From positions 1 through 44,341 of the forward strand of contig JAIPDY010000001.1 in NCBI GenBank assembly GCA_021737445.1: a DNA stretch of 44,341 bases, given 5' to 3'. The first letter of the stretch is position 1. Every line of letters starts with the position of its first letter. Below the pieces are notes generated by a model. That model did no database searches. It was not told where the DNA came from and was given only the letters and a program-made list of their open reading frames with translations. Origin of the DNA: Desulfotignum sp. (GTDB lineage Bacteria; Desulfobacterota; Desulfobacteria; Desulfobacterales; Desulfobacteraceae). Below, in pieces: positions 1 to 44,341 of the stretch. The position numbers and the translations under genes were made by a program.

Positions 1-350
1 TTGTCAAACTGAATCACCCGAAGCCCTTGATTCCTGAGCGCCTGTATCTGTTTGACCCGGGTCAGGGTGCTGGCAAACACGGCATCCGGCTGAAGCCGGA
101 CGATTTCTTCCACATTGATCTGGATCACCGTGCCGATGACCGGCTTGTTTTCTTTGCCTTCAGGAATGGTGCAGTAGCTGGTCACGCCCATCAGGTGCGG
201 ATCCGCACCCAGCTGATAGATCATGTCCGTGATCAAGGGGCCTGAAGACACTACCCGGTTCAGTGTTGTCTGTTCCATGGCATGGCCTTTCAGTATCCAG
301 GGGCCGGTCAGCAGGCAGAACAGTATCAGTGTCAGACCGGTTTTTTTCAT
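1..350 (-). CDS. BtuF-like ABC transporter substrate-binding protein (cobalamin/Fe-chelate class), 3' end beyond window
   Basis: Not in the ORF track because it runs off the edge. Manual translation from ATG at 350 (ATGA overlap with the upstream stop) gives MKKTGLTLILFCLLTGPWILKGHAMEQTTLNRVVSSGPLITDMIYQLGADPHLMGVTSYC...INVEEIVRLQPDAVF. This is a signal peptide plus the class III helical-backbone binding-protein motifs. Confidence 0.8.
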   Translation of the reverse strand, partial: MKKTGLTLILFCLLTGPWILKGHAMEQTTLNRVVSSGPLITDMIYQLGADPHLMGVTSYCTIPEGKENKPVIGTVIQINVEEIVRLQPDAVFASTLTRVKQIQALRNQGLRVIQFD

Positions 351-2368
351 AACGGACCTCCCTGCCCGACCGCCCCGTTGAACAGAGCATCCAGCGCCAT
401 GGCAATCACCCGGGGCACTTTTGGACGGGTGACAAAAACCTGCCAGGTCTCCAGGGGTTTTGCCGCGATCATTTCAGCTGTTTCCCGGCAGGTTTGCTCA
501 AATGCCCCCAGATCTTTTATCAGGCCTTTGTCATACTCATCGCTGACAGCCATGGCCGTGGCCATGAATCCCCGGTAAAACGGATCCAGCAGAAGGGTCT
601 CCACTTTCTGAATCAGCATATTTTCCGAAATATGACACTGACAGGGAAGGTCTTCGGACAAAAGTTCATGCAGGGAAATCCCCCTTTTTTCCAGGCGCCG
701 GAAAATATTGCGGTCGGACGTGATGCCGTTCTGTTTTTTGACAGCCTCTGTCACCGCCCGGTGAACCGCCTTGCCGATCAGTTCCCCCAGCCGGGTGTGC
801 CCGCCGGCATTGTCCAGGACAGCCGGGCCTTGGCCTTCCACCACCAGGATGTTGTCCGTGCCCGTGCCCGTGGCCCGGTACCGTCCCTGTTCATAGCTGG
901 AGCGGATATCTAAGTCCAGCAGGGCCGCGGTTTTTCCTTCCGTGGCCGTGATCATGGCCCGGGTCATGGCCCGGGGGGTCAGGCGGTGACTGGTCATGAT
1001 GATCACATTGATGGTGCCGGGTTCATAGAACCCTCCGGAATCCCGGGAGGTCCGCATGGCATTGCCGTCCACCCCGGCCGTGGCAAACACCGTGACCGCA
1101 ATATCTTTGAACCGCTCCTGTGCCGCACCCAGATGATCCATATCCGCCCCGGTGAACAGAAAAGCCGTGGTGTCCGGTGCCAGACCCAGCACATCAAACA
1201 CCTGGGTTTTCAAAACATCCAGCCCCTGGTCATGGACCAGAAGCCAGGTTTCCGGAGGGATATAATGATTTCCGATGGCGGTAACCCCGTGCTTAAATCC
1301 CTCCAGCGTGGAAAGAACCGACATGGGCCGGTCCAGCTGGATCACCAGAGACTTGTTGATAAAATCAAGGATCCGGCTCTGCTTGACCGCCGCCGCCTGG
1401 ACACAGGAAACATCTGTTTGTATGGGATTGCTTTGCGTCACCTGATTTTTTTGAAGCAGGGTGCGCTCATCTGCCAGGGAACTGCCGTGGATGGTGGCAA
1501 AAAGCCGTTTGACAAACTGTCCGGAACGGATGGATGCCCGGCAGGTCAAATCACAGGGGAAATAATAGATTTGGTTGTTTTTCACCGCATCCACATCTTT
1601 CCATCCGGGAAGGGAAAAAAACCGGTCCGCTGCTTCCCGGTCGCTGCCGCATCCATAAATCACCTGGGGATTGAAAGACGTCCACTGATCCTTTGATACC
1701 GGCACCACCGCACCGGTGCCAAAATCCGGGGGAATGCCCCCGGCCAGGGAGATCATATGATTCTGGAATGAATCGCTGCCCGGGGTCATGATCTGTTCTC
1801 TTCCCATGAGCCGGATCACCCGTTTGGGGGAGAGATCCGTTTTTCTCATTTTGGCGGTGACCCAGTCCAGGTCCGCTTTGATTTCAGCCACAAGGTGCCG
1901 GGCGTTTTCCTGTTTTTCCACCAGGTCTCCCAGCCGCAGCACCGTGTTCAGACTGTCCCGGAGGGTCTGTGTTTTGGCATGCACCCGCAAAATATCCCGG
2001 GACAACACAGAGGACAATGCCTGTAATTGAAACGGGTCATAAAAGACCAGGTCCGGTTCCAGGGCTTCAATGGCGGCCGGGGATGGAAAGGAAAATCCGC
2101 CCACCAGGGTTTTTCGGGCCGCATACCAGGGCCGGGTCGTATGGTAGGTAATGCCTGTGACCGAATCCTGTGCGCCCAGTGCAAACAGCATTTCCGTGAT
2201 TGACGGCACCAGGCTCACAATCCGGTCCGGTTTTTTTGTGAGCTGAATCTCATTGCCGGTGCCGTCGGTAAACCGCAATTCATTGCACAACCCGGGGGCA
2301 GATCCGAATATCCATGCGCTGATCAGGATTCCCAGCAGCGCAATGATGCAAACATGACAAGATCTCAT
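347..2368 (-). CDS. cbiZ: Fusion of BtuF-like corrinoid-binding protein and adenosylcobinamide amidohydrolase (CbiZ)
   Basis: The N-terminal hydrophobic leader and 'PDRIVSLVPSITEMLFALG' mark a binding protein. The C-terminal half has CbiZ motifs 'FTGADM', 'ATAGV', 'PGTIN', 'TATEGKTAAL' and 'ATGTGTD'. Start placed at ATG 2368 (ATGA overlap with the btuB stop); the ORF track extends to 2380. Confidence 0.85.
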   Translation of the reverse strand: MRSCHVCIIALLGILISAWIFGSAPGLCNELRFTDGTGNEIQLTKKPDRIVSLVPSITEMLFALGAQDSVTGITYHTTRPWYAARKTLVGGFSFPSPAAIEALEPDLVFYDPFQLQALSSVLSRDILRVHAKTQTLRDSLNTVLRLGDLVEKQENARHLVAEIKADLDWVTAKMRKTDLSPKRVIRLMGREQIMTPGSDSFQNHMISLAGGIPPDFGTGAVVPVSKDQWTSFNPQVIYGCGSDREAADRFFSLPGWKDVDAVKNNQIYYFPCDLTCRASIRSGQFVKRLFATIHGSSLADERTLLQKNQVTQSNPIQTDVSCVQAAAVKQSRILDFINKSLVIQLDRPMSVLSTLEGFKHGVTAIGNHYIPPETWLLVHDQGLDVLKTQVFDVLGLAPDTTAFLFTGADMDHLGAAQERFKDIAVTVFATAGVDGNAMRTSRDSGGFYEPGTINVIIMTSHRLTPRAMTRAMITATEGKTAALLDLDIRSSYEQGRYRATGTGTDNILVVEGQGPAVLDNAGGHTRLGELIGKAVHRAVTEAVKKQNGITSDRNIFRRLEKRGISLHELLSEDLPCQCHISENMLIQKVETLLLDPFYRGFMATAMAVSDEYDKGLIKDLGAFEQTCRETAEMIAAKPLETWQVFVTRPKVPRVIAMALDALFNGAVGQGGPL

Positions 2369-4356
2369 AACAACCGCCATTTCAGACCGATATATCCGGA
2401 AAGGCCCGGGGTGGCATAACTGAAGGCATCTTCGTAATATTTGTCAAACAGGTTGTCCACCCGGGCAAAGATCTGGAACCGGTCACTGATGTCACAGGAT
2501 CCGGACAGGTTCACCACGGTATAGTCATCCAGGGTGTTCACCAAATGGCCGTCCTTATCTTTAGCATAAGAGGAGGCAGCCCGTTCGCCCACCCACCGGG
2601 CATCCATGCCCACCTGCCATTTTTCCAGAAACCGGTAGGACGCGGTCAGTCCCACCTGGTTTCTTGGACGTCTGACCAGCCGGTTCCCTTCAGGATCCCG
2701 GGTATGGGTATAGGTGTAGTTGAGGTTGAAAAACAGATTCCTGAGCGGTGTCCAGGCAGCTGACACTTCCACCCCCCGGGTTTCGGTGTCTCCTTCAAGC
2801 TGATTGTATTTTGAGATGAGCATGTCATAACCGATCCGGTTTTCAAAATCCATTTCCCAGTAGGTCACTCCCAACGTCAGGTGATCATCCAGAATACCCT
2901 GCTCCACCCCCAAATCCCAGCCCCGGCTTTTTTCCGGCGCAAGATCCGGGTTCCCATAGACGGAATAAAGTTCATACAGGGAGGGAGACCTGAAACCGGT
3001 GCCGAAACTTGCTTTGAACCGGGTGCCGGTTGAGAAGATCTCATAGGCGGGCGCAATCCGAAACGTGGTCTTTCTGCCGAACGACTGATGATCATCCAGC
3101 CGGGCCCCGGCGATCAAAATTAGGTTTTCGCCGACAAAGAGCTGGTCCTGGAGCCAGTAACTCAGGGTGTGGGTATCAATGTCTGACACTGCACTGCTGA
3201 GGCTTTCCATGGTTTCGTTAAAATACCCGGTGCCAAAGGACAGCACACTGTTTTCAAAATCAATGTTGCCCTGCCAGGAAAAATCGTCGGTTCCGCCTTT
3301 ATAGTCATACCAGGGCAGATTGTCGTTATCGTAAGCCTGACGGTTATTTCTGTTAAACTTATATGACAGGATGGATTCAAACCGGCCCTGGGCAAACCGG
3401 TTGTTGATTCCGATGTGTCCCATCCATTGTTCTGATTCAGATCGTTTGTATGTGGGGCCGTCCGGGTTGGGAACCAGGGTGTTGACCCAGGCACCGGTGA
3501 CTGGATCCGGCACCCAGGTGGAAGTGATGTTGTCTCCGGTATACCCGTCTTCATAATCATCCAGATCCACCTGTGTATCCACATATCTCACGCTGGATGA
3601 CAGGGTGAAATTGTCATTAAATTCAAATCCTAAGTTGCCGGAAAGCGTGAGATTGTCATACCCGTCTTTTTCATCGGTGTTGCCGCCCTGGGGGATGCGT
3701 GGGTTGTCCTTGTCTGCAATGGAAAACCCGTCCCGGGACAGGTAGGAACCGGACACGGCATATGTGAGCTTGTCTGTGGCACCTGAGGCATGGGCGCCGG
3801 TTTTCCAGGTGCCGTAGGAGCCGCCTTCCACGGAAGCAGTGATCTCAGGGGCTTTGCCGCCTTTTTTGGTGATGATGTTGACCACGCCGGCCGTGGCGTT
3901 GCTGCCGTACATCACACTCATGGCACCTCTGACCACTTCGATACGTTCCACCTGATCCAGGTTGATATCTGAAAGATCAGCAGACCGGTTGGCACTGGAC
4001 GGATCATTGAGAACAATGCCGTCCAGCATCACCAGGGTATTTTTGGAGTCCGCTCCCCGGATGAACACGGATGCGGAAGTTCCCATGCCGCCGGTGGATG
4101 TCACAAACACACCGGGCACGGTTTTGAGAAGCTCCAGCACGGTGTGGGCGTTTTTTTCTTCGATCTCTTTGGCCGTGATCACTGTGACGCTGTTGCCGCC
4201 GATCTTTGCTGAAGTGGTTTCTGTCTGGGTCACTGAAACCACGACCTGATCCATGGTGGTAACCGCTTCATCTTCTGCCCGGCCGGCGGAAGCGCCGGTG
4301 ATTGCCGTCATCCAGAAAACAGCGATGATCCCCAGGTACATCCCTTTTTTTTTCAT
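2365..4356 (-). CDS. btuB: TonB-dependent outer-membrane cobalamin receptor
   Basis: Signal peptide, TonB-box-like 'DQVVVS', plug motifs 'IRGADSKNTLVMLDG' and 'VERIEVVRGAMSVMYGSNATAGVVNIITKK', C-terminal 'NLFDKYY...PG'. Lies directly downstream of a cobalamin riboswitch. Confidence 0.88.
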   Translation of the reverse strand: MKKKGMYLGIIAVFWMTAITGASAGRAEDEAVTTMDQVVVSVTQTETTSAKIGGNSVTVITAKEIEEKNAHTVLELLKTVPGVFVTSTGGMGTSASVFIRGADSKNTLVMLDGIVLNDPSSANRSADLSDINLDQVERIEVVRGAMSVMYGSNATAGVVNIITKKGGKAPEITASVEGGSYGTWKTGAHASGATDKLTYAVSGSYLSRDGFSIADKDNPRIPQGGNTDEKDGYDNLTLSGNLGFEFNDNFTLSSSVRYVDTQVDLDDYEDGYTGDNITSTWVPDPVTGAWVNTLVPNPDGPTYKRSESEQWMGHIGINNRFAQGRFESILSYKFNRNNRQAYDNDNLPWYDYKGGTDDFSWQGNIDFENSVLSFGTGYFNETMESLSSAVSDIDTHTLSYWLQDQLFVGENLILIAGARLDDHQSFGRKTTFRIAPAYEIFSTGTRFKASFGTGFRSPSLYELYSVYGNPDLAPEKSRGWDLGVEQGILDDHLTLGVTYWEMDFENRIGYDMLISKYNQLEGDTETRGVEVSAAWTPLRNLFFNLNYTYTHTRDPEGNRLVRRPRNQVGLTASYRFLEKWQVGMDARWVGERAASSYAKDKDGHLVNTLDDYTVVNLSGSCDISDRFQIFARVDNLFDKYYEDAFSYATPGLSGYIGLKWRLL

Positions 4357-4396
4357 TTGATTCTCCTGTGCGCATTAACCAATTGCCGGTCCGGAG

Positions 4397-4436
4397 AAAC
4401 CAAAAACCCCGGACCGAGTAAATCGATCCAGGGTTT
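4397..4436 (-). terminator. Intrinsic terminator, expression platform of the cobalamin riboswitch
   Basis: Minus-strand RNA AAACCCUGGAUCGA-UUUAC-UCGGUCCGGGGUUU-UUGGUUUC forms a 14-bp stem. Its two G-U pairs work only on the minus strand, and a U-rich tail follows. Confidence 0.7.
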
Positions 4437-4498
4437 CCCTTTTTAACACAAGATCTTGATCTGATTTTTTCTTGTCCGCGGAAAAAATCCAAAAACAC

Positions 4499-4662
4499 CC
4501 CAGGCAGGTCTTCTGACTCACGGATCATCCTACTGGCCGCGTCTTCCCATACCATCATGGCACAGTGACATTATTGCGGCGGGGGTCCCCGTTTACAGCG
4601 GCGGGCCCGTCCCTGACTTTCACAGGGTTCCCTTTCAAGCTCAAAAATGAGCACCTTGGCGT
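4499..4662 (-). ncRNA. Cobalamin (B12) riboswitch
   Basis: The reverse complement reads ...AAGGUGC...UGAAAGGGAAcccuGUGAAAgucagggACgggCCCGCCGCUGUAA...gUCACUG...UGGGAAG...GAGUCAGAAGACCUGCC, which contains the conserved elements and the B12 box. It lies upstream of btuB. Confidence 0.93.
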
Positions 4663-4803
4663 ATGATCTGATTACCTATTGGCCGGCCGCTTTTTTGTCA
4701 AGTATTTTTTTTGCGGAGTCACCGACTTGCCCAATCTATCAGGCCCTGACAGCCGGTTTTTGGCGGTTATGCAGGAGTGTCCTGGTTAATGTGAAAAATG
4801 GTG

Positions 4804-4832
4804 TTGACATGGATCTTGTGGTGTGTCATTAT
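4804..4832 (+). promoter_or_regulatory. Putative sigma70 promoter of arsR-hgcAB
   Basis: TTGACA (4804-4809), a 17-nt spacer, then CATTAT (4827-4832) preceded by TG (extended -10). Confidence 0.6.
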
Positions 4833-4860
4833 ATATCGTTAATAGGCGATGAACGATATA
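4832..4860. promoter_or_regulatory. Inverted repeat, candidate ArsR-family operator
   Basis: TATATCGTT-N11-AACGATATA is a perfect 9-bp inverted repeat overlapping the -10/+1 region just upstream of arsR. Confidence 0.65.
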
Positions 4861-4887
4861 AAAAACCATGTGTCAGGATAACAAGCA

Positions 4888-5154
4888 ATGGATATGGAGC
4901 AGGTTACAAAAATTTTCAAGGCCCTGGGCCATCCCACCCGGATAAAGATCGTTAAGCACCTGATTGAGATTGACACCTGCATATGCGGAGAGATCGTGGG
5001 GATTTTCCCCTATTCCCAGTCCACCATCAGCCAGCATTTGAAGATGCTTAAGGAATCTGGCATTGTCTGCGGAGAGGTGGAAGGACCCAAAACCTATTTT
5101 TGTGTGGATAAAAACATGTTAAACCAGTTCAAACAATATGTGAACGATTTATAG
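4888..5154 (+). CDS. arsR: ArsR/SmtB-family transcriptional repressor (hgcR-like)
   Basis: 'FKALGHPTRIKI', 'TCICGEI' (CxC), 'SQSTISQHLKMLKESG'. Lies 17 nt upstream of hgcA. Confidence 0.9.
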   Translation: MDMEQVTKIFKALGHPTRIKIVKHLIEIDTCICGEIVGIFPYSQSTISQHLKMLKESGIVCGEVEGPKTYFCVDKNMLNQFKQYVNDL

Positions 5155-5171
5155 ACAACCCAGGAACCGTT

Positions 5172-6380
5172 ATGAAAATTTTCCCAATGGACACCAAGTC
5201 TGACAAACCGGGCCGCGAACCTTTTCAAAAAAAAGGCCCTGGCCTGTCAACCACCAATGTACAGATCATGCCATCCTTGGATAAGGCCGGTTCGGCATGC
5301 GAATCGGAACATACCCGCCCCATGGCCGCATATGACAAACCTGGATATACATTGTGCGATTATGTGAACCATTTTATTGACACCGGTGCCGGCCCGGTGC
5401 CCGTAATCCGGCCGGAGCTGGACAAATGGGACCGGCTGTCCACCATTGCGGTCCGGTGCGGCATCCGGCGGCACAAGTATCTGGTGAGCCCCGGGCTTTA
5501 CGGCATCGGATCACCGGCCCCGGATTCAGAAGTGCTGGTGACCGCCAATTACAAATTGACCTTTGATCATTTGAGATCCGCGCTGGGCAGCATCAGTGCC
5601 TGGATCCTGGTGCTGGACACCAACGGGGTGAATGTCTGGTGCGCAGCAGGCAAAAAAAATTTTTCCACCCGGGAGCTGGTCAACAGAATCAAAGCGGTGT
5701 CTCTTGAAAAGGTGGTGATCCATAAACGGGTGATCGTCCCCCAGCTGGGTGCCACCGGGGTATCAGCCAGAGAGGTTAAAACACAGTCCGGTTTCCGGGT
5801 AGTGTACGGCCCGGTGCGGGCCTGTGATATCCCGGCATTTTTGAACAACGGCAGAAAAGCGGACAAAGCCATGCGCCAGGTCACGTTCACCCTGTTTGAA
5901 CGGTTTGTGCTGACCCCGGTGGAACTGCACGGGGCGTTGAAAATGGCAGGTATCACAGCCTTGGCGCTGTTTGTGCTTTCAGGCATAGGTCCGGGGATAT
6001 TTTCTTTTCACGGGGCATGGGAAAGGGGCCTGGTGTCCCTGGCCGCCCTGATCTGCGGACTGTTTTCCGGCGCGGTTCTGACCCCGGTGCTGCTGCCGTT
6101 TATCCCGTCAAAAAAATTTGCTTTTAAAGGCATTTTCATGGGAACTGTGTGCACCCTGTTGCTGTTGCCGGTCATTTATCCCGGGATCGGCAGCATGACC
6201 GGTGCAGCAGCCCTGTTTATCTTCAGCGTGATGGTGAGCTCCCATCTGGCCATGAATTTCACCGGGGCCACCCCGTTCACCTCCCCTTCCGGGGTGGAAA
6301 AAGAGATGAGGCAATACCTTCCCGTCCAGCTGGCAGGGGTTCTGGTATCTGCGGGGCTGTGGATTTACAGTGCATTTTAA
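5172..6380 (+). CDS. hgcA: Mercury methylation corrinoid protein HgcA
   Basis: Cap-helix motif 'GVNVWCAAGK' (NVWCAAGK at 5631-5654), plus 'VLVTANYKLTFD', 'PQLGATGV', 'YGPVRA', C-terminal TM helices and 'MNFTGATPFTSPSGVEKEM'. Confidence 0.97.
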   Translation: MKIFPMDTKSDKPGREPFQKKGPGLSTTNVQIMPSLDKAGSACESEHTRPMAAYDKPGYTLCDYVNHFIDTGAGPVPVIRPELDKWDRLSTIAVRCGIRRHKYLVSPGLYGIGSPAPDSEVLVTANYKLTFDHLRSALGSISAWILVLDTNGVNVWCAAGKKNFSTRELVNRIKAVSLEKVVIHKRVIVPQLGATGVSAREVKTQSGFRVVYGPVRACDIPAFLNNGRKADKAMRQVTFTLFERFVLTPVELHGALKMAGITALALFVLSGIGPGIFSFHGAWERGLVSLAALICGLFSGAVLTPVLLPFIPSKKFAFKGIFMGTVCTLLLLPVIYPGIGSMTGAAALFIFSVMVSSHLAMNFTGATPFTSPSGVEKEMRQYLPVQLAGVLVSAGLWIYSAF

Positions 6381-6414
6381 AGGATGTTAACAGGTTGAAT
6401 TAAGGAGTATGTAA

Positions 6415-6702
6415 ATGAAGGATTTCAGATATCTGGAGGATGTGGCCACCCTGGTGCTGGATGAGCAAAAATGCATCGGCTGCGGGTTGTGCACCGAGGT
6501 CTGCCCCCAAGCCGTGTTTGAGATGAATGAAAACAAAGCCCGGATCGTTGATTTCAATGCCTGCATGGAGTGCGGGGCCTGTGTCAACAACTGCCCGGTG
6601 GATGCCATATCGGTCAGTCCCGGGGTGGGGTGAGCCGCCTATATTATCCAGGTCTGGATAAAGGGCAAGGAAAAAGCCTCCTGCGGGGACGGCTGCTGTT
6701 GA
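6415..6702 (+). CDS. hgcB: Mercury methylation ferredoxin HgcB, predicted selenoprotein (UGA at codon 73 = Sec)
   Basis: Two [4Fe-4S] motifs, CIGCGLCTEVC and CMECGACVNNC. After 'SPGVG' comes TGA (6631-6633), then in frame AAYIIQVWIKGKEKASCGDGCC-TGA. Total 95 aa with the conserved terminal CC. RBS AAGGAG. Confidence 0.92.
6634..6666 (+). promoter_or_regulatory. Putative bacterial SECIS element
   Basis: Hairpin TTATCCA-GGTC-TGGATAA (6644-6661) with a possible lower stem GCC...GGC. The apical G is 18 nt after the UGA. Confidence 0.75.
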
Positions 6703-6820
6703 AAAGCGTATTCACTTGAAAGAGCTTGACAATGCGAGGTGTTTGTGAAAAAAAGCTTTTATTATTAGCCAGAACTAACAATTGTATGTTTGCTGTAAAT
6801 ATATGGCAAAGGAGAAACCC

Positions 6821-6976
6821 ATGCTGGAAAAAATCATTATCAGTACCATCGTTGCCGGTGCCGTATATTACCTGTATCGCAGGTTTAAGATGATGTCCTC
6901 TGCTGACGGCACATCCTGCGGATGCGACGGTTGCGGTCCGGCTGAATCTGAATGTGAGAAAAAAACGCTTTGTTAG
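6821..6976 (+). CDS. FeoB-associated Cys-rich membrane protein-like small protein (51 aa)
   Basis: RBS AAGGAG, then MLEKIIISTIVAGAVYYLYRRFK...SCGCDGCG...C...C: one TM helix, a basic patch and a Cys-rich tail. Confidence 0.75.
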   Translation: MLEKIIISTIVAGAVYYLYRRFKMMSSADGTSCGCDGCGPAESECEKKTLC

Positions 6977-7045
6977 ACAGGTGCCGTCAAATGTAGCAAA
7001 AATTGGTGTCATTTAATAATTTTAATTCCAGAGGAGGTGCTTGCT

Positions 7046-7657
7046 ATGAAGATCCTGATCGTGTTTTATTCCACCTATGGACATGTGTATGAAATGGCCA
7101 AAGCCGTTGCAGAGGGTGCAGAACAAATTGACGGGACTGAAGTGGACATCCGGCAGGTGCCGGAAACACTTTCTGATGACGTGCTTGAAAAGATGGGGGC
7201 GGTTGAGGCAAAAAAAGCGTTTTCCCATGTGCCGGTGTGCATGGTGGAGGAGCTGGAAAAGGCGGATGCCATTATTTTCGGCACCCCCACGCGGTTCGGT
7301 AACATGTGCGGCCAGATGCGCCAGTTTCTGGATGCCACCGGTCAATTGTGGGTAAACGGATCGTTGATCGGAAAGGTGGGAAGCGTGTTTGTGAGCACGG
7401 CCACCCAGCACGGAGGCCAGGAATCCACTATTCTGTCTTTCCATACCACGCTGCTGCACCACGGGCTGCTGGTGGCGGGACTGCCCTATGCTTTCCAGGG
7501 CCAGATGCGCATCGATGAAGTCACCGGCGGTTCTCCCTATGGTGCATCCACCATTGCCGGGGGAGACGGGGCACGGATGCCCTCAGAAAATGAACTGGAC
7601 GGGGCCCGGTTCCAGGGAAAACATGTGGCAAAAATTACCGCAAAGCTGGCGGGTTGA
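7046..7657 (+). CDS. wrbA: NAD(P)H:quinone oxidoreductase WrbA (flavodoxin-like)
   Basis: 'VFYSTYGH', '[14 protein letters not shown]', '[12 protein letters not shown]', 'GGSPYGA'. RBS GAGGAGG before ATG 7046. Confidence 0.95.
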
Positions 7658-8260
7658 TCACTGTTTTGATTGCTCCGGTGCCGGCACATCCCCTTTGAGC
7701 CCGATCTCTTCCGCCACCGGCTGCATGCCGGCAATCACTTCGGTGATCAGGTCAGACAGGTCCATGTCCAGCATGGCAGCCCCTTTTTTGATCACCTCCC
7801 GGTCCACGCCGGCGGCAAACGCCTTGTCCTTGAATTTTTTTTTCACAGATTTGGCTTTGATGTCCAGAATACTTTTCGAGGGTCTGACCAGGGCGGAACT
7901 GGCTACCAGGCCGGTGAGTTCGTCTATGGCGTACAGGGTTTTTTCCAAAGGGGTCTGGGGTTCGACATCGGTACAGATTTCCCATCCATGACTGATGACC
8001 GCCCGGATATAGTCATCCGGCCAGTTGTGTGCTTTGAAAATTTCCACACATTTATGACAGTGTTCCTCCGGGAACTGTTCATAATCCAGGTCATGGACCA
8101 GGCCGATGACCCGCCATTTTTCCTCATCTTCACCAAACTTTTTTGCAAAATGGGCCATGACCGCTTCCACGGCCAGGGCATGTCGTATCAGGCCCGGTTT
8201 CTGGTTGTATTTTTTCAATAGCGTCAATGCATCATTTCGGTTCGGGATAAAATCAGTCAT
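7658..8260 (-). CDS. HD/HDIG-domain hydrolase
   Basis: 'LIRHALAVEAVM', 'GLVHDLDYE', 'LYAIDELTGL', 'KDKAFAAGVDR'. Confidence 0.85.
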   Translation of the reverse strand: MTDFIPNRNDALTLLKKYNQKPGLIRHALAVEAVMAHFAKKFGEDEEKWRVIGLVHDLDYEQFPEEHCHKCVEIFKAHNWPDDYIRAVISHGWEICTDVEPQTPLEKTLYAIDELTGLVASSALVRPSKSILDIKAKSVKKKFKDKAFAAGVDREVIKKGAAMLDMDLSDLITEVIAGMQPVAEEIGLKGDVPAPEQSKQ

Positions 8261-8284
8261 GACCATTCCTTAAATTTTATGTTT

Positions 8285-9157
8285 TTAATCTCCGGTCACA
8301 AAAATGACCCGGCACTGTTTTAAAAACAGGTGCCGTTCTGTTGCCTGTTCAAGCTGTTTGGCATCTGCCATGCTGATTACAATGGCGGTATTTTTCTTGC
8401 CGGATTTTCTCAGGCCCTTGAGCACCAAAGGATGGCTGCCCACACGCGGGTCCTGAAGGGCGCTGTCCATGTCACACAAATACTTGCAGACCCCTTGCTG
8501 CACGGCAAATTCCCGGCTGATGAAGACAGCGGAATAGATCGTGCGGCCCTGTTCACTGACAATGACCGGGTAGAGCACCGGTTCAAAACCCAGCCCCCGG
8601 ATGTCCAGAATCAGCCCGGTAAAAGGGATTTTCCCCGGGTCGGTCTGAGCATTTGGACCGATGTCTGGATTGATTTTCGGAATCTGTCGTATGTCATCAG
8701 GCAGGACCAGTTGGAGGAATCCACCGAAAATCCGGGTTTGAACCGTTAATTCTACATCCATGGCTGAGGTGTAATATTGACGGATGATGACAGCATCCCG
8801 GGCGGTTTTTTCGATTCCCGCCAGGATGGCATCATTCCCTGCGGCATACTGCCCCACTTTTAAATCATTGTGTATCCTGATTCCCTTTAAAATATCAATG
8901 AGCCGGCGGTTGGCATCTGCCCGGGCAGACCCGGGGTCAGCTTCATGAATGTTGTCTTTGTTTGTTCTGGGCTCGGCCCTGCCGGTGGCGGTTATTGTGC
9001 CGGTGGTCCAGTTGATGGTTCCCCGGTCCAGGGATGTGATGCAATGATGGTTTTTAAAAACCTGGTCACCAGATGCCGGGACTGAAAAGGCCGCCGCCCA
9101 TAAACAGACCCATAAAAATAACCAGATCAGACGTATGGCAGGGGCAAAAGATGTCAT
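8285..9157 (-). CDS. Exported hypothetical protein (LPP20-like family)
   Basis: Signal peptide, 'GTINWTTGTITATG', 'ARADANRRL' and 'FTGLILDIRGL'. Translationally coupled to mobB. Confidence 0.6.
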   Translation of the reverse strand: MTSFAPAIRLIWLFLWVCLWAAAFSVPASGDQVFKNHHCITSLDRGTINWTTGTITATGRAEPRTNKDNIHEADPGSARADANRRLIDILKGIRIHNDLKVGQYAAGNDAILAGIEKTARDAVIIRQYYTSAMDVELTVQTRIFGGFLQLVLPDDIRQIPKINPDIGPNAQTDPGKIPFTGLILDIRGLGFEPVLYPVIVSEQGRTIYSAVFISREFAVQQGVCKYLCDMDSALQDPRVGSHPLVLKGLRKSGKKNTAIVISMADAKQLEQATERHLFLKQCRVIFVTGD

Positions 9158-9651
9158 TTGTGTCCTAAATAGCGTTCCTGGATAAACGATGCCACAGATA
9201 CCACGTCTTCCAGTCCGAATATGGGTACCGGCGGGGTGAATGTTGCGTCGGTAACAAAGGCGATAAGGTCAGGGCTGTCCAGACACAACGGGTATTCATG
9301 GGGGCCGCCGGCCCGGAACACTTCAATTTTTGGCAACGGCTGGCGTTTGAACCCTTCAGCCAGGATCAGGTCCATATCTGACAGATAAAACCGCATTTTT
9401 TCAATGTCTGAACCGAGGTCATCTTTGACCAGGGCGATTTTTTTATCTGTGACCACCAGAGTGGCCTGGGCGCCTGCCTTTTTATGGCGCCAGCTGTCTT
9501 TTCCCTTGTTGTCCAGTTCAAAGCCGTCATGCGTGTGTTTGACAGATCCGATGCGGTACCCCCTGTGGGTGAGTTCAGCGATCAGTTTTTCAAGAAATGT
9601 GGTTTTTCCGGCGTTGGATTTTCCAGCTATGGAGATAATCAAAGGGGTCAT
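9154..9651 (-). CDS. mobB: Molybdopterin-guanine dinucleotide biosynthesis protein B
   Basis: P-loop 'GKSNAGKTT', 'VKHTH', 'GKDSWRHKKAGA', 'ILAEGFK...PKIEV'. Confidence 0.92.
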   Translation of the reverse strand: MTPLIISIAGKSNAGKTTFLEKLIAELTHRGYRIGSVKHTHDGFELDNKGKDSWRHKKAGAQATLVVTDKKIALVKDDLGSDIEKMRFYLSDMDLILAEGFKRQPLPKIEVFRAGGPHEYPLCLDSPDLIAFVTDATFTPPVPIFGLEDVVSVASFIQERYLGHK

Positions 9652-9841
9652 CTGCTGTTTTTCTTTGCTGCTATGGGTTAAGTTTTCCTAAAATAGTGCC
9701 CATGACAGGGAAAGTCAAGGCCAGGCAGTCTGGTCTGGATATGGTTTTGGCTTGCAATGAATGCAAAAGGATAGTATGTAGATTTTTTAAAATTATTGAT
9801 ATAAAAAAAGTGGTTTATTGCAAAATATTTGGATTGAATTG

Positions 9842-10447
9842 ATGGAATATAAAAAGAATATTGCTCTTATCGGCATGCCGGCTGTGGGCAAAAGCACAGT
9901 GGGGGTGCTGCTGGCCAAAAAATTGGGGTTTGATTTCATGGATACAGATATCCTCATCCAGGCAAAAGAGCAGAAAACCCTTGCCCAGATCATTGCATGT
10001 CACGGCATGGAACAATTTCTGGAAATCGAAAAACAGCATCTTCTTGAAATCGGCTGTAAAAATCATGTGATTGCCACAGGCGGCAGTGTGATATATAAAC
10101 CCGAGGCCATGCACCATCTTGCAAAAACCTGTGTAAAGGTGTATCTGTCCATTGAACTGGATACCCTTAAAAGCCGGCTGTCTGATGTGATTACCCGGGG
10201 GGTGGCCATTGCACCGGGAAAAAGTATTGATGATCTGTATAAGGAAAGAATCCCGTTGTATGACACCTATGCAGACCTGACTGTTCATTGCGGTAAAATG
10301 GTCCCGGAGCAGTTGGTGGCTGCGGTCCTCAACTCTCTTCCAGCTGATAAGGGTGTTCTGCGGCCACCTGGTTCAGCCGGAAAAAAACAGGTGGTTGTAA
10401 ACCTTCCGAATTTTACCGGACGATTATTTCCTGAACCGCTCCCTTAA
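9842..10447 (+). CDS. aroK: Shikimate kinase (AroK/AroL family)
   Basis: 'NIALIGMPAVGKSTVG', 'DTD', 'VIATGGS', 'ERIPLY'. Start placed at ATG 9842. Confidence 0.85.
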   Translation: MEYKKNIALIGMPAVGKSTVGVLLAKKLGFDFMDTDILIQAKEQKTLAQIIACHGMEQFLEIEKQHLLEIGCKNHVIATGGSVIYKPEAMHHLAKTCVKVYLSIELDTLKSRLSDVITRGVAIAPGKSIDDLYKERIPLYDTYADLTVHCGKMVPEQLVAAVLNSLPADKGVLRPPGSAGKKQVVVNLPNFTGRLFPEPLP

Positions 10448-11114
10448 TGACGGTTTTCAGTGCCTGGATATCCTGATTTGAAAAAAAACGGTCCGGGTGT
10501 TGTGAAAAATGCGGATCCAGCATGGAAACATGGCGGATACATTTTTGAAGCACATACCGCCTGGCTCCTCTGATCTGCCGGATGATCTGTTTCATGATGC
10601 TGGTATCGATAAACGGCCTGACACAGGTGGTGCGAAATTCATAGGCCGGGACCCTGGCCATTATGAGATCTATGCTTTCCTGGATGGCATCCACGTTGGG
10701 ATGATCTTTCATGATTTCAGGATACAGGCTGGGAGCGGTTTTGATATCCATGGCCACATAATCCACCAGGGATCGGTCCAGCAGATGTGCCAGCACTTCC
10801 GGCCGGGAGCCGTTGGTGTCCAGCTTGACGGCCAATCCCATATGCCTGATTCGAAGGATAAAATCTGTCAGATCCGGCTGCAGGCAGGGTTCGCCCCCGG
10901 TGATCACCACCCCGTCCACCAGGTTTTTTCTGGATGCAAGAAAGGAAAAGATCTCTTCTGCATCAAGGCCTTTGCTCCCGGTGACCGAACCGGAAGCCAG
11001 ATCTGGATTGTGGCAGTAAGGGCAGGAAAAATTGCACCCCGTGGTAAAGACCACACAGGCCACTGTCCCTGGAAAATCGATCAGGGAGTTTTTCTGAAAT
11101 CCGCCGATGTGCAC
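10413..11114 (-). CDS. nrdG: Anaerobic ribonucleotide reductase activating radical SAM protein
   Basis: 'GCNFSCPYCHN' (CxxxCxxC), 'ITGGEP', 'KLDTNG'. Directly downstream of nrdD. Confidence 0.92.
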   Translation of the reverse strand: MHIGGFQKNSLIDFPGTVACVVFTTGCNFSCPYCHNPDLASGSVTGSKGLDAEEIFSFLASRKNLVDGVVITGGEPCLQPDLTDFILRIRHMGLAVKLDTNGSRPEVLAHLLDRSLVDYVAMDIKTAPSLYPEIMKDHPNVDAIQESIDLIMARVPAYEFRTTCVRPFIDTSIMKQIIRQIRGARRYVLQKCIRHVSMLDPHFSQHPDRFFSNQDIQALKTVIKGAVQEIIVR

Positions 11115-11119
11115 GGTGT

Positions 11120-13219
11120 TTATGCCACTTTAAAGGTCTTGCGCATGGCAAATTCGGTCTGCTTGCCGTTGTTCCACTGGCCCACGGGCCGCAGGTATCC
11201 CACCACCCTGGAGTAGATTTCCGTGTCTGCATGGCAGGTGTCGCACTGCACATGTTCTCCGGCAATATATCCGTGGGCCGGACAGATGGAAAAGGTGGGG
11301 GTCAGGGTGAAATAGGGCAGTTTGAATGTGTTGGATACCTTGTTCACCAGCTGTTTGACCACTTCGATGTCGCTGACTTCTTCTCCGAGAAACAGGTGCT
11401 GGACCGTGCCGCCGGTATATTTGGTCTGGAGGGGGTCCTGGAGTTCCAGAGCCTCGAAAAGATCATCCGTGTAATTCACCGGCAGGTGGGTGGAGTTGGT
11501 ATAAAACGGGTCTTTGCCCTGCTGAAATGCTGCTTCATTGGCACAGATGATATCTGAAAATCTCTTTTTGTCCAGATTGGCGAACCGGTAGGTGGTGCCT
11601 TCTGCCGGGGTGGCTTCCAGGTTGAAGATTTCATCGGTCTGGGCCTGAAGGGCCTCAATCTTTTCGCGTATATGGTCCATGACCCGCACGGCAAAGGCCT
11701 GCCCCCCGGGCGTGGCAATACCCTGGTCCATGAAGTTGACACAGGCTTCATTCATGCCCAGAATGCCGATGGTGGAAAAATGGTTGCGCCAGAACACCCC
11801 GGTGCTTTCCTTGATTTTTCTCAGATAGAATTTGGAATAGGGATACAGATCTCCATTGGTGAATTTTTCCAGAATTTTGCGCTTGATGCTCAAGGATTCG
11901 GCCGCAATCTGGATCAGCTTGTCCAGGCGCTGGAAAAAACCGGTTTCATCTTCGGCCAGATACCCGATCCTGGGCAGGTTCAGGGTGACCACACCGATGG
12001 ACCCGGTCAAAGGATTGGCACCAAACAGGCCCCCGCCCCGTTTGCGCAGCTCCCGGTTGTCCAGGCGCAGGCGGCAGCACATGGATCTGGCATCTTCGGG
12101 TGACATGTCGGAGTTGACAAAATTGGAAAAATAGGGGATCCCGTATTTGCCGGTCATTTTCCAGACATTTTCCAGGTTTGGGTTGTGCCAGTCAAAGTCC
12201 CGGGTGATGTTGTAGGTGGGAATGGGAAAGGTAAACACCCGGCCCTTGGCATCCCCTTCCATCATGACCGCGGCAAAGGCGGCGTTGATCATGTCCATCT
12301 CTTCCTGAAAGGCGGCATAGGTGTCTTCTCTGTATTTTCCGCCGATGATGACAGAAGAATCCTTGAGGGTGGCAGGTACATTCAGGTCCATGGTAATATT
12401 GGTGAACGGGGTCTGAAATCCCACCCTTGTGGGAATGTTGATATTAAAGACAAATTCCTGGAGGGCCTGTTTGACCTCTTTGTAGCTGAGGTTGTCCTCT
12501 CTGACAAACGGGGCCAGCAGGGTGTCGAAATTGGACATGGCCTGGGCACCGGCTGCTTCCCCCTGGAGGGTATAAAAAAAGTTGACGATCTGGCCCAAAG
12601 CGCTTCTAAAATGTTTGGGCGGAGAGGATTCCACCTTACCGGCCACGCCTTTGAATCCCTCCAAGAGCAGATCCTGCAGGTCCCATCCCACGCAGTAGAC
12701 AGACAGCAAACTTAAGTCATGGATATGGATGTCACCTGCGTAATGGGCTTCCCTGACCGCCGGGGGATAGATTTTGTTGAGCCAGTATTCTGCGGTGATG
12801 TCTGAGGATATGTAGTTGTTCAGGCCCTGGAGAGAATAGCTCATGTTGCTGTTTTCCTTGACCTTCCAGTCCATCTGAGAGATATAGGACTCCATGAGGT
12901 CCACATTTTCCCGGATGGCGATCTTCCGGATCTGGTTGTGCTGTTCCCGGTAGATGATGTAGGCTTTGGCGGTTTTGTAAAACGGGGAATCCAGCAGTAC
13001 CCGCTCCACAATATCCTGGATCTCCTCCACCTCCGGCACCGGTCCCAGCTGCAGGTCCCGGGCCAGGGTGAGGACCCTGAGGGTCAGCCTTCTGGCTTCC
13101 CTGCCGTTGAACTCTCCGGTTGCTTTGCCTGCCTTTTCAATGGCACTGGTTATTTTGGAAGAATCAAATACAGATATCCGTCCGTCCCGTTTTTTTATTT
13201 GCTCAAACATTGGTTCCAC
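11120..13219 (-). CDS. nrdD: Class III (anaerobic) ribonucleoside-triphosphate reductase with ATP cone
   Basis: ATP cone 'IKKRDGR', 'SMCCRL', 'LEATPAEGT', Zn site CPAHG...CDTC, glycyl-radical loop 'YSRVVGYLRPV'. Start is GTG 13219 or ATG 13210. Confidence 0.95.
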   Translation of the reverse strand: MEPMFEQIKKRDGRISVFDSSKITSAIEKAGKATGEFNGREARRLTLRVLTLARDLQLGPVPEVEEIQDIVERVLLDSPFYKTAKAYIIYREQHNQIRKIAIRENVDLMESYISQMDWKVKENSNMSYSLQGLNNYISSDITAEYWLNKIYPPAVREAHYAGDIHIHDLSLLSVYCVGWDLQDLLLEGFKGVAGKVESSPPKHFRSALGQIVNFFYTLQGEAAGAQAMSNFDTLLAPFVREDNLSYKEVKQALQEFVFNINIPTRVGFQTPFTNITMDLNVPATLKDSSVIIGGKYREDTYAAFQEEMDMINAAFAAVMMEGDAKGRVFTFPIPTYNITRDFDWHNPNLENVWKMTGKYGIPYFSNFVNSDMSPEDARSMCCRLRLDNRELRKRGGGLFGANPLTGSIGVVTLNLPRIGYLAEDETGFFQRLDKLIQIAAESLSIKRKILEKFTNGDLYPYSKFYLRKIKESTGVFWRNHFSTIGILGMNEACVNFMDQGIATPGGQAFAVRVMDHIREKIEALQAQTDEIFNLEATPAEGTTYRFANLDKKRFSDIICANEAAFQQGKDPFYTNSTHLPVNYTDDLFEALELQDPLQTKYTGGTVQHLFLGEEVSDIEVVKQLVNKVSNTFKLPYFTLTPTFSICPAHGYIAGEHVQCDTCHADTEIYSRVVGYLRPVGQWNNGKQTEFAMRKTFKVA

Positions 13220-13308
13220 CCCTTGAAATCAGATTGAAATTGGCATATTCTCAGCATGTTGCCACCTTAGGCCCTGACTGGGTTTGTGTGGCTGATGTTG
13301 ATTAAATT

Positions 13309-13356
13309 AGCCAATATATTGTTGTTTGTCAATAGGAAAAATACTATATATAGTGG
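13309..13356. promoter_or_regulatory. Tandem NrdR boxes
   Basis: AGCCAATATATTGTTG (13309-13324) and ATACTATATATAGTGG (13341-13356) fit the NrdR consensus acaCwAtATaTwGtgt. They are 32 bp apart and upstream of nrdD. Confidence 0.8.
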
Positions 13357-13392
13357 TAATGGCAGAAAAACCATAAAAAGATTCACATACTC

Positions 13393-13641
13393 ATGCTTCT
13401 GGATCAAAATCCCTTTTTCAGAAAGACCATTGCCCCCTGGTATGATTCCAATCCAGCCTGCTGGATTTTGATGGGATTTCTGCTTCTGGTTTTTGTATTT
13501 GCTCTGGCTGGTGTGGCCGTGGCATGTGCGGACCCGGCCCTGGCTGATCATGTATGGTTCCCGGTCATGCTGGCGGTTCTGTCTTTTATTCTGACAGTTA
13601 AAATATTTTTCAGGTTGCGGCTGCGGGACAAAAATGACTGA
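13393..13641 (+). CDS. Small two-TM membrane protein
   Basis: 82 aa, 'DQNPFFRKTIAPWYDS', two hydrophobic helices and a basic tail. Confidence 0.7.
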   Translation: MLLDQNPFFRKTIAPWYDSNPACWILMGFLLLVFVFALAGVAVACADPALADHVWFPVMLAVLSFILTVKIFFRLRLRDKND

Positions 13642-13653
13642 ACAGGCCGGACT

Positions 13654-14241
13654 TTAAGGCTGAATCAGCAGTTCCAGCAGATGGTGGAGAATTTTGGCGG
13701 TCACCCCCCAGATCACCACATCTTCAAAAGGATAGGTCAGGTCCATTACAGAGAGTTTTTTCCCGATATATCTTTTTTCCTGGTGCAGGGTTATCAAATG
13801 GTCCACAGGGATCTGGAGAATCCGGCCGATTTCAGCTGGATCAGGCCGGATGGCATCCTGCTGGTTCCAGATACCCGCAAATGCCTGGATATCTTTGTCA
13901 TTAATGGTCTGGAAATGGCCGATGGAGCCTATGACTTCCACATTATCAGGATGAATGCCCAGTTCCTCCTTCAGCTCCCGCAAAGCGGTTTCCAAAGGGT
14001 GCGCATCTGTTTTGTCCACATGCCCTCCGGGGAAGGCCATCTGATTGCGCCAGGGATATCCGGCCACATCAGCTTTCTGGATGAACAACAGTTCCGGCGT
14101 TTTCTGATTGAACAAAAACAGAACCATGACAGCGGTGGGATCAAACCGGTCCGGATCAGGGAGAGATGGATTAACCGCGCAACCCAATGCTGTAATTATC
14201 TTTTGCCGGCATCTGGTTTTATCCATCGTTTTTTCTTTCAT
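13654..14241 (-). CDS. Nudix hydrolase (CoA pyrophosphatase, NudL-like)
   Basis: 'QMAFPGG...TALRELKEELG' Nudix box and 'IWGVTA'. Confidence 0.88.
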   Translation of the reverse strand: MKEKTMDKTRCRQKIITALGCAVNPSLPDPDRFDPTAVMVLFLFNQKTPELLFIQKADVAGYPWRNQMAFPGGHVDKTDAHPLETALRELKEELGIHPDNVEVIGSIGHFQTINDKDIQAFAGIWNQQDAIRPDPAEIGRILQIPVDHLITLHQEKRYIGKKLSVMDLTYPFEDVVIWGVTAKILHHLLELLIQP

Positions 14242-14265
14242 AAATAGCCAGTGATGCCGGAAAGT

Positions 14266-15759
14266 TTAAGTGCCTGTTTTTTCAAATCCCACAACTTCAA
14301 CAGTAAAATTTTCAAGGTTTTTCGGCAAATCTGAAAATACAAGCATGAAAGGGACCGTGTCATTGGGCTGCACATTGACATTGGTATCGGCCGTTCCCCG
14401 GGGGAGTTTCAATTGGGCCATGATGTCCGGGATGTTACCGGTTTTTAAATCATTTTCAGGCACAATATTACCGCAGTAAGCGGTCTGGGTCACGGCTGCG
14501 ATTTTTTCTTTCTGGAACAAAGTCCCCTTAACCTGGATATGGCTGTAAGGGATATGGGACGGGTTTTCAATTTTACCGGTTATGATAAACAGTTCACCTG
14601 CGGTGTCATTGGTGACAAAGCGGCCGGTTACACTTTTTTGATCCGGAACCGGCTCTGATGCCGGTAATGGTTCAGCCGTTTCCCGGGACAGGTATTGCTG
14701 GATAAATGGAATCTTGATTTCAGGCAGAAAAGGGATTTTGTATCCCATGCCGATGGCGGCAATATAACCACCGGCAGCAAGTAAAAATATCAGCAGCAGT
14801 AACAGGACAGGGGTACCCAGGACCGGCTGTTTTTGGGGGGGAGCATCAAGATCGTCCGCCATTTCAACCGCCGGGTCCAAGGGCTGGATCAGTGATGCCC
14901 GGGCCGGCCTTCTTGGAGGAGGTGCTGTATGGGAAGAATCATCAATTTTTGACATGTCATGGTCTGTATCATCCAGATCATCTTCGTCAAAATCCCTGTC
15001 ATCAAATTCATCACCGATATCCAGGTCATCTTCTTCATCCAGGCTGGTTTTTTCCAGAAAGTCATCATCCAGCATCGCCTGATCCGGGATATCTTTTTCA
15101 TCCAGGTCAAATGACAGATCAAAGTCAGATATGTCGTCTTCTGGTTCCGGATCCGGTCTATCCTCAGTTGCCGGCCCTGTTTCCCTGTCAGCATCTTCAT
15201 CAGTATCAGTCAATGCCAATGTTTCAGATGGTGTTTCCTGGTCTGGTGTTTCTGGTGCTGAATCCATCTCCAGGCCGGATAACAGATCGGGTTCATCTGC
15301 TTTAACGGTTTCTTGTGTTTCACCGGAATCCATCGCATTCAGTTCCAGTTCATCTGAATCAAAATCTATCTGTCTGTCATCTTCGGTTTCAAAATTGATC
15401 TCTGTTTCCAGGTCAAAATCAGTGTCTTCATCCTCAAAATCAATTTCAATATCTGCCTGGCTTGAATCCTGATTCAGATCTTCATCAAAGTCAGTATCAT
15501 CAAAATCAAGGGTGATGTCCGATTCAACGTCATCCATTTCCTGGTCCCTGGATTCCGGAAGGACTTCCTGGGGGGCATCAAATTGCAGGTCAGCAACTGA
15601 CAAAGGCTCAGGTTCCAGATCAGTGCCGGCATCAGCAAGTGGCGGGAACGCTTTAAATACGTGTCTGCACATGCTGCAACGCACTTTGGATCCTTGTGGC
15701 TTCAGTAAGGATTCATCAAGTCTAAAGCTTGTTGCGCACTCGTCACAGGTGATAATCAT
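14266..15759 (-). CDS. MJ0042-type zinc-ribbon / DUF3426 domain membrane protein
   Basis: 'MIITCDECATSFRL...KVRCSMCRHVF', a long acidic linker, one TM helix and a C-terminal periplasmic domain. Confidence 0.8.
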   Translation of the reverse strand: MIITCDECATSFRLDESLLKPQGSKVRCSMCRHVFKAFPPLADAGTDLEPEPLSVADLQFDAPQEVLPESRDQEMDDVESDITLDFDDTDFDEDLNQDSSQADIEIDFEDEDTDFDLETEINFETEDDRQIDFDSDELELNAMDSGETQETVKADEPDLLSGLEMDSAPETPDQETPSETLALTDTDEDADRETGPATEDRPDPEPEDDISDFDLSFDLDEKDIPDQAMLDDDFLEKTSLDEEDDLDIGDEFDDRDFDEDDLDDTDHDMSKIDDSSHTAPPPRRPARASLIQPLDPAVEMADDLDAPPQKQPVLGTPVLLLLLIFLLAAGGYIAAIGMGYKIPFLPEIKIPFIQQYLSRETAEPLPASEPVPDQKSVTGRFVTNDTAGELFIITGKIENPSHIPYSHIQVKGTLFQKEKIAAVTQTAYCGNIVPENDLKTGNIPDIMAQLKLPRGTADTNVNVQPNDTVPFMLVFSDLPKNLENFTVEVVGFEKTGT

Positions 15760-15771
15760 GGTGCGTCCCCC

Positions 15772-16287
15772 TTATAATTTCAAATCATAGATTTCAGACA
15801 TGTTTCTGTATTTTTCATTATAATCCAGTCCATAACCGACAATAAATCCTTTTTCAAGGGAAAAACAGGCATATTTTACATCAATTTTATTTTTTCGCCG
15901 TTCATGCTTGTCAATGAGGGTGCAGATATTCAGGGATCTGGGGTTGAGGAGATTGATAAACTCAACGATTTTGCACAAAGTGCTGCCGGTGTCCACAATA
16001 TCTTCCACCAGCAGGATGTCCCGGTCTTTGAATTCCAGATCAGGCTGTTTGGTGAACACAATCTGACCGGTGGAATGGGTGCCTTCATAGGAAGAGGCGC
16101 CTATAAAATCAATTTCATGGTCCACACCTATCTGACGGGAAAGGTCTGCCATAAAAATAAAGGCCCCTTTTAAAATCCCCACCAGTATGAGATCTTTGTC
16201 CTGATAGTCCCGGGTGATCTGTTCTCCGATTTCCCGGATTCGTGCCTGGATGGCCTGCCGGGAAATCAATGGAATAAAGTCAGGCAT
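15772..16287 (-). CDS. hpt: Hypoxanthine phosphoribosyltransferase
   Basis: 'GILKGAFIFMADL', 'LLVEDIVDTGST', 'FIVGYGLDY'. Confidence 0.95.
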   Translation of the reverse strand: MPDFIPLISRQAIQARIREIGEQITRDYQDKDLILVGILKGAFIFMADLSRQIGVDHEIDFIGASSYEGTHSTGQIVFTKQPDLEFKDRDILLVEDIVDTGSTLCKIVEFINLLNPRSLNICTLIDKHERRKNKIDVKYACFSLEKGFIVGYGLDYNEKYRNMSEIYDLKL

Positions 16288-16293
16288 GGTGCG

Positions 16294-17241
16294 CTACAAC
16301 CCTGTGGTTTTAAGTTCCTGGATCAGTTTTTTCTGCTTGTCGGTCATTTTTTTGGGCATCTCTATATTAATCACAACAAACAGATCTCCGCAACCATTTC
16401 CTTTCATATGGGGAATGCCGTGTCCGGGCAGGCGCATTCTGGCCTTGTGACTGGTACCGGCAGGCAGTGTCAGGTTCATGGTTTTTCCGGACGGGGTGGG
16501 GATTTCCAGCTTGTCTCCCAGCAGTGCCTGGGTCAGTTTCACAGACTTGGTCAAAAATACATCGTTTCCATCAATGGTGAATCCGCCGGCAGGCACTGGG
16601 TTGGATTTTATGTACAGGTTTCCGGCCGGTCCGCCATGGGGCGAGGCCTCCCCTTTGCCGGGGAGCCGGATTTTCTTTCCCCTGGTTAATCCTTTGGGAA
16701 TAGTGACCTCAATCGCATTGGTGGTACCGTCCTGGCTGATGGTGATGGTTTTTTTTGTGCCATGAATCAGCTCCTCTAAGGTCAGGGGAATTTCATATTC
16801 AATGTCTTTGCCCGGGGTTCGGGGCTGTGTCTGCTGCTGGCCGAAACCGCCTCCCATATTCTGGAAAAAAGGGTTGCCGCCGGAAAAACCGGAGCGGCCC
16901 CGGGGGCCGGCCTGGCCGAACGAAGCGGAAAATCCGCCCCGGCCTCCGCCAAAGCCAAATTCTTTCAAAATATCTCCCAGATCAAAATTTCTGAAAATAT
17001 CTTCCTGGGAATACCTTTGCTGGAAATCAGCAGATCCATAGGTGTCATATTGTTTGCGTTTTTCAGGATCACTGAGCACGGCATAGGCTTCGCTGATCTT
17101 CTTGAATTTATCCTCCAGGGATTTATCCCCTTTGTTTTTGTCCGGATGGTATTTCATGGCAAGTTTGCGGTAAGCTTTTTTGATTTCCGCCGCACTTGCT
17201 GTTTTACTGATGCCCAGAATTTTGTAATAATCATCTGCCAT
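16294..17241 (-). CDS. DnaJ-class (CbpA-like, class B) co-chaperone
   Basis: J-domain 'KYHPDKN', G/F-rich region and DnaJ C-terminal domain, with no Zn-finger repeats. Confidence 0.9.
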
Positions 17242-17320
17242 TTTTTTCCCTCACAACATCTAACATAAATTGTTTTTCAAACTGTTTTTATGGTAAATGA
17301 TAAGTGTCAACCTGTGCAAG

Positions 17321-19204
17321 TCAAGCTGATTTATGGTTATTTGATGCTGCAATGGCCACCATGAGAACCGAGATGGCCGCAGGAGTCATGCCGTCGGTCC
17401 GGGAGGCCTGGCCAAGGGATTTGGGTTGAATTTTTTCAAGCTTTTCTTTGATTTCATTGGACAGGCCATGGGCATTGGTGTAATCAAAATTCTCCGGAAT
17501 CCGGATCCGTTCCAAATCCTTGAATTTTTTGATTTCATTGAGCTGCCGGGTGATATATCCTTCATATTTGATTTCCACCTCCACCTGTCTGGCCACCCGG
17601 GCGGAAACAGGCGCAATTGGCGGTGCAATATCCAGCAGATTCTGATAGCTGAGTTCAGTGCGTTTCAACAGCTGTTCCAGTTTGACACCAGTGGAGATGG
17701 GGCTGCTGCCCAGCGATTCAAGGCACTGGTTGGTGGCCTTATCCGGCTTGACAACCGTCTGTCTCACCCGATGGATCTCCCTGCGGGTCTGTTCTTTAAT
17801 TTCACGGCACAGGGCCAGGCAGTCTGCATCGACCAGGCCGTATTCATGGGCGATCCGGGCCAGCCTGAGGTCGGCATTGTCTTCTCTGAGCATGAGGCGG
17901 TATTCCGCTCTGGAGGTGAACATGCGGTAAGGCTCTGTGGTGCCCCTGGTGACCAGGTCATCGATCATGACACCCAGATATGCCTGGGACCGGTCCAGAA
18001 TAAAGGGGGGGCGCTTTTGAACTTTGCAGGCCGCGTTAATACCGGCCCACAGCCCCTGGGCACCGGCCTCTTCATAGCCTGAGGTGCCGTTGATCTGTCC
18101 GGCCAGGAAAAGACCTTTAATACGCTTGGTTTCCAGGGCAGGGGTCAGTTCCAGGGGGCTCACATAGTCATATTCAATGGCATAGGCCGGCCGCATGATC
18201 TGAGCCTGTTCCAGGCCTTTCACCGACCTGACCACCTGGTACTGGATTTCCAGGGGCAGGCTGTTTCCCAGGCCGGATGCATAAATCTCTTTGGTATGGA
18301 TGCCCTCATATTCCAGAATGATATGGTGGCTGTTCCTGTCCGGGAATTTGACGATTTTGTCTTCAAAGGATGGGCAGTACCGGGCGGACTGTCCTTTGAT
18401 ATGGCCTCCGTAAAGGGCTGAATATTTTAAATTTTTTCTGACAAGGTCATGGGTGTCGGCATTGGTATTTCCCATGAAACTGGGCAGCATCGGGGTGATG
18501 ATATTTTTTGTTTTAAAGGAAAAAGGGATGGGATCACTGTCTGATGCATGACGTCTGAAACATGAAAAGTCGATGCTGTCAGCATGAAGCCTTGGCGGGG
18601 TACCGGTTTTCATACGCCCCATGTCAAATCCGATCTCAGCCAGGTTATTTCCCAAATGAATGGATGCAAACTCCCCGGCCCGGCCGGCGTCTATTTTGCT
18701 GGCACCGATATGAACCCTGCCCCGCAGAAATGTGCCGGTGGTTATGACCACGCAACCGGCGTGGTATTCAACCCCGGTCATGTCCACGATGCCCGTGATC
18801 TGATTGTTTTCAATGATCAGATCCTTAACCATGGCCTGTTTCAGATCCAGGTTCAAACAGGTTTCCAGCACGGTTTTCATGTGCCGGGAATAAAGGGTTT
18901 TGTCATTCTGGGCCCGGGTGGAATGGACGGCCGGTCCTTTTCTGGTGTTCAGGGTCCGGTACTGAATGGCTGATGCATCAGTGGTCAGGGCCATCTGCCC
19001 GCCCAGGGCATCGATCTCCTTGACCAGCTGTCCTTTGGCCATGCCGCCGATGGACGGGCTGCAAGGCATGGCAGCGATCTTGTCCATGTCAATGGTCAAA
19101 AGCAGGGTGCTGCACCCCATGCGGGCTGAAGCAAGGGCAGCCTCACATCCGGCATGCCCGGCCCCCACCACGATCACATCATATTTATATAAATAAAAAT
19201 TCAT
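17321..19204 (-). CDS. mnmG: tRNA uridine-34 carboxymethylaminomethyl modification enzyme MnmG (GidA)
   Basis: 'VVGAGHAGCEAA', 'KTGTPPRL', 'RYCPS', 'AGQINGTSGYEEA', 'EPYRMFTSRAEYRL'. Confidence 0.97.
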   Translation of the reverse strand: MNFYLYKYDVIVVGAGHAGCEAALASARMGCSTLLLTIDMDKIAAMPCSPSIGGMAKGQLVKEIDALGGQMALTTDASAIQYRTLNTRKGPAVHSTRAQNDKTLYSRHMKTVLETCLNLDLKQAMVKDLIIENNQITGIVDMTGVEYHAGCVVITTGTFLRGRVHIGASKIDAGRAGEFASIHLGNNLAEIGFDMGRMKTGTPPRLHADSIDFSCFRRHASDSDPIPFSFKTKNIITPMLPSFMGNTNADTHDLVRKNLKYSALYGGHIKGQSARYCPSFEDKIVKFPDRNSHHIILEYEGIHTKEIYASGLGNSLPLEIQYQVVRSVKGLEQAQIMRPAYAIEYDYVSPLELTPALETKRIKGLFLAGQINGTSGYEEAGAQGLWAGINAACKVQKRPPFILDRSQAYLGVMIDDLVTRGTTEPYRMFTSRAEYRLMLREDNADLRLARIAHEYGLVDADCLALCREIKEQTRREIHRVRQTVVKPDKATNQCLESLGSSPISTGVKLEQLLKRTELSYQNLLDIAPPIAPVSARVARQVEVEIKYEGYITRQLNEIKKFKDLERIRIPENFDYTNAHGLSNEIKEKLEKIQPKSLGQASRTDGMTPAAISVLMVAIAASNNHKSA

Positions 19205-19264
19205 AACCTTTTATAATAAGAATGATATCGCATAAAATCAATAAGAATTTACATTTTCAGCTGC

Positions 19265-19293
19265 TTGACAGACCAGGTCAGCTATCATATCTT
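19265..19293 (+). promoter_or_regulatory. Putative sigma70 promoter for fur-feoA/feoB
   Basis: TTGACA (19265-19270), a 17-nt spacer, then TATCTT (19288-19293). Confidence 0.55.
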
Positions 19294-19322
19294 AGTATGT
19301 TATTTTTACAGGATAAAAAAAC

Positions 19323-20300
19323 ATGATAAATACCCACGAGCAGGAAAAAAAACAGTTCATCCGGCTGTTTCAGGAACAAGGGCTGGACCGGTTTGATGAA
19401 CGGTTTCAGGTGCTTGAGGCATTTTTGCACCTGGATCACCATGTGACCCAGGCAGATATTGTCCAGCAGTTGAAAAAAGAGGGAAAAAAGCTGACCGATG
19501 AGTTTGTGTTCTCTTCCATGGAGCACCTGTGCCGGTTCGGGTTTGCCACCAAGGTCGAATTTGATCGGGAAGAAACCCTGTATGAGCACCGGCATCTGGG
19601 CATCCATCATGATCATATGATCTGTACCAAATGCGGCACCATTCTGGAATTCAAGGATGAGGCCCTGGAAAAACAGCAGCAGAAAATCGCCCAGGCCTAT
19701 GGATTCCATATGCTCCAGCACCGCATGGAGATATATGGATTTTGTGCCGCCTGCATGGCCAAAAGGCAGAAGCTGGTGCTTTTGCATAAAGCAAAACAGG
19801 GAGAACGGCTGACGGTGAAAGAGTTGGAAGCCGGCAGAAAAATGCAGCTGCGTATTTCTTCCATGGGATTGAAGATCGGTGATGAAATTGAAGTGGTTTC
19901 CAATGGATTTGGCGGACAGGTGGTGATTGCATCAGGTGAGACCAGGCTTGTCATCGGCAGCGGCATGGCCCAGAAAATCTGGGTGCAGCCTGTCGGCAGC
20001 GTGATGGATCTGCAAAAAAACGCAAAAGATGGTACTGTGACAGATCCGCAGGCAGTAAGACTGCTGCTGTGTGATATGAAAGCCGGTCAGGAAGGAACCA
20101 TTGTGCGGGTATCTGGTGAAAGCGCATTGCGGCGGCGTCTGCTGGAGATGGGAATCAACAGGGGAACCCGTGTTTATGTGGAAAAATATGCGCCGTTGAA
20201 AGATCCCATAGAGCTGGTTGTCAAGGGCTATCATATCTCCCTGCGTGTGGAGGAAGCTGCCCAGATTCTGGTTGAAAACGTAACAAACCGGAAACGATAA
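19323..20300 (+). CDS. Fur-family domain fused to two FeoA domains
   Basis: N-terminal Fur-like region ('HHDHMICTKCG', 'YGFCAAC'), then FeoA1 ('LRISSMGLKIG') and FeoA2 ('RRRLLEMGINRGT...APLKDPIELVVKGYHISLR'). Confidence 0.85.
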   Translation: MINTHEQEKKQFIRLFQEQGLDRFDERFQVLEAFLHLDHHVTQADIVQQLKKEGKKLTDEFVFSSMEHLCRFGFATKVEFDREETLYEHRHLGIHHDHMICTKCGTILEFKDEALEKQQQKIAQAYGFHMLQHRMEIYGFCAACMAKRQKLVLLHKAKQGERLTVKELEAGRKMQLRISSMGLKIGDEIEVVSNGFGGQVVIASGETRLVIGSGMAQKIWVQPVGSVMDLQKNAKDGTVTDPQAVRLLLCDMKAGQEGTIVRVSGESALRRRLLEMGINRGTRVYVEKYAPLKDPIELVVKGYHISLRVEEAAQILVENVTNRKR

Positions 20301-20302
20301 AA

Positions 20303-22474
20303 ATGAAACAGGAGCTGACCATTGCCCTGGCGGGAAATCCCAATTGCGGCAAGACCACGATTTTTAACAATCTGACCGGTGCCCGTCAGAAAGTGGGCAA
20401 CTGGCCCGGGGTCACCATTGAAAAAAAAGAAGGTTTTCTCAAATATCAGCAATATTCCGTGCGGGTGGTGGATCTTCCAGGTACCTACAGCCTGACTCCG
20501 TTTTCCATAGAGGAGATAACCACCCGGGATTTTATTCTCCAGGGAAATCCAGACATTGTGGTCAGTATTATTGATGCATCCAATCTGGAAAGAAGCCTGT
20601 TTCTGGCGCTTCAGATCATGGAACTGGGATGTCCTGTGCTTTTTGTGCTCAACATGGCGGATATGGCCCAGGCCCGGGGGATCCGCATCAATGAAAAAAA
20701 ATTGTCCGCTCTGCTGGATCTGCCTGTGGTGTTTACTGTGGGAAATAAAAATAAGGGCACAAACCGCCTGATTGAGGCTGCCATTCAGGAAAGTCTTGCC
20801 TTTGACAGGGGCAAAAAAAGCAGGGTTATCCGGTATGGCAATGAAACAGAAGCATGTATAAGCCAGGTGGAAAAGTTGCTTCAAAAGGCCCGGGCCGATG
20901 GGGACAGCACCCTGGTCCGCTGGCATGCCATCAAGATGCTGGAGGACGATGCCATTGAAAAACAAAAGATGCTGGCCCGTTTGCCTGAAAAAGGACCTGA
21001 TATAATTGATGCGGCAGCAGACTGCCGCAAACGGATTTTTAATCTGTTCCAGGATGATTTTGAGATTGTGATCACTGAAGACCGGTATGGGGTGATCGCC
21101 GGCATACTCAAGGAAACCGTTACCAATACCGCTAAAAAGCGCATTGACATATCCCGGAACATCGACCTGGTTCTGACCGACCGGTTTCTGGGAATTCCGG
21201 TGTTCATCTTTTTTATATGGGCCATGTTCCAGACCACCTTTACCCTGGGGGCCTATCCCATGGCCTGGATTGAGTCAGGGGTGGGGATGTTGACCGGCTG
21301 GCTGGATCATCTTCTCCCTCCCTCTCTGCTCAAATCGATGCTCCTGGACGGCATCGTTGCGGGCATCGGGTCGGTGATCGTATTTCTTCCCAATATCCTG
21401 ATTCTGTTTTTCTGCATTGCCCTGTTTGAAGATACCGGTTATATGGCCAGAGCTGCCTTTCTCATGGACCGGGTCATGCATACCGCAGGTCTCCATGGCA
21501 AATCCTTTATTCCCATGCTCATGGGGTTTGGGTGCAATGTGCCCGCCATCATGGCGGCCAGGACCCTGGAGCATCAGAAAGACCGGATTCTCACCATTTT
21601 GATGACTCCGTTCATGTCCTGTTCAGCCCGGCTGCCGGTGTATATTGTGCTGGCCGGCAGTTTTTTCGCACACAGGGCGGGAACTGTTATTTTTGGCCTG
21701 TATGCAGCCGGAATTATTATTGCCATTCTGTCAGGACGGATATTGCGGACCCTTTTTTTCAAGGGGGAAGAGGCCCCGTTTGTCATGGAACTGCCCCCCT
21801 ACCGCATGCCCATGCTCAAAAGTCTTCTTATCCATATGTGGGACAGAAGCAAAATGTTTCTGCGCAAGATGGGGGGGGTGATTCTGGTGGGGTCCATTAT
21901 TATCTGGGCATTGTCCAGCTTTCCCAAAAACATCACATATTCACAGGATTATCAGGCCCGGCAGGCGGAAGTGCGTGCCCGGTTTACTCAACAGCTTGAG
22001 ATGGCGGATGCGGATCAGAAACCGGTGTTACAAAGGGAGCTTGCCGCAAAGTTAAAGGAGATCCATACCGCAAAAGAGCAGGAACGGGTGGCAAAATCCT
22101 ATATTGGAAGGCTCGGCCATGCACTGGAACCGCTGTTTGCACCCATCGGCATCGGGTGGCAGGCCGGTGTAGCTCTTGTGACCGGGTTTGTGGCCAAGGA
22201 GGTGGTGGTGAGCACCATGGCGGTGCTTTACGGGGTAGGGGATACTGACGGCCAGGCCCTGGCCCTGGCATTGAAGCAATCGGGCATGACCCCGCAATCG
22301 GCATTGTCCATGATGGTGTTTGTTCTCTTGTACGTGCCCTGTTTTGCCACAGTGGCTGTTATTTACAGGGAAGCGTCTTTTAAATGGGCCTGCTTTAATA
22401 TAATTTATACCACCCTGGTTGCATGGACCCTGTCTTTTCTGGTATATCAGACAGGAATGATGTTACGCGGATGA
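20303..22474 (+). CDS. feoB: Ferrous iron transporter FeoB
   Basis: G1 'GNPNCGKTT', 'NWPGVT', 'DLPGTYSL', 'GFGCNVPA', 'MSCSARLP', 'FVMELPPY', 'LYVPC'. Confidence 0.97.
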   Translation: MKQELTIALAGNPNCGKTTIFNNLTGARQKVGNWPGVTIEKKEGFLKYQQYSVRVVDLPGTYSLTPFSIEEITTRDFILQGNPDIVVSIIDASNLERSLFLALQIMELGCPVLFVLNMADMAQARGIRINEKKLSALLDLPVVFTVGNKNKGTNRLIEAAIQESLAFDRGKKSRVIRYGNETEACISQVEKLLQKARADGDSTLVRWHAIKMLEDDAIEKQKMLARLPEKGPDIIDAAADCRKRIFNLFQDDFEIVITEDRYGVIAGILKETVTNTAKKRIDISRNIDLVLTDRFLGIPVFIFFIWAMFQTTFTLGAYPMAWIESGVGMLTGWLDHLLPPSLLKSMLLDGIVAGIGSVIVFLPNILILFFCIALFEDTGYMARAAFLMDRVMHTAGLHGKSFIPMLMGFGCNVPAIMAARTLEHQKDRILTILMTPFMSCSARLPVYIVLAGSFFAHRAGTVIFGLYAAGIIIAILSGRILRTLFFKGEEAPFVMELPPYRMPMLKSLLIHMWDRSKMFLRKMGGVILVGSIIIWALSSFPKNITYSQDYQARQAEVRARFTQQLEMADADQKPVLQRELAAKLKEIHTAKEQERVAKSYIGRLGHALEPLFAPIGIGWQAGVALVTGFVAKEVVVSTMAVLYGVGDTDGQALALALKQSGMTPQSALSMMVFVLLYVPCFATVAVIYREASFKWACFNIIYTTLVAWTLSFLVYQTGMMLRG

Positions 22475-22497
22475 TGGAAACACGGAAGGATTAAATA

Positions 22498-22962
22498 ATG
22501 AGGAGAAAACGATCCATATGTCAATCCATGTGTGTTTGGATGTTTTTGGTTATAACAGTCTTTTGTCTGGGTCCTGGCATTGCTGCTGCAAGTGAACGGG
22601 TGACTGTCAAGGTCAGTATCGCCAATATGCGATCGGGTCCTGGTACCAATTATGATGTTCTCTGGCAGGTGGAAAAATACCACCCGTTCCTTGTGGTGGA
22701 AAAAAAAGGCAACTGGGTTAAAATAAAGGATTTTGAAGGAGATATGGCCTGGATTCATTCCTCACTTCTGGCAGAGGTAGAAGCGGTTATTACCAAAAAA
22801 TCCAAATGCAATGTCCGGGCCAGACCCACCACAGAAAGCAGTATTTTGTTTACGGTTGAAAGGGGTGTGCCTTTTAAGGTGATCAAGCGTGAGGAAAGCT
22901 GGATATACATCGAGCATGCAGATGGTGAAAAAGGATGGATATACAATACCCTTGTCTGGTAA
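22498..22962 (+). CDS. Exported protein with two bacterial SH3 domains
   Basis: Signal peptide, 'ANMRSGPGTNY...W' and 'NVRARP...GWI'. Start may be 22528. Confidence 0.85.
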   Translation: MRRKRSICQSMCVWMFLVITVFCLGPGIAAASERVTVKVSIANMRSGPGTNYDVLWQVEKYHPFLVVEKKGNWVKIKDFEGDMAWIHSSLLAEVEAVITKKSKCNVRARPTTESSILFTVERGVPFKVIKREESWIYIEHADGEKGWIYNTLVW

Positions 22963-23000
22963 TATGACAATTAATTTTTTTACAAGAAGGTGAAAATAAA

Positions 23001-23699
23001 ATGGTAAATCAGAATGTGTCCAATGAGCGGAAAAAAGAGCTGCAGCAATTGGATCCTCTGCAGAGAAATCTCTTAAAGGCGATGGCCTATGCCGGGACAT
23101 ATAAAAAACAGTTGTTATTGATTCTGGGGGCAATGGTGCTGGTGGCAGTGGTGTTTGCCGGTATCATGATCAGTTTTCAACGATCTGAAAACACGGCATC
23201 CAATCTGGTTGCCGAAGCAATGAACCGCTACAACACCCTGGCGGATGATCCGAAAGCGGCGTATCAGGCAGTGAGGCAGGATTTTCATGCCGTGTTGAAT
23301 GACTATGCCAATACCAGTGCCGGCAGGATGGCCCAGGTCAGATATGCAGGTATCTGCATGGATGCCCAGGAGTATGACAAAGCGCTGGAGTGGTATGAAA
23401 AAGCCCTGGAAAACGTTGGAAAACAGGCTGAAATGCGCAATTTTCTGCTGTCTTCACTGGGACATGCATGGCTGGCCAAAAACAACCAGGAACGGGCGGA
23501 ATTTTATTTTAAACAGATTGAAACCGGTAAATCAGATCTGCTCAAAGATGAATCCCGGTTTGTACTGGCAAAGATCTATGAATCCCGTCAGGACACGTCA
23601 GCAAGCAAAAAGATGTATGAGATGCTTGTCAAAGAGCATGCTGATTCCATCTATTTAAACCTGGCCCAGGATATGATCGATCCTGTTTCTGTCCAATAG
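23001..23699 (+). CDS. Membrane-anchored TPR protein (YfgM-like)
   Basis: One N-terminal TM helix followed by TPR-like helices ('YANTSAG...A...YDKAL'). Confidence 0.75.
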   Translation: MVNQNVSNERKKELQQLDPLQRNLLKAMAYAGTYKKQLLLILGAMVLVAVVFAGIMISFQRSENTASNLVAEAMNRYNTLADDPKAAYQAVRQDFHAVLNDYANTSAGRMAQVRYAGICMDAQEYDKALEWYEKALENVGKQAEMRNFLLSSLGHAWLAKNNQERAEFYFKQIETGKSDLLKDESRFVLAKIYESRQDTSASKKMYEMLVKEHADSIYLNLAQDMIDPVSVQ

Positions 23700-23709
23700 A
23701 ACGGTTTTT

Positions 23710-25098
23710 TTAGTCTTTGATATTGAGTTCTTTGTCCAGGTTATATTTTTTCAACTTCTGGTTAAGACCGCTTTTGCCGATACCCAGAATCTGTGCCGCT
23801 TTTGTCTGGACATTTCCCGATAGATTCATGGCCCTTATAATCATGCGCTTTTCGACCGCAGTAAGGGTTTCTGCAAGGCCCACCCCTTCTGGAATCCCCT
23901 CCAGATCAAGAGTGCTGCCTGATGTCTGCCGGATATGGGGCGGCAGGTCGGCAGAGGTGATGATATCTTCCGGTGCAAGGATGACCGATCGTTCAATAAC
24001 GTTTTCAAGTTCCCGGACATTGCCGCTCCAGGGGTGATCACACAGGATCTGTGCCGCATCTTTGCTGATGCCTTTTATCCGGCTTGTGGATTCGGATTCC
24101 TGTGTGAATTTTTTGATAAAATGATTCATGAGTAAAGGAATGTCTTCCGGACGTTCCCGCAATGGTGGAATAACTGCTTTGACAACATTCAGGCGATAGT
24201 ACAGATCTTCTCTAAAACGTTTTTTGGCCACTTCCTCTTCAAGGGTTTTATTGGTGGCTGCAATGAGACGGAAATCAACAGGAATGGGGGTGGTGCCCCC
24301 CACCCTATCAATGGTTTTTTCCTGCAGAACCCGCAGCAGTTTCACCTGGAGGGGCATGGGCAGTTCTCCGATTTCATCCAGGAACAGGGTGCCTTTATCA
24401 GCCAGTTCAAACCGGCCTTTTTTTAATGCAGCAGCACCGGTAAAAGCCCCTTTTTCATGCCCGAATAATTCGCTTTCCAGAAGGGATTCAGCAAACGCCG
24501 CACAATTGACTGCCACAAGGGAGTTGTCCTTGCGCTGGCTGTTATAATGAATGGATTTGGCCACCAGCTCCTTGCCGGTGCCGCTTTCCCCTTCAATCAG
24601 GACAGCGGCATTGGTGGGGGCCACTTTCCGGATGATATCATACAGTTTCTGCATGGGTTTGCTTTTGCCGATGATGTTGTCAAATTGATATCGGGTCTGG
24701 ATGGCATCCCTGAGGCGGGCATTTTCCTGGACAATCCTGTACATGGAGATGGATTTGCTGATGTGGGCGATCAGGGCCTCGTTTTCAAAAGGCTTTAAAA
24801 TAAAGGTGTAGGCACCTTTGTGCATGGCTTCCACCGCTTTTTCTACGCTGCCGAAGGCGGTCATGATAATCACGGGCAGATCCGGTGTGATCTCCTTGAT
24901 TTTTTCCAAAAGATCGATACCGGTCATCCCCGGCATTTTTACATCGGTCAAAACCAGGTCGATGATCTGGGATTTCAGCAGATCCAGGGCTTCCATGCCG
25001 CTGGCTGCAGTGAACGATGTATACCCTTCTTCCTGGAGGACTTCACTTAAAATGAGGCGGTAATGTTTTTCATCATCAACAATCAATATGCTTTCCAT
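23710..25098 (-). CDS. Sigma54-dependent NtrC-family response regulator
   Basis: Receiver domain ('ILIVDDE', 'TDVKMPG'), 'GESGTGKE', 'GAFTGA', 'FLDEIGE' and a C-terminal Fis-type HTH. Confidence 0.95.
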   Translation of the reverse strand: MESILIVDDEKHYRLILSEVLQEEGYTSFTAASGMEALDLLKSQIIDLVLTDVKMPGMTGIDLLEKIKEITPDLPVIIMTAFGSVEKAVEAMHKGAYTFILKPFENEALIAHISKSISMYRIVQENARLRDAIQTRYQFDNIIGKSKPMQKLYDIIRKVAPTNAAVLIEGESGTGKELVAKSIHYNSQRKDNSLVAVNCAAFAESLLESELFGHEKGAFTGAAALKKGRFELADKGTLFLDEIGELPMPLQVKLLRVLQEKTIDRVGGTTPIPVDFRLIAATNKTLEEEVAKKRFREDLYYRLNVVKAVIPPLRERPEDIPLLMNHFIKKFTQESESTSRIKGISKDAAQILCDHPWSGNVRELENVIERSVILAPEDIITSADLPPHIRQTSGSTLDLEGIPEGVGLAETLTAVEKRMIIRAMNLSGNVQTKAAQILGIGKSGLNQKLKKYNLDKELNIKD

Positions 25099-25110
25099 GA
25101 TAAAACTCTC

Positions 25111-26535
25111 CTAGATCGGCAGCTCAATGTCAACCACAGCACCGGATGGTGCTGCATTGGATATGTGGATTTTTCCGTTGTGGGCCTCGATGATGTTTTT
25201 GACAATGCCAAGCCCCAGGCCGGTGCCGGTATCTTTGGTGGTAAAAAAAGGGGTCCATATTTTTTTGAGCATATTTTTTTCAATACCAGGGCCGTTGTCT
25301 GTAAATGAAATAGAGACAGTCCGGGTGTGAAACCAGGTGGAAATGGTCACGGTACCGTTTTTTCCCACTGCCTGAAAACAGTTGAGCAAAATATTTAAGA
25401 ATGCCTGGTAGAGCATGTCAGGATCTGCTGATATGCTCGGAAGATTGCTATGATATGCTTTATTGATTTTAATTTTTTGCGTTTGAATCTGTGGTTCAAG
25501 AAAAGACAGATTTTTTTCAATTACATCATGGATGTGGCAGGGCCGCAGATCAGCCTGCCTGGGCCTGGCAAAATTCAGAAAATCGGTAATAATATTGTTG
25601 AGCCGCTGTGACTCTTCTATAATGATATCTGGAATATTGGAACTGGCATCCAGTTTGATCATTTTTTTTTTCATCAGCTGGGCCGAGCTTTTGATGATAC
25701 CAAGGGGATTTCTGATTTCGTGGGAAACGCCGGCAGTCATCTCGCCGATGGCAGACAGATGCTCGGCCTGGCGCAGCTTTTCTTCCAGGCGCAGCCGCTC
25801 TTCAGCCCGGCTTTTGATAATTTTTTCCCCATGCTTTACCACAAAGCGTAAAACGATGAACAAAATTCCCATAACAGCGGCACAGGAGGCTACAATCAAC
25901 CCCTGGAGCTTGAACACCTGCTGATAATCATGGGATATGTCACGGACAATTTCAATGACGCCGATGACGGTTTTTTCTTCAGACCGGTAAAGTTGCATTT
26001 CCTGTACCAGTGGGGCAAAGGTAACAATTTTGGTCTCTTCAGGGAACCAGAACAGCAGCTCTAAAAAACTGCCTTTCTGGATCAGTTTGGAGGATGTTTT
26101 TTTCTGCATCGCTTTTTCATACAGCACACCCCCGGCATTTTTTTTGCCGATCTGCTCCTTGTCAAAACTGTAACCGATGATGTTGTCGGTTCCGTAAATA
26201 TTGACCATTTCCACATGAAAGCTGTGCAGGGTGGATGTGATTACTGCATCCAGAAGCCGGTGCTGTTCCGCTTCCCTGAGTTTGATTTCTCCATATTTAA
26301 AGGCAACAGGGGCCACAAATCTTAAAAAAATCTGGTGGTTCAGATTTTCCACAAGCAAAGAATTATATTCCTTGCTCTTTTCCAGCAGAAGGTTCCGGAC
26401 CCAGTGAGCATTCAAGGCAGCAATGATAATGGTGGCGGTCAGCATAACGATCAGACTGGAGATGGTAAACGCCTTGACCAGAACAAAGGGTCTTTCTTTC
26501 TGGATATCTGACGGGGTTTGACAGGTTTTTTTCAC
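25111..26535 (-). CDS. Sensor histidine kinase
   Basis: Two TM helices, H-box 'SHEIRNPL', N-box, 'DNGPG', 'PFFTTK', 'GTGLGL'. GTG start. Confidence 0.93.
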   Translation of the reverse strand: MKKTCQTPSDIQKERPFVLVKAFTISSLIVMLTATIIIAALNAHWVRNLLLEKSKEYNSLLVENLNHQIFLRFVAPVAFKYGEIKLREAEQHRLLDAVITSTLHSFHVEMVNIYGTDNIIGYSFDKEQIGKKNAGGVLYEKAMQKKTSSKLIQKGSFLELLFWFPEETKIVTFAPLVQEMQLYRSEEKTVIGVIEIVRDISHDYQQVFKLQGLIVASCAAVMGILFIVLRFVVKHGEKIIKSRAEERLRLEEKLRQAEHLSAIGEMTAGVSHEIRNPLGIIKSSAQLMKKKMIKLDASSNIPDIIIEESQRLNNIITDFLNFARPRQADLRPCHIHDVIEKNLSFLEPQIQTQKIKINKAYHSNLPSISADPDMLYQAFLNILLNCFQAVGKNGTVTISTWFHTRTVSISFTDNGPGIEKNMLKKIWTPFFTTKDTGTGLGLGIVKNIIEAHNGKIHISNAAPSGAVVDIELPI

Positions 26536-26764
26536 AAGGTTCCTTCAAGTTAAGGGTAATAAATTTCATATTCAACGCTGTTTTGGGTTTGACAAAACGG
26601 CCGGTTTTGTCTATTCAATCTTATGGAACATATGATAATACTTGACTTTCCAGGATTATCGTATCAGATTATAGTAATAATGGGGCAGGTTATCAACACA
26701 AAAAACAGGTACCGGCCGCCTGAACATGGCATCACTGAGCTGAAGGATGTAAGGAAGAAAGAGT

Positions 26765-27823
26765 ATGGTATTGAGTAAAAAAGATCATCTCGTGGGTCTG
26801 GATATCGGGTCTTCCTGCATCAAGGTGGCTGAAATTCAAATATCTAAAAAAGGAAAAACCCTGAAAAAATTCGGCATGCGTTCAGTGGCTCCCGAAGCGA
26901 TTGTGGAAGGCCGGATCATGGATATGGAAGCGGTGGCTGATACGATTCGCACCCTGTTCAAATCTCAGAAAATCCGGGGAAAAAAAGTGGCTATATCCAC
27001 AGGGGGCCAGTCGGTTGTGATTAAAACCATCAACACTGCCAAAGTTCCGGAAAAAGACCTGCAGAAAGCTATTTTGGCTGAAGCGGAACAATATATTCCC
27101 TATGATATCGCGGATGTCAATATTGACTATCAGATCCTGGGGGAAAGCGAATTTTCTTCGGAGCAGATGAATGTGCTGCTGGTGGCTGTGAAAAAAGATC
27201 TGGTGGCTGAATACATGGATCTGACAGCCATGGCCGGATTGAATGCCGCAATTATTGATGTGGATACGTTTGCCCTGCAAAATATTTATGAAACCCTGCC
27301 CGGCCAGAATCCTGAAGAGATTACCCTGCTGCTGGATATCGGTGCGTCAAAAACAAGTCTGAATATTCTCAGGGATAATATCTCTATGATGATGCGTGAC
27401 AATGGATCCGGTACCCTCCAGGTCATTGAGGAAATTTCAGCCCGGTTTGAAACAGATCTTGTGACAGCTGAAAATATATTGCAGGCCCCTGTGGCAGATG
27501 CGCCTGATCCTCAAGTAATGGCATCAATTTTACAGGACCTTTCCAATATCTGGTGTTCAGAAATCAGTGAAGCCGTGCACACGTTTCTGGCCAATACCAA
27601 TGATGCTGGTATCAGCAAAATCGTATTAAGCGGGGGTGGTTCATACATACAGGGGTTTGCAGATGATCTGAAAACAGAACTGGAGGCTGAGGTGGTCATC
27701 ATTGAACCCTTTGGCGGACTGGATCTGGATGAAAAAAAATTTTCCAGAGAATTCATATCCCGGGTAGGCCCCCAGGCTCCCATTGCCCTGGGGCTTGCCC
27801 TGAGGCGGGTGGATGACAAATGA
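26765..27823 (+). CDS. pilM: Type IV pilus assembly protein PilM
   Basis: 'GLDIGSSCIK', 'QYIPY', 'LDIGAS', 'LSGGGS', 'IALGLALR'. Confidence 0.95.
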   Translation: MVLSKKDHLVGLDIGSSCIKVAEIQISKKGKTLKKFGMRSVAPEAIVEGRIMDMEAVADTIRTLFKSQKIRGKKVAISTGGQSVVIKTINTAKVPEKDLQKAILAEAEQYIPYDIADVNIDYQILGESEFSSEQMNVLLVAVKKDLVAEYMDLTAMAGLNAAIIDVDTFALQNIYETLPGQNPEEITLLLDIGASKTSLNILRDNISMMMRDNGSGTLQVIEEISARFETDLVTAENILQAPVADAPDPQVMASILQDLSNIWCSEISEAVHTFLANTNDAGISKIVLSGGGSYIQGFADDLKTELEAEVVIIEPFGGLDLDEKKFSREFISRVGPQAPIALGLALRRVDDK

Positions 27824-28386
27824 TACGTATTAACCTGCTGCCTTTCAGGCTGGCCAGAAAACGGGAAAATATCCGCCAGCAGGTCTCTATTTTCTTCCTG
27901 TCCATTATTTTGGTGGTGACGGGCCTGACCTGGTACACACTGGGGATAAAAAAGGCAATTGATGAAAAAAGGGTGGAAACAGAGCGAATCAATTCTGAAA
28001 TCGCTGTTTACAAGGAAAAGGCCGACCGGGTCACTGAAATTAAAAAACGTCTGAAAATTCTTGAAGACAAATTGAAAATTGTTGAGTCCCTTAAATTGAA
28101 AAGGGATGAACAGCTGTTGCTGCTGGAAGATCTCCAGGACCGAATTGTACCTGAACAGATGTGGATTGAAAGTGTAACCGCTGATGAAATTTCAGTGACC
28201 TTGACAGGCATTGCCTTTGATAATCCGACCATTGCCGATTTTATGAAGCGCCTTGAAACGTCAGATCTGTTTAAGGAAATTGACCTCAAACAGACCATAA
28301 GTAAAAAATTTGAAGGAGAGGTCAATCTTAAGGCGTTTGAGCTGCGGTGTCTGAAACGCTCTGAAATTAAGGGAAAGAAAGGCTGA
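27820..28386 (+). CDS. pilN: Type IV pilus assembly protein PilN
   Basis: 'MIRINLLP' motif, TM helix, coiled coil. Confidence 0.93.
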   Translation: MIRINLLPFRLARKRENIRQQVSIFFLSIILVVTGLTWYTLGIKKAIDEKRVETERINSEIAVYKEKADRVTEIKKRLKILEDKLKIVESLKLKRDEQLLLLEDLQDRIVPEQMWIESVTADEISVTLTGIAFDNPTIADFMKRLETSDLFKEIDLKQTISKKFEGEVNLKAFELRCLKRSEIKGKKG

Positions 28387-28388
28387 TA

Positions 28389-29036
28389 ATGGCTGAAGAG
28401 AAAAAGACTGACAAATCCGACAACAAAATAAAACAAAAACTGGCGGTGCTCTTTGAACGGGTGGGCAAGTTGAGCCGGCGCAACAGGCTGTTCATATGTC
28501 TGGGCACGCTTTTATTGATCGGTGGCGGATATTACTATTTTATTTTTATGCCAAAATATACCCAGTTGCAGCAGGCCATCCAAACCCTTGAAACCCAGTC
28601 CAATAAACTCAATATTGTCAAACGCCAGGCCAGAGAATTGAAAAAATGGGAAACTAAAATGGCCCAGGTGGAAGAAGCGTTTTATACTGCCACCAGGGCA
28701 TTGCCTGACAAAAAGGAGTTACCGTCCCTGCTGGACGCGGTTTCAAAAGCCGGCAGCAATGCAGGCCTTAATTTCTTACTGTTTCAGCCGGATCCGGAGA
28801 TCAATAGAGAATTTTACAAAGAAATTCCCCTGTCCATGAAAGTGGAAGGTACCTACCATCAGATTGCTGATTTCTTTTTTCAGGTTTCCCGGTTGAATCG
28901 TATTGTCAATATCAGAAACATTTCCCTGCGGCGGAATAAATCTGCCTCAGGCATGATTGATATGAGCTGCAATGCAGTGACCTATATGTTTGTGGAAGCG
29001 GATCAGGATCCCAAACAAAACAAAAAAAAAGGCTGA
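28389..29036 (+). CDS. pilO: Type IV pilus assembly protein PilO
   Basis: TM helix, 'LPDKKELPSLL', 'FYKEIP', 'GTYHQIADFF', 'RIVNI'. Confidence 0.93.
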   Translation: MAEEKKTDKSDNKIKQKLAVLFERVGKLSRRNRLFICLGTLLLIGGGYYYFIFMPKYTQLQQAIQTLETQSNKLNIVKRQARELKKWETKMAQVEEAFYTATRALPDKKELPSLLDAVSKAGSNAGLNFLLFQPDPEINREFYKEIPLSMKVEGTYHQIADFFFQVSRLNRIVNIRNISLRRNKSASGMIDMSCNAVTYMFVEADQDPKQNKKKG

Positions 29037-29047
29037 AATAAGGAACC

Positions 29048-29767
29048 ATGGAAAAGCAGTCAAACAGATGGATGTTGTTTCTGTGTATGATGCTGGTGGT
29101 GGTGCTGTTGTCAGCATGTGAAAAACCACCGGCCGAAGAATCTGCTAAAAAGCCTTCTGTTGTTTCGCATACCATGCCGTCATTACCCCGGGATGAAACA
29201 CCTTTATCCAAAAAGATCGATACTCAGAAAGACAGTCAACCAAAGGAAAAAAAAGTCACCCAAACCCCGGTCAAAAAGGATCAGGCCCAGCAAGCGCAAG
29301 ATGAAAGTGAGGCGGCCCGGGATGCGATTGAGGTTTTGCCGGTGCAGGCACCCCTTCCCCTGGAAACCGATAACAAAAAAAAAGAAAATGAAGATAAAGA
29401 ATATGTGACAAAAAGCCAACTGGATCCGTTCATGCCCCTGATCCAGGAACAAAAGCAAACACCTTTGAAAACCGAAAAACAGGATAAACCTTTGCGGGTA
29501 TTAACTCCTCTTGAAAAGATGGACTTGAGCCAGATCAAGCTGGTGGCGGTGGTGATTACTGACAGCCGGAAAATCGCCATGGTGGAAGAACCGACCGGTA
29601 AAGGATATGAAGTCAAAATCGGTACTTATATGGGTAAAAATGGGGGACAGGTTGTGGATATCACCTTTGAAAGCATTGTGGTGAAAGAAAAGGTCACAGA
29701 TTTTAAAGGTGACCAGACAGAACGCTTCCAGGAAATAAAACTTCATAAAACAGACAATGGGGAATAA
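29048..29767 (+). CDS. pilP: Type IV pilus lipoprotein PilP
   Basis: Lipobox 'LSAC', 'DPF', 'TPLEKMDLSQIKLV', 'GTYMGKNGG'. Confidence 0.9.
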   Translation: MEKQSNRWMLFLCMMLVVVLLSACEKPPAEESAKKPSVVSHTMPSLPRDETPLSKKIDTQKDSQPKEKKVTQTPVKKDQAQQAQDESEAARDAIEVLPVQAPLPLETDNKKKENEDKEYVTKSQLDPFMPLIQEQKQTPLKTEKQDKPLRVLTPLEKMDLSQIKLVAVVITDSRKIAMVEEPTGKGYEVKIGTYMGKNGGQVVDITFESIVVKEKVTDFKGDQTERFQEIKLHKTDNGE

Positions 29768-32099
29768 TATGGTTTTTTTTCAGTTTTACACCACCATTTA
29801 TCGGGTTCTGGCCGGTGTTTTGATTCTGGCTGTTTTGCTTGGATCCGGATGCACCTTCCTGAAAACTGAAAAGCCGGAATCATCAGATATCCCGGCCCAG
29901 GAGGATATACCGGCCGGGGTCAATTGGATTCATGCCATTGATGTGCAATCATCAGATAAGCAGGTTGATATTCGTATTAAGGCCAAAGACAGACTGGCCT
30001 ACACCTCCATTAAACAGGACTTTCCTTTTGGGATTGCCATCTATCTGCCTGATGCCAGAATTGATCCTGATTTAAAATCAGCAGCTGCTGTATCACCCGT
30101 GGAAACAATCAAAACCGGATATGCCGACAAGGAACAGACAACAGCCAAAATAGAGATTCTGCTGCATCAGGACCTGCCCTATGAGGTGAAAGAACAGGGG
30201 AATGATTTACAGATAAGCCTGCTTAAACCCCGGCCGGCAATTTCTCAGGCAGTCATTGAGGAATCACCCTCCCAGCCGTCGCTGGTATCATCGGCAAAAG
30301 ATCAGGACAAGCCAACATCACCAGAGATCGTTGTTCCAGAAACCGGTGCTGTGATGACGGGGGTTGAATTCAATACAAGTGAATCCGGTCATGCAGATAT
30401 CCGTGTGAAAACCACCCGGCCGGTCCGTTATGAAACAGTATGGCAGACTGATTCCCAGCTGAATCTGATCCTGCACAACACCCGGATACCAGCGCACCAC
30501 CAGCGACCGTTGCTGACAAAATATTTCAAGGCAGCTGTCGATCAGATTCTACCCAGATCCGGTGAAGATGGCACCAACGATGCAAAGATCGAAATAATGA
30601 TCAGAGAAAAAGTCCCCTTCCGGGTGGTCCAGGATCAGTCGCTTATTTCCCTGCGGTTTGATCCTGCCAGTGTTGATCCGCCACTGTTTGAAAAAGCGGT
30701 GAATCCGGTCATGGTTCATCCGGCCTGGGCCGGAGATATGCCTGAAAATGAAAGAGCACCGGATGTCGCAGCAGCGTCTTCTGGTATTGTTCAAGCCGCT
30801 CACCCTGTAAAAAGTCAGTGGGGAGCTGTGGCAGACCAGGAACAGACCCGGTATTCCGGAGAAAAAATAAAGCTGGATTTTTATGATACAGATATTAAAA
30901 ATGTCTTCCGGATACTCAGAAGTGTCAGCGGGTTGAATTTTGCCGTGGATAAGGATGTTCAGGGCAAGGTGACCATGACCCTGGAAAAACCGGTTCCCTG
31001 GGATCAGGTGCTGGATCTGGTGTTGAAGATGAACGGCCTGGGTAAAAAAATGGAAGGAGATGTGGTGCGTATTGCCACCATACAGACTTTGAAACAGGAA
31101 GAACAGGACCTGCAGGATGCCATTGCTGCACGCAAAAAAGCCCTGGACCAGAAAAAAAGCCTTGAACCGCTGGTAACCGAATATATTCCCATCAACTATT
31201 CCGATGCCCAGGCAGATATCCAGCCCCATATCACTTCTCTTTTGACTCCGGAACGGGGCAGTATTTCCGTGGATCAGCGAAGCAACATGGTTATTGTCAC
31301 AGATACAAAAGAAAAGGTGGATCAGATCCAGGAGATGATTTTCCGTCTGGATACAGTCACCCCCCAGATCATGATTGAAGCCAAGGTGGTGGAAGTGACC
31401 AGAGAATTTTCCAGGAACATTGGGGTAGGGTGGAATCTTTCCACTGATGCCGCTGTTTCTTCCGGTTTTGTAAATGATATGAATGTATCTGTGAACAATC
31501 CGATAGGTGACGGTGGGGTGAGCGGGGATTTTTCATTTTTCAGGCTGTTTGGTTCATCCCGGCTGGCATTGAACGCAAAACTGGCGGCATCAGAAGCGCA
31601 AGGGGATGTCAGAATTGTTTCTTCTCCGCGCATACTGACCCTGGATAATAAAAAAGCCAGAATCAAGCAGGGGATGGAATACGCATATCTTGAACGGGAT
31701 GATGCAGGCGGCTCTTCTGTTCAGTTTAAAGATATTGACCTGCTGCTGGAGGTGACTCCCCATGTGACCCCGGATGAGCGGATCTCCATGCGGGTTTTTC
31801 TGACAAAAAATGATATTGCCGGTATTACACCCAGTGGTGCCCCCACCCTTGCCACCAATGAAACAGAAACAGAACTGCTGGTGAACAACAATGACACCGT
31901 GGTCATCGGCGGCATTGTTAAAACAACCACAAACAGAGACAAAACAGGACTGCCGTTTTTAACAGGTATTCCCATCCTGGGAAATATGCTTCTGGGCAGC
32001 ACGCTGAAGGAAGACACGCGAAATGAGCTGCTCATATTTTTGACCCCTTCCATTGTGCAGCTGGAGCAGAAGCGGAACCCAAGCCGTTCTCCTGATTAG
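29757..32099 (+). CDS. pilQ: Type IV pilus secretin PilQ
   Basis: AMIN-like N-terminal domains, 'YSGEKIKLDF', 'VPWDQVLD', 'QIMIEAKVVE', 'SSPRILTLDN', 'ELLIFLTP'. Start may be 29769. Confidence 0.95.
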   Translation: MGNNMVFFQFYTTIYRVLAGVLILAVLLGSGCTFLKTEKPESSDIPAQEDIPAGVNWIHAIDVQSSDKQVDIRIKAKDRLAYTSIKQDFPFGIAIYLPDARIDPDLKSAAAVSPVETIKTGYADKEQTTAKIEILLHQDLPYEVKEQGNDLQISLLKPRPAISQAVIEESPSQPSLVSSAKDQDKPTSPEIVVPETGAVMTGVEFNTSESGHADIRVKTTRPVRYETVWQTDSQLNLILHNTRIPAHHQRPLLTKYFKAAVDQILPRSGEDGTNDAKIEIMIREKVPFRVVQDQSLISLRFDPASVDPPLFEKAVNPVMVHPAWAGDMPENERAPDVAAASSGIVQAAHPVKSQWGAVADQEQTRYSGEKIKLDFYDTDIKNVFRILRSVSGLNFAVDKDVQGKVTMTLEKPVPWDQVLDLVLKMNGLGKKMEGDVVRIATIQTLKQEEQDLQDAIAARKKALDQKKSLEPLVTEYIPINYSDAQADIQPHITSLLTPERGSISVDQRSNMVIVTDTKEKVDQIQEMIFRLDTVTPQIMIEAKVVEVTREFSRNIGVGWNLSTDAAVSSGFVNDMNVSVNNPIGDGGVSGDFSFFRLFGSSRLALNAKLAASEAQGDVRIVSSPRILTLDNKKARIKQGMEYAYLERDDAGGSSVQFKDIDLLLEVTPHVTPDERISMRVFLTKNDIAGITPSGAPTLATNETETELLVNNNDTVVIGGIVKTTTNRDKTGLPFLTGIPILGNMLLGSTLKEDTRNELLIFLTPSIVQLEQKRNPSRSPD

Positions 32100-32851
32100 T
32101 CCATGGCAGACAGCCGGTTTCTGGCGGTTTTTGTCAGCCCGGAATTTTCATCCGCATATTGCAGTACCTTCTGCCAGGACTTTCTGGCCTTTTCAATCCT
32201 GCCGCCGGCCTCATGGACCCGGGCCAGATCAGCGTGGAGAATGGCGGCATCCGGGTCCCTTTGAAGGCAGGCTGTCAGAAATTTTATGGCCTTGTCTTCC
32301 TGCCGGGTTTCAAGAAATACCCGGGCCAGCCCGTGGGAGGCTGTTATAAATCCGGGTTTTTCATCCAGGGCCTGTAAAAAATAGGATTCCGCCTGCATGT
32401 AATCCTGCTTTCCCAGATACGCCCACCCCAGGTTGGAAAGAGGAAACTGAGGGGTGGGATATAAAAGATCATCCAGCACCTTTTTAAATGCGGAAATGGC
32501 CATGTCCCATTTTTCCTGGCGCAGATAAGCAGCCCCGAGATTGTTGAGGGCTTCAGTGTAATCCGGCTTCAGGTCCAGTGCTTGCTCCAGTGAAGATACA
32601 GCCAGGTCATCTCTGCCCTTCCCCATATAGGCCAGGGCCAGACTGTTGAGCAGATAAGGGTTGTCCGGCATCATTTTGCGGGCGTCCAGCAGTCTGGACA
32701 GGGCCGCAGTATAATCCCCCTGCAGCAAAAGAGCATCCCCCTGTGTCTTGACAGCCTCAGCCAGCCTGGATTCGTCATGGCGGGATACGCTGGTGCACGC
32801 AAAAGATATTGAAAGGCAAAACAGAAAAACCCAGATCAGGTGCTGTTTCAT
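32096..32851 (-). CDS. TPR lipoprotein, PilF/PilW/Tgl-like pilotin
   Basis: Start placed at MKQHLIW (32851). Lipobox 'SFAC', TPR repeats, 'LLYPTPQFPLSNLG'. The ORF-track upstream extension overlaps the neighbouring gene. Confidence 0.75.
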   Translation of the reverse strand: MKQHLIWVFLFCLSISFACTSVSRHDESRLAEAVKTQGDALLLQGDYTAALSRLLDARKMMPDNPYLLNSLALAYMGKGRDDLAVSSLEQALDLKPDYTEALNNLGAAYLRQEKWDMAISAFKKVLDDLLYPTPQFPLSNLGWAYLGKQDYMQAESYFLQALDEKPGFITASHGLARVFLETRQEDKAIKFLTACLQRDPDAAILHADLARVHEAGGRIEKARKSWQKVLQYADENSGLTKTARNRLSAMD

Positions 32852-32871
32852 TGTTAATCCTTGTGAAAACA

Positions 32872-34329
32872 TTATGGTTTCAGGTGAAGATACCGGATCT
32901 GTTCGGCATCTAAAAATTTTCGGCCGCTGGAAGGTAATGGATTGCGTGAAATAAACAGGCGGCTTTCTGATTGCTCCGCATAAATACCTGTCAGGGTTTC
33001 CACTGTTCCATGATGATTGAAAGCGGGGTTCTCCCATATGTTATATCCCAGAGCGGACAGCAGATGCTGAATCTGGTCTTCTAAAGGCTGTCCCAAAGGA
33101 AAAGACAACACCTCAAGTCCCATGTCCCGGATGGCAGTGATCCCCTGTCCGTAAATATTGCCGAAGTTGAGCAGCAGGTCAGGCTGATCCGGCCTTTTTA
33201 CGCGGTTCAAAGTGGCAGATACCGGGATATGGTTCACGGAAAATCTGATTTTTTCTTCGGGAAAATATTCAAATTCGGTTTTAGATAAAAGTTCGGAGAC
33301 CGTTTTTTTTAATGAATGAATCGTGGGGGGGGGCGGTACTGTTCCGATATTTTTCAGCTTATTGATCACCTTGTCAAAGGGTTCAATTTTTAACTGTTGC
33401 CAGTATGAGGTAATATTCTGGAGCAATTGTCTGTCCAGAACATGGCCGGCACCTGAATAATCGGGGATGATCAGAATTTTTTCACCCTGTTTATCAGTCT
33501 CAATCAACGGGATTTTGGAAAGATCCAGGTGACCATCTTTTCTTCCGTCTCTGCCGGGGAAAACCATTTTTCCCTGATGAATTAATTTTCCATTGATGGC
33601 AGCCGCATACTGCTGTAATTGCTGAATCTGGTAATGGGAGACAGTCTGTTGCCTGATCTGCCGCTCAGACAGAGCGGTTCTGTCAGAGGTCAGAAATGAC
33701 CTGAACCAGGGCTGTTTCAGGATGGATGGTTCTGGAATCTTCACCCGGTCACCCGGGTGAATCAGGTGGATATTTTTGATATCAGGGTTCAGGTGGTAAA
33801 AAAGAATACGGCCCTCCCGGGTGATGCCTCCGCCCTGTTTTAAAAATGGTTCATCCATAAGCGCGGATATCACTTCACCGGGCGCAATGGTATGGTTCCG
33901 GATATGCGGGGCCAGGTTGAAGGGCTCTTTTATGTCATGAAATTCCACCACCGGTACTTCCACCATACCGGTATCATCAGGTGTAAATTCTTCTTTGTCT
34001 ACCATTTTTAAAGGAATCAGAATCCGGGCACCCGCAGAGATGGCATCAATGTTGTGAATATGGGGGTTGAGCTGTTTGAAAATAGATATAAAAAGAGGAA
34101 AATCATGTTCAGCGATTTCCCCTTTCTGCTTTAAAATTTTATAGAGCCAGTCGTTTTTTTTTACAATATAGGGCTCACACAGGATATCCTGGTTTTGATG
34201 AGTGAATATAAAATAGTGTTTGTAAGAGGTCTTTATTCCTTTGGCAGCCAGAAAAGAGGGCAGGCCTGTCATGAGGAGCAATATGCAGGTCAGTGTGCCA
34301 GCCAGGTTTTTGTATCCGGAAAATTTCAT
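32872..34329 (-). CDS. Exported protein with LysM-like repeats
   Basis: Signal peptide and two LysM-like segments ('YIVKKNDWL...LNPHIHNIDAISAG..I.IP', 'LNPDIKNIHLIHPGDRVKIP'). Confidence 0.7.
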   Translation of the reverse strand: MKFSGYKNLAGTLTCILLLMTGLPSFLAAKGIKTSYKHYFIFTHQNQDILCEPYIVKKNDWLYKILKQKGEIAEHDFPLFISIFKQLNPHIHNIDAISAGARILIPLKMVDKEEFTPDDTGMVEVPVVEFHDIKEPFNLAPHIRNHTIAPGEVISALMDEPFLKQGGGITREGRILFYHLNPDIKNIHLIHPGDRVKIPEPSILKQPWFRSFLTSDRTALSERQIRQQTVSHYQIQQLQQYAAAINGKLIHQGKMVFPGRDGRKDGHLDLSKIPLIETDKQGEKILIIPDYSGAGHVLDRQLLQNITSYWQQLKIEPFDKVINKLKNIGTVPPPPTIHSLKKTVSELLSKTEFEYFPEEKIRFSVNHIPVSATLNRVKRPDQPDLLLNFGNIYGQGITAIRDMGLEVLSFPLGQPLEDQIQHLLSALGYNIWENPAFNHHGTVETLTGIYAEQSESRLFISRNPLPSSGRKFLDAEQIRYLHLKP

Positions 34330-35834
34330 GGGTCAACAGGGGACAGGGCCATTTTTTTAGCGATTTTTGTGCTGATGTTCTGGACAAATTGTGTAAATTC
34401 TGATTTCCCAAGCCGTTTTTCCTGGGATGGCACAAGGTCTGGATTATCCGGGGAAATCAGTTCCGGCAGGTTGATGCGGTCCGGGTCCGGTACAATGTGA
34501 TAGGATCGGGGGATCTGATTTTTAAAATAAAGATCCTGAAATTCGGAAAATTTAATGGCATGGGCAGTGGCATCCAGAACAGCGGTCTCATTGACGGAAA
34601 TCAGATCCATTGCCCGGGCTTTGACAAGACCGGCCAGGCATTCTCCTCCCTGGGTACAGGCAATGTGGCCGTTCTGGTTGGCAGTGAGCTGCCAGTCCAT
34701 GATGGCCTGTTCGGTTACCTGGACAAAAAATACATTGTCATGCCCGGATTCCCGGTTGTATTCTTCGGCAATAGCGACCACCCGGGGCATGGATACCGGG
34801 TTGCCGATCATGGCAGCCTGGGCCACGCTGGGGCGGGTGTCCACCGGAGTAAAAATCCGCTTTGTTTTATCCGGCTCCAGATAATATTGATATACCGGGT
34901 CAGCATGTTCAGACTGGACCCCGAGGATTTTAGGCAACTGGTTGATGATGCCGGCCTTGAAAAATTTTAAAAACCCGTTCATAACAGCAGAAATGTTACC
35001 TGCGTTTCCAATGGGGACCACCACTGCCTTATGGGTCATATCCCAGTCAAAATCCTGGGCGATCTCATAGGAATATGACTCCTGGCCCAGAATCCGCCAG
35101 GCGTTTTTGGAGTTGAGCAGAGCCACCGGGTACTGGCTTGACAATTGCTCCACGATTTTCATGCAGTCGTCAAACACCCCCGGAATTTCAAATACTCTGG
35201 CACCGCTGCCCAAAGGCTGGGACAATTGCTGGACAGTGACTTTTTTATTTGGCAGCAGCACTGCTGATTTGACCAGGGGGCCCAGGTATGAGGCATACAG
35301 GGCCGCGGCCGCCGAGGTGTCGCCGGTGGAGGCACACACCGCAATGACATCAGAGACAAAGCCCTGGTCAATGAGATATTTGATGCAAGACAGGGCAGAA
35401 GCCATGCCCCTGTCCTTGAATGAGGCACTGGGGTTCTGGCCGTCATTTTTATAAAAGAACCTGAGCCCGACTTTATCCTGGAGAAAGGCGGATGCCTCCA
35501 CCACCGGTGTATGGCCTTCTCCCAGGTAAATAATGGATTCCAGGGGAATGATGGGGCCGATGAATTCGTGGTATCGGTAAATACCTTTCAAGGCGGGGAT
35601 CTTCAACATTCTGCGATAGTCAAAGATCTGCTGCCAGGTGGTGCCGGAAATTTTATGAAGCTCGGCCTGGTTCTGGTTATGGATCATCAGGACGGCGCCG
35701 CATTCGGGGCAGACATATAACAGTTTTTCCACTGAATGCCGGGCTCCACAGCCCAGACATTTGTAAAAAAGCTCCCCTTCGGGCCGGGGGATGAGATGGG
35801 GCCGGATATGTTCGGGAAACAGATCAGGTTTCAT
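34326..35834 (-). CDS. thrC: Threonine synthase
   Basis: PLP lysine motif '[10 protein letters not shown]', '[10 protein letters not shown]', 'PIGNAGN' and N-terminal CxxC pairs. Start placed at MKPDLF (35834). Confidence 0.92.
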
Positions 35835-37104
35835 TTTCAATTGTTTTTTGACCTCCCATATATGGTACCAGTACTTCAGGTATCTTGACGGTGCCGTCTG
35901 ACTGCTGATAATTTTCCAGGATTGCGGCAAAGGTTCTGCCAACAGCCAGGCCGGAACCGTTCAGAGTATGACAGAATTCCGGTTTTTTTGTGTTTTCCCG
36001 CTTGAATCGGATGTTGGCCCGCCGGGCCTGGAAATCAAGACAATTGCTGCATGAGGAAATCTCCCTGTATCTGTTTTGTCCCGGCATCCACACTTCGATA
36101 TCATAGGTTTTGGTGGCGGAAAATCCCAGGTCGCCGGTGCAAAGGGTCAGGATCTGGTAGGGCAGTTCCAGGCGCTGAAGGATTGTTTCCGCATTGGCCA
36201 GAAGGGATTCCAGTTCATCAAAAGAGGATTCCGGTGTGGTGATTTTCACCATTTCCACTTTATTGAACTGATGCTGCCGGATCAGTCCTTTGGTATCCCG
36301 GCCGTAGGAACCGGCCTCAGATCTGAAACAGGGCGTATACGCAGTAAATTTAAAGGGCAGATCCTTTTCCGCCAGGATTTCTCCGGCATAAATATTGGTC
36401 ACCGGTACTTCCGAGGTGGGAATAAGGTAGTAATCCAACCCCTCAAGTTTGAACAGGTCTTCTTCAAACTTGGGCAGCTGACCGGTACCGGTCATGGTGG
36501 TGCGGTTGACGATAAACGGGGGAAGGGTTTCTTTGTACCCATGCTCCAGAGTATGAATATCCAGCATAAAATTGATCAGGGCCCGCTCCAGGCGGGCACC
36601 TGATCCCAGGTATAAAGGAAAGCGGGCTCCGGCCAGCTTGGCGGCCCGGCCAAGATCCAGAATGCCCAGCGCTTCTCCGATATCTGCGTGGTCCTGAACA
36701 GGAAAATCAAACTGCCGTGGGGTGCCGTGGGTTTTTTCCAGGCGGTTTTCGGTATCATTCTTTCCCTTGGGGACATCTTTGTGGGGAAGGTTGGGCAGGG
36801 TGATCAAAAAAGAGTGGATGGCAGTTTCAACTTCAGCAAGGTCTTTGTCCAGGCCCTTAATGGTGTCTGACACAGACCGCATTTTATTGATGCTGGAGTG
36901 GGCATCCTGGCCGGCCCGCTTCATTTTGGCGATATCATCGGAGACCACATTTCGCTGGTGCCGCAATTTCTCAATTTCCAGCAGCAGTGTTTTTCTTTTT
37001 TCTTCATTTTTCAAAAGTACTGAAAAGTCAATGGATGCCCCGCGCTTTTCCATTCCTTTTTGAACGGTTTCAAGATCATTTTTAATATATTTTAAATCCA
37101 GCAT
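35824..37104 (-). CDS. serS: Seryl-tRNA synthetase
   Basis: 'MLDLK', 'TGQLPKF', 'LIPTSEV', 'CFRSEAG', 'RQHQFNKVE', 'EISSCSN', '[12 protein letters not shown]'. Confidence 0.98.
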
Positions 37105-37277
37105 TCTTATCCTTGGTATATGTCGGGTTTGGGTTGTTATACTTGTGTGTTACAGGTTCTGTACAATTCTAACCAAATAGCATGTGACTTGTGAACAGTC
37201 AATGGATTATTGCAGGTTGACAATCGGGCACTTGTGTATAATATTTGGATAAATTTTTTTTGTAACCACAAGGAAAA

Positions 37278-37871
37278 ATGATTATGGAAGAGGTGAAAAA
37301 CACAAAAACCGGCATACTGGCACAGGTGGCTGAGAGGCTGGACATATTTACAAAACAGGAACGTGAAGCCAAATACTTACTGATTGAAAACAAGGTATTT
37401 GAATTTGCCAATTTCATGGAAGCCCAGGTGTCATTCATGCACACCGTCGGCAATACCCAGATTCCCATGGAAGAGATCATACGAAAATCGCTTCACATTG
37501 AAAAAACAATTGTCCTGCCGGTGTTCACTGATACAAAAAATGCGTTTCATCTTTGTAAAGTCACTGATTATGACAGGGATCTGCTGCTGAATGCCGGTGA
37601 TGTGCTGGAGCCGAATCCTGAAAAATGCAAAAAAGTTTCCCTGGATGACATTGATATCGCCTTCATCCCGGGCCTGGCATTTGATGATAAAGGCGGACGA
37701 ATCGGATTCGGCAATAATTATTATACAAGACTTATCACGAAACTACCGGAAACCTGCAGAAAAATATCCCTTGCCTTTGAAGAGCAGATCGTGGATCAGA
37801 TCCAGATGGATTCCAGAAAGCACACTGTGGATATTATTATCACGGACAAACGGGTCATTTATAAAATTTAA
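37278..37871 (+). CDS. 5-formyltetrahydrofolate cyclo-ligase
   Basis: 'IPGLAFDDKGGRIGFGNNYY', 'VLP', 'DIIIT'. Confidence 0.88.
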   Translation: MIMEEVKNTKTGILAQVAERLDIFTKQEREAKYLLIENKVFEFANFMEAQVSFMHTVGNTQIPMEEIIRKSLHIEKTIVLPVFTDTKNAFHLCKVTDYDRDLLLNAGDVLEPNPEKCKKVSLDDIDIAFIPGLAFDDKGGRIGFGNNYYTRLITKLPETCRKISLAFEEQIVDQIQMDSRKHTVDIIITDKRVIYKI

Positions 37872-37891
37872 AGCAGTAACCTTAAAATAAC

Positions 37892-37925
37892 GGCTCAGGG
37901 CCTTCCCCTTAGGGTGCCCTGAGCC
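37892..37925. terminator. GC-rich hairpin between convergent genes
   Basis: GGCTCAGGGC-N14-GCCCTGAGCC is a perfect 10-bp stem. On the minus strand it is followed by GTTATTTT. Confidence 0.55.
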
Positions 37926-37994
37926 CGGCCCGAAACCTGCGCAGGCCTTTGATCTTGGCTGGCAAAAATGCCAGGCAGTGTCAAGGATAAATGT

Positions 37995-38177
37995 TTATCC
38001 TGCATCATAGGTGCAGGTGGTAAAATCAATTTCTGCACCGCATTTGTCACATTTATGGGGTTTGTCAAACTCATCTGAAAAAATTTCTTTGGCTGCATCA
38101 CATGCAGGGCATTTACAGGTAAAAGATTTCAGGTGCTTGAAATTTTCAAATCCAGGGCAATGTTTCGGTGTGCTCAT
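37995..38177 (-). CDS. Small Cys-rich (zinc-ribbon-like) protein
   Basis: RBS AGGAG. 60 aa with 7 Cys (CPG, CKCPAC, CDKC, C). Confidence 0.75.
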   Translation of the reverse strand: MSTPKHCPGFENFKHLKSFTCKCPACDAAKEIFSDEFDKPHKCDKCGAEIDFTTCTYDAG

Positions 38178-38290
38178 GTTGGTCTCCTTTTTTGAAGGTT
38201 GGTGTATCTGTTCTTTGTCTATTTGTATTCATGGCCATTGTCAAGTCCTGATATCCGGGCATTTCAGGCTGTTACAGGCACCCGGGGGGA

Positions 38291-39280
38291 TCACGTAAGA
38301 TCCACAACGGTCCGGCCTTTGAGCCGGCCTTTGAGCATATTTTCAATGGCAGGGTTCAGCTGATCCAGGGAAATATGGGTTGCCATCTCTTTCAGGTTGT
38401 CCGGTTTCCAGTCATGGGCCAGTTTTTTCCACAAGGCCAGTCTGGGCGCTTTTGGGTAATGCTGAGAATCGATGCCGTGCAGGGACACCCCCCGCAGGAT
38501 AAAGGGAAATACCGTGATCGGCAGATCAGGGGATGCCACAAGGCCGCAGCAGGTGATCTTTCCCCAGGCCAGGGTGGATTTGATGGCCGTGGCCAGAATG
38601 TCTCCGCCCACAGTATCTATAACACCGGCCCACCGGGCTTTGAGTACAGGGGCTTTGTTGTTTTCCATAAACGCCTGGCGGTTGATAATTTCTGATGCTC
38701 CCAGTTGATTGAGAAAAGCTGTTTCCGGTTTGCCTGACACCCCTGTCACCGTATATCCGAGTTTCGCCAGAATGGCCACAGCCAGGGACCCCACCCCGCC
38801 GGTGGCGCCGGTGACCAGCACCGGCCCGGCATTGGCGGGGATGTCTGCTATTTTTTCAACAGACATGGCCGCAGTGAACCCGGCAGTTCCCAGGATCATG
38901 CTTTCTTCCAGGGTCAGGCCGTCGGGCAGGGGCACCACCCAGTCTGCGGGTACCCGGATATACTGACCGAATCCCCCGGCCGTGTTCATGCCCAGGTCAT
39001 AGGAGGTGACAATGACAGGATCACCTTGGGCAATATCAGGCGCATTGCTTTTTTCAACTATGCCGGCGGAATCGATGCCCGGGGTGTGGGGATAGTTCCG
39101 GGTGACCCCTTTGTTACCCGAGGCGGACAGTGCATCCTTGAAGTTGAGAGAGGAATACCGCACCCGGATCAATACATCCCCTTCGGGCAGGTCCTGGATA
39201 CGGGCGTGTTTTACACTGCCCCTGTATTGGCGGTCAGCGGTTTCTTCCACGATAAATGCATCAAAGATTTGATCTGTCAT
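38291..39280 (-). CDS. YhdH/YhfP (AcuI-like) NADPH-dependent MDR-family reductase
   Basis: 'YSSLNFKD', 'PGID', 'GTAGFTA', 'VTGATGGVGS', 'PFILRGV..GIDS'. Confidence 0.92.
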   Translation of the reverse strand: MTDQIFDAFIVEETADRQYRGSVKHARIQDLPEGDVLIRVRYSSLNFKDALSASGNKGVTRNYPHTPGIDSAGIVEKSNAPDIAQGDPVIVTSYDLGMNTAGGFGQYIRVPADWVVPLPDGLTLEESMILGTAGFTAAMSVEKIADIPANAGPVLVTGATGGVGSLAVAILAKLGYTVTGVSGKPETAFLNQLGASEIINRQAFMENNKAPVLKARWAGVIDTVGGDILATAIKSTLAWGKITCCGLVASPDLPITVFPFILRGVSLHGIDSQHYPKAPRLALWKKLAHDWKPDNLKEMATHISLDQLNPAIENMLKGRLKGRTVVDLT

Positions 39281-39411
39281 GACAGCCTCCTTATGGTTTT
39301 ATCCGCGCCTGTCTTGTAAAACTAATACCAATCTGATAATGGTTCAAGTCTTAAATATTTCCGACAATTGTTTTTGCCTTACTTATTTTGTATAAAATGG
39401 TATGAAAGGCC

Positions 39412-40554
39412 ATGAAAAGAAACGCGTTTGATACACCCCGGGTGGCCCTGATATCCTTTTCCCACTTTGTCCATGATGCATACACAAGCTTTCTGCCCCC
39501 GCTTTTGCCCCTGATTATCGAAAAGTTGTCTTTGACCCTGTGCCAGGCAGGCCTGCTTTCCTTTGTGGTGCAGGTGCCTGCGGTCTTCAATCCTTTCATC
39601 GGCCTGTTCGCAGACAACAAAGGCGTGGCCAGGTGGCTGGTGATCCTGGCCCCCACATTGACAGCCCTGCCCATGAGCCTGATCGTCATGGCCCCGTCCT
39701 ATTTGTTTCTCCTGATTTTATTGTTTTTTTGCGGTATTTCCGTGGCCCTGTACCATGTGCCCACCCCGGTGCTGGTGGCCGGGTATTCAGGACACTGGAA
39801 AGGCCGGGGCATGAGCCTGTTCATGTCCGGCGGCGAACTGGCCCGGACACTGGGGCCGATTTTTGCCGTGGCAGCCCTGTCCTGGCTGGGAGCGGACCAT
39901 TTTTATCTGGTTCTGGTTTTGGCGGTCTTGACTTCTGTGCTGCTGTGGCTCACGCTTGAACCACAGCAGGAAAAAATCGGATTTACACGCTCCAGCTCCC
40001 TGAAACAGGCTTATACTGAAATCCGCCATGTGCTGCTGCCCCTGTCAGGCATACTGGCTGCCAGGGCCTGTATGCATGCATCCATGGGCATATTTCTGGG
40101 GGTTTTTGTGGAGCAGCAGACCGGCAGCCTGTGGTATGGGGGTGCTGCCCTGGCTTTGTATGAAGCATTCGGTGTGGCAGGGGTGTTGTCAGCCGGTACC
40201 CTTTCCGACTGGATGGGCCGCAGAAAGGTGCTGTTCTGGGCTCTGGTTACAGCACCTGTGGCCCTGCTGCTCTTTGTATATGCCCCCGGGGCGTATAAAA
40301 TCCCCATGATGCTGGTGGTGGGATTTTCCGTGTTATCCACCACCCCGGTGATGCTGGCCATTGTCCAGGAAAATGCCGGGAAATATCCATCTGCTGCCAA
40401 CGGCCTGTTCATGATGGTCTCTTTTTTTGTACGGTCCCTTGCCGTGGTGGTGGTGGGTGCTATCGGGGATGTGGCCGGCATGGAGAACATGTTTGCCGCA
40501 AGCGCCCTGGCAGGCTTTTTCGCCATCCCTTTTTTGGTAAAGCTGGCCCGATAA
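39412..40554 (+). CDS. MFS transporter (Fsr-like)
   Basis: About 12 TM helices, 'HFVHD', 'ALYH.P', 'GTLSDWMGRR'. Confidence 0.88.
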   Translation: MKRNAFDTPRVALISFSHFVHDAYTSFLPPLLPLIIEKLSLTLCQAGLLSFVVQVPAVFNPFIGLFADNKGVARWLVILAPTLTALPMSLIVMAPSYLFLLILLFFCGISVALYHVPTPVLVAGYSGHWKGRGMSLFMSGGELARTLGPIFAVAALSWLGADHFYLVLVLAVLTSVLLWLTLEPQQEKIGFTRSSSLKQAYTEIRHVLLPLSGILAARACMHASMGIFLGVFVEQQTGSLWYGGAALALYEAFGVAGVLSAGTLSDWMGRRKVLFWALVTAPVALLLFVYAPGAYKIPMMLVVGFSVLSTTPVMLAIVQENAGKYPSAANGLFMMVSFFVRSLAVVVVGAIGDVAGMENMFAASALAGFFAIPFLVKLAR

Positions 40555-40591
40555 ATCCAAGAGCGATAATCTTAAGAAAAAATGACCAATA

Positions 40592-41503
40592 ATGCAGGAG
40601 AAAATAATGCTTAGAACAAATGAAGACCTTGTGGTGGAAATGTTCATGGAGTGTAAACCCGGCCCCCCCAGGGTGGGTCCGGGCTGGAAAGTGGACCACA
40701 ACGGCGTGCCGTTTCTTCTGCCGGGAATCGGCGGCATCACCCTGAATGTGGGGGTGGGAGATCCGGCATTCGGTCTGGCCGGGGACCATATCGAGCCCGG
40801 GGTTTCCTGCACAGCCAATGCAGACAAGCCCAATGAATTTCCCAACAACTCCCTGCAGTTTCTGGCCTGTGCAGGCAATGAGGCAAAGATCCTTTCCGGG
40901 GATGCCAAAGGGAAAACCGGTGTGGTCATCGGCCACCACGGCGGATCAGAACACATCATTGTGGAGTTTGCCAGAAAGGTCAAAGAGCAGATGGGGTATG
41001 ACGACAGAATCCGGATCAGGGTGCGGGGCCAGGGACTTACGCTCACAGATTTTCCTGATATCCGGCTGTTCAATCTGTGCCCGGATCTGCTGCATAAAAT
41101 GCAGATACAGCCCGACGGCACGGGCAAACTGACTGTACCGGTCACCACAATGGTGCCGGCATCCTGCATGGGATCAGGCCTTGGCCGGCCCCATGTGGGG
41201 GCAGGGGATTATGATGTCATGACATCTGATCCGGACACGGTCCGGCAGTACCATCTGGACCGCATGCGGTTCGGCGATTTCGTGGCCCTGATGGACCATG
41301 ACAACTCCTATGGCAGGGCCTTTCGAAAAGGGGCGGTGAGCATCGGGATCGTTGTGCATTCCGACTGCCGCCTGGCAGGACACGGGCCGGGCATCACCAC
41401 CCTCATGACCTGTCCTGCCGGCCTGATTGTGCCCAGGCAGGATCCCCAGGCCAATATTGCAGATCTGCTGGGGATAGGGACCGTTTGCAAAACAGGCAAT
41501 TAA
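40592..41503 (+). CDS. DUF4438-family protein
   Basis: 'LRTN', '[13 protein letters not shown]', 'DHIEPGVS', 'ACAGNEA', 'GHHGG.EH', 'GDYD', 'HSDC..AGHGPG'. Start may be 40607. Confidence 0.8.
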
Positions 41504-41550
41504 TAGTATAAAAGAGTCATGATACGTCAACCTTTGCCAGGGATACCGGT

Positions 41551-42750
41551 GTGAACAGAAAAAGCATTCTGCAGAAAGGCCAGGGCAGGACCAGAAAACT
41601 TGCCAAGCTTGCATATATTTATGAAAAAGAATCCCGGTATTTTGCCCAGGTGGCGGAAACCGCCAAGGAGATGGCCGGGGAAGAACTGCTGGCACTGGGC
41701 GCCAGTGACCTGTCCTTTGTTTTTCGCGGAATCTGGTTCACTGCCGCTAAAAAGGATTTTTACCGGATCACCTACCACGCCAGGCTCTTGTCCCGGGTGC
41801 TGGCGCCTTTGGTATCCTTTGCCTGCACAGGAAAGGATGACCTCTACAGGGAAGCCAAAAAAATTCGGTGGGAAGAGTTCATGACCGTAAAACAGACCTT
41901 TTCCATTTCGGCAAATGTGTCTGAGTCCGGCATCACCCATTCCAATTTCGCAGGGTTGCGGGTCAAGGATGCCATTGCAGATTATTTCAGGGACAGAACC
42001 AGCAAACGTCCCAATGTGGATCCCAAAGACCCGGATCTCATGATCAATCTGCACATCCACAGGGACTTTGCCACCCTGTCTCTGGATGCATCCACAGGGC
42101 CGCTGTACAAGCGTGGATACAGAGAGGCATCGGTCTCGGCCCCCATGCAGGAAACCGTGGCTGCCGCCATCATCCGCATGAGCGGGTGGGACGGCACCAT
42201 GCCACTGTACGACCCCATGTGCGGATCCGGCACCCTTCTGGCAGAAGCCCTGATGGCTTATTGCCGGATTCCGGCCCAGGTGTTCCGCACCCGGTTCGGG
42301 TTTATGCAGCTGCCGGATTTCAATTCCCAAATGTGGGAAGATATCCAGGTTTCGGCAAAACAGGATATACAGCCCCTGCCCCCGGGGCTGATTGCCGGCA
42401 GTGATATTTCAGAGCATGCGGTGACTGCGGCAAAAACCAATCTCATGGGCCTGCATTACGGCGCAAATGTCTCTGTTGCGCAAACAGATTTCCGGCAGAT
42501 CCCGGGCATTGCAGACAGCCTTGTTGTCACCAACCCGCCCTATGGGATCCGCATGGGAAAGGACAAGGACCTCAAGGGGTTTTACCAGGACCTGGGCATT
42601 TTCCTGCGGGAGCGGTGCACCCGGTCTTTGGCCCTGATATATTTTGGAGAGCCCAAATATATCAAACATGTGCCCCTGGCCCCATCCTGGAAGAAACCCC
42701 TGACAATCGGCGGCCTGGAGGGGAAACTTGTGAAATATGAACTCTATTGA
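41551..42750 (+). CDS. THUMP-domain rRNA methyltransferase (RlmL/YpsC-like)
   Basis: 'LYKRGYR', 'APMQETVAA', 'DPMCGSGT', 'TNPPYG'. Confidence 0.9.
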   Translation: MNRKSILQKGQGRTRKLAKLAYIYEKESRYFAQVAETAKEMAGEELLALGASDLSFVFRGIWFTAAKKDFYRITYHARLLSRVLAPLVSFACTGKDDLYREAKKIRWEEFMTVKQTFSISANVSESGITHSNFAGLRVKDAIADYFRDRTSKRPNVDPKDPDLMINLHIHRDFATLSLDASTGPLYKRGYREASVSAPMQETVAAAIIRMSGWDGTMPLYDPMCGSGTLLAEALMAYCRIPAQVFRTRFGFMQLPDFNSQMWEDIQVSAKQDIQPLPPGLIAGSDISEHAVTAAKTNLMGLHYGANVSVAQTDFRQIPGIADSLVVTNPPYGIRMGKDKDLKGFYQDLGIFLRERCTRSLALIYFGEPKYIKHVPLAPSWKKPLTIGGLEGKLVKYELY

Positions 42751-42764
42751 TACAGGATGGGAAA

Positions 42765-44341
42765 ATGGATATTTCCGGTAACCAGGAATCAGGCATCAAG
42801 ATTTACCATGAACTCATGGCCAACAAAGTCGGCGATATCCTGCTGGTATCCAGTCCCTATGACGCTTTTATCATGGAGGAGGAAGGCAGGCTTTCCAACC
42901 GGATAATCAATGAATACAAGGGGCTGAACCTGTCAAAACCCCCCAGGCTCACCTGGGTGTCTTCAGCGGATGAAGCCTTTGAACGACTGGAAAACAAAAA
43001 ATTCGACCTCATTCTGGCCATGCCCAGTCTGGACGGCATGGAGGTCCATGATTTCGGGGAAAAAGTCAAGCAGCAGTATGCAGATCTGCCTTTTTTCATG
43101 CTGCTTCACAACACCTGCGACATCAACCAGTATCTTAGCCTTGACAATGCCACCGCCATTGACCGGACCTATATCTGGGGGGGGAATGCCGACCTGCTGC
43201 TGGCCATCATCAAAAATTTTGAAGATGAAAAAAATGTGGCTTTTGACACCAGCAATGCCCAGGTCCGGGTGATCATCATGGTGGAGGATTCTCCCCACCA
43301 TTATTCTGCGATTCTTCCGGTGATTTACAAGCAGATCGTGCTCCAGACCCAGTCGGTGATTGACGAATCCATCAATGAAGAGCACCGGCTTCTCAAAATG
43401 CGGGGCAGGCCCAAGGTGCTTCTGGCCCACACCTATGAACAGGCCATGGCCTTGTATGAAAAGTACAAACCCTATGTGCTGTCCGTTTTTTCCGATATGC
43501 GGTATCCCAAAAACGGCAAGGAGGATGAAAATGCCGGCTTTGCCCTGTTGACCCGGATCAAAAAGGAGATACCGGATCTGCCCTTGCTTGTGCTGAGTAC
43601 AGAAGAACGCAGCCGGGACCTGGCCCACCAGATTCCGGCGGTGTTTGTCAATAAAAATTCCGCCAACCTCAATGACCGGATCAAAACCTTTTTTGTGGGG
43701 TGCCTGGGATTCGGGGCCTTTGTCTTCAGGATGCCCGATGGGGATGAAATCGCCAGGGCCAGCAATCTGCGGGCCATTGAAAAAATTCTGCCTGAAATTC
43801 CGGATACGTCCATTGTGTTTCACGCCAAAAACAATGATTTTTCCCGGTGGCTCATGGCCCGCAGCGAAATCAGCTTTGCCATGAGCCTCAAGCCCTATAC
43901 CATTGATGATTTTCCCGATCCCAAGAGCCTGAAGCGTTTCCTCATCGACAGTATCCGGGCCAGGCGCAAAGGAACCCGCCAGGGACAGGTCATTGAGTTT
44001 GATTCCAAAAAATTTGATTCAGACACCGGATTCATAAAGATTGGCACCGGCTCTCTGGGGGGCAAGGCCAGGGGGCTGGCTTTCATGGCCTCCCAGATCA
44101 AGCGGGATGAGGCGTTGATCAAAAAATTTCCGGATGTGGATATCAACATTCCCCAGACATTTGTCATTGCCACGGACGGATTCAAGATGTTCATCGAGGA
44201 CAACAAACTGGTGCAGTTGCTGGATTCTCCCGGGGAGCTGACAGATGAGCAGGTGGTAAAAGCGTTTGTACAGGCACGGTTTCCGGACTGGCTCAAACAG
44301 AACCTGAAGGTGTACCTGCGCCACGTCCGGTACCCCATTGC
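42765..44341 (+). CDS. Receiver-like / PEP-pyruvate-binding (PEP synthase-like) protein, 3' end beyond window
   Basis: Not in the ORF track because it has no stop in the window. Manual translation gives MDISGNQESGIKIYHELMANKVGDILLVSSPYDAFIMEEEG...VEDSP...LKMRGRPKV...NDFSRWL...KIGTGSLGGKARGLAF. Confidence 0.85.
   Translation, partial: MDISGNQESGIKIYHELMANKVGDILLVSSPYDAFIMEEEGRLSNRIINEYKGLNLSKPPRLTWVSSADEAFERLENKKFDLILAMPSLDGMEVHDFGEKVKQQYADLPFFMLLHNTCDINQYLSLDNATAIDRTYIWGGNADLLLAIIKNFEDEKNVAFDTSNAQVRVIIMVEDSPHHYSAILPVIYKQIVLQTQSVIDESINEEHRLLKMRGRPKVLLAHTYEQAMALYEKYKPYVLSVFSDMRYPKNGKEDENAGFALLTRIKKEIPDLPLLVLSTEERSRDLAHQIPAVFVNKNSANLNDRIKTFFVGCLGFGAFVFRMPDGDEIARASNLRAIEKILPEIPDTSIVFHAKNNDFSRWLMARSEISFAMSLKPYTIDDFPDPKSLKRFLIDSIRARRKGTRQGQVIEFDSKKFDSDTGFIKIGTGSLGGKARGLAFMASQIKRDEALIKKFPDVDINIPQTFVIATDGFKMFIEDNKLVQLLDSPGELTDEQVVKAFVQARFPDWLKQNLKVYLRHVRYPI

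Follow-up and report, generated by a model that had tools for sequence, protein, structure and literature searches.

The stretch of DNA analysed here (the window; 44,341 nucleotides of a Desulfotignum sp. genome, contig JAIPDY010000001.1) carries an hgcB gene on its forward strand at positions 6415-6702. The open reading frame encodes 72 residues up to an in-frame TGA at codon 73 (6631-6633, forward strand; context SPGVG*AAYII), where homologues have TGC or TGT in the same column, and then continues for 22 more codons to GDGCC, with the terminal Cys-Cys codons at 6694-6699 and the true stop, another TGA, at 6700-6702 (both forward strand). If TGA73 is read as selenocysteine (Sec), the product has 95 amino acids. 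A preliminary description of this sequence had placed the TGA between GVG and AA and proposed a 22-codon tail ending in Cys-Cys and a 95-residue protein, and the same frame was found on translation. In profile searches against the NCBIfam HgcB model NF040864 (cut-off 99 bits), the read-through product scored 126 bits over model positions 1-93, and the form truncated at codon 73 scored 104.9 bits over positions 1-68, still above the cut-off. The protein contains two CxxCxxCxxxCP ferredoxin motifs, CIGCGLCTEVCP and CMECGACVNNCP, with C(M/I)ECGA included, and has both the Cys/Sec at residue 73 and the C-terminal Cys pair of HgcB, provided that TGA73 is read through. The 13 nearest named records are all from Desulfotignum, with 88-95% identity. 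A second Sec at the terminal TGA (giving CCU) was considered and rejected, because TAA or TAG ends 23 of 101 hgcB genes of the family Desulfobacteraceae (TGA 78, TAA 17, TAG 6) and the frame closes after 8 codons.

Directly upstream, 34 bases from hgcB, ends hgcA (5172-6380, forward strand; 402 aa), which scored 415.7 bits on NF040863, has an intact NVWCAAGK cap helix and was the sole full-score hgcA found by profile search in the assembly. A fused HgcAB-like protein (NF043039, which needs more than 285 bits) was rejected for this locus, where separate open reading frames score 196.1 and 63.7 bits. The gene directly upstream of hgcA encodes an ArsR/SmtB-family regulator (4888-5154, forward strand; NF033788, 67.6 bits against a cut-off of 55), and ahead of arsR-hgcA-hgcB lies a sigma-70-like promoter match on the forward strand (4804-4832; 10/12, a consensus match only). 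Divergent from these genes on the reverse strand are a cobalamin riboswitch (4486-4672), a BtuB-like TonB receptor (2365-4356) and a BtuF-CbiZ fusion (347-2380), so that genes of B12 uptake and salvage adjoin genes of a B12-dependent methylase. Downstream of hgcB, genes for a small FeoB-associated Cys-rich membrane protein (PF12669; 6821-6976) and a WrbA-type NAD(P)H:quinone oxidoreductase (7046-7657) follow on the forward strand.

Sec at residue 73 of HgcB was predicted by Haft and Gwadz in 17 of 266 HgcB proteins (6.4%), in a section that, in the text available, names no taxa or SECIS element (bioRxiv 10.1101/2022.07.06.499078; cited as J Bacteriol 2023). A 2026 review, as far as its accessible text goes, lists Sec-HgcB as NF040864 with the motif GVGU (PMC13188914), and the accessible part of another article mentions the prediction and describes no test of it (PMC11588087). 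The statement in the preliminary description that such variants had already been predicted thus agrees with both the printed record and NCBIfam NF040864. Sharing Sec73 in GVGU, a terminal Cys-Cys and an adjoining hgcA with the proteins described in the accessible text of Haft and Gwadz, the window gene is a member of that group, and it is very probably, on sequence evidence, a real selenoprotein gene of this already described kind. As portrayed in the accessible parts of PMC7305189 and PMC11588087, HgcB of Pseudodesulfovibrio mercurii ND132 likewise has two 4Fe-4S motifs, a residue 73 that opens a helical extension, Cys94/Cys95 and a length of 95 aa, and the partner HgcA of both organisms has the NVWCAAGK cap helix. 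ND132 HgcB has Cys73, whereas the window HgcB would have Sec73 instead.

Standard annotation truncates the gene, as had been expected: the window HgcB product is stored as 72 aa in the protein collection searched, and all members of its 8-member cluster are 72 or 87 aa long, none being 95. In the three cluster members inspected the sequence stops at GVG, and the entries are named 'PreA subunit' or 'ferredoxin'. The further claim that motif filters would discard the gene holds only for a filter that demands the CC tail and fails for routine pipelines. The hgcB filter of the consensus protocol requires, in the accessible text, only C(M/I)ECGA and an hgcA on the contig (PMC10087281), and since the truncated form also passes NF040864, the gene would normally be kept.

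The machinery for Sec insertion was searched for in the assembly, which comprises 260 contigs and is 88.9% complete. The genome has selA (595 bits, above the cut-off), selD (349 bits, with its 5' end beyond a contig end) and a tRNA-Sec with anticodon UCA (74.4 bits). The selB match reached 226 bits against a cut-off of 242 because its first ~66 model positions lie beyond the contig end, and the SelB wing-2, wing-3 and beta-barrel domains each exceeded their Pfam cut-offs. A split of selB across two contigs was rejected, the second match being EF-Tu. All four components (selA, selB, selC and selD) that the preliminary description had suggested looking for are therefore present. Across the family, selA matches were found in 154 of 161 genomes, including 96 of the 100 with TGA-type hgcB, and the remaining four TGA73-hgcB genomes are 63-92% complete. 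A crude genome scan for further SECIS-bearing genes gave 31 candidates, among which only hgcB was recognisable as a selenoprotein. Separately, a PylS match over its cut-off (253.6 bits; G000:C25:7705-8433) and a tRNA-Pyl(CTA) call were noted, which makes it likely that selenocysteine and pyrrolysine are both in use in this genome.

Codon 73 was then compared across homologues. Among 161 species-level Desulfobacteraceae genomes, 101 have hgcB, and in these 101 loci, all of which were fetched, codon 73 is TGA in 100 and TGC in one. The single Cys73 member (L136, genome G111) combines a divergent hgcB with a CU-bearing HgcA and falls outside the Sec clade on the tree; its hgcAB was likely acquired separately. 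Another member (L033, genome G118) has Sec-type hgcB with no hgcA within 1.5 kb upstream, a region occupied by other genes. An order-level sample of 401 genomes gave 198 matches, 150 of which were listed and 144 of which lay outside Desulfobacteraceae. Thirteen of these 144 listed matches have an internal stop, and fetching all 13 revealed nine with TGA73 and four with terminal stops, so that 135 of the 144 listed matches from other families of the order are without Sec73. The resulting comparison set of 160 loci contains 109 with TGA and 51 with TGC or TGT at codon 73 and nothing else, the Cys controls being the 30 best-scoring and 18 chosen across families among the additions; the proposed alternation of Cys and TGA codons in this column was thereby borne out. 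The tail after TGA is conserved as protein in the 109 Sec genes, 98 of which have the CC terminus. These genes are kin, and their counts do not represent independent events: on the HgcA tree, the Sec rows with enough sequence (95 of 95) are all set apart by a single branch of support 100. As judged from this tree, Sec73 within the order is of one origin, with a few copies in other families.

The codon itself is covered by contigs of four public runs from four studies, mostly from related strains and with one run sharing a study with the possible source run, and no alternative letter is listed at 6631-6633. A TGA confined to this assembly or devoid of read support, which would have spoken against the proposal, was thus ruled out by 99 other family genomes and by the contigs of the four runs. 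Expression from one RNA run was also considered and set aside, as the contigs over the locus derive from relatives and contigs cannot show transcription.

Just 3' of the TGA, a SECIS-like hairpin with a 7-bp stem and the 4-base loop GGUC lies at 6644-6661 on the forward strand (+14 to +31, counted from the U of UGA), within the stretch that encodes IIQVWIK. By folding energy alone it is unremarkable (z -0.42 for 60 nt and -1.79 for 45 nt; 8 of 200 shuffles were as good), and the only Rfam match in the window at gathering score was the cobalamin riboswitch, with no match to SECIS. Comparison among homologues was more informative. The full stem (7/7 pairs) occurs in 108 of 109 Sec genes versus 2 of 51 Cys genes; among the 21 Cys genes whose product shares the YIIQxWI peptide, 2 have it. 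The Ile codons of the stem are fixed in Sec genes (ATT 109/109, ATC 108/108 and ATA 109/109), whereas upstream Ile codons of the same genes are mixed (ATT 131, ATC 122 and ATA 79) and third positions flanking the hairpin on either side are freely variable. The G at +22 is invariant in Sec genes, and no two-sided compensatory pair changes were found within the 109-gene Sec clade. The pattern strongly suggests a frozen sequence under selection rather than covariation. In the bacterial SECIS of the Escherichia coli fdhF type, a short hairpin follows UGA closely within the coding region, and a G opens its apical loop. The window hairpin is likewise short, coding, immediately downstream of UGA and with G at the start of the loop; the bulged U of the fdhF stem is absent from it.

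With the Sel machinery, the alternation of Cys and TGA codons and the SECIS-like constraint all backing the earlier proposal of Sec at position 73, the in-frame TGA73 of hgcB very likely encodes selenocysteine. Overall, the explanation that accounts best for the observations, and which we hold with high confidence, is that the gene yields a full 95-residue HgcB through SECIS-guided UGA decoding, with Sec73 as the likely mercury ligand in place of the essential Cys73. In the first step, SelB-GTP-Sec-tRNA would almost certainly bind the hairpin and decode UGA73. Compared with Cys, Sec is more acidic, a softer ligand and of higher affinity for mercury. It is reasonably probable, as a single model, that the two 4Fe-4S clusters reduce the corrinoid of HgcA, that the Cys-Cys tail brings in Hg(II) and takes away methylmercury with residue 73 as the hand-over ligand, and that the Sec73 selenolate, by binding mercury more tightly than a thiolate, favours hand-over to this residue. 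The role assigned to residue 73 comes from a computed model in which, according to the text available, the strictly conserved Cys73 starts a helix packing on the membrane helices of HgcA, and Cys94/95 deliver Hg(II) to the corrinoid and then transfer methylmercury to Cys73, from which it is released (PMC7305189). Replacement of Cys73 by Ala abolishes methylation and a Cys94/95 double mutant loses 95% of it, as quoted there from Smith 2015 (PMC7305189), and S-adenosylmethionine is described as the methyl donor in the accessible account of purified HgcAB (PMC11588087). A stop at codon 73 removes residue 73, the HgcA-packing helix and the Cys-Cys tail, so that methylation would need selenium; in cells short of selenium or the Sel system, the ribosome would probably halt at this codon and methylation would cease.

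The main rival accepts Sec73 and assigns it mainly to a native substrate (arsenic or another metal(loid)) or to a redox role, Hg methylation being a side reaction for which Cys is equally good. This seems rather unlikely. The ArsR-family gene directly upstream of hgcA would suit it, as would the lack of Sec73 in most of the hgcB matches listed for the order outside Desulfobacteraceae, and the accessible text of PMC7305189 calls the reason for microbial Hg methylation unknown. On the other hand, Hg methylation by the Cys form requires position 73 according to the same text, and no sign of another substrate was found in this analysis.

Read-through of UGA73 by other means, either leaky insertion of Cys or Trp or a genome-wide reassignment of TGA, appears very improbable. 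Cys would function at site 73, and the inserted residue is deduced from sequence, which leaves such a reading some room. Against it, TGA serves as a stop more often than any other codon in this genome, ending 566 of 1217 open reading frames of at least 350 codons, and tRNA-Trp has the anticodon CCA, which together argue that there is no global recoding of TGA; the only UCA anticodon among the 34 tRNAs is that of tRNA-Sec, and the SECIS-like hairpin is constrained in TGA genes only. The same abundance of TGA stops could be cited for codon 73 as a true stop, leaving a 72-aa two-cluster ferredoxin or an hgcB pseudogene with methylation lost or tail-free, as could the 72-aa form held in databases and, in the HgcA of the clade, the decay of the CC/CU motif and the variant cap helices (11 of 93 family HgcA) described below. 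Even so, a true stop is slightly less probable again, given that the 22-26 codons past TGA keep their amino acids with third positions free outside the hairpin, that the CC end persists in 98 of 109 genes, and that codon 73 is never TAA or TAG in these 109 genes though the terminal stop varies. An error of assembly or sequencing confined to this genome, for which the fragmented and incomplete assembly might be invoked, can be dismissed, as the same codon occurs in 99 other family genomes, in the records of cultured isolates and in contigs of other runs.

The selenium site of HgcB was also considered together with HgcA, for which an N-terminal CU or CC motif is described in the accessible text of Haft and Gwadz (bioRxiv 10.1101/2022.07.06.499078). 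Compared with selenoprotein HgcA (PCUGP/CC, NF040863) as described there, the window HgcA is extended at its N-terminus by a similar length and shares the downstream KPGY anchor; it differs in having neither CU nor CC. At this position it has a single Cys, relatives having CC or CU, and there is no in-frame TGA, so the selenoprotein (PCUGP) form was rejected for the window HgcA. ND132 HgcA, by contrast, has a predicted CU at this place (bioRxiv 10.1101/2022.07.06.499078, text available). Of the 100 family Sec loci, 7 showed no hgcA cap motif in the DNA examined and 4 were at a contig edge, and the 89 scored have CC in 10, CU in none, a single Cys in 56 and no Cys in 23; selenium would thus be in HgcB only within the Sec clade. 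The CC/CU motif has decayed in 79 of these 89 loci versus 1 of 50 Cys73 controls, a pattern that rests on one Sec73 origin, and 49 of the 50 Cys73 loci of other families keep CC or CU (C-x-U being counted as CU). Rows keeping CC are dispersed in the Sec clade (11 of 95, with 10 changes and clustering no greater than in shuffles), which would fit relaxed selection after Sec73 arose and is offered as a lead rather than a result.

Tentatively, and with more doubt than confidence, it may be supposed that in the ancestor of the Desulfobacteraceae hgcAB Sec73 took over metal-holding from the CC/CU of HgcA, which then decayed repeatedly, leaving a single obligatory selenium site and a selenium-switched methylmercury output. 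A general selenium swap between HgcA and HgcB was rejected, because the HgcA motif is retained in 15 of the 17 Bacillota loci scored and in 4 of 4 Desulfobulbales-like ones. The scored Bacillota Sec-HgcB loci (for 8 of 25, the fetched DNA contained no hgcA) have CU in 13, CC in 2, no extension in 1 and an unresolved state in 1, and the Desulfobulbales-like Sec loci with hgcA all keep CC, one of them across a frameshift. The decay of the HgcA motif in the Sec clade was not found in the literature searched and appears to be a new addition. As a separate observation, 11 of 93 family HgcA proteins, including those of loci L010, L022, L031, L035, L081, L095 and L128, have a cap helix that matches none of the six consensus motifs (NVWCAASK in 4, NVWCAASE in 4, NVWCAAGE in 2 and NVWCAASM in 1), and the recommended high-stringency hgcA filter would drop those 11 for this reason.

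Beyond the family, a SECIS-independent pattern scan of species genomes yielded at least 119 loci from 53 of 64 parts, with approximately 150 estimated in all. Of these loci, 86 have the Desulfobacteraceae-type hairpin (one being a near variant), 25 are from Bacillota, 6 are Desulfobulbales-like and 2 are from Chloroflexota. The Bacillota loci have a different hairpin at about +28 to +42, with 5 or 6 of 6 pairs in all 25 and changes on both sides of pairs, and the Desulfobulbales-like group (L191, L210, L236, L246, L253 and L273) has a third, 6-bp hairpin of its own at +17 to +31. In Bacillota loci such as L168, L181, L188, L189, L201, L211, L222, L224, L226, L238 and L241, among others, a Sec codon is present in both HgcA (CU) and HgcB (U73); the hairpin loop in these loci is GGN, and many have a short tail with no terminal CC. 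The best trees (a quick tree and a 42-row set), built with the Cys-form sisters of the Bacillota Sec group left out, need 3-4 Sec73 changes, and a single Sec73 clade was not rejected by the AU test (p 0.127 for 42 rows; p 0.35 for the deltaproteobacterial groups only). The different hairpins and best trees may suggest separate Sec73 origins across groups, though the AU result is compatible with one clade. Three Sec groups with three different hairpins were not found in the literature searched.

The added value of the present analysis lies in scale: hgcB is present in 101 of 161 species-level family genomes, and in 100 of these it contains the Sec codon. Compared with the 17 of 266 given in the accessible text of Haft and Gwadz, it offers 100 of 101 in one family, a defined hairpin and the ~150 stretches estimated. 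Neither an experimental study of Sec-HgcB nor a report of family-wide or near fixation of Sec73 was found in the literature searched, subscription journals being mostly outside its coverage. The core fact of Sec73 is already known, and the family-wide fixation, the defined SECIS and the decay of the HgcA motif are useful additions. The protein sets of ordinary gene callers drop residue 73 and the tail in Desulfobacteraceae, which can bias HgcB alignments. Cultured carriers of Sec73-hgcB are on record (Desulfocicer vacuolatum, Desulfospira joergensenii and Desulfamplus magnetovallimortis), so that experiments on what residue 73 does can draw on a natural Cys/Sec pair. Selenium is regarded as a mercury scavenger; if read-through is obligatory, it would, beyond this, be a requirement for methylation in Desulfobacteraceae. 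According to the accessible parts of two studies (PMC9494745, PMC8163782), the organisms that carry and express hgc genes in low-oxygen marine and brackish water include Desulfobacula, as represented by MAGs. Should the reading of a single selenium site be true, selenium supply would act at translation as the switch for methylmercury output by these sulfate reducers, which are widespread in marine and brackish settings.
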